In this document: piece after piece, positions 1 to 64,000 of the stretch | How positions within the stretch are numbered: the stretch's first letter is position 1 | How the letters are laid out: the number at the start of each line of letters is the position of its first letter | Assembly: GCA_965219415.1 (NCBI GenBank) | Contig: CBDCNP010000002.1 | Location: 1,952,001 to 2,016,000, forward strand | DNA length: 64,000 nucleotides | DNA from: Candidatus Marinacidobacterales bacterium | GTDB lineage: Bacteria > Acidobacteriota > Vicinamibacteria > Marinacidobacterales > DATDRI01 | Direction of reading: 5' to 3' | The notes under the pieces: model-generated | What the model saw: only the letters and a program-made list of their open reading frames with translations | Database searches by the model: none | What the model was told of the DNA's origin: nothing | Made by a program: the position numbers and the translations under genes

Positions 1-41
1 GACCAGAGGACGAGACACCGAAGGCCGCTGCCGATCTAAGA

Positions 42-182
42 ATGATAGACACGCTGGTCGGGCCGGGGACCAAGGTCCTCGACGCCTCGGGTCAAACACT
101 CGTGCCCGGATTCGGTCATAGCCACGGCCACATCGAATCGAGCCGACTGACTCCCGACCGCTTCGCGCAAGTGGCTTTGCCC
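42..182 (+). pseudogene. Adenine deaminase-like amidohydrolase N-terminal fragment, truncated by IS5
   Basis: VLDASGQTLVPGFGHSHGHIESSRLTPDRFAQVALP matches the Ade motif D-x-x-G-x-x-L-x-PG-x-x-x-x-H-x-H-IESS; similarity stops at the IS inverted repeat. Confidence 0.7.
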
Positions 183-1271
183 CTGCCTTGGTGCACAACT
201 CCGATAGAGGCCGAGAGCTCGCTTGGCCCCGACTCCCATCATCCGATCATCTCGCTATCAGGCATCCCGAGCGCCGTCATGGTGTTGAGAATCTTGCACC
301 CGATCCTTGCCTCACCTCTCTGTGCCGCCAACCCTCTCGCTCGCATCGCTGAGCCCACGATAGCCTTGTAGCGATGGAACGTTGTCTCGACTTTGCTCCG
401 TTTGCTGTAGCCCGATTCTGTGTGCCACTTTCGTTTGCCGAGCCGAGCTTGTGCTGCAATGTTGCGATTGCGCTGTCGGCTGCTCGCCGGCCCCGATGCG
501 AGCAGGGCGCCCTTGCGCGGCGGTATCAGCACCCTCGGCGAGCGATGAGCGCTGTGATTCTCGATTGCCTCATAGACGCCGCTGGCGTCGTATGCGGTGT
601 CAGCTCTGGCCGATGAGATGGGACTGTCGATCTGTCCGACAAGCGATGCAACCCGCGATGAATCGCGGGCTCTTTTGCTCGTCAGCTCGCCGGCGACGAC
701 TTCGCCACTCTGCTCGTCGACACACAGATGGAGCTTGCGATAGTCCCTGCTCTTTTGTGCTCTGCGCAGCTGGCCGGCGTGGACAGCGAGACCGCTGCTG
801 TCGAACAAGATGTGCAACGGCGTCTTCTGCTTGACTGGGTAGAAGGGGACCTTACCCAGCTTCGGCTTGCGCCTCGAGATCGTGGTGTGATCGGGCACAT
901 CATTGTCTAGCTTCATCAGAGCGAACAACGACCGCAGCAATCCCTCGCTCTGCCTAGATGACAGATGAAACACCATGCCCAGGGTGACAGCCGTCTCGAT
1001 GGCGTGGTTCGAGTACTTGCGTTGACGGCCCGGTTTCCTCCTCCTTGGCCGGGGCGCGTCCCAGTTCACAAGCTTGCCGGCGGTGAGCGAGATCCAGACG
1101 GTCAGGCTCCCGCGGTTGCGTAGACCCGCCTCATATTCACGCCAATTCCTCACGCGATAGGCCTTCTTCACATACTTCCGCTGAGTGCGTTTGAAAATGC
1201 TCATGGGGAACCTCGTATCCGCGAGTACAGGACAATTGTGGACCGAGATCGCGAGTTGTGCACCAAGGCAG
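183..1271 (-). mobile_element. IS5-family (IS903-group-like) insertion sequence
   Basis: Perfect 19-bp terminal inverted repeats CTGCCTTGGTGCACAACTC (183-201) and GAGTTGTGCACCAAGGCAG (1253-1271) enclosing a transposase. Confidence 0.9.
239..1204 (-). CDS. IS5-family transposase
   Basis: YRVRNWREYEAGLRNRGSLT, PDHTTISRR, DSSG, YRKLHL, ADTAYD, GYSKRSKVET motifs; likely start MSIFK at 1204. Confidence 0.92.
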   Translation of the reverse strand: MSIFKRTQRKYVKKAYRVRNWREYEAGLRNRGSLTVWISLTAGKLVNWDAPRPRRRKPGRQRKYSNHAIETAVTLGMVFHLSSRQSEGLLRSLFALMKLDNDVPDHTTISRRKPKLGKVPFYPVKQKTPLHILFDSSGLAVHAGQLRRAQKSRDYRKLHLCVDEQSGEVVAGELTSKRARDSSRVASLVGQIDSPISSARADTAYDASGVYEAIENHSAHRSPRVLIPPRKGALLASGPASSRQRNRNIAAQARLGKRKWHTESGYSKRSKVETTFHRYKAIVGSAMRARGLAAQRGEARIGCKILNTMTALGMPDSEMIG

Positions 1272-1591
1272 CATGGACCCAAGAAGTATAATGTGATGGC
1301 TTTGAAAATAGTACGTCAAGTGTGCGCGATGACATCCTTTATTGGGCGCGATGGCGTTCGTCGGCACATGCAGGTCAACTAACATAGCATTCAAAGGCCT
1401 CCAACGCCCCGCAGCACCGGTGTCGAGTTTGATTTCGAGCTCGCGCCGACCCGCAATTTCGACTTTGCCATTTCACGAGCTTCAACAACTCCCAGATGCA
1501 ATCCACCGTGCAGCCAACCTCGGCAACGAGAATCCTGGAGGGGCGGCGGCTACCGACCGTGCCCCAGTTCCAGTTCGCCGCCATCGGCCAC

Positions 1592-1930
1592 CTACCAGTG
1601 GCAGACGGGGAGTCGGTACCCTACGTGACCGCTAGTTGCCAGCACGTCGGCGAGCCCGTCCGCGAGGACATCGACTGGCGCAGGCCCCCCCCGCGATGGC
1701 TTGCCGCGCATCGACCTCGGGGACCTCCCGGTCGCCATCCACGACCGCTCCATGTGGAGCGTGCGACGCTTGGTGCACACCCGCATCCTCACGAGCCTTC
1801 GCACCTGCTCCAGCCGAAGCGTGCGCTACAACGGCCACCGCGTCGCGACCAAGAGGTACAGTGAGGCCACAAGGTGCGCCGCCGACCACGGAACGACGTT
1901 CACTTCGAGTGGTTCGTTCGGCATCATGTC
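1592..1930 (-). pseudogene. Possible degenerate transposase remnant (IS4-like C-terminus)
   Basis: Stop-interrupted frame reads ...ATRWPL*RTLRLEQVRRLV...VLADGLADVL and lies between two IS elements; resemblance is weak. Confidence 0.25.
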
Positions 1931-2053
1931 TGCCGACCGCCCACGCCGCTCGCGGAACTCGCCGCCGGGGCGGGTGCCACGAATCATCACGTCAGCAGAA
2001 TCGTCTGGCCGGCACGCTCGATCTCTCTGTTCGGTCATACGCTCTCACATAGT

Positions 2054-2955
2054 CGGTTCAAGATCCGAGTCCGTGGCAGCATGCACCAATAATATGAATA
2101 TTGAGGTGCTTCCGCCATCAAGTGTTGCTACGTGGCTGCGGGCAGTGGTACGGGTGCGGAAGAGAGCGGATTGCGCGCCTCTTGACCTGCTCCGGCACCC
2201 GCCGGAGCAACATCTTCGTTCGCTGACTAGTGCTGAACATGGTGCGGTCGGACAGCTTGCCGATCAGCGCATAGCCCGTCTTTCGTTCCACGAGCGTGGT
2301 TACGCAGTCCGGCGCGCCTTTTCCTACCACGGTGTCGATCTCCCAGTGGCCAACGGCACTGCGCTTGTCGACACAAGGCGGCCGCTCGGAGATATGACGC
2401 TTCCCGGCCAGGTGGCCTCGGCTGTCATAGCTGTTGTGGCGCTTGCGTCTAAGTTTGGGCGAGCATCGAAGGTGGCGGTATAGATGTCCTCCGGCCTCCT
2501 TGTCCCGCCAGACGTGGGTGTAGATCGTCTCGTGGCTGATCGAGAGCTCGCCGTGAAGGCGCAGGTGGCCGGAGATCTGCTCTGGGCTCCAGTCAGCCTT
2601 AAGCTTCTTCTCCACCAGGGCAAAGTCGGCCTTTGTGAAGTACTGGTTCCGGCGAGACCGCGATCGTCGTCCGTTCGTTTTCTCGATGGCCTTGCTCGGC
2701 CGGTAGCATCCATCACTACGTGAGCTGTTCCTCCTGACCTCTCTCGAGATTGTGCTCCGGTGGTGCCCCAGGCGCCGCGCAATCTCGGCCGAGCAAAATC
2801 CCTCCCGTCGCAGCGCCGCGATGGTGTATCGTTCTTCCGAGGTGATCTGGTAATAAGTCATTAGCGAGTCCCCATTCTTGGTTGTTTGAGGAATCGTGGC
2901 ACATTCCAGGTCACCTCATCCGGGAGCTGTGTTGCACTTACTTTATGAATTCGGG
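2054..2955 (-). mobile_element. IS30-family element, internally deleted
   Basis: IS30 transposase; end sequence GTTGCACTTACTTTATGAATTCG near 2930-2953 and a partial counterpart CGGTTCAAGATCCGAGT near 2054-2070. Confidence 0.7.
2118..2861 (-). pseudogene. IS30-family transposase, C-terminally truncated
   Basis: HTH (AEIARRLGHHRSTISREVRRN), WSPEQI, SHETIY, GHWEIDTVVG, TLVERKTGY; the later catalytic motifs (DNG.EF, E..N) are missing. Confidence 0.88.
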
Positions 2956-3154
2956 CTTCATCATCCCTCATCAGCGGCGGCGATTGCGGGGCACCGACGC
3001 CATTGGCTATAACGTCGGTCCTCTCGATTGAGTCGACGAACGGAAGTGGATTGGCGATTCGTCTAGTATCCATAGCCGGCCACGCGGCCGCTGCCAGAGA
3101 GTCAAGCCATATGCGGGCATCAAAACGGCGCGTTGCCGCTAGGTAGTTGGTCAG

Positions 3155-4156
3155 ATGCCCCTCCAAGCGCGCGCGCCCACTCGTATCGATCTGGCGGGGG
3201 GGACTCTCGACATTTGGCCCGTCTACCTGATGCTAGAGCAGGCGGCCACCGTGAACGTCGCTATCGATCTCTATGCCGAAGCGAGCATCGAGCCGGCCAC
3301 GCCCACATGGCGCGTGACGGTCGAGGACGGCGGGGGGCAGATCGAGTCTCCGTCACCGGAAGAGCTCTCTAAGCAGACCGGCGCCGAGATCGCCGGCACG
3401 CTTCTCGGTTTCTTCACACCCGACGAGCCCGTCTCGATCACGACGCGCAGCCACGCACCTCCACAATCGGGACTCGGCGCTTCCTCGGCGCTTGGAATCG
3501 CGCTGGCCGGTGGCCTGAACCAATTGACCGGCTCCCGATACCAGCCTTCGGACCTCATCGAGATCGTGAAGAACACTGAGGCAAAGATCCTCGGGACGAT
3601 GACGGGAGTGCAAGATCACTATCCTCCCGTATACGGCGGCGCCAGCTGTCTCTGGTGGGGCATGGGCGGCGATCGACGCGAGCCGCTGCCCCTCGATGCC
3701 TCGAGCTTCGAGGAACGCTTCTTGCTCGCCTACACGCACCAGCCACACCGCTCGGGAGTCAATAATTGGGAGGTCGTAAAACGCTTCCTGGACGGAGATG
3801 TGACGACCCGGCAAGCTTTCGAGACCATCGGTGCCATCGCCGTTGAGATGCGGGACGCGCTGGTAAACGGGGACCTCGAGCGTGCGGGAGACCTCGTCGG
3901 TGAAGAATGGGAAGCCCGTCAACAACTGGCGCCTGCCGTCTCGAGCCCCGAAGTCGAACGGATCCTGCTGACCGCGCTGCAGTCCGGGGCGGACAGCGGG
4001 AAAGCGTGTGGAGCAGGCGGTGGCGGGTGTCTCCTCATAGCGGTACGACCCGATAAGCGGCCGGCCGTGGAGGACGCGATTCGCGCCGCCGGAGGTTCCC
4101 TGGTAGTCTTCCACGTCGACACCCAGGGTTTACAACTGGATTCCGCAGGAGGATAA
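3155..4156 (+). CDS. GHMP-family sugar kinase (HddA / heptose-7-phosphate kinase-like)
   Basis: APTRIDLAGGTLD, PPQSGLGASSA, GVQD, KACGAGGGG motifs. Confidence 0.88.
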   Translation: MPLQARAPTRIDLAGGTLDIWPVYLMLEQAATVNVAIDLYAEASIEPATPTWRVTVEDGGGQIESPSPEELSKQTGAEIAGTLLGFFTPDEPVSITTRSHAPPQSGLGASSALGIALAGGLNQLTGSRYQPSDLIEIVKNTEAKILGTMTGVQDHYPPVYGGASCLWWGMGGDRREPLPLDASSFEERFLLAYTHQPHRSGVNNWEVVKRFLDGDVTTRQAFETIGAIAVEMRDALVNGDLERAGDLVGEEWEARQQLAPAVSSPEVERILLTALQSGADSGKACGAGGGGCLLIAVRPDKRPAVEDAIRAAGGSLVVFHVDTQGLQLDSAGG

Positions 4157-4157
4157 T

Positions 4158-4721
4158 TTGGCCACCGCAACACAAATCCGCAAGGGCTGGGTGATCAAAC
4201 TGAACAACGAGCTTTTCTTCGTACTCGCCATGGATCACATCACGCCCGGGAAAGGCAAAGCCTTCGTTCAAACTAAACTACGAAGTCTCAAAAGCGGTCG
4301 GCTCCTCGACCACCGGTTCCGCTCAGTCGATAACGTAGAGAAAGCCGTCTTAACGACCGTTGAAATGAACTACATGTACGGCTCGGGCGGCGAGCACCAC
4401 TTCATGAACAACGAGACGTATGAGCAGATCATGCTCACCGAGACGATCCTCGGCGATGCGATGAACTATCTGGTGCCCAACAGCACCCTCAAGGTACAGA
4501 TGCACGAGGGCACGGCGGTCGGCATCGAGCTCCCGAGCTCGGTGAAGCTCAAGGTCGTCGATACCGAGCCAGGTATCAAAGGTGCCTCGGCGCAGCAGCA
4601 GTCCAAACCGGCCACTCTCGAGACCGGCCTGGTGGTGCAGGTTCCATATTTCGTCAACGAGGACGAAGTGATTCGGATCGACACCTTCGAAGGCAAGTAC
4701 GTCGAGCGAGTCAAGTCGTGA
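4158..4721 (+). CDS. efp: Elongation factor P
   Basis: HITPGKGKAFVQTKL, KPATLETG, VPYFVNEDEVIRIDT; TTG start after GGAGG. Confidence 0.96.
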   Translation: MATATQIRKGWVIKLNNELFFVLAMDHITPGKGKAFVQTKLRSLKSGRLLDHRFRSVDNVEKAVLTTVEMNYMYGSGGEHHFMNNETYEQIMLTETILGDAMNYLVPNSTLKVQMHEGTAVGIELPSSVKLKVVDTEPGIKGASAQQQSKPATLETGLVVQVPYFVNEDEVIRIDTFEGKYVERVKS

Positions 4722-4745
4722 GTAGCCATTGAGGGGGGTTCGACA

Positions 4746-5390
4746 TTGATAGTTGCCATCGGCTCCACACGGGGTCCCAAGGTGGAGGCGGTCAGACACG
4801 CACTGTCCATACTCAAGGAGCGATTTCCCGGGTTCTTTCGCGACGAGCTCCGTCTCATCGCCAGGACCGTACCCTCGGGGACTGCATCTACTCCCCTTTC
4901 AACGGCTGAGCTCATGGAAGGCGCTCAAACACGCGCCCAAGGACTCTACGAGATTCTCTCCGAAGAGGGAACTGTCGCCAAGCTGGCTATCGGGCTCGAA
5001 GGAGGACTGCGAAGTGAACATTCTGCGGGCCTCACGGAGCCGGTGGTCTCGCTAGAGGCCTGGGCCTACGTAACCGACGGAGTGAGTGGTTTCTTTGGAA
5101 GCAGCGGTTGTCTGCCGCTTCCCAGCGAGTTGGTTCAAGCTGTGATCGAATGCGGCGAGGATCTCGGGCCGGCTGCAGACAAGTTCTACGGCCAACAGGA
5201 TGTCGCGGGACGACAAGGAACGTTCGGAGTCCTAACCGCCGATCTGGTCACACGGGAAGAAGCGTTCGTGCGCGCTCTTCTCCACGCTTTGGCACCGTTT
5301 TACAACGCGTCTGCGTACGCCGAGCGGGGCGCCGAGAAGACGACCAAGAAACGGCCCGCCCCAGCGCCACAAGCGCCCCCCGAAGCGTAG
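4746..5390 (+). CDS. yjjX: Inosine/xanthosine triphosphatase (YjjX/DUF84)
   Basis: [33 protein letters not shown]...TR. Confidence 0.8.
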
Positions 5391-5401
5391 GGCAATCGCA
5401 C

Positions 5402-5974
5402 ATGGATGTCGTTCGCTCTCGCTCGGGATGGATCGAAGTCATCACCGGGAGCATGTTCAGCGGCAAGAGCGAGGAGCTGATTCGCCGCGTGCGACGTGCC
5501 CAGATCGCTCGCCAACGTGTCCAAGTGTTCAAACCGAGCATCGACGGTCGTTACAGTCTGGAGCATATCGTCTCCCACAACGAGCAACGACTCGAGGCGG
5601 AGCTGGTCCCCACCGCGGATGAAATAGAGAATCGTCTCGACGATCGGACCGAAGTCGTGGGCATCGACGAGGCACAATTCTTCGATCCGGACCTAGTCAA
5701 GGTGTGCAACAAATTGGCTTGCATGGGCAAGCGCGTCATCGTTGCCGGCCTCGACCAAGACTACTTGGGCAAGCCTTTCGAACCGCTCCCACAATTGCTC
5801 GCCATTGCGGAGTACATCACCAAGACCCTAGCGATCTGTATGCGTTGTGGGGACCCTGCGAATCACACGCAGCGACTCGGGACCTCCCACGAAAGAGTCG
5901 TGGTCGGAGGTTCCGAAGCCTACGAAGCGCGCTGCAGACGCTGCTTCGAGCCCGGGCCGGCGACCGACAACTGA
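5402..5974 (+). CDS. tdk: Thymidine kinase
   Basis: [29 protein letters not shown]...YEARCRRC zinc site. Confidence 0.96.
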
Positions 5975-6886
5975 GCCTTTCTTAGTCCTTCCACCCATAG
6001 GTTGGCTCCGAGCACCGCGAGGGTGAGCGCCCCACCCGGCACGGCAAGCGTCCACCAGTATCGGGTCAACGAAGCGTAGTTAGAGGCCGCGAAGGCCAGC
6101 ATGTTTCCCCAACTAGCATGGGGCTCCTGCACTCCGAGGCCTAGGAACGAAAGCGTCGCTTCACCTAACAGGAAATACGGGAGCGTGAGACCCACCTGCA
6201 GCAACAAGAGGGGAAGCGTATTCGGAAGGATGTGTCGGAAGAAGAGTCGACCCTGGCCGGCCCCGGCGGCGACCGCGGACGTGGCAAAGTCGCGTTCTCG
6301 CAGCGACAAGACGTGCCCTCGCACGAGCCGTGAAACACCGCACCAACCGACGAGCGCCAACGACCCAACTAGAATCAAGGCCGTCCAACCCTGGGCTAGG
6401 TCATCGGGGAAAACGTTCCGGATCGCGAGAATCAGATAAAGGGCTGGGAGGGCCATGAAGAGCTCCGTCGTTCGCATCAACCATCGATCCCATATCCCAC
6501 CGCCGATTGCCGCGGCCGCTCCCACGAGGGCGCCGAAGCTCACGGTGAGCAAAACACCAAGTAAAGCGGCCGTTGCACTCACCCGCGCTCCATGGAGCAC
6601 CCTCAAGAGTAGGTCTCTTCCCAGAGCGTCGGTACCCAGGAGATAGACTCGACAACCCTGGAACCCGAACAAATGGGTGGCCCCGTCTTTAGTCCGCCAC
6701 CAGCCAGCTAACTGAACAGCCGGCGCTCGGAAGCGAAGGCGGATGATGGAAGCTCTCCCGATCCTGGGCTCGCGGGCTGTAGGGCGCCAAGAAGGAGGCC
6801 CCGACTCCCGCGACGGTGATGACCGAAAGCAGGGCGATCCCTAAGCGTGCCCCCCGATCGGCCCACCACTTGGGTTTCCTCAACAT
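5920..6886 (-). CDS. Oligopeptide/dipeptide ABC permease OppC/DppC-like (frameshifted near 6680)
   Basis: N-terminal OppC-type APYSP motif in 6689-6886; [12 protein letters not shown]-like loop, HILPN, LSFLGLG, SWGNML in 5920-6672. Confidence 0.85.
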
Positions 6887-7227
6887 TTGTGACTCAGTGC
6901 GCGCTCACTCGTCGATCAATGCCGCGGGGCCCCACCGCAGCCTGGCGAGCTCCAGATTGGCAACAACGTATTTTGGCAGCAAGCGGGAATTGAGTTCCCG
7001 CCTGGCGAAGTCGATTGGTGGCACCGACCTCTTTTGGCGGCCGACACGATCTCCCAGCCACGCCTAAGTGCTTCGTCGACTGGGCGACTACGCATGGGCT
7101 CATGGCTGTGTTCCCGCGCTTGGCGCCTCGCTCTTCGCTGGGCGCACCGCCGCCTGGCCACGTCGAGTCTGAGCAACTACCTAGTTTGGCGGCCAACTCG
7201 GGCTCGCAGTGAATCTTCTGCACCTTT

Positions 7228-8199
7228 CTAGGCCTCCTCCATGCGAATACGTGGATCGGCGGCGCCCGTCAATAAGTCCGCGATCAGATTGCCGAAGAGG
7301 ATCAAGACCGATCCGAGTACCAATATCCCAAGCAGCAAGAACGAATCTCGGGCGAGCAGTCCGTCGAACGCGAGCCTCCCCATGCCCGGCCATCCGACAA
7401 ACACCTCGATTAGAAACGCACCGTTCAACATCCGCGCTAGAGAAGCGCCCGCGAAAGCGATGAGTGGGACCAATGCCGGCCGGAGACCGTAGCGGACGAG
7501 TATCTGGCCTTCGGTAAGGCCACGGGAGCGCGCCGCCCTCACGAATTCCGAGGGTAGAATTTCGAGTAGAGCCCCCCTGGCCTGCAAGAAGAATAGAGGG
7601 GACATCGAGAAGGTAAGGAGAAAGGCCGGCAACAGTAGATGCCGAGCATGATCCAACATCCGACTCAACCACGGAAGCTCGAGCGATCCGGCCATAGAAC
7701 CACCACTGATGGGAAGCAGACCGGTGGCCGCGGCAATTCCCAAGCCACCCACCGCAAGCACCAAAGTGGGAACCGAGACGGCTCCGAGTGCAAGACCGGC
7801 AAGGATTCGATCCAGCGATCGTCCCGGACCAAGCATCGCGAGAAGGCCGAATGCCAAACCGACGAGGGACGAGACGACCAGCGCCACCAGCACGAGGGCC
7901 AGCGTATAGAGTGCCGCCTCGCCAAGGAGCTCCGCTACCGGACGTCGAAAGGCGAGAGAAACCCCCAGGTCGCCGCGGACCGCTCCCGCCAACCACGACA
8001 GGTATTGTTCATACCAGGGCTTGTCGAGACCGAAGCGGCTCACAAGGTCGTCGACCGTCCAGGGCGGAATCCCCGGATCCAGTCGCAAACGATCGACGAA
8101 CGAGCCGGGCGCCAGGTGGAGAAGCAGAAAGGAGAAGAAGCTCACCCCGAACAGCAAGGGAATGGCGGCCAGAAGTCTCGTGAGCGCCATACGAAACAC
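7228..8199 (-). CDS. Oligopeptide/dipeptide ABC permease OppB/DppB-like
   Basis: FGLDKPWYEQY, GDLGVSL, FVRAARSRGL, IEVFVGWPGMG, GNLIADL...DPRI. Confidence 0.92.
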   Translation of the reverse strand: MFRMALTRLLAAIPLLFGVSFFSFLLLHLAPGSFVDRLRLDPGIPPWTVDDLVSRFGLDKPWYEQYLSWLAGAVRGDLGVSLAFRRPVAELLGEAALYTLALVLVALVVSSLVGLAFGLLAMLGPGRSLDRILAGLALGAVSVPTLVLAVGGLGIAAATGLLPISGGSMAGSLELPWLSRMLDHARHLLLPAFLLTFSMSPLFFLQARGALLEILPSEFVRAARSRGLTEGQILVRYGLRPALVPLIAFAGASLARMLNGAFLIEVFVGWPGMGRLAFDGLLARDSFLLLGILVLGSVLILFGNLIADLLTGAADPRIRMEEA

Positions 8200-8280
8200 G
8201 ACGCGTCAAACCTCGACAGCAAGCCCCTCAGGGCGTGGGTAACAAACCCTCATGAAGAGTCCGAAGATTTCGCCGCTCGT

Positions 8281-10791
8281 TTATCCCACCCGGCGATCGG
8301 TCTTGTCCTCGGCTCCAAAGAGGCTGGGCTGTTGTGCGACGCGATCAGACTCCTCCGGCCTTCGGCGACGCATCTTTCGACGACTCTTCTGATCGTACAT
8401 GTTTCTATCGGCCGCCATGAGGAGGGACTCGAGATCGGCACCGTCAGCGGGAAAAGACGCGAGCCCGAGTGATATTCCCACGCTCAGCATCTTTCCGATC
8501 CCGACGTCGATGTCGGATGACTCCACGACTTCCTGCAGTCGATGGGAAAACTGAACGGCCTGTTCCATCGTCGTCTTCGGCAATACCGCAATGAACTCGT
8601 CCCCAGCATAGCGGACCAATACGTCACTGTCTCGCATCTGCGCCTTCAGGATGCGTCCGACCTCTTTTAGGAACCGATCTCCGGCATGATGACCAAAACG
8701 GTCGTTCACGCTCTTGAAGTCATCCAGATCCATCTCGATGACGGTGAGCGGCTCGTCGTAGCGTTTTGCCTCCGAAAGGGTCTGCTCGAAGAAAATGTAG
8801 AGGAATCGAGAATTGGCGAGGCTCGTCAAACGATCGGTGAAGGCGTCCTCTTGGGTCTCCTCGAACCGAATCGCGTTGTAGAGCGCTATCGACGAGCGGT
8901 TGGCGATGATCTCCATCAACCGCACATGGTCGTGCGAATACCGCTCGTTTCCCGACCAATAGAGCCCGATTGTTCCGAGCGGTCGTTCCTCGTGAATCAA
9001 CGGAGCCAAAATGGAGTTATGGTAATTCTTTCGGAATTGCTCGGGAAGAAGCATCAGATCCGGACCCGGGTGTACGTTGTAGAGCATGCGGTTGTTGGCG
9101 GCCACCCAACCGGCCAATCGCGTCCCGAACTCGATGGACACCTCTTTGAAGGCGTCTGGGTCTTGCCCCGTGATGTGAGCGGGTGTTAGAACCCCCTGGC
9201 TATCGTCCACGAGATAGATGACGAGCGTGCTGAACGGAATGATCTTCTCGATCTTGGATGCGATGATGGTGAGCGTGTCGGGACGGGACAACGAATTGCC
9301 AACGGTCTGCAAGATTTCGAATAGAGTAAATACCTCGCGCTGGGGCTCGGATATTGAGTCGCTGAAGGCGGGAGCCTGTGGAACTCCCACGATGTCCGGC
9401 ATCCGCTTCTTGTCCCGATGCTCCTTCGGCGCCGCCAGCTCCCGAACCGCCAATGTTCGTAACTGCGCGTCGAGCCCATCCACGATCTCTAGGAATTTGT
9501 TGAACACAATGGGGTCGAAACGATGTGCTTCCCGTTGCATGATCGAGATCGCTGTTTCCCGATCCAGGGAGCGCCGGTAGACGCGGCGGGCGGTCAGCGC
9601 TTCGTAGCAATCGGCGACCGCCATAATCCGGGAACCAAAAGGAATCTCGTCACCTTTGAGGCCGTCGGGGTAACCGCTCCCGTCCCAATTTTCATGGTGA
9701 TGTTTCACGAATGGAATCACCGGAACTGGGAAATCGATGGTGGAGAGGATCTGAGCACCCACCGCGGGGTGCGTACTCATCTTCTGGAACTCTCTTTCCG
9801 TCAAACGCGTGGGTTTGTGAAGGATGTACGAGGGGATCGAGATCTTGCCAACATCGTGTAACACCGCGGCGAACCAGAGTCCCTCATAAGTTTTATCGTC
9901 GACACCCAACGCGCGCGCCAATTGCAGGGTTATCAAACGGGTGCGTTGAATATGCGTGCTCGTGTGGTGCTTGTAATCGGTATGGAGCTCTAGCGCACCG
10001 ATCGATAGCGCGAACGCTTCCGCGGTTTGAGTGTAGAGCTGCGTAAGGTCTTCGTACTTCTCGTTGTAGAAGTGATGGGCGTAGTAAACCACCACCAAAA
10101 TGGGAAGACCGAGCAGGAACGCCCAAGGCCCAGCCACTCTCTGGAAGAAGTAAATGACTGCCGCGCCGGAGGCGGAAGCGAGAAAGTAGAGAGGAACAAG
10201 GGAAACGTTCTCTCTCCAAAGCCTCCAGAAGTCACTCCGGCCAGTCACTGCCATCATGGCGTGCATGGAGGCGGAGTTGATTAGGAAATACGTCCCGGAC
10301 AGCAAAAGGACGGGCACGATGACTTGATAGGCCGCCACAGGCCCCGATGGCAAGAACGCGTAATACACAATGCCGTAGACGAACGCGTAGATTCCGCCCG
10401 ACGCGGTGTTGAGGATGGCCTGGCCGTTCTTCCACGCTAGGTTCTCGGCGCGGTTCTCCAAGTGCTTCGTCTTGGTAGTAAACCAGTAGCCCGCCAAGGT
10501 GAAGAGGGCATTGGCCACGACTCCCGGCGCAATCCCGTAGATCATCGTCACCGAGAGGATCAGACAATCGGCCACCGCCATCCAGGTTTGGGTGCGAGGG
10601 ACACGAACGACCCACTTAGAGCTTAGAGAAGCGACCGCGATCAGACCGGCCAGCGACAGCCATTCCTGCCAGGTGAAGACCGCACGCAGCTGAACGAGGG
10701 CGTGGAAGGCCCAAGCGAAGATCGGGAGGGCAACGGCGACGACCGCCGCGATGTAGAGCTCGACTTTGGCTGGCCGATCTTGCCAGTCCAT
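8281..10791 (-). CDS. Membrane-anchored HD-GYP + GAF + GGDEF c-di-GMP metabolising protein
   Basis: About 7 hydrophobic segments in the first ~240 aa; LHDVGK...HHENWDGSGYP; GAF region; DLDDFKSVNDRFGH, RDSD I-site, RYAGDEF. Confidence 0.92.
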   Translation of the reverse strand: MDWQDRPAKVELYIAAVVAVALPIFAWAFHALVQLRAVFTWQEWLSLAGLIAVASLSSKWVVRVPRTQTWMAVADCLILSVTMIYGIAPGVVANALFTLAGYWFTTKTKHLENRAENLAWKNGQAILNTASGGIYAFVYGIVYYAFLPSGPVAAYQVIVPVLLLSGTYFLINSASMHAMMAVTGRSDFWRLWRENVSLVPLYFLASASGAAVIYFFQRVAGPWAFLLGLPILVVVYYAHHFYNEKYEDLTQLYTQTAEAFALSIGALELHTDYKHHTSTHIQRTRLITLQLARALGVDDKTYEGLWFAAVLHDVGKISIPSYILHKPTRLTEREFQKMSTHPAVGAQILSTIDFPVPVIPFVKHHHENWDGSGYPDGLKGDEIPFGSRIMAVADCYEALTARRVYRRSLDRETAISIMQREAHRFDPIVFNKFLEIVDGLDAQLRTLAVRELAAPKEHRDKKRMPDIVGVPQAPAFSDSISEPQREVFTLFEILQTVGNSLSRPDTLTIIASKIEKIIPFSTLVIYLVDDSQGVLTPAHITGQDPDAFKEVSIEFGTRLAGWVAANNRMLYNVHPGPDLMLLPEQFRKNYHNSILAPLIHEERPLGTIGLYWSGNERYSHDHVRLMEIIANRSSIALYNAIRFEETQEDAFTDRLTSLANSRFLYIFFEQTLSEAKRYDEPLTVIEMDLDDFKSVNDRFGHHAGDRFLKEVGRILKAQMRDSDVLVRYAGDEFIAVLPKTTMEQAVQFSHRLQEVVESSDIDVGIGKMLSVGISLGLASFPADGADLESLLMAADRNMYDQKSRRKMRRRRPEESDRVAQQPSLFGAEDKTDRRVG

Positions 10792-10932
10792 CGTGACTCC
10801 CGGTTAGCAGAAAGAAAAGTCGAGTTAAAAGAGACTTCTATTTAAGAGTCCGGTCCAATTGACTTCTTCTTTGATTCCGTTTACCGGGGTTCGTATTAAT
10901 GAATTAGCAAGACGGCAAAATGAAGAGATGTG

Positions 10933-10962
10933 ATAGTAGCACAGCGGCGCCAGGCCGGTCAA
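10933..10962 (-). promoter_or_regulatory. Putative sigma70 promoter of the HD-GYP/GGDEF gene
   Basis: Minus strand TTGACC-18 nt-TACTAT with extended -10 TG. Confidence 0.55.
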
Positions 10963-10980
10963 GATACTAAGGCAGGGAGT

Positions 10981-11012
10981 ACGAGGAGGCCACCGAGGTG
11001 ACCTCCTCTCGT
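10981..11012 (-). terminator. Hairpin downstream of the micropeptide array
   Basis: Minus strand GAGGAGGTCACC-TC-GGTGGCCTCCTC, 12-bp stem; no clear U-tract. Confidence 0.5.
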
Positions 11013-11051
11013 AAAGTCAATTAAATCAGGACGATCGACGGAGATCGTCGT

Positions 11052-11078
11052 TTAGACCCAAAGGATTCCGCGATTCAT
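11052..11078 (-). CDS. Micropeptide MNRGILWV (separated from its RBS by IS1595)
   Basis: ATG AAT CGC GGA ATC CTT TGG GTC TAA; paralogue of 12938-12964; removing the IS restores AAGGAG-ctctgaa-ATG. Confidence 0.65.
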   Translation of the reverse strand: MNRGILWV

Positions 11079-11157
11079 TTGGGAATTATATACTAGTTTA
11101 CACTTGACCCCTGCCCCAGCCTTGTGTATACTACTTCCGTAAATAGGGAGTAGATAA

Positions 11158-11610
11158 ATGGCACACAAAGCACCCGGCAAGCACTACCGCGAAGGGCTCT
11201 CGCTCGTCGAACTAACGCGCCTCTTCCCCGATGACGCAACTGCGGAGCGGTGGTTCGTCGCCCAGAGATGGCCGGATGGCGTTTCCTGCCCTCTTTGCGG
11301 TGGGACCGAGCGCGTCAAGGAGCGCAAGAACAGGAAGCCGTCCCCCTACCACTGCGGAGACTGCCGACAGTACTTCAGCGTCAAGACGGGTTCGCTGATG
11401 CACAACTCCCCACTGGGCTGCCAGACCTGGGCCATCGCCATTTACCTTTTGACGACAAACCTCAAGGGCGTTTCGAGCATGAAGCTGCATCGAGATCTCA
11501 AAGTCACACAGAAGACCGCGTGGTTTCTGGCTCACCGGATTCGTGACAACTTCCAAGGGCAACACAGTTCCTTTCAATCTCCAGTCGCGCGTCGAATTTC
11601 TGTTCTTTAG
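11158..11610 (+). pseudogene. IS1595-family transposase N-terminal fragment (Zn-ribbon + HTH, no DDE domain)
   Basis: FPDDATAERWF..RWPDG..CPLCG...CGDCRQYFSVKTG, KGVSSMKLHRDLKVTQKTAWFLAHRIR; similarity ends before the VEVDETY motif. Confidence 0.9.
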
Positions 11611-11722
11611 GCTCCTCTCCGTCCTCTGTGACGACTACGAAGTAGTCGACCTTTCGGAATTCCAGCACCTCAGCTGAAACACTCGATGCTGCTAGACTGA
11701 GTAAACACATCAACCTGATCAT
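11575..11722 (-). pseudogene. N-terminal half (signal peptide) of an inverted passenger gene
   Basis: AAGGAG RBS, then MIRLMCLLSLAASSVSA-EVLEFRKVDYF...FDARLEI; joins in frame to 11876-12174 if 11575-11875 is re-inverted. Confidence 0.6.
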
Positions 11723-11875
11723 CTGACAAACTCCTTTGCTGGCGCATACACCGGATTCCGGAATTGGTCGCCGGGCCAGTCTGCCCGATCAAGCTGCATG
11801 TGTCGTATGCAGGTTCTCGCTTATTTCCTCCCCGGGGGAGGTCTTGTATTCGGCAAGCGACCCGACGTTGCTGCT

Positions 11876-12174
11876 ACCAGGACGCAAAACAACTGAGGAT
11901 TGTTCACGAGAAAGGCGGGGCCGCAAAGGCAACCTACGCGGAAATCCCGTTCGGGGACGTAACGAGCGTTCTGTACGAGCGGTCCAAGTCGCCGCGTGTC
12001 AAGACAGCCATCTTCCTGTCGCCTCTGGCACTATTTGCGCCAGGAAAGAAACACTGGCTCACCATAGAGTACAAAGGCGGCTACTCGTATATGCGCCTGG
12101 ACAAGAAGAATCAGCGCCAAGTGCGCGCTGCGTTGGGTGCGGCTGGATTTGAAGTCGAAGCGATGGTTGGGTAG
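11876..12174 (+). pseudogene. C-terminal half of a secreted hypothetical passenger protein
   Basis: Protein-like DQDAKQLRIVHEK...KKHWLTIEYKGG...; the upstream part of the predicted ORF is not protein-like and has no RBS. Confidence 0.6.
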
Positions 12175-12288
12175 AACGCAAGGGGCTTAGGTGAAGAGGT
12201 GAACATACCCCTTAGTTCGTTCAGTGGGGTTCGTGTCGATCCCAATCCAGCGTTGCTTCCGCCGGGCCATGTGTTCTCGATCGAAGCG

Positions 12289-12483
12289 TTAGGAAATTAG
12301 GTCTTTGGCCTTGGCGCGGTCCCACCGAGCACGGATCGCCTTTCTCGCAATTTCGCGTCGTCGTTCAGGCGTCAGCTTTGCGGCTCGGGCTTTGCCGAAC
12401 ATGACGGCGCCTGGATTCTTGCCTTCCGCCTCGGCCTTGGCGATCAGCTCCAGGAGCTCGGTTGATTGGCCTGACACAAGCAT
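12289..12483 (-). CDS. Small basic IS-associated protein
   Basis: KNPGAV.FGKARAAKLTPERRREIARKA..ARW motif, commonly seen in mobile elements. Confidence 0.6.
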   Translation of the reverse strand: MLVSGQSTELLELIAKAEAEGKNPGAVMFGKARAAKLTPERRREIARKAIRARWDRAKAKDLIS

Positions 12484-12535
12484 AGTGTATCACTAGTGAG
12501 ATGGAGGCATGGTATGGCAAAGGAGAGATTGCCCC

Positions 12536-12700
12536 ATGAAGGAGAAGGAAACCAAGCCGAAGCGTGGGCGCCCGAGCACTGGGAAATACGACGCGATTAT
12601 CCACATCGATGCTACGCCAGCACAAGTAGCGCGGTCGCTATTCGTGGGTAGGCCGAAGTCCTTAGCAGAGTGGAAACGAGAGAAGAAGATCGTGCCGTGA
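12536..12700 (+). CDS. Small IS1595-associated protein
   Basis: AAGGAG RBS; KPKRGRP (AT-hook-like) and IDATPAQVARSLF. Confidence 0.55.
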   Translation: MKEKETKPKRGRPSTGKYDAIIHIDATPAQVARSLFVGRPKSLAEWKREKKIVP

Positions 12701-12776
12701 GGGGGTTTGTGTAAACTAGTATATAATTCCCATTCATTTCAGAGCTCCTTGTGCTCATTCCAGATCCAGCTCGGGA

Positions 12777-12868
12777 TCACCCGTTAAAAATCAACGCGGG
12801 AGCGGTTCGCTCTTCGAGCTCTTCCACGGTCAGTTCAACGATTTCGATTTGCCATTTTGGGTTTCCAT
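12777..12868 (-). CDS. Leader-type precursor peptide, approx. METQNGKIEIVELTVEELEERTAPALIFNG (needs +1 nt)
   Basis: AAAGGGA-ctaacaa-ATG; one extra A in the GGC AAA (A)TC run joins the ATG to the frame IEIVELTVEELEERTAPALIFNG*. Confidence 0.55.
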
Positions 12869-12937
12869 TTGTTAGTCCCTTTCTTTCAATTAGTTGTGCC
12901 GAATTAACTGAAAACAAAGACGTAAGCAATTTAAATA

Positions 12938-12964
12938 CTAGACCCACAAAACACCGTTGTTCAT
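12938..12964 (-). CDS. Micropeptide MNNGVLWV
   Basis: GGGAGGT-agcacg-ATG AAC AAC GGT GTT TTG TGG GTC TAG; paralogue at 11052-11078. Confidence 0.68.
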   Translation of the reverse strand: MNNGVLWV

Positions 12965-13401
12965 CGTGCTACCTCCCTGAGATGCCCGACCCGAAGGGAC
13001 ACGCCGACCGGGCCGGGGTTAGGAACGGAAGCTCCCTCCACCGAGGGGTCTCCGTTCCTGGACTGAAAAGGTTAAGTTGCTGAGAGGAGTGGTTCGGGTA
13101 ACGCAGCGGAAGGGGACTCGTTGGAACTGTCATGATTTCAAATAAAGGTCTTTGAATGACTAGCTCAAGAACCCTTGGTGCAGCCCCTTTCAGACCGACC
13201 GAAATTACCTACAACCTCTGCCTCTCGACCCACCTCCTTCTCGATTGACCGACAGAAACTGAAGACTTCGAAACTTTGGTCTTTCTAAGACTTCTGATTT
13301 ACGTGCGAAAAATAGACCCCATCAGCAAAACAGTCAGTGACCAGGATCACCAATGGGAAAACATGGGGTTTTCCCCTCGTTCTTTCGGCTTATACCCCAA
13401 A

Positions 13402-15137
13402 TCACCTTGTCAAGTAAAGCTCGTCACTGTTCCAAAGGGTCGGGTGCCAAAAGGGTGTGGGCTCGAGGTTTCCGAGCCGGGAGGTGGTCCCCACCAAGGC
13501 GTGGGGAACGACCAGATCGATGACGGGAAGCTCTTCGACCACCAAGGCCTGCAGCTCATCGATCAATGCCTTGCGGGCTCCATACTCGACGGTCATCATC
13601 TGTTGGCCCATCAGCTCGTCCAACCTCGCTTCCCATTCGCTGGCGGGCTCAGGTTGAGACGGGTGCCATAGGTGGAGAGGAGAGCTGCTGACCCAAAGGG
13701 GCCTCTCCGACGAGGGGTCGGGATCGGTAAAGCTAATCCCCAAAAGGCAAGCTTGGTAGTCGAAACTTCGGGTCACGCGACCAATTAGGGTCGCGAAATC
13801 GAGTGGAACGAGGTTCATTTCGACCCCAATCCGGGCAAGGTCTTCCTGGACGAGGGTGGCGGTCTTCAAACGGAAGGGATTGTCCGCATTGGTGAGGAGA
13901 GTGAACCGCACGCGATTCCCCCGCGGGCCCGAGAAGCACCTCCCCGCCCTGTTTGAAGCCGGCCTTCGCGAGCAGGTCACGAGCCCGTTGCGGATCGTAG
14001 GGCGGTGGAGCAATAGACTCGTTCCACCACCGTCGGTTTGCCGGGGTGATGGGACCGGCTGCCGGAGAAGCCAGATCCCCGTAGACGGCCTTAGCGATGG
14101 GCCGCCGGTCGATGGCCAGGGAAATGGCTCTGCGGAAACGTCGGTCCATGAACCATGCTCTCTGCTCCGCCGATACCGAACTTTCCGGGTTGAGATTGAA
14201 CCAAATTCGCTCGGGAGTCGTTCCCGGGCCCAGATCGATGAGGCGCCGATCCGAAGTTTCTTTCCCACTGAGGCTGATGAAGTGCTCCGGTGGCAGCGGG
14301 CTCAAGAGGTCGAGCTCCCCGGCGCGAAAGCGCAGTGCCAAGGCGTTTGCGTCGGATAAGATTTCAAAGGTGATTCCATCCAAATAGGGGAGCGGCTCGC
14401 CCTCGGGCCCGTACTTCCAGTAGTTCGTGTTGGAGCGGAGTACCACCCTCTGGCCGGGCACATAGCGATCGAGAACAAATGGGCCTAGGCCTATGATCGT
14501 CGCCTCGTTGGCCCCGATCCCGTATTCCGACGGCAACGTTCCTTGCTCGAGAGATGCCTCCAGTCGATGTCGCGGAAGGACGGTGATGCTGTCGAAGATC
14601 CTTTCGACGACCGCAGTTCGAAGCGGTAGCTTGAAACGCACGGTCAGCGGATCGACGACCTCCGGAACGAGCGGCTGGCCCTCGACAACCGCTAACTCGA
14701 CAAAAGGGCTCGCGACCTGCGGGTCGTGAATGACCCGGAACGTGAATGCTACATCCTCCGCCGTGAAGGGCTCACCGTCCGAGAAAAGGACCCCGGGCCG
14801 CAATTTGAAGGTCAGCTCTCGACCATCCTCAGAAAAGGACCACGACTCGGCCAGCTCAGGCTCGAGCTCCTGCGTCACCCGATTGACTTCTGAGCAACGC
14901 GGCATGAAGGCGCTCAGTAATCTGGTGGCTCACCTCATCGGTAGCGAGAAGCCGATTCCACGTCTGGGGCTCGCTACGAATTCCCACTCGCAGCATGCCA
15001 CCGGCGACCGGTGTGCCACTGATCGATGAATCCCCTTGGACCGCCACTTCGTCCGACCAACGGCAGTGAAGGGTGGTGAAAAGCGCAAGCGTAGCGAACG
15101 CGAGGGGCAGGGTAGATGCGCGCGACATCCACGTCAT
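13402..15137 (-). CDS. ABC transporter peptide-binding protein, family 5 (two frameshifts)
   Basis: Signal/lipobox-like N-terminus, GGMLRVG...EP, PELAESW, LRPGVLFSDGEPFTAEDVAFT, GLGPF; spread over ORFs 14856-15158, 13733-14905 and 13402-14268. Confidence 0.88.
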
Positions 15138-15328
15138 TAGGCCCAGCCTTTCTCTCAATAACTGTCTATCTGGAAGTTACATTCTCCATCAAAGAATGCC
15201 GAATAGCCAGAGGTTTCGGTGCCCACAGTCGCAGCGGCTAGACCTTGCGAGGGCCACCGAAGGTGAGCTAAAGTTAACTGGCTCCAAGACTTGGACTTGC
15301 GTACGAAAACCCTCTCGGACCAAAGGCA

Positions 15329-16153
15329 GTGGACATCCTGATAAACACGCTAAACATCAGCCTTCCCACGCTTTACGCCTTGGCATGGGCCGACTACGCC
15401 CTGTTGTTCTTTCGCAACGACGCCTTCGCGGAGAAGACGGCCCCTTGGCTTCTCAGACTGGCCGCGGTTCTGCACGGCATCTACCTCGTCTTGCTAGAGG
15501 CTCACCAACCGCACTTTCCGGTGGCAACCGTCTTCGAGGCCTTTTCACTTCTGGCGTTTTCGGTTTTGGTGGTCTACCTCTTCATCGAATCTCGTATCGG
15601 CATTCGCACGACCGGTTTTTTCATCGTGGGCTTGGTCTTCGCGTTTCAGCTCGTGTCCTCGGCCTTTATCACCCGTCCGACCGAAATCAATCCGCTCCTC
15701 GCGGAGCCCTCCTTCGTCCTACACGCTGCGACTGCCGTGCTGGGTTACTCGGGGATGACGATTTCGGCCATCTATGGCCTGCTTTACTTGATGCTCTTTT
15801 ATGACATCAAGAAGAACCGCTTCGGGCTCATCTACAAACAACTCCCCTCTTTGGAAGTGATGGCTAACTTCACCTACCGGGCGGCCACGCTGGGCTTCAT
15901 CTTTCTCACCGTAGCGATGGCGCTCGGGTTCGCCTTGGTGGTCAAAATCGACCAGCCGGGATGGACGTGGGATCCGAAGTTGATCATTACCTTTGTGGCT
16001 TGGCTCATCTACGGGGCGTGCACCGCAGGCCGCAGATTCTGGGGTTGGTCGCCGCGTAGAGTGGCCTTCGCGTCGTTGACCGGCTTCGCCGTCATTTTGT
16101 TCTCGTTGGTGGTCGTGAATTTTCTCTTCACCTCCTTTCACGGATTCGTCTGA
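15329..16153 (+). CDS. ccsA: Cytochrome c assembly family membrane protein (CcsA/HemX-like)
   Basis: About 8 TM segments, LPSLE, WDPK, C-terminal SFH; directly precedes hemA. Confidence 0.82.
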   Translation: MDILINTLNISLPTLYALAWADYALLFFRNDAFAEKTAPWLLRLAAVLHGIYLVLLEAHQPHFPVATVFEAFSLLAFSVLVVYLFIESRIGIRTTGFFIVGLVFAFQLVSSAFITRPTEINPLLAEPSFVLHAATAVLGYSGMTISAIYGLLYLMLFYDIKKNRFGLIYKQLPSLEVMANFTYRAATLGFIFLTVAMALGFALVVKIDQPGWTWDPKLIITFVAWLIYGACTAGRRFWGWSPRRVAFASLTGFAVILFSLVVVNFLFTSFHGFV

Positions 16154-16154
16154 T

Positions 16155-17504
16155 ATGAACCTTCTCGTCGTTGGAATGAACCATCGCACGGCTCCGATTG
16201 ACGTGCGGGAGAAGGTCGCCTTCAGCGACAGTGAAATTCGGGACATCCTCTCCCGAACCCGCGCCGAGGAGACGCTCGGCGAAGTCCTGGTTCTTTCAAC
16301 ATGCAATCGAACCGAGTTCTACGGGCTTTCCACGGACAACGGGGCGGCGGAGATGTACATCCGGAACCTCATCGCCCAGCAGAAGAAAGTGGATTTGGCG
16401 GCCCATCCCGGCTACGCCTACACGCTTTCGGATGTCGAGTCGGCAAGGCACCTGATGCGCGTCGCCACCGGGTTGGACTCCATGCTTCTCGGAGAGCCTC
16501 AAATCCTCGGCCAGGTGAAGCAGGCCCACCAGCTATCTGTGGAGTCTGACGCCTGTGGGCTGGTCCTGAATCATCTCCTGCAGGCTGCGATCGTTGCGGG
16601 GAAGAGGGTCCGCACCGAGACACGTCTCGGGGGAGGAGCAATTTCGGTAGCCAGCGCAGCCTCCGAGCTGGCCGGCAAGATTTTTCAGGATCTTTCGACC
16701 CGCTCGGTTCTGCTCATCGGAGCCGGGGAAATGGGTGAGCTCACCGCTCGCCACATGTTGGAAAGAGGAGTCTCGGATCTTACTATCGCAAACCGCACGT
16801 TCAGCAAAGCGCATGAGCTCTCGCGCGAGCTCGATGGAAAGGCGCTTCCCCTCGACCGTGTCGAGGAGGCGCTCGTCTCCACCGACATCGTCATCAGCTC
16901 TACCGGAGCCACCGAGCCCATCGTTAGCGAAGCTCAGATGAGGACCATCGTATCCAAGCGGGCGGGGAGGCCGATCTACATCATCGATATCGCCGTGCCG
17001 CGGGACTTCGAGCCACGAATAGAACGGCTGGACGGGGTCTTCCTCCACAATCTGGAAGCCTTGAATCTTTTGGTGGAAAAAAGTCTCGAGGACCGTCGGG
17101 GCGAGATTCCGCAAGCAGAAATGATCGTAGAGGAAGAATTGGAAGGGTTTCTCAATTGGCGAAACTCCCTTGCCGCCACCCCCACCATCAAACAACTTCG
17201 AGAGAAACTCAAGGAAATCCGTCGACAGGAGGTGGCTCGCTACCGCGGCCGATTCTGCGACGAGGACCAGGAGCAGTTGGACCGGCTGACGGAAGGTTTG
17301 ATGAAAAAAATCTTTCATCCCGCGATGGGCAGGATTCGAGACTGGAGCAGCAAGGGAAAGCTTGGAGCCCTCCGTATCGACACGATCTACGAGCTATTCG
17401 AATTGCCCCGCCCGCCAGGCCGGCCCAACCAGCGCGGACAGCCCGGACAGGAAGACCTCGCCCAACCTGAGCAAGACGCCAGCGACGAGGAGCCTGAGGA
17501 GTGA
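16155..17504 (+). CDS. hemA: Glutamyl-tRNA reductase
   Basis: GMNHRTAP, LSTCNRTE, GLDSMLLGEPQILGQ, GAGEMG, DIAVPRD. Confidence 0.97.
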   Translation: MNLLVVGMNHRTAPIDVREKVAFSDSEIRDILSRTRAEETLGEVLVLSTCNRTEFYGLSTDNGAAEMYIRNLIAQQKKVDLAAHPGYAYTLSDVESARHLMRVATGLDSMLLGEPQILGQVKQAHQLSVESDACGLVLNHLLQAAIVAGKRVRTETRLGGGAISVASAASELAGKIFQDLSTRSVLLIGAGEMGELTARHMLERGVSDLTIANRTFSKAHELSRELDGKALPLDRVEEALVSTDIVISSTGATEPIVSEAQMRTIVSKRAGRPIYIIDIAVPRDFEPRIERLDGVFLHNLEALNLLVEKSLEDRRGEIPQAEMIVEEELEGFLNWRNSLAATPTIKQLREKLKEIRRQEVARYRGRFCDEDQEQLDRLTEGLMKKIFHPAMGRIRDWSSKGKLGALRIDTIYELFELPRPPGRPNQRGQPGQEDLAQPEQDASDEEPEE

Positions 17505-18477
17505 GAGCTCTGCGGGTCGGGACCCGTGGCAGCGAGCTAGCGCTAGCGCAAACCCGTGGGATTGTGACGACGCTGAAGCAGCGGCTGCCTGACATTGAAG
17601 TCGAGATCCAGATCATCAAGACAATCGGCGACATTGTCATCGACCGCCCTTTGTCTCGAGTTGGAGATCGCGGGCTCTTCATCAAAGAGATCGAGAACGC
17701 CCTCCTGGATGGTTCGGTAGATTTCGCCGTCCACAGCATGAAGGACCTTCCGAGCACACTGCCCCATGGGCTCGCCGTGGCCGCGGTGACCGCCAGGCTC
17801 GACCCGCGAGACGTACTCATCTCGCGCCAGGCGCGCTCGATCGAAGCCTTGCCTCGGAACGGCATACTCGCCACCGGCAGCCTGCGCCGGCGTTCGCAAG
17901 TGCTCGCTATCCGTCCGGATCTCCGAATTGCCGAATTACGAGGGAACATCACGACAAGGCTTCGCAAGTTCGATGAGTCGAGTTGGGATTCGATGATCCT
18001 TGCGAGCGCAGGTCTTGTGAGACTCGGCCTCGAGGAGCGCATGGCAACCACGATTTCCACCCCCATTCCCATTGCCCAGATGCTACCCGCCGTGGGCCAG
18101 GGGGCGCTCGGGCTCGAAGCCCGGACCGACGATTCCGAGATTAGCGAGTTTCTCGTGAGCCTCAACGACCGGGAATCCGCGACCGCGGTGGCGGCCGAGC
18201 GCGCTCTTCTCCGCCGGCTAGAAGGAGGCTGTCAGGTGCCGATCGGGGCACACGGCCTCCTCGAGAGGGGGTTGGTCTTGGAAGCGTACATCGGGAGCAC
18301 CGACGGGCGGCAGCACTTGAGGCGTCGGGCCGAGGGAGCGCCCGAACGAGCCGAAGAGATCGGGGAATCTTTAGCGGAGCAGATGCTAAGCGAAGGGGGA
18401 GACGAGATTCTCGAGAAAACCCGGGCTGAAGCGACTGACGTGCCTGACGTTAACGAAGCAAAGGAAAAGCAATCGCC

Positions 18478-18481
<4 letters not shown>
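17501..18481 (+). CDS. hemC: Hydroxymethylbilane synthase
   Basis: GTRGSELALAQ, AVHSMKD, TGSLRR, RGNI, EGGCQVPI. Confidence 0.97.
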
Positions 18482-21630
<3,149 letters not shown>

Positions 21631-21631
<1 letters not shown>

Positions 21632-21945
21632 TGGCCGAGTTTCGAGTCGCCGATACCCAAGAAGTGCCCGAGGGCACGGGGATTGCCGTCGACGTCAAGG
21701 GCAAACGGCTGGCCATCTTTCAATATCAAGGTGAATTCTTCGCACTCGACGAGACTTGTCCTCATCGAGGGGCCCCGCTCCACGAAGGTCCTATCCAAGA
21801 GGGAGTCGTCGTCTGTCCCTGGCATCTATGGCAGTTCAATCTCAAGACCGGCCTTTCCCCCGTTAACGCGCTTTCCAAGGTCCACGTATACAAGACGCGC
21901 GTCGAAGGCAGCGATATCTTCGTGGAAGTAAACAGTGATCAGTAA
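21631..21945 (+). CDS. Rieske [2Fe-2S] ferredoxin
   Basis: CPHRGAPL...CPWH. Confidence 0.9.
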
Positions 21946-21977
21946 CAAATATTGTACTGATGACCGATAACGGGTTA

Positions 21978-22811
21978 CTAAGCAGTGGAAGCTTCGCGGA
22001 TTTTTTCCAGGGCGTCTGCGGTGAGTTCCGGACAACCCAAGGTGGTAGGGCCTGGGCCTTCCAGAGTATGGAAATCGGATCCGCCGGTCACCAGCAAACC
22101 CAATCGCGCTGACATCTCTAGGTAGTGAGAAGCGAGCTCGGGTGGATGGTCGCTGTGGTACGCCTCGATGGCCTGAAGACCATCGTCGACCATCTTCGGA
22201 ATGAGCTCGTCTCGCTTCATCAGCCCGGGGTGTGCCAAAGACGCCACGCCGCCGGCTCGCTGGATGAGGTCGGCGGCATCGCGCAGGGTCACTTTTTCAT
22301 ACCCCACATAGGCAGGGGCCCCATGGCCGAGATACCGATCGAACGCTTCCGAGAAGCCGGGAACGACACCACGGTCGACGAGCACCTCGGCGACGTGCGG
22401 ACGCCCCACGGTTCCGTGTGACGATTTGGCGAAGACGTCCGCTGCCTCTACGTGAACGTCAACCGCTTCGAGCTTCTCCAGGATCCGATGGATCCGTTCG
22501 ATACGCCGCTCCCTTGCCGTCGAAAAAAACTCGACTAACCACGGCTCCCGATGTCGAACGAACAATCCGAGAACGTGCACCGAAGCGTCTTCGAAGTTGG
22601 CGCTCACCTCGATTCCGGCGATGACCTCGAGACCGTTGTTGGACACCTTGGCCGCCGCCTTTCGAGCCGAGTCGATCCCATCCACCGTATCGTGGTCGGT
22701 CAACGCGAAGGAGGAAACATTCTCGTCAGCTGCTTTTTGAACAAGTTCTTCGGAGCTGAGTCGCCCGTCCGAGGCGGTAGTGTGGGTGTGTAGATCGTAC
22801 AGCTTTTCCAT
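21978..22811 (-). CDS. PHP-domain phosphoesterase (TrpH/YciV-like)
   Basis: DLHTHTTASDG, LTDHD, GRPH, LAHP, TGGSDFH. Confidence 0.92.
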   Translation of the reverse strand: MEKLYDLHTHTTASDGRLSSEELVQKAADENVSSFALTDHDTVDGIDSARKAAAKVSNNGLEVIAGIEVSANFEDASVHVLGLFVRHREPWLVEFFSTARERRIERIHRILEKLEAVDVHVEAADVFAKSSHGTVGRPHVAEVLVDRGVVPGFSEAFDRYLGHGAPAYVGYEKVTLRDAADLIQRAGGVASLAHPGLMKRDELIPKMVDDGLQAIEAYHSDHPPELASHYLEMSARLGLLVTGGSDFHTLEGPGPTTLGCPELTADALEKIREASTA

Positions 22812-22879
22812 CGTATGTTTTGGATCGGAACTTTTCATGCTAAAGGGCACCTTGACGGTTGTCAAGCTTTGTCCGTATC

Positions 22880-23392
22880 ATGAGCGCCATGATTAAGAAG
22901 GTGAAACGGCCCCCGCTCAGTCATCTCGAACGCGCCTACGTTCCGGAGATCATGCGGGCGCTAATGATCACCTCCCGCCACTTCATCCTTAACCTGACAC
23001 GTCATCTGGCCCATCTAGTCGGGCTCAAAATGGATAAGCCGGCGTCAGTCACGTTTCAGTATCCCGAGGAGCGGCGTCCGATGGCGCGGCGGCATCGGTC
23101 CCGACACCGACTGACCCGGCGGGACGACGACAGCCCACGGTGTGTGGCTTGCATGATGTGCGAGACGATTTGCCCTGCGTTCTGCATCTTCATCGTAGCC
23201 GGCGAGCACCCGGACCCAAGCATCGAGAAATACCCGAAAACCTTCGATATCGACTACGGCAAATGTGTTTTTTGCGGGCTCTGTGTGGAGGCCTGTCCAG
23301 AAGATGCGATAAGGATGGATACCGGGATCCTGGAGATAAGCGCGCCATCGCGGGGCGAGCTAGTCTATTCGAAAGACCGGCTATTAGGTTGA
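22880..23392 (+). CDS. nuoI: NADH-quinone oxidoreductase subunit I
   Basis: T.QYPEE, CVACMMCETICP, CVFCGLCVEACPEDAI. Confidence 0.88.
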   Translation: MSAMIKKVKRPPLSHLERAYVPEIMRALMITSRHFILNLTRHLAHLVGLKMDKPASVTFQYPEERRPMARRHRSRHRLTRRDDDSPRCVACMMCETICPAFCIFIVAGEHPDPSIEKYPKTFDIDYGKCVFCGLCVEACPEDAIRMDTGILEISAPSRGELVYSKDRLLG

Positions 23393-23412
23393 ATCTAATA
23401 CGGTTCCGCCGC

Positions 23413-23470
23413 TTGACAGTTTCCGGAGTCGTTAGTATACTGCGGAGTGTCTGACCAATTTGATTGGGTT
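23413..23470 (+). promoter_or_regulatory. sigma70 promoter with a possible Rrf2/IscR-type operator upstream of iscA
   Basis: TTGACA-17-TATACT (23413-23441) followed by CTGACCAATTTGATTGGG. Confidence 0.6.
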
Positions 23471-23556
23471 TATCAAACCTGCTCTTAATGGCCTGGCAAA
23501 GTAAGAGCAATAAGAAGACCCAGTAAAGCCCTATAAGACAAAGAAGAGGCTTAGCG

Positions 23557-23880
23557 ATGTTGACTTTGAGTACGACTGCCGCCGGTAAGGTAAAAGAGTT
23601 CCTGGTCGAGAATGGCAAACCCGATGCCGCCTTGAGAGTTCGCGTTGTCGGTGGAGGCTGCTCCGGATTCTCGTATCAACTGGCGCTTGATGAGGAAGCC
23701 GGTGCCGAGGACGAGGTGTACGAACAAAATGGCGTGAAGCTATTCGTCGACGAGAAGAGCCTTCTCTACCTCGAAGGAACCGAGATCGACTATGTGGAAG
23801 ACATCATGGGCTCGGGATTCCGTTTCAACAATCCGAACTCGAAGGGGACCTGCGGCTGCGGGGAATCTTTCCAAGTTTAA
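23557..23880 (+). CDS. iscA: A-type Fe-S carrier (IscA/ErpA)
   Basis: GGGCSGFSY, NPN...CGCGESF. Confidence 0.92.
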   Translation: MLTLSTTAAGKVKEFLVENGKPDAALRVRVVGGGCSGFSYQLALDEEAGAEDEVYEQNGVKLFVDEKSLLYLEGTEIDYVEDIMGSGFRFNNPNSKGTCGCGESFQV

Positions 23881-24007
23881 GAGAGCCTAGCCTAGTCGTA
23901 CGGCGCGTTCAAATCTGAACGCGTCATTCGAACTCATCGCGGTACCCTCGGATCTCACCGGGGGTATTTTTTTGTGCTTCCTGTCCCCGATTTGAAGACG
24001 GAGCATC

Positions 24008-24317
24008 ATGAGTTCAGCAGACACCGAATACGACCCGTTCGAACGGCTCGTTGATATCGAGATCGAAGGCATCTCTTTCGCGGTCCCAGAGAACAACATC
24101 GTTCTCCGCTGCGTTCAGTTCATTCTGGACGACGACATGGTCCTAGGCCGATTCTGTTGGAACAACGAGTGCGGCAACTGCGAAGCTCACCTGCCAAACG
24201 CCCGACCAGCCGGAGCCCCAGCGAGCTCGTGGATGTCAAACCGTCGTCCAAGACGGAATGGTTCTTTCCGAGCTCACCCCCGATCTGAGATACTGGCTCC
24301 GCGAAAAACTGAAGTAG
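24008..24317 (+). CDS. Small 2Fe-2S ferredoxin-like protein (frameshift near 24190)
   Basis: FCWNNECGNCE; an alternative frame continues RARGCQTVVQDGM...KLK*. Confidence 0.65.
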
Positions 24318-24351
24318 CGCGTATTTGCCTCATTCCTAAAGAGTCGAAGCA

Positions 24352-25110
24352 TTGATCCCCACGGTCATTTCTCTGCTCTCCGCCCATTTGGCGATCGGCA
24401 GCTTGCTGATCGCAACCGCACTGGTGATACGACACCGACTTCCCGATCCCTTCCTCCGTTTCTGCACCGCCGGGTCCGCATTTTCTGCGGGGGTGAGCTG
24501 GCTGCTAAATCCGGGCAGCAACCTCACATACGGTGCCGTAGCAGCGACAGCGGTCTTTTGGTATATCTGGGTGCGCCGTTGGGGAGGCGGCTCTCCGATC
24601 CCCGGCGGGGTAGCGGTGGTCGTCGGCTTGGGAGCCCTTGGTACCGAATGCCTCGACAACACAACCGCGAGCTGGCCGCTTTGTTTCGCAGGTTCCGTCA
24701 GTTCGGCGCTCTTGCTCGGGGCGGTCGTGGTGAGCATGGTTCTCGGCCACTGGTACCTCGTAGATACAAAGCTCTCCATCGCTCCACTCAAGCAGGGGGC
24801 TCTCTGGTTCGCCGTTGCCGTGGTCGCGCGTTGGGCAACTGTTAGTACGACTCTTGCCCAGGAAGGATTACAGGTAGTTCAAGTCACCCGAGCCGACGAT
24901 CTGGTTTTCTCGACACTCGGCCTATTCTTCCTCTTCCGGTTCATTTCTGGCCTGATCGCTCCGGCGTTGCTGGCGGGCCTCATTTGGCAAACGGTGAAGA
25001 TGCGCTCGACGCAGTCCGCGACCGGGCTCCTTTATGTCGCGTTCATACTGGTGCTCTTCGGAGAGCTGATCGCACAATTCCTTGCGGTCGCTACCGGTTT
25101 CCCCCTTTGA
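24352..25110 (+). CDS. Hypothetical polytopic membrane protein
   Basis: Multiple TM segments; MVLGHWYL and STQSATGLLYV motifs. Confidence 0.75.
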   Translation: MIPTVISLLSAHLAIGSLLIATALVIRHRLPDPFLRFCTAGSAFSAGVSWLLNPGSNLTYGAVAATAVFWYIWVRRWGGGSPIPGGVAVVVGLGALGTECLDNTTASWPLCFAGSVSSALLLGAVVVSMVLGHWYLVDTKLSIAPLKQGALWFAVAVVARWATVSTTLAQEGLQVVQVTRADDLVFSTLGLFFLFRFISGLIAPALLAGLIWQTVKMRSTQSATGLLYVAFILVLFGELIAQFLAVATGFPL

Positions 25111-25131
25111 ACTCACCTGAAACGGACAAAG

Positions 25132-25602
25132 ATGACTGACAGACAAGCAGATTCTCTGACGGTGGGCCTGTTTTGCCCTGAGTGCTCTCGGTACAGCGAG
25201 TACACGCTCTTGCCAATGGAGGCCGCCCACGCCTGTCCTTATTGCGGGTATCAGTCAGAACGCAATGCGAGTCCCACACTCCTGGACGGAGGACCCATAG
25301 ATCGATGTCCGCAGTGCGACAATGGGGAATTCTTCCTCAAAAAAGACTTCCCCCAGCAACTTGGGTGTGCGGCGGTGACGCTGACGGTTGTCTTGTCCAC
25401 CCTCGCCTACGCCGTCTGGGGGTTTCTCCCATCTTTGGCGGTGCTGGTGGTCGCCAGTTGCCTCGACTTCTTCCTCTACCATCGGCTCGGAGACGTGACG
25501 GTTTGTTACCGGTGCCATTCAGAGCTTCGTGGGTTTGCCAACAATCCGACGCATGGGCCCTTTGACATGCATCGGGCGGAAGAGTACGACGAGGGAGGGT
25601 AG
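25132..25602 (+). CDS. Cys-rich (Zn-ribbon) membrane protein
   Basis: Four CxxC pairs, KDFPQQLG, two TM segments. Confidence 0.78.
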   Translation: MTDRQADSLTVGLFCPECSRYSEYTLLPMEAAHACPYCGYQSERNASPTLLDGGPIDRCPQCDNGEFFLKKDFPQQLGCAAVTLTVVLSTLAYAVWGFLPSLAVLVVASCLDFFLYHRLGDVTVCYRCHSELRGFANNPTHGPFDMHRAEEYDEGG

Positions 25603-25646
25603 AATTCTGGAGCTTCGCGGGGGCGCGGGCTCGCGGCGCGCCAAGC

Positions 25647-26087
25647 CTATTCGGGGTCGATAGAGACCAAGGGGTGGTTGGGGGCCTTCAGCATGTCCGC
25701 CATCGTGACGTTGCCCAGAAAATCCACCGTCTGCTTTTGCGCCATGTTCCAGACGTGTTGCATCTCACAACTATCTAGAATGGAGCAATCGTCATGCTCT
25801 CCATCGACGCATCGGTTGAGCTTCAACGGTCCCTCTACAGCTTCGATGACCTCGAGAAAAGTGATCTCGGCGGGAGTTCTCGCGAGCGCGTAGCCTCCGT
25901 GCGCACCCTGCTGAGACTTCACAACACCTCGATTCGCCAGGATGGGAAGGATCTGAGCGAGGAACGCCTGGGGGATGTCTTTGGCTTTGGCGATCTCGCT
26001 AACGCGACCGTAACGGTCGGAGCTAAGGCGGGCAAGATAGATGACTGCCCGCAACGCATAGTCGCTCTTTCGCGACAGTTCTAGCAT
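25647..26087 (-). CDS. Rrf2-family transcriptional regulator (IscR-like, 3 Cys)
   Basis: DYALRA, GAHGGY.LA, VIEAVEG, C-x7-C-x5-C; promoter TTGAAC-17-TATAAT at 26128-26156. Confidence 0.92.
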   Translation of the reverse strand: MLELSRKSDYALRAVIYLARLSSDRYGRVSEIAKAKDIPQAFLAQILPILANRGVVKSQQGAHGGYALARTPAEITFLEVIEAVEGPLKLNRCVDGEHDDCSILDSCEMQHVWNMAQKQTVDFLGNVTMADMLKAPNHPLVSIDPE

Positions 26088-26263
26088 CCCAGTTTTGCCC
26101 GGACCAACCGTACTGAATTCCGCGGTGATTATAGTGCAGCCTGCCGGGTCGTTCAAGCCAGCCTGAAAAAAGGGCCTTTCAGCCCAAAAAACGTACCGCT
26201 CACTGATCGTGCTCCTCCCGGCGCCTTTGACCGTCACTACCAGCGTCGCTAGCATAGCGCCCA

Positions 26264-26914
26264 ATGGATCTCATCATCTTCGATTTGGATGGCACCCTTG
26301 TGGATTCCCGTCAGGACATCGCCACGTCGGTGAACGAGCTATTGACACTCTTGAGGCGACCAGAACTGCCGGCAGAGCGGGTTTTCGCCTTCATTGGAAA
26401 TGGCGTGCGAAGACTCCTCGAACGTTCATTCGGCGGGTCCCCCGCCTCGGAAGAGCTGGATGAAGCTGTTCATCTCTATTTGCAAATCTATGGCCGCCGT
26501 CTGCTCGATACTACGAGCGCCTACCCAGGAGTGCGAGAAGCCCTGGTCGAACTCCAAGCGTTGAAGTCCGCGCCGCGGAAGGCGGTCCTCACGAACAAGC
26601 CGACCAAGGAGAGCCTGGCGTTGCTCGAGGGACTCGACCTCATGCGGTATTTCGACCGAGTACACGGGGGCGAGAGTTTTCCACAACGCAAACCCGATCC
26701 GATGGGAGTCGACGCGATTATCGAAAGCACGGGCTCACGGCGGGAGCGGACCCTCATGGTCGGTGACTCCCTCGTGGACTACGAGACCGCTCGCAATGCC
26801 GGGATCCGTGTGTCGCTGGTGACCTACGGAATCGGCGCCAAGGAGGTCCGGTCTCTTTCTCCAGACTTTTTCATCGACGACATGAGAGAGCTCCTGCCGA
26901 TCGTGGGGCCGTGA
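26264..26914 (+). CDS. gph: HAD hydrolase, phosphoglycolate phosphatase-like
   Basis: FDLDGTLVDS, LTNKP, KPDP, MVGDS..D. Confidence 0.85.
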   Translation: MDLIIFDLDGTLVDSRQDIATSVNELLTLLRRPELPAERVFAFIGNGVRRLLERSFGGSPASEELDEAVHLYLQIYGRRLLDTTSAYPGVREALVELQALKSAPRKAVLTNKPTKESLALLEGLDLMRYFDRVHGGESFPQRKPDPMGVDAIIESTGSRRERTLMVGDSLVDYETARNAGIRVSLVTYGIGAKEVRSLSPDFFIDDMRELLPIVGP

Positions 26915-27227
26915 CCCTCACCCGCCGTCTGACCGGCATCTGGCCACCTTGATAGTGGCACCGAGCTGTTTTGATGCCCAGCATGGTTGGCACAACGTAT
27001 TTTGACGGCCATCCAAATGGCTACCCGCTGTTCTAACATCTACCATGAGACCCTGTTTCTCGACGCCCGCAGTCTCACGGGGAGAGGGAGTAGGATCGAA
27101 GCCAGCTTTGAATATGTAAACTTGGGATGCTTACCCTCACTTATTCGCAGTCGCTAACGGATCGAGCCAAGCAGCGTTTGCCTTTCATCACCAAACGCTT
27201 GCCGGAGAGGTCCCTTCGAATCACGAG

Positions 27228-28661
27228 ATGAGCAAGCCACCGAACAAGAAACGGCAACGCTCGAAGACCACCGACCCTGCCGGGGTGGCTTCTATCTTGC
27301 TCATTGATGACCAGCACGAGGTCCGCGAGAGATCTCGGGCGACGTTTCGACGAAATGGGTACGAAACCCACGCCGTCGAGAACGGAGAGCAAGCGTTGGA
27401 GGCTCTCGCGCAGCGCCCGTTCGATTTGGTGGTTACCGAACTTCGACTTCCCGGGATTACCGAACTTCGACTTCCCGGGATGGACAGCGCGGAGATTCTA
27501 CGCACCGTGAAGCGCACCTCGCCAGAAACTGAGGTCGTCATCACCACCGCTTCCGACGCACTCGAAGGTGCCATGGCGGCGGTCAAAGCCGGGGCCTATG
27601 ACTACATCGTTAAACCCCTCCACCCGCCGGCGCTACTCCTGACAGTCCGACGCGCATTGGAGCGCAAGAGCCTTGCACAGAAGGTCCGTGTACTCGAGCG
27701 AGCGATGGAAGGCCGCGCATCTTTCGACGGGCTTATCGGTACCTCGCCGGCAATATCAGAAGTTTTGAAGATGGTCGAGCAAGTAGCTCGCCTGGACTCG
27801 ACCGTTCTGGTCTCCGGCGAGAGCGGTACCGGTAAGGAGCTGGTAGGCCGTGCGCTTCACGCCCTCTCTCCTCGAAAGGACAAACCACTGGTCATCGTCA
27901 ACTGCAACGCCATCCCTGAGGGCTTACGGGAGAGCGAGCTCTTCGGACACGCCAAGGGCGCTTTTACCGGAGCGCATGTCGACAAAAGAGGTCTCCTCGA
28001 GGAGGCCGATGAGGGCACCGCCGTTCTGGACGAGGTCGAGAAGCTGACGCCTGCCGCCCAAATCAAGTTGCTGCGGTTTCTTCAAAATGGCGAGGTTCGG
28101 CGAGTTGGAACCACCGTCAGTCGAAACCTCGACGTCCGTGTCATTGCCTCCACTCACAGTGATTTGGAAAAGTGCGTTGAAGAGCAAACATTTCGAGAGG
28201 ACCTCTATTACCGCCTCAACATCATTCCGTTCCAGCTTCCACCGTTGCGGGAGCGAACCGAGGATATCCCTCTCCTGGCACAGCACTTCGCGAGGGCTTT
28301 TGCAGAAAGACTGAGACATGCCGCGCCTGCCACATCCTCTCGCGCCATGTCGGTTCTCGTTTCCCGCACGTGGGAGGACAATGTTCGCGAGCTTGAGCAA
28401 GTCATCGAAAGAGCCATCGCCCTCGATCGTGACGGGGTCATTGGGCTAGATGATCTACCCTTCGCCGATTCGCCGACGGCATCCGACAAGATCATCGACC
28501 GGGCGAGAAGCAATACCCTTACACTGAGCCAGCTCGAGCGTGAGTACATTTTGAAGGTGCTCGCGGAAAGCGGGGGTAGTCGCAAGAAAACCGCTGAGAA
28601 ACTGGGCATCACAACCGCCACCCTATGGAGAAAGCTCAAGCGTTACGAGAAGGGCGAATGA
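27228..28661 (+). CDS. NtrC-family sigma54 activator with an atypical receiver domain
   Basis: GESGTGKE, ESELFGH.KGAFTGA, LDEV, FREDLYYRL, Fis HTH; receiver reads VTELR instead of VTDLR. Confidence 0.92.
   Translation: MSKPPNKKRQRSKTTDPAGVASILLIDDQHEVRERSRATFRRNGYETHAVENGEQALEALAQRPFDLVVTELRLPGITELRLPGMDSAEILRTVKRTSPETEVVITTASDALEGAMAAVKAGAYDYIVKPLHPPALLLTVRRALERKSLAQKVRVLERAMEGRASFDGLIGTSPAISEVLKMVEQVARLDSTVLVSGESGTGKELVGRALHALSPRKDKPLVIVNCNAIPEGLRESELFGHAKGAFTGAHVDKRGLLEEADEGTAVLDEVEKLTPAAQIKLLRFLQNGEVRRVGTTVSRNLDVRVIASTHSDLEKCVEEQTFREDLYYRLNIIPFQLPPLRERTEDIPLLAQHFARAFAERLRHAAPATSSRAMSVLVSRTWEDNVRELEQVIERAIALDRDGVIGLDDLPFADSPTASDKIIDRARSNTLTLSQLEREYILKVLAESGGSRKKTAEKLGITTATLWRKLKRYEKGE
27433..27480 (+). 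repeat. Exact 24-bp tandem duplication
   Basis: TTACCGAACTTCGACTTCCCGGGA twice, in frame (TELRLPG twice). Confidence 0.95.
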
Positions 28662-28737
28662 GCCAGGAAGAAGAAACCATCGGTACCCTCACCCGGCGTC
28701 TGCGGCTGGCCACGCCTAGATGAGGAGACTATCTGTG

Positions 28738-30270
28738 CTAGTCGGGAATCGGGAAGCTCGGATCGAGGGCGCGCACTTGCTCGAACATCTTCTCCGCTCG
28801 TAGGGTCATACCAGCATCCTGGTAGACCTTCCCGAGTGCCACCAAATACTCCGGCTTCCACGGGTCCAACTTGATCGCGATCTTGAGGTTTCGCTCCGCG
28901 TCCTGGCGCCACTTGGGATTCTCTCTTTGAGCCATTCCCAGCAAGTGGTAATACTCTGGTTGATCGCCGATGATCTCGATCGCCTGTTGGCAGAACTGGA
29001 TCGTCATCCAGTAGTCGCACTTCAGGAATGCGTTCTTGGCTTGCGCGAAAAAAGTCTTCCCTTCTTTCGCGTCTCGCACTACTGGGGGGGCACTCTTTTC
29101 CCCCTTGATTGGTTTCCTTTCGCGAGGAGTTTCTTTGGGAGGCGCACTCCATTCCTTGTTTTGCTTTTCGTACTGCTGCTCTTTCTTCGTGAGCTCGTCG
29201 TAACCTTTGGCCTGCTCCTTTCCGGTGAGGGTTTGGTGGGCGTCGTTCAGCCGACAAAAAACGTGCGTGAGCTTCTCCTGAAACTCTCGATCTTGGATGT
29301 GGTGGTAGTTATCGGGATGATAGAGCTTAGTCTTGTCACGAAACGCAGCGTCTATCTTCTCTAGGCTCGCACCCCGCTTGACGCCCAAAGACCGTCCAAT
29401 GATCCTGCTCCTGGTAATGCTCGAAAAGATGCTCGATGACTTTCTTGGCGCTTACTTGCGCATCGTCCACGTTGCCCGCTGACTCTTCCTCTTTTTCAGC
29501 GGGCGACGGGGGCGGAGTCGCGGTGATCTCTGGCTCCCGGATCGACTCCGCGTAACTGATCGATTCGGGGTCCGGCTCGGGAGGTTTGTCCTGGGCCTCG
29601 ACGATGCCCGCCTCCATGAGCCCTAGCAACGTGCGGGCCGTCTCGGTCTCTGAAAGGGGGGCTTACGTTGACGATGCTCTTCGCTGTTTCGTGACCGTCG
29701 ATCCGAGAGGCGATGTAGCCCTTCTCAGGAGTCAGTTGGACTTCCTGGGAACGGAACGCTGGATCCTGCGCAAGCTGGAGCGGTTTCTCGAGGGCGAGTA
29801 ACGCCTTCAAACAAGGGGCGACTTGGGCGGAACGGCGGGTCGCCTCCATGATGACGTCGGCTACGGAGACAGGAGGTTGCCCTACGATCGCATCCGACGC
29901 TCTCCATGTCAGTGAACACCATGCGTGCGGGTGGCCAGAGGAGCAGGTCGCATACAATATCCACCAGCTGAACTCTGACCATTTCGTCGATGTCGCTAGC
30001 TTCGATATAGCCGAGCTTGACGAGAATCTCACCCAGCTTCAACCCACTCTTGATGTGCTTTGCCGCTTCTTCGGATTGCCGCCGGCTGATCTTTCCGCGG
30101 CGAATCATCACCTCACCGAGGCGATCATCCATGAGCGATGAACGGGCCCCAACCAACGAACCCGCCCGCACCATAATGCTACGCTTGGTTTCCTCTCCCT
30201 CTCCGAGAAGGACTCCCGTCCGCTTCTCTAAGTAGAGTTTACGTAGCGCTTCTGCGACCTGGCTATTCAC
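28738..30270 (-). CDS. DUF4388-like + DnaJ + TPR protein (several frameshifts)
   Basis: KRTGVL...DRLGEVMIRRG N-terminus; J-domain HPD; TPR-like C-terminus; spread over four ORFs. Confidence 0.75.
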
Positions 30271-30521
30271 TTGTTTGCCTCGGTGGAGAATTCCTTACTT
30301 AGATTGTACTAGACAGCGCGAAATTCGGGTTGCCAAAAACAATTGGCCAGGACTGCCGACCTCGAGGACGCCGGACACATTCCGCCGCCAAAAAAGGGCG
30401 TTGCCAGAAACCACACAGGGTGAGCGGCCCATCTATCTCCTTAACCCACAGCAACCTAGCAGATACTCTAATTAGTGATGCCGAGCTTCCTCATCGGCGG
30501 CAAGGGCCTCCGGAGGAAAGT

Positions 30522-30770
30522 ATGACGACCACTCCCAGCTGGATCGGAACGTTTGCCGAGTTGAAAGAACCCGGCCCTCCCGGGTGCGGCCCTGAAGGTA
30601 TCGTGACCTATCCGGAAGGGATCGGCGGTTTCGTCGTCCGAAGCGACGACGACGCCAAGCCTGTCGTTCGCCTTCGCCACTTCTACGGCAAATCCAACCA
30701 CCACTTCGCAGAACACGGTGACGTATTTTTTCAGGTTGAAGATCTCCATCTCGGGGGCGCCACGGTTTGA
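30522..30770 (+). CDS. Hypothetical 82-aa protein
   Basis: GGAGG-aaagt-ATG; globular-looking sequence MTTTPSWIGTF...; directly upstream of the diguanylate cyclase. Confidence 0.55.
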   Translation: MTTTPSWIGTFAELKEPGPPGCGPEGIVTYPEGIGGFVVRSDDDAKPVVRLRHFYGKSNHHFAEHGDVFFQVEDLHLGGATV

Positions 30771-30810
30771 TGGCTCTCCGAGCCGCCACGTCGCTCCGAC
30801 GGACGACCCA

Positions 30811-33392
30811 ATGATCCGGCGGTTCAAGTCGCGGTTCCAAGATGGGAGCGAAATCTCCGCGGTCCGGGGAACGCGCGCCGAAAAAATTCGTCGTTTCCAA
30901 GCCACCTTCTCTCTCGTCTACTGGATGGTGACGCTGCTCGTACTCGCGTATGCGTTTTCGGTGGCTCGGATCGGCGACCGACCCCTGCTCATCGCGCTGG
31001 CGCTGGTTGCGGCCACAATCAACTTTGTCTTCCCTCACTTCCGGCCTCAGCGCTTGTCGCTTTCTCACGGTACCTTGGCGATGGTCGTCGTCACCTCGGT
31101 CTTCGCCCTGCTGCTCGTCTTTTGGACCGGCCCGCTCGATTCTCCTTTCTTCGCCACTCTCTTGCTCTTGGTTCTCACCGCGTCCCTCGTCCTCAGCCGC
31201 GTGGTAGCCGTCGCCGTCGTCGCCGCAATCTCCTTAGCATTCCTCGGCGTCGTCGGCCTCACGAGCCAGCTGGGCACCCCGTCTTCCCTTCTGACCGCCG
31301 GGGTCAAACTCGCTATGCTCTGGGTGATGGCGTACGTGGGAGGTTTCTTGTCCCAAGAACTCACGCTCAAAGACGGTGAGCTCAGCCTGTGGGAGCTCGA
31401 GCAGCGCGTTCGGGACGCCACTCAAGGGGCGAGAGATGTGTTCGCCGGGACGATCAACGACCTCAAAAACGCGTTGGACGAAGTGCTGGAGCGCGCAAGC
31501 TTTGCCTTACGCATACCCGCCGCTGGAATTTTCCTCGTCGATGAGGAAAAACGGGGCCTGATCTTGACCAGTTACACGGGCCTACCTAGCGATCTCGCGG
31601 AGCTCGTTGCCGTGCAGCGGCTCGCCGAGCCGGGAGCCGGATTGGCAAGTCGAGCCGCCCTGCAGCGTAAGCCCTTCGTTTTGGACGATCTCATCACCGA
31701 CCCCCTCGTGGAGGAGTTTCGAGAGGCGATTCTTCTTTCGGGTTGGCGCTCGACGGCCTGCATACCCATGGTATCCAGGGGAAGAGTCGTCGGGGTCGTT
31801 CAACTCTTCGCCGACGAGATGGAGTTCTTCAACGAGTCCCGCCTAGCCGCATTGGGCGCTCTGACGAACGAGCTTGGGCTGTCGATCGACAACGTCTCGC
31901 TGGCCGAAGAAGAGAAGAAGCGCCGAACCGAGCTCGCCGCGCTTCATGGCGCGGCCAAGACCATGAGCTCGACCCAAACTCCCAATGACGCCGTACATAG
32001 CGCCCTAGACGCGATTGGTCGCCTCGGGTTCCCTCACGCCAAGGTCTTGCTGCTCGACGAGCGCCGACGCCAGCTGGTGCCACAAACTTCTTCACCCGGA
32101 GCGGCGGCGGAAGCGATGACCGGAACCCCGCTCGGCAAGGGTGCGGCGGGACAAGCCGCTCAAAGCGGCGAGCCGGTGCTGATCCCGGACGTCTCCGATC
32201 TGCCGCTAGCTGACGGAAACCTCGAAGGAACCCGATCGCAGATCGCGGTTCCCCTCAAAGTGAAGGGGAATCTCATCGGGGTCTTGAACATCGGGCATGA
32301 ACAACCCAACGCTTTCGGTGACAAAGACATCCGCGTCCTAGCTTCGTTTGCCAATCAAGCCGCCATCGCCATCGATAACGCCCGGCTCTACGAGGCGGAA
32401 AAAAACGCGGACCGAACATCTAGGTGCCTGGCGCGATTACTCGGCGCGGATACAAACCGCCCAAACAGAATCGGAGGTTCTGGCAGCGCTCCTCCATTAT
32501 CTGGACCGACTCGTAGCGCCCAACCAGTCAGTCGTGTACCGACCGGTTCCGGAAGGCAAGCTCCTCGAGGTCACCCAGCACGTGGGTTTGCCCGGCCGAT
32601 GCGGGCGCGACTCCCGCGTCGGCGCGGCTAGCTGCATCGCGTATCGCACCGGTAAAGCCTTTCGCTTTGACGGAGCAGACGAACTTCCTTGCCCGGTAAA
32701 GTCGTCAACCGAGGGAGGTGATCGTTATCTCTGCCTTCCCATGGTGGTTGGCGGGTCCACCATCGGAGTCATTCACTTGGACAGTCTCCACGAGGCTTAT
32801 TGGAGCGAGGAGCGAACCGAGCTGGCGCGTGGCTTCGTGGATTACGCCGCCCCCATCCTCCAAAACGTCCGCTACTTCAAGCAGCTCCAGCAAAGGGCGA
32901 TTCAAGACGAGCTCACCGGCCTCTACAACCGGCGTTTCCTGGAGGGACATCTCCAGAAACAACTCGCGATGGCCACCCGATACGAACAACCACTTGCGGT
33001 TCTCATGCTGGACATCGACCTCTTCAAAACGATCAACGACCGCTTTGGACATGATGCAGGCGATCGCGTACTGCGGAGCTTCTCGGCGAATTTGTCACAA
33101 ACGATTCGAGCATCAGACGTAGTAGCCCGGTGGGGAGGAGAAGAGTTCGTGGTCGTCCTGCCTTCGACCATCGGCCACGCCGCCAAAGCATTGGCGGAGA
33201 AGATCCGGAAATCGATCGAAGCGCTTTCTTTTGAAGAACAGGTTCCGGGTCTGGGGGGATCACGGTGAGCATCGGCACCGCCGCCTACCCGGCGACGGTA
33301 CCACCGAGGAAATCTTGTTGAAGAGCGCCGACCTCGCGCTCTACCGCGCCAAGCAAAGGGGCCGCAACCGCGTCGAGGCGGCAGCGGTCTAA
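30811..33392 (+). CDS. Membrane multi-GAF diguanylate cyclase (frameshifts near 32400 and 33260)
   Basis: About 5-6 TM, three GAF-like regions, DELTGLYNRR, DIDLFKTIND.FGH, RWGGEEF. Confidence 0.87.
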
Positions 33393-33414
33393 GCCCTCGC
33401 CGAGCGCACCCCAA

Positions 33415-33515
33415 CCGCGACGGCTGAGGGCTCTACAATTAGTGGCGCGGGGCCCCACCCCCACGCCTGGTCGCTCCGGTGGCTGTCGCACCTCCGCGAC
33501 GGCTGAGGGCTCTAC
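33415..33515. repeat. REP-like intergenic direct repeat
   Basis: CCGCGACGGCTGAGGGCTCTAC at 33415-33436 and 33494-33515; the reverse complement starts GTAG. Confidence 0.75.
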
Positions 33516-33991
33516 CGTACCCAGCCGGGAGGAATCCCCTTTCGCCGGGCTTCCGCCTGGAGGGCGGCAAGATCCGATCGTGCTTGTTGGAGCTGCCGCT
33601 CAAGGTTGGTCCGCTTCATCAAATTATCGGGATCCTGAGAGAACCCGGGGCGGTTGAGCTCGGTTTCGACGTCGGAGATCCGTTTTTGGATGCCGGCCTT
33701 GCGGTCACGCCAATACGCCTGTGTCGTGGTCGGATCCTCTTCTTCAGCTTCTGCTTCTTCCCCTTCGTCGTCTTGCCCAGCGTTCGTTCCCGCATCGTCG
33801 GCGGTCGGGGCAAACTGCACGCTGCGCCTCCGTCCCCCGATGCTGGAATCGTCATAGGTCTTGACGTCGGTCCTGGCGAGATCCTTCCTTCTTTCTTTCT
33901 CCTTCTTAGCAATCTCCGACAACGACTGGGCGGAGGCATCGGTAAATCCGGCGAACAACATCACAAGCCAAAACATGAAGAAGCGTTTCAC
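33512..33991 (-). CDS. Secreted coiled-coil hypothetical protein
   Basis: Signal peptide, AQSLSEIAKKEKERRK, YWRDR, EARRKGIPPGWVR. Confidence 0.8.
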   Translation of the reverse strand: MKRFFMFWLVMLFAGFTDASAQSLSEIAKKEKERRKDLARTDVKTYDDSSIGGRRRSVQFAPTADDAGTNAGQDDEGEEAEAEEEDPTTTQAYWRDRKAGIQKRISDVETELNRPGFSQDPDNLMKRTNLERQLQQARSDLAALQAEARRKGIPPGWVR

Positions 33992-34260
33992 TTGTTTTCC
34001 TCCTCTAATCTTCAGTGACAATCGCAAGTCGTGTCCCCGGTCAATACCGCTGTTACCTGAACGCCTTAACATAAACCACTCCTGCCTTATGAGAAAGCAG
34101 GAAGGGTCTCGATGGGCGCCCCATTTCAGCGCTTTCGAAAAGCAGATGTCACGGAGATGGTCGGGTTTCGAAGAGCCCATGACCGATGAAGCAGGGCTCT
34201 CGATACGAAGGATCGGGAGGAATCTACCCCCGCTCCGGTGAGCGAGGGCAGTTCCACCGA

Positions 34261-36878
34261 TTAGGAGCTCAGCACGGCTTCGATCGGAGCGGATTCGAAA
34301 GCGAGCGCCCCGTCGCGAAGGTCGATCCGGACGGTAGTCCCGGACTGGATCTCCCCCGCCAACAGTTTGCGGGCAATCACGCTCTCGAGCTCTCGCTGCA
34401 CGGCTCGACGCAGTGGACGAGCTCCGTAAACTGGATCCCACCCGACTTCCGCTAGGTAGAGTTTGGCGTCGTCGGAGAGCTCGACATCGACACGTCGGTC
34501 TTCCAATCGCTGCCGCAGCCGGTCGAGCTGGATGTCAACGATGGTGACCAACTGCTCCTTGCTCAAACCATGGAACACCACCATCTCGTCGACTCGATTG
34601 AGGAACTCGGGACGGAAATGATTCTTTAGCCGCTCCAGCACTCGCTTTTTCATCTTGCCGTAGTTCTCATCGTCCACCGAGCCTTGGAACTCGAGAATAT
34701 CCGAGCTACCGACGTTGGAGGTCATGATGAGCACCGAGTTCCGAAAATCCACGGTACGGCCGTGCGAGTCGGTGAGCCGTCCTTCGTCCAAAATCTGGAG
34801 AAGCAGATTGAAGACGTCGTAGTGAGCCTTCTCCACCTCGTCGAAGAGGATCACCGAAAAAGGCCTGCGACGCACCGCTTCTGTCAGTTGGCCTCCCTCT
34901 TCGTATCCGACGTAGCCGGGAGGCGCACCGATGAGGCGGGCGACATTATGCTTCTCCATGTACTCACTCATGTCGATTCGCACAAGCGCCTTCTCGTCAT
35001 TGAAGAGATACTCCGCCAGGGTGCGAGCCAACTCCGTCTTACCCACGCCCGTGGGGCCAAGGAAAATGAAGCTCCCGATGGGGCGTTCCGGGTCCTTGAT
35101 TCCCGCGCGAGCGCGAAGGACCGCATCCGCAACCGTGTGAACGGCCTCGTCCTGGCCGACCACACGCTCATGAAGATGCTCCTCCAGGTGGAGCAGTTTC
35201 TGGACTTCGCCTTCCATGAGTTTCGAGATCGGAATCCCTGTCCAACGAGAGACCACCTGGCCGATGTCCTCTTCGTCTACCTCTTCCTTGAGAAGCATGG
35301 TCTTTCTCTCGGTGAGCACCTGCTCAGCTTCCCGGAGGCTCGTGTCCAACTCGTTCAGGCGACCGTAGCGAAGCTCCGCAACCTTGTCGAGATCGTAGGC
35401 ACGCTCGGCTTTTTCAATCGCGACCTTGGTCTCCTCCATTTCCTTCCGGAGCTCTCGCACCTTGCCGATCGACTCTTTCTCCTCCTGCCACTGGATCGCG
35501 AGCGTGTCGGCATTAGAACGGATCTCCGCAAGCTCCTTCTCCAGAAGGGAGAGTCTTTGCTTGGAAGCCTTGTCTTTTTCCTTTCGAAGCGCCTGGCGTT
35601 CGATTTCGAGCTGCATCTGGCGACGCTTTAGCTCGTCGAGCTCAGTCGGCATACTGTCCATCTCGGTACGCAGCCGTGCCGCGGACTCATCGACCAAATC
35701 GATCGCCTTGTCGGGTAGGAACCGGTCCGAGATGTAGCGCCTGGACAAAGTCGCCGCCGCAACCAGAGCCGGATCTTTGATCCTGACTCCCGTGGTGAAC
35801 CTCGTAGCGCTCCTGAAGACCACGAAGGATAGAAATCGTGTCCTCTGCCGTGGGCTCGTCGACTCTCGCGGTCTGGAATCGACGCTCCAGCGCGGCGTCT
35901 TTCTCGATGTGCTTACGATTCTCGTCGAGCGTGGTTGCGCCGATGCAATGTAACTCTCCCCGCGCCAGCATCGGCTTCAGCAGGTTTCCGGCATCCATCG
36001 GCGCGCCCTTGGCACGGCCCGCGCCGACGACATTGTGCAGCTCGTCGATGAAGAGGATGATCCCGCGCTGGGAATCCTGTACCTCCTTCAGCACCGCCTT
36101 GAGCCGTTCTTCGAACTCTCCCCGGAACTTGGCGCCGGCAATGAGAGCACCCATGTCGAGGGCGATGACTTTCTTGTTCTTTAGCCCCTCGGGCACATCC
36201 CCACGCACGACGCGTTGGGCAAGCCCTTCCACGATGGCGGTCTTTCCCACTCCGGGCTCGCCAATCAAGACCGGGTTGTTCTTGGTCCGCCGGGAAAGAA
36301 TCTGGATGACCCGTCGGATCTCGTCGTCACGTCCGATGACAGGATCGACCTTGCCCTGGCTCGCGAACTGGGTCAGGTCACGTCCGTACTGCTCGAGCGC
36401 CTCGTAGGTCGACTCCGGGCTCTGGCTCGTCACTCGCTGACTACCTCGAATGCCCTGCAAAACCTCGAGAATGCCGTCCCTACTAGTGCCGTAATCCTTG
36501 AGGAGTCGCCCTGCCTCACCGCCTTCCTCGAAAATGGCGAGAAGGAAGTGCTCGACGCTGGCGTACTCGTCCTTCAGCTTTTCGGCCTGTTGCAGGGCCT
36601 TTTCCAGGACCTTATTGAGTCGGCCGGCGATGTAGAGCTCGACGCCCGAACCGTTCACCGATGGGACCTTGGCCAGATGACTCTCTAGCCGGTGCTCGAG
36701 CTCTGGAACGGGCACTTCTAGCCTTCCCAACACTTTGGGCACCAGCCCACCTTCCTGCCGGAGCAGGGCGAAAAGGAGGTGCTCCACGTCGATCTGCTGA
36801 TGGTTCCGCTCAGAGGCCAAGCGACTGAGCCGCCCCGATCGCCTCCTGAGACTTCTGTGTAAGTCGATTGAAGTCCAT
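34261..36878 (-). CDS. clpB: Chaperone ClpB (frameshifted)
   Basis: [13 protein letters not shown] start, GEPGVGKT, M-domain, [22 protein letters not shown]. Confidence 0.95.
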
Positions 36879-37017
36879 ATACATCCTCCTCGAGTGAAAG
36901 TCTCGGGCTTGAATCCTAGCGCGGAGTTCCGGCGTGGAATTGCCAAGCCACTGGAACCATTGTAATATATTATGCTATTAATATCAAGTGATATTATATA
37001 TATACACTCATTTTAAC

Positions 37018-37046
37018 TTGACATATTTGCCTCCATTCCCTATAAT
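37018..37046 (+). promoter_or_regulatory. Consensus sigma70 promoter of dnaK
   Basis: TTGACA-17-TATAAT in an AT-rich divergent intergenic region. Confidence 0.8.
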
Positions 37047-37189
37047 TACAACATGGAATTGGGGAGACGTTCAGATTAGCGCACCCAAATAGGGCCGCGC
37101 CATCACTGCGATGGCTAAGGGCCCGAAAGATTTTAGGTATTTAAAATCACTATCCCTAACAAATAGGGGCTGTTTGGAGGCAGACCAAT

Positions 37190-39106
37190 ATGACTAAAGT
37201 GATTGGAATCGACCTGGGAACCACCAACTCGGCCGTTTCCGTTATGGAGGGCGGTCAACCGAAGATCATCGTCAACTCCGAGGGGGGCCGGGTGACGCCG
37301 AGTGTCGTAGCCTTTACCAAGGACTCAGAGCGACTCGTCGGGCAGGTTGCCCGCCGCCAGGCTATCACCAACCCCGAGAACACCGTTTACTCCATCAAGC
37401 GATTCATGGGCCGCCGCCACGACGAGGTGTCGGAAGAAGCGGCGATGGTTCCTTACAAGATCGTCAAAGGGAAGAACGGCGATGTCCGAGTGGAAGTCCG
37501 GGGCAAGGAACACTCCCCACCCGAGGTTTCCGCCATGGTACTTCAGAAACTGAAGCAGGCAGCGGAAGACTACCTGGGTGACAAGGTAGTCGACGCAGTA
37601 ATTACCGTGCCGGCTTATTTCAACGACAGCCAGCGCCAAGCCACCAAAGACGCCGGAACCATCGCCGGCCTCAACGTCAAGCGTATCATCAACGAACCGA
37701 CCGCCGCCGCCTTGGCCTATGGTCTCGACAAGAAAAAAGACGAGACCATTGCCGTCTTTGACTTCGGCGGAGGAACCTTCGACATCTCCATACTGGAGGT
37801 TGGCGAGGGCGTGGTGGAGGTCAAGTCCACCAACGGTGACACCCATCTGGGCGGAGACAACATCGACCAGCGCGTCATCGACTGGATCATAGAGGAGTTT
37901 CGCCGCGAGCAAGGCATCGATCTGTCGAAGGACAAGATGGCTCTCCAGCGCCTCAAGGAGGCGGCCGAGAAGGCCAAGATCGAGCTCTCCACCGCGATGG
38001 AGACCGAAATCAGCCTCCCCTTCATTACCGCAGACAGCTCGGGACCGAAGCACTTGTCCCTGAAGCTGACGCGGGCGAAGTTCGAGCAGCTGGTGGAAGA
38101 TTTGCTCCAACGCAGCCTCGACCCCTGTAGGCAGGCATTGAAAGACGCCGGACTCGAGCCCGACCAGATTGACGAAGTCGTACTGGTCGGCGGAACGACC
38201 CGAACCCCTCGCGTACAGCAGATGGTGCAAGAGCTCTTCGAGAAGGAGCCCCACAAAGGTGTGAATCCGGACGAAGTCGTCGCGGTGGGCGCGGGCATCC
38301 AGGCGGGTGTGCTGAGCGGAGACGTCAAGGACGTACTCCTGCTCGACGTGACCCCCCTCTCGCTGGGGATCGAAACCTTGGGTGGCGTCTTCACGAAGCT
38401 CATCGAGCGCAACACCACGATTCCTGTGCGAAAGGGCGAAATCTTCTCGACCGCGCAGGACAACCAACCTAGCGTGGAGGTCCACGTTCTTCAAGGTGAG
38501 CGCGAGATGTCCAAGGACAACCGGTCACTAGGTCGTTTCAACCTAACCGGCATCCCCGCCGCACCGCGCGGCTTGCCGCAGATCGAGGTGGCTTTCGATA
38601 TCGATGCCAACGGGATCGTCAACGTATCGGCCAAGGACCAAGCGACCGGCGAGGAGCAGACCATCACGATCACGAGCTCCAGCGGGCTCGGTAAGGACGA
38701 AGTCGAAAAAATGGTCCGTGACGCCGAGGCCAACCGCGAGCAAGACCAAAAGGCTCGCGAGCGAACCGAAGCTCGGAACGGTCTGGATGCCTTAGTCTAT
38801 GCGACCGAGCGCAGCGTCAAAGACGCCGCCGATAAGAACATCAACCTGGAACCGGCGCTCATCTTCGACGTCGAAGGTGCCATTAACGAGGCGCGTCAAG
38901 CCGTGGAGGCGGACGACGCGGATCGGATGCAAAAGGCCGAGGAACAGCTGACCCGGATCAGCCGTAGGCTAACCGAGGCGCCTTATCAGAGCACCGCGAC
39001 GCCTAAGGACGACACCGGACAGAACGGTAAGGCGAGCGGTCCTCCCCCTGGTTCCAGCGGCGGTGAGGAAGACATCGTGGACGCCGAATACCAAGACGTC
39101 GTTTAA
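37190..39106 (+). CDS. dnaK: Chaperone DnaK
   Basis: [32 protein letters not shown]-terminus. Confidence 0.98.
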
Positions 39107-39130
39107 GAAGTTGCCCAATTGGCCGGAATA

Positions 39131-39171
39131 GAAAAAGGCGAGGCTGGCCAACCCCGGCCTCGCCTTTTTTC
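39131..39171. terminator. Bidirectional intrinsic terminator
   Basis: AAAAAGGCGAGGC...GCCTCGCCTTTTTT between convergent genes. Confidence 0.85.
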
Positions 39172-39173
39172 GC

Positions 39174-40337
39174 TCAGTTACCCAGCTTCGACATGGAGGC
39201 GGCGAGCCCCGCCTGCAGGTCCGTTTTGCAATCTTGCGCGGCAAGGGCGGTCGATAAGGCAGAAAGTAAGAAGAGGATCTTCTCCGCCGACGAAGAATAA
39301 CCCATCAGCCCCACGCGCCACACCTTACCTTTGAGCGTGCCGAGCCCGCCACCGATCTCGAGATTGAAGGTCGAAAGAAGATGCCCTCTCACCTTCCCGT
39401 CGTCCACCCCTTCCGGTATCCGAATGGCGTTCAACGACGGCAGGCGGTGCTCCGGAGCCACCAACATCTGAAGTCCCATCGCTTCGACGCCTGCCACCAA
39501 AGCTCTATGATTTTTCAGATGCCTGGCGATCCGTTTCGGGAGCGCTTCTTCTTCGATTAGAAGCAGCGCTTCCAGAAGGCCGTAGTTGAGGGTGCTGGAG
39601 CTAGTATGGTGGTAGCCCTTGCCGGTCCAATAGTTGTCCAGAAGCTCGGCATCCAGATACCAGCTTCGCACCGGGTGCTTGCGCTTCGCGAGCGACTCCA
39701 CGGCTCGAGCGCTGAGGGTAACCGGCGCGAGGCCGGGCGGACTGCCAATGCACTTCTGCGAGCAGCTATATGCCGCGTCGACGCCCCAATCGTCGACTTT
39801 CACCTCGACCCCTCCGAGCGAAGTCACGGTGTCAAGAAGAATCATTGCCCCGTGCGCCTTCGCCAGGCCGGCAATCTCGTCTATCGGCTGCAGGACACCG
39901 GTGGAGGTCTCGGCATGCACGAGAGTGATAACCTTGAAGGAGCCGGATTTCAAGGCATTCTCCACGCGCTCGGGGTCGGTGGGCCTCCCCCATTCGCTCT
40001 CGATGAGCGTGATATCTGCCTCTTGCCGTTCCGCCATCTGCCGAATGCGATCCCCGAAGTAGCCGTGCACGCACACGAGCGTCTTATCTCCTGGCTCCAG
40101 CAAATTGGCGACGCAAAACTCCATGCCCGACGTCCCGGTCCCCGGGGTGGCGTGGGTCAGCCGGTTTTCGGTATTGAAGACCATCCGCAGCTTGTCCCCG
40201 ATCGCATCGAGAACCTTGAAGTACGCTGGATCCAAGTGCCCGATGACGGGCGAGGACAATGCCCGGTAAACACGGGGATGAATATCCAGTGGTCCCGGCC
40301 CCATGAGGGTCCGTTGAGGGGCATCAGGTCGATTCAT
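39174..40337 (-). CDS. Alanine/serine-glyoxylate aminotransferase (class V)
   Basis: LMGPGP, GHLDP, HAETSTG, DTVTSLGG, SQK, YHHT. Confidence 0.92.
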   Translation of the reverse strand: MNRPDAPQRTLMGPGPLDIHPRVYRALSSPVIGHLDPAYFKVLDAIGDKLRMVFNTENRLTHATPGTGTSGMEFCVANLLEPGDKTLVCVHGYFGDRIRQMAERQEADITLIESEWGRPTDPERVENALKSGSFKVITLVHAETSTGVLQPIDEIAGLAKAHGAMILLDTVTSLGGVEVKVDDWGVDAAYSCSQKCIGSPPGLAPVTLSARAVESLAKRKHPVRSWYLDAELLDNYWTGKGYHHTSSSTLNYGLLEALLLIEEEALPKRIARHLKNHRALVAGVEAMGLQMLVAPEHRLPSLNAIRIPEGVDDGKVRGHLLSTFNLEIGGGLGTLKGKVWRVGLMGYSSSAEKILFLLSALSTALAAQDCKTDLQAGLAASMSKLGN

Positions 40338-40411
40338 ACACCGACTCCTTTCTAGACGATTGGGCGCCCAGTTAACGAGGTTGCCATAATTCAGCGTGGG
40401 CAGGGCGCCAG

Positions 40412-41599
40412 TCAAGACACCAGCCCGCGACGGCGGCCAACCGCCGCAAAGGCATCGATCGCCCGGTCGAGGTGCTCTCGCTCATGGGCGGCAGAAATCT
40501 GGACGCGGATCCGCGCTTTGCTCTTCGGAACGACCGGAAAGCTGAAACCGATCACGTAAATCCCGCGTTCCAGAAGCTCACTTGCCATGTCTTGGGCGAG
40601 CCGTGCGTCGCCCAGCATGATCGGCACGATGGGATGCGTGCCTTCCTTGATCTGGAACCCCTTCCCTGCCATCTCCTCCCGAAAATAACGGGTGTTGCGT
40701 TCGAGTTTCTCTCTCAGCTCGTCGCTCGAGCTCAACAGATCGATCGCCTTCACGCTGGCCGCGACGACCGCGGGCGCGAGCGTATTCGAGAAGAGAGGGG
40801 TCGGCTCCGTTGCCGCAAGAGAGCGATGATCTCCTTCCGACCGCTAGTGAACCCACCCGACGCCCCACCAAGTGCTTTACCCAAGGTGGAAGTAAAGATA
40901 TCCACCCGCTCGGCGACGCCGAAGAGCTCCGGTGTTCCTCGACCGGTCTTGCCGACGAAACCTGTCGCGTGAGAGTCGTCCACCAGCACCAACGCTTCGT
41001 AACGGTCGGCGAGCTCACAGATGGCGTCGAGGGGAGCGAAGGTTCCGTCCATACTGAAGACGCCGTCGGTGGCGATGAGCCGCATTCGGGCCGCTTCGGC
41101 TTCCCTTAACTTGTCTTCGAGATCCCCCCATGTCGGCGTTCTTGTAGCGAAATCGCTTCGCCTTGCAGAGGCGCACGCCGTCGATGATGCTCGCATGATT
41201 GAGCTCGTCGCTGAGCACGGCGTCTTCTTCCGACAGGAGGGTTCCGAAGAGGCCACCGTTGGCATCGTAACAGGAACTATAGAGCGTTGTATCATCGGTT
41301 CCCAGAAAGCCTGCGATCCGTTCCTCTAGCTCCTTGTGCTTGTCTTGAGTTCCGCAGATGAACCGCACCGAAGAGAGGCCGAAGCCTCGTTGCTCCAGCC
41401 CGGCGCGGGCCGCGGCAACGATCTCCGGATGACTCGAAAGCCCCAGGTAGTTGTTGGCGCAGAAGTTCAGGACCGCGTCGCCCGCTACTCGAATGGAGGC
41501 GCCTTGAGGGGAGGTGATCACGCGCTCCTCTTTGTTGAGGCTGGCCGCTTGGAGCTCCTCTAGCACTCCGTTGATGATCTCGCGCGCGTTTCCATACAT
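40412..41599 (-). CDS. kbl: Glycine C-acetyltransferase (two frameshifts)
   Basis: [46 protein letters not shown]. Confidence 0.93.
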
Positions 41600-41759
41600 G
41601 CAGTCTCCTTCTTGGCGCCCCACGTTCTGGCAACACCCCATTTTGGCGGCCGGCGCCTTGCCCATACTCGGTTGCTGCAATCCCCGCTAATTGGGCGCCC
41701 TCAAGCGGCACAGTTTCATGGCGCTCTATTCTATTCGGATGGAGAAGGAGAGGAAACGC

Positions 41760-42780
41760 TTAGAGGGGAGACGGATCCATAGGCGAATGTTCCGCCGCAC
41801 GTTGGTTCAAGCTACTGAGGAGGTCACCCAAGAGAAGAAGGAAGGGGTGAACCGGATCGTCCGTTTGCCCTCCTTCTTTCGCGTCTTTCAGCTGTGCGGT
41901 CGCCCGGTGGCGGTAGGTCTGCAGACGCTGAACGAAACTGCTGAAAAGGATGTGATCCGACTCGCGCATACCGGCTAAGGCGGGAAACTGCTCGGGGTGG
42001 AAGTCTCGGAGCAAAAACTGGATTCCCTCGAGCTGCTCGGGCTGCCGCCGCTCATCGTAATCTCGGACTCGAGAAATCAGCTCACCAAACCAGCTCAGGA
42101 AGTGATCCAGGTCGAGCTGGTTCTCGAGATCGCGCTTGAAGAACCTTTTGCGCGTCAGGGTTTCGTCGAAGAGGGTGAGTTGCTCGAACATCACGAAAGA
42201 AGAGCTTTCCTGCACCTCTTTCAACCGCAGCGCTAGGTCATCGACTACTGTGGTGATCCGGGCTTCCAAGAATTCCCTTCCCTCTTCGCCGACTGGGAGC
42301 TCTCCATCCAAGGGCACAAACTTCCGGACCCATCGATCTAATCCCATGCGGAGGAATCTGAGATCGCCGGCCAGATCTCGAACTCGCTGCCCGTAGAGGC
42401 CCCGCATTTGCTCCGCGCTTCCGGAAAAAGGACAACCGGCGAAGAAGGCTTCGGTTTGCTGGAGCCGTCTCCCTATGGCAAAGAGATATTGTCCCAAGAC
42501 CTCAACGTAAGAGTCGTAGACCCGCCGCGCCTTGGAAAGATCTTCGCCAGATCGGAACATCAGCGTTCTTCAACTCTCTGCGGATGCGCTCGATGGCGAT
42601 GAAGGCTTCGGAGGACAGGAGGGACGCTATCTGGAGCACTCCATCCAACAAATACTGGGCGACTTCCTGATCCCGGATCTCACTCAGGCGGTGATTGATC
42701 GTGTCGAAGGAGGTCTCGCGAAAGAGATAATCGAACGCCGCGTGCTCTCGTCCTTCGCTCAGCCGATCGAGCAGAGGTGG
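41760..42780 (-). CDS. Hypothetical helical protein (frameshift near 42560; start uncertain)
   Basis: 266-aa ORF plus a protein-like upstream frame ...FDYLFRETSFDTINHRL... Confidence 0.6.
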
Positions 42781-42904
42781 ACAGATGGGCCCCTTCCCAA
42801 AATGTCTCGTACGACCGGGTGGCTGATACCCGTACCGTCGTCATTTTGGAGAGAGAGACGTTCTCCCCGTTGCGCCCGAGGGTGCATGGTTCGATGAGCG
42901 AATT

Positions 42905-44277
42905 GAGCTACCCTCAGAAGGTGTGGAAATAAAGTAAAGGCGAAGTAACCTTCCGCGTCACGAAACACGGCCTGAAGGGGCCAACGGAAGGAGACACCGC
43001 CATGAAGGAAAAGACCACAAGACGACGGAGCTCGTCAAGGGTGGCTTGGGAGTCGCTGGAGAAGTGGGCGAGGCTCGAGATCCAGGATTGGGTGCAGGAG
43101 CTGATGGTAGCCGAAGTCACGGAGCTTCTCGGGCGTGAGAAATCGGAGAGACGGAAGCCCGTGGACACAACGGCGGGCTATCGAAATGGATACGGTAAGC
43201 CTCGGAAGCTGACGATGAGCGTGGGCACGGTGACGGTTCGCCGGCCGAGAGTAGGGGACGTGGAGGAGAGGTTCGAAAGTCGAGTGCTTCCGCTGTTCAA
43301 GCGTCGGAGCGAAACGGTGAGCGAGTTGATTCCGGAGCTGTACCTGCATGGACTAGCTCACGGAGATTTCGATCTGGCGCTCCGCGGGCTTCTAGGGGAG
43401 GACGCTCCACTTTCTCCCAGCACGGTGTCGCGGCTGAAACAGAAATGGCAGGGAGAGTACGAGCAGTGGCTAGCTCGCCCACTGGACGAACTCGAGCTCG
43501 TGTCCCTGTGGGTAGATGGCGTGTACGTGAAGGCCGGCCTTGAGAAGGACAAGGCGGCGGTGCTAGTTGCGGTTGGTGGCCTGTCCGACGGGACGAAAAT
43601 CGTCCTGACGCTGGAGGCCGGGCATCGAGAATCCGAAGCGTCATGGTCGTCGCTGCTACGGAGACTGAAGAAGCGCGGTCTGAGATGTCCCCGTTTGGTG
43701 ATCGGTGACGGTCATCTCGGCATCTGGGCCGCGACCCGAAACGTATTTCCAGAAGCTGAGGAGCAGCGGTGCTGGAACCACCGAATCCTCAACGTACTGG
43801 ACCGGATTCCGAAAAGGGACCAGGCGCAGGCCAAGCCGCTGTTGACGGCGACCCCCTACCCCACCAGCCTGCAGGAGTGCGAGACGAAGAAGGCCCAAGT
43901 TCCAGGATTGGTGCTTGCGCAAGGGTCTTCCGGGGGCCGCGCACGTGCTCGACGAGGACTGGGAGCGGATGGTCAGCTTCTATTCCTTTCCCAAGCCTCA
44001 CTGGCAACACCTTCGCACGAGCAACGTCGTGGAGTCACCGTTCGCTGCACTGAGATTGAGAACGGATGCGGCCAAAAGGTTCAAGAAAGTCGAGTCCGCC
44101 ACTGCGACAATCTTCAAACTGCTTCTGGTTGCGGAGAAGAATTTTCGCCGGCTCAACGCACCGGAGCTGATGCGAGAGGTTCACCTGGGCGTTCGATTTG
44201 AAGATGGAGACAGGGTAACGGAGTCGTCGAAGGTTGCTGCTGCCTGAACTTTTTTACACACCTATCGACAAGAGCTC
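42905..44277 (+). mobile_element. IS256-family insertion sequence
   Basis: Imperfect TIRs GAGCT...AGGTGTG.AAA.AAAGT; 8-bp target duplication AGCGAATT (42897-42904 and 44278-44285). Confidence 0.93.
43002..44247 (+). CDS. IS256-family transposase (frameshift near 43900)
   Basis: YRNGY, WVDGVY, IGDGHLG, QRCWNH, RTSNVVES. Confidence 0.92.
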
Positions 44278-44381
44278 AGCGAATTTCGGAGCTACGTATG
44301 GACCCTAGTCATCCACCAGCGTAAAAACCTGGCGCGCAATATAGCAGCGGCCCGGCCGGGTGTCAACGCCGGCGATCACCG

Positions 44382-44780
44382 TCAGTACCGTCCGGCCAGG
44401 TAATCCGCCAGGATTCGCCCGTGGTCAAAGGCCAGCTCCGTGGGAAGGTCGGCTCGTGGGAATGCCCGCGCCTCCGCGGCGTCATCGGCACCTTCGGGCT
44501 GCCCCGCGGCACGACCGATGAAAACGACCGAAACGGTGTGTCCTCGCGGATCCCGGGCCGGATCCGAGTAAACGTGGAATTGCCGCACCAGCTCCACGGA
44601 GAGTGATGTCTCCTCGAGTGCCTCTCGAATCGCGGCTTGCTCCACCGTTTCACCGGGGTCGACGAATCCTCCTGGCAGGGCCCAACCGGGGGGAGGGTTT
44701 TTCCTTCGAATGAGAACGAGGTCTTCGCGACCCAATTCGATAATCACGTCTACCGTGAGGCGAAGCTGATGAATCGTCAA
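44382..44780 (-). CDS. NUDIX hydrolase
   Basis: [37 protein letters not shown]. Confidence 0.93.
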
Positions 44781-44908
44781 AAGGGTCTCCTAAAGGGGTC
44801 ACTCGGTATCTTTTACAAACAATGTACCAAAAAGTGAACTAGGTGTGGGCAAGGAGACGCTACCGCCCTTCAATACACTCCGCCACTGGCCGTTTGCGGC
44901 TCGATTCT

Positions 44909-44924
44909 TGGCACGGAAATTGCT
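44909..44924 (+). promoter_or_regulatory. sigma54 (-24/-12) promoter
   Basis: TGGCACGGAAATTGCT matches TGGCAC-N5-TTGC. Confidence 0.78.
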
Positions 44925-44951
44925 TCTATGTAACGTTGAGCGAGGTGGAAC

Positions 44952-45176
44952 ATGTTTCTACAGATCGTCAAACGAATCGACGAGCTCAAGCAACGGCTAT
45001 CCCACCTCCGTTGCCAGCGTAACGATGCCATGACCTTGATCGCCATAGAGGCAGTCGAGCAAGAGCTTGCTCGCACCGCGGCACGATTGCCTCGAGAATG
45101 GGATCTGGTCTCGAATCAATCGCAGGACACCGACGTCAACGAAGGTGCCCCAACCGGCTCACGATGGTGGCTCTGA
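44952..45176 (+). CDS. Small helical hypothetical protein
   Basis: GAGGTG RBS, upstream sigma54 promoter, amphipathic helices. Confidence 0.6.
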   Translation: MFLQIVKRIDELKQRLSHLRCQRNDAMTLIAIEAVEQELARTAARLPREWDLVSNQSQDTDVNEGAPTGSRWWL

Positions 45177-45465
45177 GTCGTCGAAAGTCCTGAAGATCAC
45201 CGCGCCCCAGCGCGGATAGGCTCTCATCGAGCTTCCCCACGAGCTCGGCCAACTCCCTTTGCTCGAACTCAGTACGGATCTCGAGAAGACGCGCTCGGAT
45301 TTTTTCGACGTCCCCGAGCTCAATGGTATTGAGCGTCGCGATCAAAGAATCCAAGCTCTGCAAAAAAGACTCCCCTTTCGTGGCCTTCTGCAAGGTTGTA
45401 ACATGCGTTAGGCGAGCGAATCTCGCTATTTTACCTTGCCCGTGCCCTGAACAAGCCCTTGCCAA
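45136..45465 (-). CDS. Small helical hypothetical protein (start uncertain)
   Basis: Protein-like ...SLDSLIATLNTIELGDVEKIR...IVSRLGHLR. Confidence 0.6.
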   Translation of the reverse strand: MARACSGHGQGKIARFARLTHVTTLQKATKGESFLQSLDSLIATLNTIELGDVEKIRARLLEIRTEFEQRELAELVGKLDESLSALGRGDLQDFRRLRATIVSRLGHLR

Positions 45466-45467
45466 TT

Positions 45468-46646
45468 ATGCCCACAACACCCTTGGCTCATCCGTTGTCG
45501 GAGGCCGACAGCTTGGAATTGAGAGAAACCATTCGTGCCAAGGGTCGAGCCCTGGGTTTCGACAAGATCGGATTTGCTCCCGCCAAATTACCTGAGCAAG
45601 AACCGCGGCTCGCGGAATGGCTCGAGCGTGGCTACCACGGCGAGATGCGGTGGATGATGCGCGACCCGGCACGACGCACCGACGCCAGCCAAAGCCTCTC
45701 GGAGACGGTGACCCTGGTTTGCTGTGCCCTGAATTACTACCAAGGAGAGCGTCCGCCTCCGTCTTCATTAGAAGGCGTCGTCTCAACCTACGCGCACGGA
45801 GAAGACTACCACGACGTGCTCGAGGCGAAGCTACGGACTCTCGCCGATTTCGTTTCCGAGACATTCAATTTGCCGACCAAAACCTACGTCGACACCGGCC
45901 CCTTACTGGAAAAGGGCTATGCGGTAGCCGCCGGGTTGGGGTGGCTCGGTAAGCACTCCAACTTGATCTCGCGCCAGGGAAGCTCTTGGTTCTTCCTCGG
46001 GGAGATACTCCTTCCCATTGCGTTACCAAGCGACCTTTCGGAAAAAGACCATTGTGGCTCCTGCACTCGCTGCATCACCGCTTGTCCCACTGATGCGATC
46101 GTCGAGCCCTACGTGGTGGACAGCAATCTCTGCATCTCCTACTTGACGATCGAGCTTCGCGGATTCGTTCCTCGCAAGCTTCGGGCTCTCATCGGAAACC
46201 GCATCTACGGCTGCGACGATTGCCAGGATGTTTGCCCTTGGAATCGCTTCGCCGTCAAGAGCGACGAAGCCGCGTTTTTCCCGAGGGAACCTCTCGCCTC
46301 CATGGATCTCATCGCCATGTTGCGAATGACCCGCGACCAGTACCTAGCTGCTACCAAGAGTAGTGCCATACGCCGAGCCCGCTACCCGGGTCTACTCCGC
46401 AACGTGGCCATCGCTCTCGGCAACTCTGGGGATCCTCGAGCCTTACCCGGCCTGGTGGAAGCGCTCGAACACTCCGAAGCCCTGGTGCGTGGCCATGCCG
46501 CGTGGGCGTTAGGAGAACTCGGTCGACCCGACGCGCTGACGCCGCTTCGACTTCGCTTGGAACGGGAGGACCAGGAAGAAGTTCGGGAAGAGATCCGCTG
46601 CGCGATTTCCGAGCTGGGGGAATCTAGCGGGGTCGTGCCTGGATAA
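45468..46646 (+). CDS. queG: Epoxyqueuosine reductase
   Basis: GYHGEM.W, DYH, VDTGP, CGSCTRCITACPT, GCDDCQDVCPWN, HEAT-like tail. Confidence 0.95.
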   Translation: MPTTPLAHPLSEADSLELRETIRAKGRALGFDKIGFAPAKLPEQEPRLAEWLERGYHGEMRWMMRDPARRTDASQSLSETVTLVCCALNYYQGERPPPSSLEGVVSTYAHGEDYHDVLEAKLRTLADFVSETFNLPTKTYVDTGPLLEKGYAVAAGLGWLGKHSNLISRQGSSWFFLGEILLPIALPSDLSEKDHCGSCTRCITACPTDAIVEPYVVDSNLCISYLTIELRGFVPRKLRALIGNRIYGCDDCQDVCPWNRFAVKSDEAAFFPREPLASMDLIAMLRMTRDQYLAATKSSAIRRARYPGLLRNVAIALGNSGDPRALPGLVEALEHSEALVRGHAAWALGELGRPDALTPLRLRLEREDQEEVREEIRCAISELGESSGVVPG

Positions 46647-48138
46647 CGATCGGGTGATAGGGACTGCCTGTCTCCCCCCCATTGCTACCGTTGCGCCCTC
46701 TCTCCGTCGGTCCATCTGCTCCCCTGAAGACGCGATTATCGTAGGTGCGGATCGCCAATGGTTCGGCGCGGGTGTCGTGGGAGCCATACGTTACGGGCGT
46801 GATCTCCATTCGATCGTCTTCGACCTGGACGAGAAGGAAGTGAGGCTGGTCCTCAGCATTGGTCGCCTCCATTTTTTCGCGGCGAAGTAACTCCAGCGAG
46901 CCCTTCTTGCGTCCCCCCTCACTCTTTCCGCCCGCGCCAGTCACAACGTAACGAGTCGTTCTCCAGAAACCTTCGGATTCTTGACGCGTCAGTTGGAAGT
47001 TGTGCACGTGTCCGCTGAAGGCGACTCGCACCCCTCCGGATGCGAGCAACGGCACGAGTTCCCTCTCGATCTCCATCAAGTTACGGTCCTTCGCCCGAGG
47101 ACCGTAGTGACCAGGCCCTGCATTGAAGGGTGGATGATGGAAATAAGCAATCTTCCAAAGGACATCTCTCGTTCGTGCCAGCTCCGACTCGAGCCAGAGC
47201 CGTTGCTCCGAGATCCCTTCCCCACCGTAAAGGGGCTGCCAAGTGATGCTGCCTCCGGTCTCTCGGTTTCTCGTCGTATCTAGGCTCAGCAACTCGACGT
47301 CTTTGCCATAGCGCACGGCATAGAAGCGGTCCGCGACCTTTTTCACTATCGGGACAATTTTTTTCTTCCGGAAGCGATCCTTCCAGACGGCGCACCGTCG
47401 CGTTTCTTGCGTCGATTCGCTCTCACTCCCGTCGTGATTCCCTGGGGAGGGGAAGAAAGGAATCCGGCTCACCAGTGTTTGGTAGGGAACGAAGAACTTC
47501 TTGTAAAACTGCTCGTCGTCACTACCGGTAGAGACGAAGAGGAAGAAATCGTAAAAGTTATCCCCCGTCGTCAGGATGAAGCGGACCGGACTCGAGGTAC
47601 GCTGACGTTCGTCCACCACCCGGCGCATAGTCTCCGCCAAACGAAACTGCTTCTTGCTCCCGGTACCGAAATCCCCGAGAACCAGGAACGATAGCGCGCC
47701 CGAGTCCACGTCAGGCCCGGGGAAGCTTCGGAAATGGAGAAGCCCCTCTCGACGATAGACGGCATCTCCCCAAGGCCTCCCGTTAACCCCAAGCTCGTAT
47801 CGATAGTCCGTCGAAGGCTCGGGCAACGGCACTTCGATCCAATTTCGTTCGCTGGCAAGGAAAGGGGAACCAGGGATCGGCTCGCCGCTTTGAAGATAAG
47901 AAACTTCGAGCTCCGCAGGTCCAAGAATAGGCGACGACTCGCCGATCGTATTTCGTGACTTCCCGCGAGGTCCCCCCCAAGCAACCACCACGCTCTCGTG
48001 AGTCAACCTCTGGAGATAAATAAACTCCTGGGCATTCTCCTCTCGGGACGCGGAGCCTAGGGTCACGACCACAATCGAGGCGATCGGAACCAACAAGAAC
48101 AACGCGAACCGGAAGGGATTCTTCACCAAGGTGAGCAC
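46624..48138 (-). CDS. Secreted metallophosphoesterase (purple acid phosphatase-like)
   Basis: GDFG, GDNFY, GNHD, HHP, GHVH motifs. Confidence 0.88.
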   Translation of the reverse strand: MLTLVKNPFRFALFLLVPIASIVVVTLGSASREENAQEFIYLQRLTHESVVVAWGGPRGKSRNTIGESSPILGPAELEVSYLQSGEPIPGSPFLASERNWIEVPLPEPSTDYRYELGVNGRPWGDAVYRREGLLHFRSFPGPDVDSGALSFLVLGDFGTGSKKQFRLAETMRRVVDERQRTSSPVRFILTTGDNFYDFFLFVSTGSDDEQFYKKFFVPYQTLVSRIPFFPSPGNHDGSESESTQETRRCAVWKDRFRKKKIVPIVKKVADRFYAVRYGKDVELLSLDTTRNRETGGSITWQPLYGGEGISEQRLWLESELARTRDVLWKIAYFHHPPFNAGPGHYGPRAKDRNLMEIERELVPLLASGGVRVAFSGHVHNFQLTRQESEGFWRTTRYVVTGAGGKSEGGRKKGSLELLRREKMEATNAEDQPHFLLVQVEDDRMEITPVTYGSHDTRAEPLAIRTYDNRVFRGADGPTERGRNGSNGGETGSPYHPIVIQARPR

Positions 48139-48169
48139 GCTCGGCGCAAAAGGACTGCTGTTTCGGGAG

Positions 48170-48595
48170 CTACTCGTTGAGAGGTTGCACCCCGACCTCG
48201 CCGAGCCACTCTAGAATCCTGCGCTCGACGACCTGCTCTTTGAACCGGCTCCACTTCTCACGTGTTTCCGGCAGGTTGTCCAGAGTGTCGTTGAATCGGG
48301 CTCGAGCCTCCTGCTCCTTAAGCGACGAGCTGAGGAGTTTCCGGTCCCGATCTGCTAGAGTGCCGACGAATTGACGGATTTCGCGAAACGGTACGAGGCG
48401 ACGGGAAAGGGGGATGGTTACGTACCGTTCTTCGGCAGTTAGCCTTTGCTCGTCTTCTTGCTCTTCCTCGTTCTCGAGATACGTAGAAAAGAAGTGGACC
48501 TCTCCCGTATCTCGATCGAGATAGTAGCGGTGCTCCCGGGAATCATCCTCGAAAGCGTCCGCCAACTCCAACCAGTCGACTCTCAGCTGCTTCAT
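48170..48595 (-). CDS. UPF0158 family protein
   Basis: L..AFE, YYLDRDTGEV, W..F. Confidence 0.8.
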   Translation of the reverse strand: MKQLRVDWLELADAFEDDSREHRYYLDRDTGEVHFFSTYLENEEEQEDEQRLTAEERYVTIPLSRRLVPFREIRQFVGTLADRDRKLLSSSLKEQEARARFNDTLDNLPETREKWSRFKEQVVERRILEWLGEVGVQPLNE

Positions 48596-48678
48596 ATTCG
48601 GCTCTCTCCCGATTTTCGCCCAAAGCGCGCCTTCAATCAAGGCCGGCTTCGCGAAATGACGGGAAACAGCAGGCCCCC

Positions 48679-49762
48679 TCATTGCACATAGTCCATGGTA
48701 CTGATATCCCAATAGTTACGGAACGATCCTGAATCGTACAAAGTTAGAAACCGAGGGATGCGCTGCAGAACCACCGTGCTTCGGTGACCCGGCATGGCGG
48801 CGGGGTGGTTGAGACCGTAATCGAAGTAGGCTCGAATGAACAAACTGTTTGTCGTCAGCGGGAGAGAACGCACGTTTTCGACGTATTGTCGAAACCCACC
48901 CGCGCGAAGAAGGTAAAACTCGACGTTCGAGACATAGAATGCGGAAACTGTCTCCCCTTGTTCCCTCAGAAAGTCTCCGACCGCGCGGAGAGCGTGGCCT
49001 CCCGCGAAGTCTCCGACTACCGGAATCAAGCGGCCGCCCATCGCAAGCTCCCTCACATAGCGATAGTCCTCGGGTGAGCCCAGGAAATTGCCCTGCTGCC
49101 CGGTCGGTCCCTCCGCCACCAGCAACGCTCGGTAGTCGGGATGGTAGGGCATGGGGGGGCGCCCGAAGGTACGGAACCGGATGCCGAGTTGTTCGTCGAA
49201 GAGCGACCGATAGACGAAGCGGATGTGATCCCGATCTCGCTTGGAGAGCGGCACCTTGAGCCGTTCGATATGCTCGAGAATGAGCAGCAAATTTTCTTCG
49301 TATAGCTGCTCGCTGGGTAGGCTCGACTCGAACGCGGCGACGACCCGGCCAAGGCTGGCCGTCCCGACCGGCTCGTTTTCGATGGCACGGGAAAATAACC
49401 AACACAGTATTGGTAGGGGGTTTCCGCCTGGGACAAGACCGCATTCAACAGAAGATGCTGAAGCATGTTCTGCCTCCGAACATCCACGATAAAAGCCCAC
49501 CGCGGTCGCACCCGCCCGATATACGAGTTCTGTTCCGGTCCCACACCAACGTAGCCCCCCCAACCGGCCGCAGCTGCTCCACCACCTGCATGTAGGAGGT
49601 CTCGTTGGAAATGATGTTGTCGGTATCGAAGAACCCCCCCGGCTCAGACAACGATTGGATGAGCGACGAGAGGTCCGGAACTGACTCCTTTTCGGCCGGT
49701 CGGCTGCACGCCGAGACGAGCGTCAAGAGAACGCCGAGGAGTTTCAGGAACCGGTGATTCAT
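48679..49762 (-). CDS. Hypothetical lipoprotein (frameshifts near 49450-49560)
   Basis: Lipobox LVSAC, LSEPGGFFDTDN.ISNE.SY, GPEQN, PVVGDFAG, FYVSNVEFYL. Confidence 0.75.
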
Positions 49763-49899
49763 CTTTCCAGATCTTGACACAAATAGAGTTGGCGGGTCGC
49801 CTATTTAGCCCTTAGGTAAGTATGGCCCCGCGTAAGGCGGCTTTCAGATCATGCTGGCCGCCAAACCGTCGAGGTGCCGCTATCAACGAAGCCAGGCGG

Positions 49900-52800
49900 C
49901 TAGCGGCCGCGCTCGAATACCGAGTAGACCACTGGGATGATGAGAAGGGTCAGCGCCGTAGAAGTCAGGAGGCCACCGACTACGGTAAGGGCCATCGGCG
50001 AGCGAAGCTCGCTGCCTTCTCCCAGGCCGAGTGCCATCGGGAAAAGCCCGAGGACCGTCGTCGAAGTCGTCATCAAAATGGGCCGCAGCCGCGCTTGTCC
50101 GGCGTTTCGGAGTGCCTCAAGCTTCGACTGCCCCTTCCGCCGCAAACGGTTGGTGTAGTCCACCAAGATGATAGCGTTGTTCACGACGATGCCGGCTAGA
50201 AGGATGACGCCGATGAGCACCACGATGCTGACGGTAACCCGGAAAAGATAGAGCGTCACCAGCACCCCCACAAGGGAAAAAGGCACGCTGAACAAAATGA
50301 CGAACGGATGCAGGAGCGATTCGAACTGAGACGCCATAACCAGGTAAACCATGAAGACCGCCAACAAAATGGCAAAACGCATGCTCTCGAACGACGTCTC
50401 CATTTCCTGCTGCTGCCCACCCATGCGCCAGTCGAACCCCGCCGGGAATGTCATCTCGTTGAGCGCTTGCAGAATTTCTTCCGAAGCCGAGCCCAGGTCT
50501 CGCTCCACGAGATTGGCAGTGATCAGCGCTACCCGATCGCCGTCGCCTCGGCGAATCTCCGCCGGCCCTTCGGCCTCGACGACTTCCGCGACCGCGGACA
50601 AAGGGATCGCGGTAGAGCCTGCGTGGGCAATGTTCAAGTTGGACAAATCGACCGTGCTGTCCCGGAATCGTTCCTCCGAACGAAGACGGATGTCGATGGT
50701 TCGGTCTTCGCGGTTGATGTCCGTGGCAACGACCCCTAACACCTTGGCCCGCACGGTGGCCGCGACGTCATTCACGTTGTAACCAAGCGAAGCAAGCCGG
50801 TCTCGGTTGAACCGGATTTGAAGCTCCGGGTTACCCCCTTCGGTTGACGACTTGACGTCCACCACGCCAGGCATGGTGCGCAAGCGCTTCATCAACTGGT
50901 CGGCCAAGCGCCCCAGCAACTTCAGGTTGTAGCCGCGGATCTCGACCTCGATGGGAGTCTTGAAGCTGAAGTAGGTCGGACGACCAAACCGATAGAGCAT
51001 TTCCCCGTCCCGCTCCAATGCAGGACGGAGCGACTCCATCAGTTCGTCCTCCCTTTCTAGAGTCGGCACGCCATCGATGGTGAGCGTAAGCTGCCCGATG
51101 TTTTCCCTTCTCTCCCCCGCAACGCCGCCTTGTTCGTTCGAGGCGCCGACGATCGCATAGACCGTACGCACACCTTCCAACTCCTCCGCAACACCCTCCA
51201 GATTAGCCAGGCGCCGGGATGTGACATCGAGGTGAGTTCCCGGAGGAAGCTCTGTATTGACGAAGAACTCCCCTTGTATGAGCTCCGGAACAAGCTCTCG
51301 CCCCAACTGTCCCAACAAGAACAAGCTACCTGCAAAGAGCACCGATGTGATCAAGATCGTTGCAGCGCGGCGCCGCAGAACCGCATCGAGAACCCGAGGG
51401 TAGTTGAGAGTCACGAACCCAAAGGCCTTATCGAACCCTTTGGATGGGAGAAAAAGGACTCCATGAATCACCGCACTCACGCTCCGGCCCAAGAACTTGA
51501 CGACCCGCACCAGGACCACTCCGATACGAAACAACTTGTCGCTCAGCCAGCGCTGAAACGAAGAGACTTCGTGCTGAGACGCATCGTCCGAGACGCTTTG
51601 GTTCCATTCCCGCGAGGCCAACATGGGGATGAGCGTTAAGGCCACGAAAAGCGAGACCCCGAGTGAGAACGCCACCGTGAGCGCTTGGTCGCCAAAGAGT
51701 TGTCCTGCCACGCCCTCTACGAAGACGATGGGCACGAACACGCAAATCGTGGTGAGGGTACTGGCGACCACCGCCTGGCCCACCTCGCCGGCTCCGACCC
51801 GAGCCGCCTCCACGACATCGAGGCCTTCTTCCCGCTTCCGTTGAATCGATTCCAGGACAACGATGGAATTGTCCACCAGGAGACCGATACCCAGGGTAAG
51901 TCCTCCGAGGGACATGATGTTCAGCGATATGCCCGTGACGTACATCAAGAAAAACGTCGCCACCACCGAGATGGGTATCGAAACTCCGATGATGACGGTA
52001 GATTGGATGTTCCGAAGGAAAAGGAGGAGGATCAGAATGGCAAGGCACCCTCCGATAACGGCGGTCTGCATCACCTCTCGGATCGACTGACGGATGTATC
52101 GAGCCTGATCGGTGATGACGGTGAATTGGAGATTCGGATCGAGCTGTGCCAGCTTCTGCCGGACTTCCTCGAACCGCTCGGTGACGTCGTTCACAACGGT
52201 AACGGAATTCGTCCCACCTTCCTTGTAGACGCCGACCTCCACGCTCTCCTGGCCGTTGATTCGAGTAATGACCTCTCGTTCTTTGTGTCCTTGGTAAATG
52301 AGAGCGATGTCTTCCAATCGCACGACCGCCCCGCCGGAGTTGTCCACGATAATTTGTCTCATGTCCGACGGACGCTCGAACTCATTGACGGTGCGGACGA
52401 GATACTCGGTCTGGCCATCCTCCAAACGTCCGCCGGTTAGGTTGACGTTCTCTTGGGCCAACCGTGTAATCACCTCATTGACGCTCAACCCTAGCCCGGC
52501 AACACGGCGCTCGTTGATCTCTACATGGATCTCTTCTTCGAGACCGCCGTTGACCAAGACCGCGGCCACCCCCTCCACACGCTCGAGTAGGCGTTTCACA
52601 TCCTGCTCGGCGACGAGGCGCACCCGGATCAAGTCGTCGTCACCATAGAGACCGATGCGCATCACCGGATCAAGAGAAGGATCGTATCGAAGCAATATCG
52701 GCCGACCGGCATCGTCCGGCAGTTCCACCACATCCAACCGTTCACGGACGTCGAGGGCGGCAAGATCCATGTTGGTGTCCCAGCCGAACTCTAAAGTGAT

Positions 52801-53070
52801 CTCGCTGACGTTCATCCGCGAACTGGAGGCGACCTTCACCACGTTGTTGACCACGCCCACCGCATTTTCGAGAGGCTTGGTGATCAACGCCTCGACCTCG
52901 GTCGGCGCAACCCCCTCGTACTCGGTCCGTACCGTCAGGGACGGGTAAGTGATCTCCGGGAGGAGATCTACGGCTAGATCGTCGAAGGCCACCAACCCGA
53001 AAACCACCGCGGCAGCCGAAAAGACGAATACCGTGACGGGCCGGCGGATGGAGAAGTCGATAATTCTCAT
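49900..53070 (-). CDS. RND efflux permease (AcrB family)
   Basis: 1056 aa; IRRPV, GLLVDNSIVV, GIVVNNAI, RLRPILMT. Confidence 0.95.
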   Translation of the reverse strand: MRIIDFSIRRPVTVFVFSAAAVVFGLVAFDDLAVDLLPEITYPSLTVRTEYEGVAPTEVEALITKPLENAVGVVNNVVKVASSSRMNVSEITLEFGWDTNMDLAALDVRERLDVVELPDDAGRPILLRYDPSLDPVMRIGLYGDDDLIRVRLVAEQDVKRLLERVEGVAAVLVNGGLEEEIHVEINERRVAGLGLSVNEVITRLAQENVNLTGGRLEDGQTEYLVRTVNEFERPSDMRQIIVDNSGGAVVRLEDIALIYQGHKEREVITRINGQESVEVGVYKEGGTNSVTVVNDVTERFEEVRQKLAQLDPNLQFTVITDQARYIRQSIREVMQTAVIGGCLAILILLLFLRNIQSTVIIGVSIPISVVATFFLMYVTGISLNIMSLGGLTLGIGLLVDNSIVVLESIQRKREEGLDVVEAARVGAGEVGQAVVASTLTTICVFVPIVFVEGVAGQLFGDQALTVAFSLGVSLFVALTLIPMLASREWNQSVSDDASQHEVSSFQRWLSDKLFRIGVVLVRVVKFLGRSVSAVIHGVLFLPSKGFDKAFGFVTLNYPRVLDAVLRRRAATILITSVLFAGSLFLLGQLGRELVPELIQGEFFVNTELPPGTHLDVTSRRLANLEGVAEELEGVRTVYAIVGASNEQGGVAGERRENIGQLTLTIDGVPTLEREDELMESLRPALERDGEMLYRFGRPTYFSFKTPIEVEIRGYNLKLLGRLADQLMKRLRTMPGVVDVKSSTEGGNPELQIRFNRDRLASLGYNVNDVAATVRAKVLGVVATDINREDRTIDIRLRSEERFRDSTVDLSNLNIAHAGSTAIPLSAVAEVVEAEGPAEIRRGDGDRVALITANLVERDLGSASEEILQALNEMTFPAGFDWRMGGQQQEMETSFESMRFAILLAVFMVYLVMASQFESLLHPFVILFSVPFSLVGVLVTLYLFRVTVSIVVLIGVILLAGIVVNNAIILVDYTNRLRRKGQSKLEALRNAGQARLRPILMTTSTTVLGLFPMALGLGEGSELRSPMALTVVGGLLTSTALTLLIIPVVYSVFERGR

Positions 53071-53089
53071 GCGGGGTAAGAGAAGAGGA

Positions 53090-54448
53090 CTAGGGTTGTG
53101 GTTTTCCGAGGCGTCTACTCAACGCCTTTTCGATCTGTTCGTCGCTCATACCGCGTTGACGCATGCGCTCTTTTGTTTGCTGCAACTGCTTCGGAGTCAT
53201 CTTGGAGGGGTCCATTCTCCCGGTACGCTGGCCGGGGCCGCGGAATTCCGAGTCTCCCCCGGGACGACTGGAACTACCACCTTGGGCGACAGCTTGTCCC
53301 GCGCCAGGCGGCCGGGGAGAGACCTCCGCTAGGGGTTCCGCTCCCGGCCCCTTGAGAACGAAAATCGGAGTTCCGTCGCTCAAACCGTCTTGCCCAACGA
53401 CCACGACGCGGTCCTCTTCACTGAGTCCGGACAGGACTTCAACGAAGTCGGACTCTTCGAACCCGATCTCGATGTCCCGACGTTCCGCCAGCCCCGCGTT
53501 GACCACGTAGACGGTGTCACCGAGGCTCTCGAGGGATAGGGCCGACTTCGGAATGACGAGGGCGTCGGCGTGGGAGTCGCGAACCAAATAGACGCTGGCG
53601 AACATCCCGGGCGAAAGCTTTCCTCGCGCCTTGACCTGCAGCGTGACCTCGATGGTGCCGGTATCAGCATCCACTACCGGCCGAATTCGTAGCACACGCG
53701 CCGAGAACCGCTCTCCCCGCCAGGCCTCAACGGTGATGTACGCGGTTTGGGAGACCTTCAGATTCGAGAGCTCCTTCTCCGGAACTTGAATCGGGCAAAG
53801 AAGAGGGTCGAAGTCCGAGATCCGGAAAAGCCTTTGATTGGCGGTGACGTTCTCCGCGAACTTGATGTACCTCTCGATGATGATTCCCGCGAAGGGCGCC
53901 TCGATTTTCGAGTAGCCGAGCAGAATCTGACTCCCCTCGCGTTGAGCCTCCGCCGACTCGAGCTTGGTGAGTGCTTGGTCGTAGACCTCCCGGCTAATCA
54001 CGCTCTCCTCGAAGGAAGCCTTGGCGCGTTGGTGGGTGCGCTTCGCCTCCTCGACGGCGACTCGGGAAATGCCGACCTGTGCCTGCAACCCTTCGTCATC
54101 GATCCGTGCCAGAAGCTGCCCTTTCTCGACGACCATACCTTCCTCGACCAGGAGCTCCACCACGGGTCCCGCGGTCCGGGCTACGATGTCGACATCGTTC
54201 TCGGCTTCCAAGGTCCCGTTCGTCTCGATGAAGGAGGAAATGGATCGACGTTCGGGTCGAGCCACTTCGACCGGAACCCCGGCGTCGGTCTCCGGTGAAG
54301 GCTCGCGGTTACTTCCCCTTCCACCCCCCGGTCCGGAAGCCCCGTGCCCACCCCCTCCGTGCGGATTCTCAGATGGTTCGTCGCCTCCGCAGGCGAGAAG
54401 GCCCCACGCGATAGCGATCGCAGAAATGTACTTGCCGTGTCTCAGCAT
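53090..54448 (-). CDS. RND periplasmic adaptor (MFP) lipoprotein
   Basis: Lipobox LLAC, lipoyl-like halves, APFAG, L.PGMF. Confidence 0.93.
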   Translation of the reverse strand: MLRHGKYISAIAIAWGLLACGGDEPSENPHGGGGHGASGPGGGRGSNREPSPETDAGVPVEVARPERRSISSFIETNGTLEAENDVDIVARTAGPVVELLVEEGMVVEKGQLLARIDDEGLQAQVGISRVAVEEAKRTHQRAKASFEESVISREVYDQALTKLESAEAQREGSQILLGYSKIEAPFAGIIIERYIKFAENVTANQRLFRISDFDPLLCPIQVPEKELSNLKVSQTAYITVEAWRGERFSARVLRIRPVVDADTGTIEVTLQVKARGKLSPGMFASVYLVRDSHADALVIPKSALSLESLGDTVYVVNAGLAERRDIEIGFEESDFVEVLSGLSEEDRVVVVGQDGLSDGTPIFVLKGPGAEPLAEVSPRPPGAGQAVAQGGSSSRPGGDSEFRGPGQRTGRMDPSKMTPKQLQQTKERMRQRGMSDEQIEKALSRRLGKPQP

Positions 54449-54468
54449 TCCTTCTTAATGGTCCTTCC

Positions 54469-57400
54469 TTAGGTAGCCTGGATTACGCGCTTCCAATATA
54501 CGGCGAAATCATCGATCAGCGAATAAATGGTGGGGATAATCACCAGGGTCAAGAAAGTGGAAGTCGTCAAGCCTCCCAAGATGACCAGGCCCACCGGCGC
54601 CCAGTTGCCCGCCCAGCCCTCCGGACTCCCCAACCAGCTCGGAAAGATCACCGGGGCAACCATAGGAGTCAGGCCCAGAATCGTGGTCAACGCAGTCATC
54701 AGAATGGGGCGCAATCGGTGCCTGCCCCCGGTGATGATGGCCTCGTTGCGGCTCATCCCTTGCCAACGAAGATGATTGATGTGATCGATGAGTACGATCG
54801 CGTTGTTGACGACCACGCCCACGAGAATGATCAAACCGAGGTTGGTCATGTTATCGAGCGGCTGGTTCGTCAACTTCAAAATCACACCCACGCCAATGAA
54901 GCCGAAAGGAATCGAGAACATGATGGTGAGTGGCTGCACGAAACTTTCGAAGAGCGCGGCCATGATCAAATAGATCAAAAGCAGCGCGAAGATGATCCCG
55001 AACCGCGCGCTTCCCATATCCGATTGGGCCCATCGCTCCCACCTTCCGAAGGTCCAGCTGTACCCGGGCGGCAAATTGATCGAATCGGTGATGGCGCGCA
55101 CCTGTTCCATCATTCGGAAGGAGGTTCCCTGCGAAACCGTATTGGCGGTAACGGTTATCTTCGGGCGGCGGTCGACACGCTCGATCGTTCGCGGGCTTTC
55201 TTGGACTCGAAACTCGGCCAGCGCGCCGATGGGCAGCACTGCTTCTCCGGAGAAGATTGGTGTTTTCTTGAGTTGGTCTAGCGTCTCCCGATCCTCTTCC
55301 CGAAACTGCATCACCACATCGATTTCCCGATCATCGCTCTTCAATCGGGTTACCGGCCGAGACGACAGCGCGCTGTTGATGGTGAAGGCGACGGCGCGGG
55401 TGGATAGACCAGCCTGAAGTGCCCTCTCTCGATCCACCTCGACACGTATCTCGTCGTCGCCGCTCTCGAGCGAGGAATCGACATCTCGAACCCAGGGTAG
55501 CGCCTCCAATGCCGCGACGACTTTCTCCGAAAGAAGCTCGAGGACCGCCATGTCGTCACCCATGATCTCCATTGAGATGCCGAACCTGCCGCCGCCGTGA
55601 CCGGAGCTGCTGGCGATCTTGAAGGTCACTCCTGCCTTGACGGGCAAGACGGCCCGGATGCGCTCCCGGGCTTCGCGGGTGGTAAGCGCGGCCTCTTCCT
55701 CCCCGACCAGAAAGATGTCGAATTTCTTGGAACCTCCCCACCCCCCCCTCGACCGTCCACCACGCCTCGAGTACTCATAGACGATGTCCGAGATGTCCAA
55801 CTCTTCTCTCCGCTGATCCAGGATCTTGGCGACCTCCGCATAAAGCGCCTGAGTTTGCTCGAAAGCGTAGTGGCGTGGGGTATCGAGATAGATCGTTACC
55901 TGTCTTTCCATACTGCGGGGAGAAAAGCTTCGCTCGATGGTCCCGAACAAAGCCCAGGAACCATAGAGCATCGCGACAATACCAACGATGAAGAAGACTC
56001 GGTGCCGCAGCGAAAAGCCGATGATGTATCCGTACCCCCGGGTCAAAGACTCCACCAATTTCGACCCCCGGGGAGCCTCACCCCGAAGTAAAACCGCGGC
56101 CGCCATCGGCACAACGGTGAGGGCCACCAAGAGCGAGGACACCATCACCACCATAATGGTGGTTCCGACGTCGGTCATGAACCGCATGAAGCCGCCACCC
56201 AGAGAACCCAAAAAGATCAGTGGAACGAACACGCAGATGGTGGTCAAGGTGGACGCCATGATGGGCATGGCCACCTCACTGGTGCCCTGCAATGCCGCGG
56301 TACGGGCATCTTCCCCAAGCTCCTCGTGATGGCGGAAGATCGATTCGATGACTACGATGGAATTGTCGACCAGCATCCCGATCGCCAACATCAACCCCAT
56401 CAAGCTGATGATGTTGATGGTCACCTCGCTGACCTCGAGCTGGCGCAAGAAATAAAGGATGACGAACGTAAGTACGACGGAGAGAGGGATAGAGATAGCA
56501 ACCAGGAGCGTCGTCCTGAGTCGCCGGAGAAAAACGAAGATAAAAGTGATCGCCAACGCGCCACCTAGGATCCCGGCGTTGCGAAGCTGCCCTAACCCCT
56601 TTCGCACATCCACCGACGCGTCGCGGTAATAACGGACCGACAGCCCCGCCGCCCGTGGCATCGACTTGATCTCTTCCATCTCGGCCTTGACCCTATCCAC
56701 CACCTCCAGCAAATTGGCGGTCGACGCCTTGTAAACACGGGCGGCGAGAGCCTCTCCATCGTTCAGGAAGTTGTACTCATCCTGTCGCGGGTAGGTGTAT
56801 TCCACGTCGGCCACATCCCCCAGCCGAACTCCATTGACGGGTAGGCTGCGGACCTCTTTTGCGGTCTCGAACTCTCCCATCGAGCGCACCAAGAGCTTAC
56901 GCGAGCCTTCCTTGATGAAGCCTCCCGACAGGTTGTAGTTGTTGTTCCGCAGAACATCGGCCAAGTCCCGAACGTCCAAACCGTGTGCCCGCATGCGCGC
57001 CGGGTTGATGCGGACTTGAAGCTCTCTCTTTTTTAACCCGCGGATCTCGATCTGGGCTACGCCTTCGAGCCGTTCCAAGCGCCGCTGCAGCACGTTCTCG
57101 ACGAAGTCATAGAGCCGATCCTTGCCCCAGTCGGCGCTCAGATGAAAACGAAGGACCGGAATATCCGAGCTCTGGAAACGTCGGATCTCGACCCGCCTCA
57201 AGTCGTCGGGAAGCAAATTTCGGACGCGGTCGATTCGATCGCGAACCTCGACGGCCGCCAAGTCCATATCGGTGCCATCCAAGAAACTGATGCTCACACT
57301 ACCTTGATTGGCCGATGCGGTGGCGGTTAGCGTATCGATCCCGTTGACGGTGCCGAGAATATCCTCCAGCGATCTCACAATGAGCCGCTCCACCTCCTCG

Positions 57401-57576
57401 GGTGATGACGACTCGTATGGAGCCCGCACCCATATGTTGGAGGAGGCAAATGCGGGGAGGAACTCTAGTGGGAGGCGAGTGAGAGAGAGCCAACCCATCA
57501 CGATGATACCCATGACCGCCATGCTCATCGTGACGCGCCGCTCTACTGCGAAACGAGCGATCGGATTGATTCTCAT
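54469..57576 (-). CDS. Second RND efflux permease
   Basis: 1035 aa; GMLVDNSIVV, GVVVNNAI, RLRPILMT. Confidence 0.95.
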   Translation of the reverse strand: MRINPIARFAVERRVTMSMAVMGIIVMGWLSLTRLPLEFLPAFASSNIWVRAPYESSSPEEVERLIVRSLEDILGTVNGIDTLTATASANQGSVSISFLDGTDMDLAAVEVRDRIDRVRNLLPDDLRRVEIRRFQSSDIPVLRFHLSADWGKDRLYDFVENVLQRRLERLEGVAQIEIRGLKKRELQVRINPARMRAHGLDVRDLADVLRNNNYNLSGGFIKEGSRKLLVRSMGEFETAKEVRSLPVNGVRLGDVADVEYTYPRQDEYNFLNDGEALAARVYKASTANLLEVVDRVKAEMEEIKSMPRAAGLSVRYYRDASVDVRKGLGQLRNAGILGGALAITFIFVFLRRLRTTLLVAISIPLSVVLTFVILYFLRQLEVSEVTINIISLMGLMLAIGMLVDNSIVVIESIFRHHEELGEDARTAALQGTSEVAMPIMASTLTTICVFVPLIFLGSLGGGFMRFMTDVGTTIMVVMVSSLLVALTVVPMAAAVLLRGEAPRGSKLVESLTRGYGYIIGFSLRHRVFFIVGIVAMLYGSWALFGTIERSFSPRSMERQVTIYLDTPRHYAFEQTQALYAEVAKILDQRREELDISDIVYEYSRRGGRSRGGWGGSKKFDIFLVGEEEAALTTREARERIRAVLPVKAGVTFKIASSSGHGGGRFGISMEIMGDDMAVLELLSEKVVAALEALPWVRDVDSSLESGDDEIRVEVDRERALQAGLSTRAVAFTINSALSSRPVTRLKSDDREIDVVMQFREEDRETLDQLKKTPIFSGEAVLPIGALAEFRVQESPRTIERVDRRPKITVTANTVSQGTSFRMMEQVRAITDSINLPPGYSWTFGRWERWAQSDMGSARFGIIFALLLIYLIMAALFESFVQPLTIMFSIPFGFIGVGVILKLTNQPLDNMTNLGLIILVGVVVNNAIVLIDHINHLRWQGMSRNEAIITGGRHRLRPILMTALTTILGLTPMVAPVIFPSWLGSPEGWAGNWAPVGLVILGGLTTSTFLTLVIIPTIYSLIDDFAVYWKRVIQAT

Positions 57577-57956
57577 CGTTCCTGATGCCTGCGCTTTCTT
57601 TTCTCGTCTTCGCGCGTCACCATCTCATCGAATTTCTTTTTCTGCTCCGGATTCAACAGAACACGAATGTCTCGCCGAAACTCCTGTCGCAATGTGTCGA
57701 AGGCGGCCCGCGATTCGTCCCAGAACGCGTGGGCACGTTCGCGGTTAGACGCGATCGTTTTCTCGAGTGCGGCCTGTTGTTCCAAATCGAGGTCGAGCTC
57801 ATGGTTCAGTTTTGCTAGAAGCTTGGCGCCGCGCTCTCCATGCCGGTGGGATCCCTCTCTTTCGAGCAGCAACCGATCGAAAGCCACTCCCAAGCTCATC
57901 CCCACAATGAGCGTCAACCCTAGCGTCGCCCACATCCAGTTACGAGACGATGTCAT
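57573..57956 (-). CDS. Spy/CpxP-like periplasmic protein
   Basis: TM anchor; LDLDLEQ and LNPEQKKKF (LTxxQ-like motifs). Confidence 0.75.
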   Translation of the reverse strand: MTSSRNWMWATLGLTLIVGMSLGVAFDRLLLEREGSHRHGERGAKLLAKLNHELDLDLEQQAALEKTIASNRERAHAFWDESRAAFDTLRQEFRRDIRVLLNPEQKKKFDEMVTREDEKRKRRHQER

Positions 57957-58096
57957 TTGAATTGCCTCAATGCAGGCTCGCTCCTTAACCCCGCGCGAGG
58001 AGCCATCAGCTGTCCCGAAGCCGCTTGCCGGCGAAGGGACGGCGGGGGGGGCCCGCCGCACTGATGAAAGGTCCAGTGCATTTCCTCGGCACCCTG

Positions 58097-58558
58097 CTAC
58101 GGCTCCATTCCCGGGAAGGGCTCGAGAGCGATGCTCAGAACCGGATTCTGTAACGCCGCCTCCTCGGACACGACGGAAAACCCATTCCCTAGCTCCCGCG
58201 CCTCCAGCTCAGTCAAGGCATCTTCTGTCTCCGAGAGCCATACCGCCGCGATGGCAACGAGAATGGCGGCCACCGCCAGAGGTGCGAGCCGAACCGCCAG
58301 CCACCGCCAAAAGAACCTGGGACCAGCAGACCCGAACTCTTCGTCGCGCTTCGTGCGGAAGCGGGCAACGAATCCCGGATCGGCCTCCACGGAATCAGCG
58401 CCAACCGACAATATCCGGGAGAGGCTTTGCAGCGACTCGAGCTCCTCCTGGCAGGCCGAGCACGTCTTGATGTGCTCGCGCAAACCCTCACCGTCCTTCA
58501 CCGGCAGCTCTCCGTCCAAGAAGGCGGAGTAGAGCGGCTCCCATCGCTCACAGCTCAT
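58097..58558 (-). CDS. Zinc-finger (zf-HC2) anti-sigma factor
   Basis: MSC...SAFLDGEL...HIKTCSAC plus TM segment. Confidence 0.9.
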   Translation of the reverse strand: MSCERWEPLYSAFLDGELPVKDGEGLREHIKTCSACQEELESLQSLSRILSVGADSVEADPGFVARFRTKRDEEFGSAGPRFFWRWLAVRLAPLAVAAILVAIAAVWLSETEDALTELEARELGNGFSVVSEEAALQNPVLSIALEPFPGMEP

Positions 58559-59217
58559 CGCTTCCCTCCCTGCGTACCCTCTGTCGGTGACCTCAACTCT
58601 CGGAGCCGAGACCTGAGCTCCAAGCGGCCCCGGTGCACGCGGATTTGGACCGTTCCCAAGGGCCACCCGAGAAGCCCTGCAATTTCTCGATAGGTCATGC
58701 CTTCCATTTCTCGCAGTACCAAGGCGCTTCGATACTCCTCACGCATCTCCGACAGTGCCATTGCGACATGCCGTTCCAACTCGCGGGCTGCCACGAGAGC
58801 CTCGGCGGACGTTGTCCGGCTCTCATCTAGTTCGAGTCCTCCAATAGCGGCGACCTCCAGAGAAATCTCGGCCTTGCGACGAATCCGCCGGAGCTCGTCG
58901 TGGGCCCGGTTGATTGCAATCCGGTAGAGCCAAGCCTTGACCGAAGCTCCACCTCGAAACGTCGCTGCCTTGCGATAGGCTCGCAGGAAAGCATCCTGCG
59001 CAACGTCCTCGGCTAGAGCCCAATCTCGAACCAAGCCATACGCCAGCTTGCGGAGCGGGGCTTCATAGCGCCCGACCAGCGTCTCAAAGGCGCGTTCATC
59101 GCCGGCAAGGAACTTAGAGAGTAATTGCTCGTCCGAATCCACGGCCCGCCTCAAGCGCGAAAGCACCGACGGACTCTGGACATGGCTCCCAAAGACAATG
59201 ACGTCCGCCGCGGCCAT
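58555..59217 (-). CDS. ECF RNA polymerase sigma factor
   Basis: AEDVAQDAF, WLYRIAIN, YREIA...GTV.IRVHRGR. Confidence 0.93.
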   Translation of the reverse strand: MAAADVIVFGSHVQSPSVLSRLRRAVDSDEQLLSKFLAGDERAFETLVGRYEAPLRKLAYGLVRDWALAEDVAQDAFLRAYRKAATFRGGASVKAWLYRIAINRAHDELRRIRRKAEISLEVAAIGGLELDESRTTSAEALVAARELERHVAMALSEMREEYRSALVLREMEGMTYREIAGLLGWPLGTVQIRVHRGRLELRSRLRELRSPTEGTQGGKR

Positions 59218-59351
59218 TCTGTTTCAGCGCAACTCTGCAGTCGCCTAGACAGTTTGACAGCTCGTAACTTACCACTATACCTTAACTTCCAGGCGAGCCG
59301 CCGCCTGGCGAAGCTTTTTCTAGACGGGCCTCCGCCTCTAAGGGAGTACAC

Positions 59352-59757
59352 ATGGATCTCCGTGTTGGCCAGACCGCTACCCGTAGCATCACCCTGACCG
59401 AGGAGCACGTCACGAAGTTCGCGGAAATCTCGGGCGACTACAATCCGCTGCACTTCGAGGAAACCTTCGCCGCTCAGACGAAGTTCGGACGGCTCGTAGT
59501 GCAAGGCGGACTCACGACCGGGCTATTGCACGCGCTGGTGGCGATGGAAATGCCGGGTCCGGGCACGGTGTTCCTCAGCCAAAACTGGAAGTTCACGGCT
59601 CCCGTTTTCATCGGCGACACGATTACCGCCGAGGCCGAAGTCACCAGCGTCCACGCATCGAAGCCCGTCACTGGCTCGCGGTCAAGGTGAGCCGCGGCGA
59701 TGGAGAGACGGTGCTCGAAGGCGAGGCCTGGTGCTATACATTCGAACCGAAGGCTAG
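59352..59757 (+). CDS. MaoC-family (R)-hydratase (frameshift near 59670)
   Basis: FAEISGDYNPLH, PGPG, F.APVFIGD. Confidence 0.88.
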
Positions 59758-60521
59758 TTGAATGCTCGGCCGTTCCGAGCGCGACATTCCTGTCGTCCGG
59801 CGGAGAAAGAAAGCGACTGCCCTAGGAAGGTTCCGAGTGAGCACGCTTCGAGCGCGCGCGCCTTACTCAGCGTCCAGCCGGTCGCCTCTTCCGCTTGCTC
59901 GCAAGTGATCCCAGGATGAAGAGAGGTCAAGATCAACTCCTCCCGATCTGCGACGCGCTCCAGGATGCCTAGATCGGTGATGACCCGGGTGACACCCCTC
60001 ACCTGTCCCTCCGTCAGCGCACTCGAACCTACCGAGGTCACGAAATCGAGACGTTCCACGAACGTCCTTTTGCTCTGCCGAACGATGACGAAGACTTCGC
60101 CGGAGGAGGTGGCGATCTCGGAGGCGCCACCCGCTCCCGGAAGCCGAATCTTCGGCTTCCGATAGTCCCCGATCACGGTCGTGTTGATGTTGCCGAAACG
60201 GTCGATCTGAGCCGCACCGAGAAAACCGACGTCGATGCGCCCGCCTTGTAGCCAATAGCGGAACACTTCGGGAGTCGACACGACGCTGGACGCGGTCTGG
60301 GCCAGTTCACCGTCTCCGATAGAAAGCGGCAGGACATCTGGTTGCGCGTCAATCGTCCCCGATTCGTAAATCAAGACGACGTCGGGTGCGTGAGTCAGCC
60401 GCGCCAGATTGGCTGCGGCGCTGGGCAAACCGACACCAACGAAACAGACGGCGCCATTGCGAAGAGCGCGGGCCGCCGCCACGGTCATCATCTCTTCAGC
60501 GGTGTACGAGCCCTCAGACAT
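59754..60521 (-). CDS. catJ: CoA-transferase beta subunit (CatJ/GctB-like)
   Basis: FVGVGLP, IYESG, GAAQIDRFGNINTT, RLPGAGGA. Confidence 0.85.
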   Translation of the reverse strand: MSEGSYTAEEMMTVAAARALRNGAVCFVGVGLPSAAANLARLTHAPDVVLIYESGTIDAQPDVLPLSIGDGELAQTASSVVSTPEVFRYWLQGGRIDVGFLGAAQIDRFGNINTTVIGDYRKPKIRLPGAGGASEIATSSGEVFVIVRQSKRTFVERLDFVTSVGSSALTEGQVRGVTRVITDLGILERVADREELILTSLHPGITCEQAEEATGWTLSKARALEACSLGTFLGQSLSFSAGRQECRARNGRAFN

Positions 60522-61367
60522 CCCTCGACCTCGCCAGGCTCGTGAGGTAGCCGTCGAAATCGCCGGTCTCCAGAACGTGCCGCCTCATCCACGCTTCGAA
60601 ATTCTCTCGCTCGCGGGCGATCGAATCCCACTCCCGATAAAAAGCATTGTCCCTCCGGGTATAGCCGAGCGCATACGATGGGTGAGCACCACCCGGAACT
60701 TCGCAGACCGCACTGACCACCCAATGCGGGAGGACCATCGCGTTGGGTTTCATCTCGAAGCCGTCCACGATCTCTTCGACAGTAACAATCGATTTTTGGA
60801 AGCCAGCACGGCCTCTTTTTGTACCCCCGCGATGCCCCAAATCATCACATTGCCGAGCCGATCCGCCTGCTGTGCATGGATGACCGTCACGTCGGGCCGC
60901 GTCGCGGGCACCGCGGCGAGCTCCTCTTCGGTGAAAGGACATTGGATGCGTTTGATTCTCGGGTTGTACTTCGGCAAGTCCGAACCCAAGTAGCCGCGAA
61001 TCACCGCGAACGGTAGCCCGGCAGCCCCCACCTCGTAGGCACTGGCCATCGCCGCGTGGCTGTGCTCCTCGAGCTCAATCCGCCGCGGCCACCCATGCTC
61101 GACGGCGTCTCGAAATCGATGAAGGGAGCCGACTCCTGGATTGCCTCCCCATGAAAAAACCAGTTTTCGAGCGCATCCCATCCCGATGAGCTGGTCATAA
61201 ATCACGTCGGGGGTCATGCGGATCAAAGCGAGGTCTCGTTTGCCCTGGCGGATCACCTCGTGGCCCGCGGCGTGGGGGATCAGACGTGTGAAGCCCTCCA
61301 TCGCCACGGTCTGCCCGTCGCGGACAAGTTCGGCAATCGCTTTGCTGAGAGTCGTAATCTTGGCCAC
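60514..61367 (-). CDS. catI: CoA-transferase alpha subunit (CatI/GctA-like; frameshift near 60800)
   Basis: EGFT.LIP, RMTPD, SWGGNPGVGSLHR, GAHPSYA.GY. Confidence 0.85.
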
Positions 61368-61466
61368 GACAGTATATGACGGCAACGACTTTGCGTTTGC
61401 AACCCAAGCGAAGGCCGGGGCCGCGATCGTGTGTTAGCCTTGGCGGGTTAGAAAGGCCGGAAGAGG

Positions 61467-62567
61467 ATGTTGGGAACTTTAGAGCAGGGGTTTCTGGCGC
61501 ACAAATTTCTAGGGACCTCCCTTGGAACCTGGCTGATAGCGCTTGGCGTGTGGGCGCTCATCGCGCTGGCCCTCGTTTCCATACGCTCTCTGCTTCTCCA
61601 TCGCCTCGAGACGGTCAGCGAAAAACGAGGCCTCGTCCGCGCCGAGGAGATCTTGAGAGATGCGCTCAGCTCAACGCTCAAGTCCGTCCTCATCGTGGTC
61701 GCCCTCTATGCCGCTCTTGCCACGACCGGCATAGCGGGAAGCGCAACCCGTACCGTCGGACAGATCCTCATCATCGTTCTCCTGCTCCAGATTGGCCGAT
61801 GGGGGAGTCGGCTCATCAAATTGGCGGTCGAGCGCTACGGAAAAAATCACCCCCGGACCCCCGTCTCCGCGACCAGGGCGGTCGGGTTCGTGGCCCGGCT
61901 GGTGCTCTACGCTTTCGTCGCCCTGCTGACGCTCGAGAACCTCGGCGTCGATATCACCGCTCTCGTCACCGGCCTCGGGATCGGCGGCGTCGCCATAGCG
62001 CTGGCGCTACAGAACATTCTCGGAGACATCTTCGCCTACCTGACCATTATCTTCGACGAGCCGTTCTCGACCGGAGATTACTTGGTAGTGGGAAATCAGA
62101 TGGGAACGGTTGAGAAGATCGGCGTGAGAACGACACGGGTTCGGAGTCTAACCGGAGAGCAAATCATCTTCCCAAACGGCGATCTCCTCGGCAGCCGCAT
62201 TCACAACTACAAGCAGATGCGGGAGCGGCGCATTCTCTTCACCATCGGTGTTCTGTACGAGACACCCCATGAGAAACTAGCGAAGATTCCGTCCCTGATT
62301 CGTGAAATCATCAAGGAGCAAGATAAGACACGTTTCGACCGCGCCCACTTCAAAGGCTTCGGAGATAGCGACCTCACGTTCGAGGCGGTCTACCACGTCC
62401 TGAGCCCGCAATACGCTGTCTACATGGATATTCAACAAGCGATTAACTTGGGGATCAGCAAACGTTTTGCGAAAGAGGGTATCGGGTTCCCTTACCCGAC
62501 GCGAACTCTATACTTGAACACACCGACTCCACCAGGGAATGTTGTGAACGAGCCACCCGCATCATGA
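61467..62567 (+). CDS. MscS-family mechanosensitive channel
   Basis: GLGIGGVAIALALQNILGD, GTVEKIGVRTT, FPYPT. Confidence 0.93.
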   Translation: MLGTLEQGFLAHKFLGTSLGTWLIALGVWALIALALVSIRSLLLHRLETVSEKRGLVRAEEILRDALSSTLKSVLIVVALYAALATTGIAGSATRTVGQILIIVLLLQIGRWGSRLIKLAVERYGKNHPRTPVSATRAVGFVARLVLYAFVALLTLENLGVDITALVTGLGIGGVAIALALQNILGDIFAYLTIIFDEPFSTGDYLVVGNQMGTVEKIGVRTTRVRSLTGEQIIFPNGDLLGSRIHNYKQMRERRILFTIGVLYETPHEKLAKIPSLIREIIKEQDKTRFDRAHFKGFGDSDLTFEAVYHVLSPQYAVYMDIQQAINLGISKRFAKEGIGFPYPTRTLYLNTPTPPGNVVNEPPAS

Positions 62568-63790
62568 AACTCGCTACTCTCTTCGTTCTTCTTCTCGCGG
62601 CGCCCACCGCCGCAGGACAGGAAAGCTGGCCGCAATGGCGAGGCCCGGATCGCGATGGGGTGTTGCAGGGTTTTTCCGCTCCAACCCGTTGGCCCGATCG
62701 CCTGGAGATGAAATGGCAACAAGAAATTGGCTCGGGCTATTCGTCCCCGGTGGTCAGCGATGGCAGGGTCTATGTGTTCTCCCGCAAGGAAGGACGGGAG
62801 CTCGTTTCCTGCCTGGAACTCACGAGCGGTAAGATTCTTTGGCAACAAAGCTATCCCGCCCCCTACCGTGTAAACCCCGCGGCCGCCTCGCACAGCCCCG
62901 GCCCGAAGTCGACGCCGGTGCTAGACGACGGCAAGCTGTGCGTCTTCGGTCTCAGTGGGATTCTTTCCTGCTATGAAGCGAAGAGTGGGATTCCACTTTG
63001 GCGAAAAGCGTTCTCGGATCAGTTTTCCGCCAACGCCCCGGTGTACGGCGCGGCGATGTCGCCTCTAGCGAGAGACGGCGTGTTGTATCTACACGTCGGA
63101 GGAAACGACGACGGTGCGTTCATCGCCCTTTCGATAGGCACTGGGGAGATCGAATGGCGATGGGACGGAGACGGGCCCGCCTATGCCTCTCCCATTCTTG
63201 CCGAGCTCGGAGGCGTCCGGCAGATCGTGACGTTCACGCAAGAGTCTCTACTTGGCCTCGACGCATCCTCGGGAAAAGTTCTGTGGCGCATCCCCTTCAC
63301 GACCCCCTGGACTCAAAACTCGGTCACTCCCCTGGTGCTTGGGGACAAGATCGTCTACTCCGGGCTCGACCAAGGCATCACAGCAGTGAAAGTGACTCGC
63401 AAGAGCGAAAAATGGAACACCGAAACGCTCTGGAAGAACGAGGACCTTTCGATGTACATGAGCTCGCCCGTCGTGCACGGCGATCTCTTGTTCGGACTCT
63501 CGCAGTACAAGAAGGGACAGTTCTTTTGTCTCGATGTGCGAACCGGCAAAACACTGTGGGTCAGTGAAGGACGTCAAGGAGATAACGCCGCCCTCCTGCA
63601 GAGCGACGGCGTTTTGTTCCTCCTGACCAACGAAGCCAAATTGGGCGTCGCACCCGCGAGTGCGGATGGCCTCAGACCAATAACGACCTATGACGTGGCG
63701 GAGAGCCCGACGTGGGCTCATCCGGCCGTCCTGGGCAACCTAATATTGGTCAAAGACAATTCTCGTATCGCTCTATGGTCGCTGGAGTGA
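62564..63790 (+). CDS. PQQ-like beta-propeller secreted protein
   Basis: Signal peptide, WPQWRGP, repeated G...W blades. Confidence 0.9.
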   Translation: MKLATLFVLLLAAPTAAGQESWPQWRGPDRDGVLQGFSAPTRWPDRLEMKWQQEIGSGYSSPVVSDGRVYVFSRKEGRELVSCLELTSGKILWQQSYPAPYRVNPAAASHSPGPKSTPVLDDGKLCVFGLSGILSCYEAKSGIPLWRKAFSDQFSANAPVYGAAMSPLARDGVLYLHVGGNDDGAFIALSIGTGEIEWRWDGDGPAYASPILAELGGVRQIVTFTQESLLGLDASSGKVLWRIPFTTPWTQNSVTPLVLGDKIVYSGLDQGITAVKVTRKSEKWNTETLWKNEDLSMYMSSPVVHGDLLFGLSQYKKGQFFCLDVRTGKTLWVSEGRQGDNAALLQSDGVLFLLTNEAKLGVAPASADGLRPITTYDVAESPTWAHPAVLGNLILVKDNSRIALWSLE

Positions 63791-63798
63791 AACCCCGT

Positions 63799-64000
63799 CT
63801 ATAGATCCTTCGAACCGACTTTTTCCTTCCCCTCTTCTTGCTCCAGCTCTTTTTCTAGAGTCTTGAGGCGCGACTCGAGCTCTTCCATTCTTTTCTGCAC
63901 GCCGCTCCAATCCATGGACTTGATGCGCTCCAAGCGCTCCTGCCACTCCTCGCTGTCGAAATGCTCCTCGAGGCCTTCCATGGCGTTGCCCAAGGCCTCC
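63799..64000 (-). CDS. Partial CDS, coiled-coil C-terminus
   Basis: Open frame running off the window end. Confidence 0.55.
   Translation of the reverse strand, partial: EALGNAMEGLEEHFDSEEWQERLERIKSMDWSGVQKRMEELESRLKTLEKELEQEEGKEKVGSKDL

What the first reader, a model, noticed from the sequence alone, without database searches (positions are those of the whole stretch)
8281..13400. Candidate micropeptide-controlled c-di-GMP system: paralogous 8-aa ORFs upstream of a membrane HD-GYP-GAF-GGDEF protein
Seen in sequence: two minus-strand 9-codon ORFs, MNNGVLWV* (12964-12938, GGAGGT 6 nt upstream) and MNRGILWV* (11078-11052, AAGGAG 7 nt upstream once the IS is removed). Codons are ATG AAC AAC GGT GTT TTG TGG GTC TAG versus ATG AAT CGC GGA ATC CTT TGG GTC TAA. 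Six of 8 residues are identical and one change is V/I, while the Asn, Gly, Leu and stop codons differ synonymously, as expected from selection on the peptide rather than the DNA. A third RBS-led peptide gene lies between them. The array ends in a hairpin and is followed, co-oriented, by a ~7-TM HD-GYP/GAF/GGDEF gene with intact catalytic motifs. Established: HD-GYP domains degrade and GGDEF domains make c-di-GMP. Inference: the hydrophobic G-[IV]-L-W peptides are ligands or regulators of the membrane sensor domain. I know of no described system of this form, and gene callers would miss these ORFs.
Basis: partly seen in the sequence, partly recalled or inferred. Interest (0 to 1): 0.92.

Follow-up and report, generated by a model that had tools for sequence, protein, structure and literature searches.

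The report
Conserved seven-residue peptide gene cassette
A gene only seven or eight codons long, paired with a second small peptide gene, sits next to a membrane enzyme that makes and breaks the bacterial signal c-di-GMP in a group of Acidobacteria, and probably forms a peptide-signalling module that has not been described.

Summary
MNNGVLWV* (12964-12938) and MNRGILWV* (11078-11052) are the only two G[IV]LWV-stop reading frames in the 8.05 Mb genome. An SD-led M-x(1-2)-G-I-L-W-V-stop ORF lies upstream of the orthologous HD-GYP/GAF/GGDEF gene in 29 of 32 distinct related loci. All four Gly codons, five Leu codons and all three stops are used, and length changes only in whole codons. It is a real, selected micro-gene.

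New here:
- The "third peptide" is the frameshifted remnant of a conserved 25-43 aa precursor. It has an acidic leader ending EELEER(T/S)AP-G and a variable hydrophobic 5-7 aa core that often resembles GILWV.
- The small ORFs form their own unit. It ends in a hairpin and is followed by a promoter-like site for the enzyme gene.
- The cassette lies between a lipoprotein family-5 (peptide-type) binding protein and two ABC permeases.
- The cyclase motif is AGDEF in every ortholog.
- In this genome the cassette is eroded by an IS insertion, a precursor frameshift and two frameshifts in the binding-protein gene.

Most likely it is a peptide-signal module coupled to c-di-GMP turnover. The ligand role is inferred, not shown. 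No family or paper matches.

The parts
12938..12964 (-). Micro-ORF 1, MNNGVLWV* (intact; distal copy)
   Evidence: Read directly. One of only two such frames in the genome. Homologous copies with an SD occur in relatives.
12971..12976 (-). Shine-Dalgarno GGAGGT of micro-ORF 1, 6 nt before the ATG
   Evidence: An SD-like 4-mer lies 4-16 nt upstream in 37 of 39 distinct instances.
12777..12868 (-). Remnant of the leader+core precursor gene. The ATG is at 12868. A 1-nt deletion near 12848 breaks the frame. The C-terminal frame ..VELTVEELEERTAPALIFNG* ends at 12777.
   Evidence: Frame translations. Alignment with G001, where a 31-aa ORF is intact. Family alignment A1. An RNA-library contig of a relative carries the extra base.
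12745..12750 (-). Former Shine-Dalgarno AAGGAG of micro-ORF 2, now cut off from it by the IS
   Evidence: sequence with the IS removed.
11081..12731 (+). IS1595-type insertion sequence, 1651 bp. It has 23-nt inverted repeats and an 8-bp target duplication (11073-11080 and 12732-12739). It is single-copy in this genome.
   Evidence: Zn_ribbon_IS1595 matches ORF 11158-11610 at E 7e-07. blastn against the genome finds only itself.
11052..11078 (-). Micro-ORF 2, MNRGILWV* (proximal copy; coding part intact, SD displaced by the IS)
   Evidence: The identical peptide sits at the same position in G001.
10983..11008 (-). GC-rich hairpin closing the small-ORF unit
   Evidence: A hairpin lies at the same place in relatives with different sequence in different lineages (alignments; RNAfold). 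No U-run follows, so the terminator scan did not flag it.
10933..10962 (-). Promoter-like TTGACC-18-TACTAT with TG, between the hairpin and the enzyme gene
   Evidence: Seen. The same site was scored in G001. A TTGA..TGTGnTA block is conserved across f2 loci. This is a consensus match only.
8281..10791 (-). 836-aa membrane (MASE9-like) HD-GYP / GAF / GGDEF(AGDEF) protein
   Evidence: Pfam. Motifs. Orthologs at 63-89% identity. The N-terminal domain gives a weak MASE9 match.
13405..15146 (-). Family-5 solute-binding lipoprotein gene, split over three frames in this genome (two frameshifts, near 14888 and 13925)
   Evidence: tblastn of the intact G001 protein. Pfam SBP_bac_5 on a fragment. Lipoprotein-type N-termini in relatives.
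7228..8199 (-). ABC permease 1 (BPD_transp_1)
   Evidence: Pfam. Conserved synteny.
5920..6672 (-). ABC permease 2 (assigned by synteny only; not scanned against Pfam)
   Evidence: Conserved next to permease 1 in relatives.

Best explanation
The micro-ORFs are real, translated genes for a hydrophobic 7-8-residue peptide: Met, one or two polar residues, then G-I-L-W-V.

They belong to a conserved cassette of the order Candidatus Marinacidobacterales (Acidobacteriota). The gene order is: lipoprotein family-5 binding protein; micro-ORF; a 25-43 aa precursor with an acidic leader ending EELEER(T/S)AP-G and a variable hydrophobic 5-7 aa core; hairpin; own promoter; MASE9-like HD-GYP/GAF/AGDEF enzyme; two ABC permeases.

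Proposed mechanism (inferred):
1. The precursor is cut after its leader and its hydrophobic core is released as a signal.
2. The signal is bound by the extracytoplasmic binding protein. It is then either taken up through the permeases or presented to, or partitioned into, the enzyme's membrane domain.
3. This shifts the enzyme between c-di-GMP breakdown and synthesis.
4. The micro-ORF peptide is a leaderless, nearly invariant look-alike of that core (G-hydrophobic-hydrophobic-W-x). It acts in trans on the same receptor site as a built-in agonist or antagonist.

Shown: the genes exist, are under peptide-level selection, and are linked to the enzyme gene. Not shown: translation, processing, export, and binding.
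For: 1. Peptide-level selection. Over 39 distinct instances, first and second codon positions are fixed. Gly uses GGT 11, GGA 15, GGC 12, GGG 1. Leu uses CTT, CTC, TTG, CTA and TTA. Stops are TGA 19, TAG 12, TAA 8. Third positions vary as much as the flanks. The pattern allowed 3-6 nt between ATG and GGN, yet all 26 matches in 55 genomes had 3 or 6 nt. The reversed-pattern control gave 0 matches. One locus has GTG instead of ATG.

2. Linkage. 29 of 32 distinct precursor loci with enough upstream DNA carry a canonical micro-ORF.
- All 13 genomes with an uninterrupted full-length ortholog have it.
- The 3 genomes without an ortholog lack it (G002, G022, G040).
- The 3 genomes with N-terminally truncated or fragmented orthologs lack it (G012, G016, G018).
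- In G034 the micro-ORF has lost its stop and the enzyme gene has an internal TAG.
- Family f3 of the order: 0 of 28.
- Outside the order: 3 of 400 sampled genomes match, against 1 control hit, and all 3 are chance contexts.

3. The position of the micro-ORF is not fixed. It lies before the precursor in f2, before and after it in f1, and flanks two precursors in L037 and L128. That fits a product gene, not a leader element.

4. The cores resemble the micro-peptide. In L033 the micro-peptide core GIVWI sits beside the precursor core GIVWGG. Other cores include GLVWT, GMIWN and GLIWAC.

5. The leader motif recurs before each core in multi-core relatives. This is the pattern of a processing or recognition signal.

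6. A distant lineage (L051) places a precursor with the same leader between an HD-GYP/GAF/GGDEF homolog (30% identity) and a Peptidase_M50(weak)+HlyD protein.

7. The binding proteins have lipoprotein signals. Their nearest solved relative is an oligopeptide-binding protein. The binding-protein gene is retained in 5 loci that have lost the permeases.

8. Co-fold of the G001 binding protein with its precursor gave weak support: score 0.44, best of 3 controls 0.04.
- The mark was reached by 58 of 80 solved complexes and by 2 of 110 mismatched pairs.
- At 0.60 or under it was reached by only 7 of those 80, and by both mismatches that passed.
- The runs agree in at least 46% of contacts, and partner pLDDT is at least 35.
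- Peptide-binding proteins of this family are solved, so the pass may reflect likeness.

9. A metatranscriptome run holds a 269-nt contig of a relative that spans micro-ORF 1 and the start of the precursor.

10. The published description of MASE9 names this same architecture and proposes ligand binding within the membrane, with no ligand known (passages read).
Against: - There is no direct evidence of translation, processing, export or binding.
- No exporter or leader peptidase is encoded in the cassette, and no ABC ATPase gene lies beside the permeases.
- The invariance of GILWV, while the precursor core varies, would also fit a target as conserved as the ribosome.
- The MASE9 assignment is below Pfam's threshold: 19.7 bits against 24.3, with 6 of 12 members matching at E<=0.01.
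- The co-fold support is weak by the tool's own calibration, and it concerns the precursor, not the micro-peptide.
- RNA-library contigs cannot prove transcription.
- Co-loss of adjacent genes can come from single deletions, and the genomes are related, so the counts overstate independence.
- In this genome the binding protein, the precursor and the second micro-ORF's SD are all damaged while the enzyme gene is intact. The enzyme can therefore persist without the peptide part.
Confidence: 0.5

Rival explanations
1. Cis-acting regulatory upstream ORF. The conserved C-terminal GILWV-stop stalls the ribosome, perhaps in response to a small molecule. The stall controls expression of the downstream precursor or read-through of the hairpin into the enzyme gene. 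The peptide itself has no function in trans.
For: - The ORF is very short and has a strong SD in 37 of 39 instances.
- Conservation is concentrated in the last five residues and the stop, while the residues after Met vary in identity and number.
- GILWV is nearly invariant across two families whose enzyme proteins are only about 65% identical. That fits a universally conserved target such as the ribosome.
- In f2 it always lies 80-130 nt before the precursor. In f1 a copy lies about 45 nt before the hairpin.
Against: - RNAalifold finds no consensus structure (0 pairs) from 40 nt upstream of the micro-ORF to the precursor start in 17 loci.
- The micro-ORF lies before the precursor in f2 but also after it in f1, and the copies flank two precursors in some loci. 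No single cis target fits all layouts.
- A hairpin and a promoter-like site separate the small ORFs from the enzyme gene.
- A stalling element has no reason to resemble the neighbouring precursor's core, as in L033 (GIVWI beside GIVWGG).
- No Rfam family matches the region at E<=1.
Confidence: 0.2
2. The two small genes encode a secreted peptide natural product or pheromone: a RiPP-like precursor plus a minimal leaderless precursor. Its target or receptor is something other than the neighbouring HD-GYP enzyme. The binding protein and permeases serve uptake or immunity, and the enzyme gene is merely a conserved neighbour.
For: - The leader is RiPP-like. A multi-core relative gives a sub-threshold match to the daptide-type RiPP leader (NF041808, E 3e-04, 20.4 bits against a 25-bit cut-off).
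- The leader recurs before every core in multi-core relatives.
- One locus (L047) has a precursor with no HD-GYP gene within its 8 kb. Its neighbours are a DUF885 protein and a MacB/FtsX permease.
- The profile search finds 64 proteins at E<=1e-3, including families with other cores.
Against: - No modifying enzyme, peptidase or exporter gene lies in the 14-kb loci compared by synteny.
- The precursor is adjacent to an HD-GYP/GAF/GGDEF gene of the same architecture in two lineages that share only 30% identity.
- The micro-ORF occurs only where that enzyme gene is full-length.
Confidence: 0.2
3. A conserved DNA or RNA motif, such as a protein-binding site or small-RNA element, that happens to be readable as an ORF.
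For: Short conserved blocks flank the ORF: TTTC(A/G)AT just after the stop and TTCATTCC before the precursor's SD. An RNA-library contig covers the region.
Against: - Variation falls on third codon positions and on synonymous first positions of Leu.
- All three stop codons and all four Gly codons are used.
- Insertions come only in whole codons.
- ATG is replaced only by GTG.
- A spaced SD is kept.
- No Rfam match and no consensus structure.
Confidence: 0.03

Closest known systems
Short-hydrophobic-peptide / Rgg signalling and enterococcal pheromone-inhibitor peptide pairs of Firmicutes (RRNPP-type quorum sensing). Abstracts seen for PMC3150281 and PMC7564271; the rest is recalled.
   Same: Small genes whose C-terminal hydrophobic 5-8 residues are the active part. 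Those systems use an M50-type protease and an exporter, and an M50(weak)+HlyD gene sits beside the L051 precursor. A family-5 oligopeptide-binding protein and permeases lie next to the peptide genes. Pairs of similar hydrophobic peptides with opposing roles are known there (recalled).
   Different: The phylum is Acidobacteriota, not Firmicutes. No cytoplasmic TPR receptor is seen; the conserved partner is a membrane c-di-GMP enzyme. One peptide is translated directly as a 7-8-mer with no leader. The leader is acidic and ends in AP-G. No exporter is in the cassette.
NspS-MbaA of Vibrio cholerae: a periplasmic binding protein that controls a membrane c-di-GMP enzyme. Abstracts seen for PMC5646818 and PMC8967002.
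   Same: A solute-binding protein is encoded next to a membrane-bound bifunctional c-di-GMP enzyme. The binding protein is kept in 5 loci that have lost the permeases, as expected if it signals rather than only transports.
   Different: The ligand there is a polyamine and the enzyme is GGDEF-EAL with a periplasmic domain. Here the binding protein is a family-5 (peptide-type) lipoprotein. The enzyme is HD-GYP/GAF/AGDEF with a membrane domain that has only short loops. Candidate ligands are encoded in the locus.
Minimal ribosomal peptide genes: the microcin C7 heptapeptide gene (recalled) and the 5-codon biarylitide precursor genes (abstracts seen for PMC12002111 and PMC13417212).
   Same: Functional genes of 5-7 codons with their own SD, which gene callers miss. 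The peptide is used without a leader.
   Different: Those sit directly beside their modifying enzyme (an adenylyl-transferase or a P450) and have defining residues. No such enzyme is in this cassette, and the C-terminus is Val or Ile.
MASE9-HD-GYP-GAF-GGDEF proteins, described by Galperin and Chou (bioRxiv 10.1101/2021.11.05.467447; passages read).
   Same: The same domain order. The authors propose that the ligand binds within the membrane, which suits a hydrophobic peptide.
   Different: No ligand or partner genes were described. The match of this N-terminal domain to the MASE9 model is below threshold. Their Figure S5 alignment is in supplements I could not open.
Regulatory leader peptides that stall at their stop codon, of the tryptophanase-operon type (recalled).
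   Same: A short ORF with sequence conserved at its C-terminus, including a Trp, upstream of other genes.
   Different: It does not sit in the leader of one fixed gene. No conserved alternative RNA structure was found. At 7-8 residues it is much shorter. It is duplicated on both sides of the precursor in f1.

Membership tests
HD-GYP c-di-GMP phosphodiesterase (Pfam HD_5 / HD) | HD..GK metal-binding motif and HHExxDGxGYP signature; domain match above threshold | tested here: met
   HD_5 scores 143.9 bits against a 27.2 cut-off. AVLHDVGK and HHHENWDGSGYP are present in the window, and both motifs are kept in all 22 proteins checked.
GGDEF diguanylate cyclase | GG(D/E)EF active-site motif | tested here: not met
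   The domain match is strong (137.9 bits), but the motif reads AGDEF in the window and in all 20 orthologs checked. The RxxD site five residues upstream is kept. Whether AGDEF is active cannot be told here; I recall one report of an active AGDEF cyclase.
MASE9 membrane sensor domain (PF20972) | Match to the Pfam model at or above its gathering score | tested here: inconclusive
   19.7 bits, E 8.7e-04, against a 24.3 cut-off. 6 of 12 orthologous N-terminal domains match at E<=0.01. The domain order is the one published for MASE9.
Family-5 (peptide/nickel type) ABC solute-binding protein | SBP_bac_5 fold, export signal, adjacent permeases | tested here: met
   The G001 ortholog matches solved oligopeptide-binding AppA at E 4e-34. 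N-termini in relatives carry a lipobox-type Cys. Permease 1 is BPD_transp_1. In this window the gene is split over three frames. Ligand class is not decided: solved relatives also bind nickel, haem and sugars.
RRNPP / short-hydrophobic-peptide quorum sensing | Cytoplasmic TPR-type receptor-regulator encoded beside the peptide gene | not tested
   Synteny comparison of the 14-kb loci shows no extra conserved gene between the binding protein and the permeases. I ran no genome-wide search for TPR regulators. The cassette is not filed as a member.
Microcin C7-type heptapeptide | C-terminal Asn and an adjacent adenylyl-transferase gene (recalled) | tested here: not met
   The C-terminus is Val, Ile or Ala in all 39 instances. 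No such neighbour is in the conserved gene order.
Biarylitide minimal RiPP | 5-residue precursor with aromatic residues, directly followed by a P450 gene (abstracts) | tested here: not met
   The peptide has 7-8 residues with a single Trp. The next gene is the leader-bearing precursor or the hairpin.
Leader-peptide attenuator / arrest peptide | Fixed position in the 5' leader of the regulated gene, with conserved alternative RNA structure or a Rho site | tested here: not met
   The position varies: before, after, or on both sides of the precursor. RNAalifold gives 0 consensus pairs in 17 loci. A hairpin and a promoter-like site separate it from the enzyme gene. Stalling itself is not testable with these tools.
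Known RiPP precursor families (NCBIfam, Pfam) | Match to a curated precursor or leader model above its cut-off | tested here: not met
   7 precursors gave 0 NCBIfam families at E<=10 and only chance-level Pfam hits. The best hit for a multi-core relative is the daptide leader NF041808 at 20.4 bits against a 25-bit cut-off.
IS1595-family insertion sequence | Transposase with N-terminal IS1595 zinc ribbon, terminal inverted repeats, 8-bp target duplication | tested here: met
   Zn_ribbon_IS1595 scores 29.5 bits against a 25.4 cut-off. The element has 23-nt inverted repeats and an AAATGAAT duplication. The second ORF (11736-12152) matched no Pfam family, so the transposase may be split.

The most novel reading that the evidence does not exclude
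A peptide cell-cell signalling circuit in Acidobacteriota in which ribosomal peptides directly gate a c-di-GMP enzyme. A processed, lineage-specific hydrophobic hexapeptide is the outside signal. It is caught by a dedicated lipoprotein binding protein. A directly translated, nearly invariant 7-residue look-alike is the cell's own internal competitor or primer at the same site of the MASE9-like HD-GYP/AGDEF enzyme. This would give the first ligand for a MASE9-type domain, the first direct peptide-to-c-di-GMP link, and one of the shortest functional genes known.
Probability: 0.3. Interest if true: 0.92.

Novelty: new variant of a known kind. Interest (0 to 1): 0.78.

Why it matters
Genes of seven codons are invisible to annotation, and few are known to be functional. 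This one is backed by clean comparative evidence across two bacterial families and many metagenome contigs.

It comes with a partner precursor family that no Pfam or NCBIfam model reached at its cut-off and whose motif strings occurred in none of the papers searched. It also has a conserved genomic partner: a membrane HD-GYP/GAF/GGDEF-type enzyme whose sensor domain has no known ligand.

That turns an open question, what MASE-type membrane domains sense, into an experiment with synthetic peptides. It also raises the possibility of peptide-based signalling feeding straight into c-di-GMP in a Gram-negative soil and marine phylum where none is known.

Tried and rejected
- **Rfam** on 10500-13700 at E<=1: no match.
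I used the profile search that accepts 30 aa instead.
- **Phylum sample.** The three pattern matches outside the order (L041-L043) lie inside other reading frames or have no precursor or HD-GYP context. I rejected them as chance.
- **Motif hits inside longer frames.** Many of the 32 genome hits and 60 metagenome hits to the EELEER[TS]AP pattern lie inside longer open frames (one search lists 10 of 32 in frames of 89 aa or more; one search lists 15 of 60 in frames of 90 aa or more), or gave no frame match at all. I ignored these.
- **L073/L086** (Verrucomicrobia, ..VEELEERTAPGTCF..) was left unresolved.
- **Candidate exporter.** The M50+HlyD protein of L051 has a 25-30% identical homolog in this genome at C3:1538146-1539819, outside the window. 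Its neighbours (aminotransferase, symporter, carbamoyltransferase) say nothing about peptides. I did not profile its co-occurrence.
- **RNAalifold** on the micro-ORF-to-precursor spacer: no structure.
- **Anti-SD pairing.** I considered pairing between the Ile-Leu codons and the SD. I dropped it because Leu uses five codons and Val replaces it in 6 instances.
- **Laid runs.**
  - The enzyme and binding-protein genes have almost no cover in the two RNA libraries (none on the enzyme gene; one bin at depth 1.02 on the binding-protein gene in X20). This is not evidence of silence.
  - One X4 contig joins 11101 to 12711 with 9 other letters and a 21-letter side. That is too weak to claim an IS-free allele.
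- **Terminator scans** did not flag the conserved hairpin, because no T-run follows it.
- **Literature searches**
  - Searches listed nothing on such a system.
  - The strings GILWV, MRGILWV, EELEERTAPG, NHNETL, EELEERIAPG, VEELEER and IEELEER occur in 0 papers of the library.
  - Supplements are closed and were not searched.

Full report
**What is in the window**

On the minus strand, one search shows ATG AAC AAC GGT GTT TTG TGG GTC TAG at 12964-12938. GGAGGT lies six bases upstream. ATG AAT CGC GGA ATC CTT TGG GTC TAA lies at 11078-11052.

Between the two sits a 1651-bp insertion sequence at 11081-12731.
- It has 23-nt inverted repeats and an 8-bp AAATGAAT target duplication.
- One ORF matches the IS1595 zinc ribbon.
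- It is single-copy in the genome.
- With the IS removed, AAGGAG lies seven bases before the second ATG.

A six-frame regex over all 8,046,490 bases finds G[IV]LWV-stop only at these two places, so the pair is not chance.

The 836-aa gene at 8281-10791 has HD_5, GAF and GGDEF domains.

Orthologs of the enzyme at 63-89% identity occur in two of the three families of the order. Record titles place the relatives in Candidatus Marinacidobacterales, class Vicinamibacteria, phylum Acidobacteriota.

In 15 of 16 full loci a seven- or eight-codon ORF, M-x(1-2)-G-I-L-W-V-stop, lies 260-680 nt upstream of the enzyme gene. In one locus an insertion puts it 3.5 kb away.

A DNA pattern with SD, ATG, a 3-6 nt gap and the five codons plus stop gave these results:
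- It matches 19 of 55 genomes of the order, always at this locus. The reversed control has no hit.
- Every match has a gap of 3 or 6 nt, never 4 or 5.
- In 400 other genomes of the phylum there are three matches against one control hit, and all three are chance contexts.

Scans of genome and metagenome contigs with the partner gene's leader motif added about 20 more loci.

Over 39 distinct instances the codon usage is as follows:
- Gly: GGT 11, GGA 15, GGC 12, GGG 1.
- Leu: five codons.
- Stops: TGA 19, TAG 12, TAA 8.
- Third positions are as variable as the flanks.
- 37 of 39 instances keep an SD-like 4-mer.

The instances were picked by a regex that fixes first and second codon positions, so I made a second, anchor-based count. 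Of 32 distinct precursor loci with at least 200 nt upstream:
- 29 have the canonical ORF;
- one has GTG for ATG;
- one has lost its stop;
- one, in another genomic context, has none.

One of the 32 loci and two of the 39 instances come from the unpublished genome G007. Nothing depends on them.

This is selection on a translated peptide.

**The second peptide gene**

It is the N-terminus of a conserved 25-43 aa ORF whose frame is broken here by a 1-nt deletion.

The family has an acidic leader..(I/V)E(L).(V/I)EELEER(T/S)AP-G. It ends in a hydrophobic core of five to seven residues that differs between lineages: GIIIGL, GMIVVL, GLVWT, GVIVAF, GMIWN, GIVWGG and others.

Several cores read G-hydrophobic-hydrophobic-W-x, like the micro-peptide. 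In L033 the micro-ORFs encode ..GIVWI and the three precursor copies ..GIVWGG.

A profile search of 1.84 billion proteins finds 64 hits at E<=1e-3. They include multi-core proteins in which the same leader motif precedes every core. That is the signature of a recognition or cleavage signal.

Neither Pfam nor NCBIfam has a model for this family. The motif strings occur in no paper of the library.

**Layout**

In family f2 the order is:
1. SD and micro-ORF;
2. about 85 nt of spacer;
3. SD and precursor;
4. hairpin;
5. a conserved TTGA..TGTGnTA block;
6. about 170 nt;
7. the enzyme gene.

In f1 a second micro-ORF follows the precursor. In L037 and L128, micro-ORFs flank two precursors.

The hairpin is kept with different sequences in different lineages. 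In G001 the following site scores as TTGACC-18-TACTAT with TG. The same letters are in the window at 10962-10933.

So the small ORFs are a unit of their own and are not in the enzyme's leader. RNAalifold finds no shared structure between the micro-ORF and the precursor start in 17 loci. Rfam finds nothing.

**Neighbourhood**

The gene order binding protein, small ORFs, enzyme, permease, permease is conserved across both families, with about 50-55% identity in the transport proteins. Five loci have lost the permeases but keep the binding protein, the peptides and the enzyme.

The binding proteins have lipoprotein-type N-termini. Their best solved relative is an oligopeptide-binding protein, though family members also bind nickel, haem or sugars.

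A distant lineage (L051, GC 66%) places a precursor with the same leader between two genes. One is an HD-GYP/GAF/GGDEF homolog of the same architecture at 30% identity. The other is a protein with a weak Peptidase_M50 match and HlyD domains. This links the precursor family to this enzyme type a second time and hints at processing and export.

**The enzyme**

The HD-GYP motifs are intact. The cyclase motif is AGDEF, with the RxxD site kept, in the window and in all 20 orthologs checked.

The N-terminal 250 residues match MASE9 below threshold, in 6 of 12 members. [quoted passage not shown] No ligand is known (passages read).

**Co-occurrence and decay**

- All 13 genomes with an uninterrupted full-length ortholog have the micro-ORF.
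- Three genomes without an ortholog lack it.
- Three genomes with truncated or fragmented orthologs lack it.
- In G034 the micro-ORF has lost its stop and the enzyme gene has an internal TAG.

These genomes are related and the genes are adjacent, so the counts are not independent events.

In the window itself the cassette is eroded:
- The IS has cut micro-ORF 2 from its SD.
- The precursor is frameshifted.
- The binding-protein gene is split over three frames.

Contigs of two other runs match 12580-14900 without a difference, and they break at or bridge into the IS. One of those runs may be the source sample. Another gene elsewhere in the assembly also looks split. Assembly indels therefore cannot be fully excluded.

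**Expression and binding hints**

A metatranscriptome run holds a 269-nt contig of a relative covering 13036-12808. That spans micro-ORF 1 and the start of the precursor, and it carries the base that restores the precursor frame. Contigs from RNA libraries do not prove transcription.

Co-folding the G001 binding protein (residues 29-579) with its precursor gave weak support: score 0.44, best of three controls 0.04.
- The mark was reached by 58 of 80 solved complexes and by 2 of 110 mismatched pairs.
- At 0.60 or under it was reached by only 7 of those 80, and by both mismatches that passed.
- The runs agree in at least 46% of contacts, and partner pLDDT is at least 35.
- A pass may reflect likeness to solved peptide-binding proteins.

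**Reading**

I am about 90% sure that the micro-ORF is a translated, selected gene functionally tied to this cassette.

The most likely mechanism (about 0.5) is as follows. The precursor core is a released hydrophobic signal. It is handled by the binding protein and sensed by the membrane enzyme. The micro-ORF supplies a leaderless, invariant look-alike that acts in trans on the same site.

The rivals:
- A cis-acting stalling uORF (0.2). The invariance of GILWV favours it. The variable position and the lack of RNA structure count against it.
- Peptide products with a target other than the enzyme (0.2).
- A non-coding motif (0.03).

The nearest known systems each share one part of this cassette. 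They are the short-hydrophobic-peptide and pheromone systems of Firmicutes, NspS-MbaA, and the minimal peptide genes of microcin C7 and the biarylitides. None has this combination, and defining features of each were either not met or not tested.

Supplementary files could not be read.

Noticed in passing
window 11081-12731: IS1595-type element with 23-nt inverted repeats and an 8-bp AAATGAAT target duplication. It is single-copy in this genome. Its transposase seems split: a 150-aa zinc-ribbon ORF at 11158-11610 and a 138-aa ORF at 11736-12152 with no Pfam match. It inserted exactly at the start codon of micro-ORF 2.
   Followed up: partly
window 13405-15146 (-): The family-5 binding-protein gene is split over three reading frames, with shifts near 14888 and 13925. 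It is a single ORF in relatives. Contigs of two other runs show the same sequence.
   Followed up: partly
window 8281-10791 (-), GGDEF domain: The cyclase signature is AGDEF with an intact RxxD site. It is invariant in the window and all 20 orthologs checked. It may be an active variant or a regulatory nucleotide-binding domain.
   Followed up: partly
P0031-P0038, P0052; loci L080, L083, L085, L108, L111, L125, L132, L134, L065: A second family of small proteins shares the ..EELEE.(I/T)AP(G/K) leader motif but has cores containing NHNETL(V). Some carry two to four leader+core repeats in one protein. No Pfam or NCBIfam model reaches threshold, and the string is in no paper searched. It looks like an undescribed multi-core precursor family.
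   Followed up: no
L051:1673-7628: In an uncultured bacterium (GC 66%), a precursor with the same leader and a core containing ..FIW.. lies between two genes. One is a divergent HD-GYP/GAF/degenerate-GGDEF homolog. The other is a 932-aa protein with a weak Peptidase_M50 match and HlyD domains. L119 and L126 hold similar ..IW.. precursors on short contigs.
   Followed up: partly
L032 / L069 (G034): The micro-ORF has lost its stop and reads on for 25 residues, the precursor starts with TTG, and the enzyme gene has an internal TAG. The cassette appears to decay as a unit. A database protein (P0010) fuses micro-ORF and precursor in one frame.
   Followed up: partly
G000 C3:1537728-1539825 (outside the window; L137): The homolog of the L051 M50+HlyD protein appears as two overlapping ORFs in different frames. 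Together with the splits in the window, this suggests either many pseudogenes or indel errors in this assembly.
   Followed up: no
f2 loci, spacer between micro-ORF and precursor (alignments): Two short conserved DNA blocks were seen. TTTC(A/G)AT lies right after the micro-ORF stop, and TTCATTCC lies about 15-20 nt before the precursor's SD. They could be promoter or regulator-binding elements for the precursor gene.
   Followed up: no
L028 (G038): Micro-ORF and precursor lie next to the binding-protein gene, but 3.4 kb of extra DNA separates them from the enzyme gene. I did not examine the inserted stretch.
   Followed up: no
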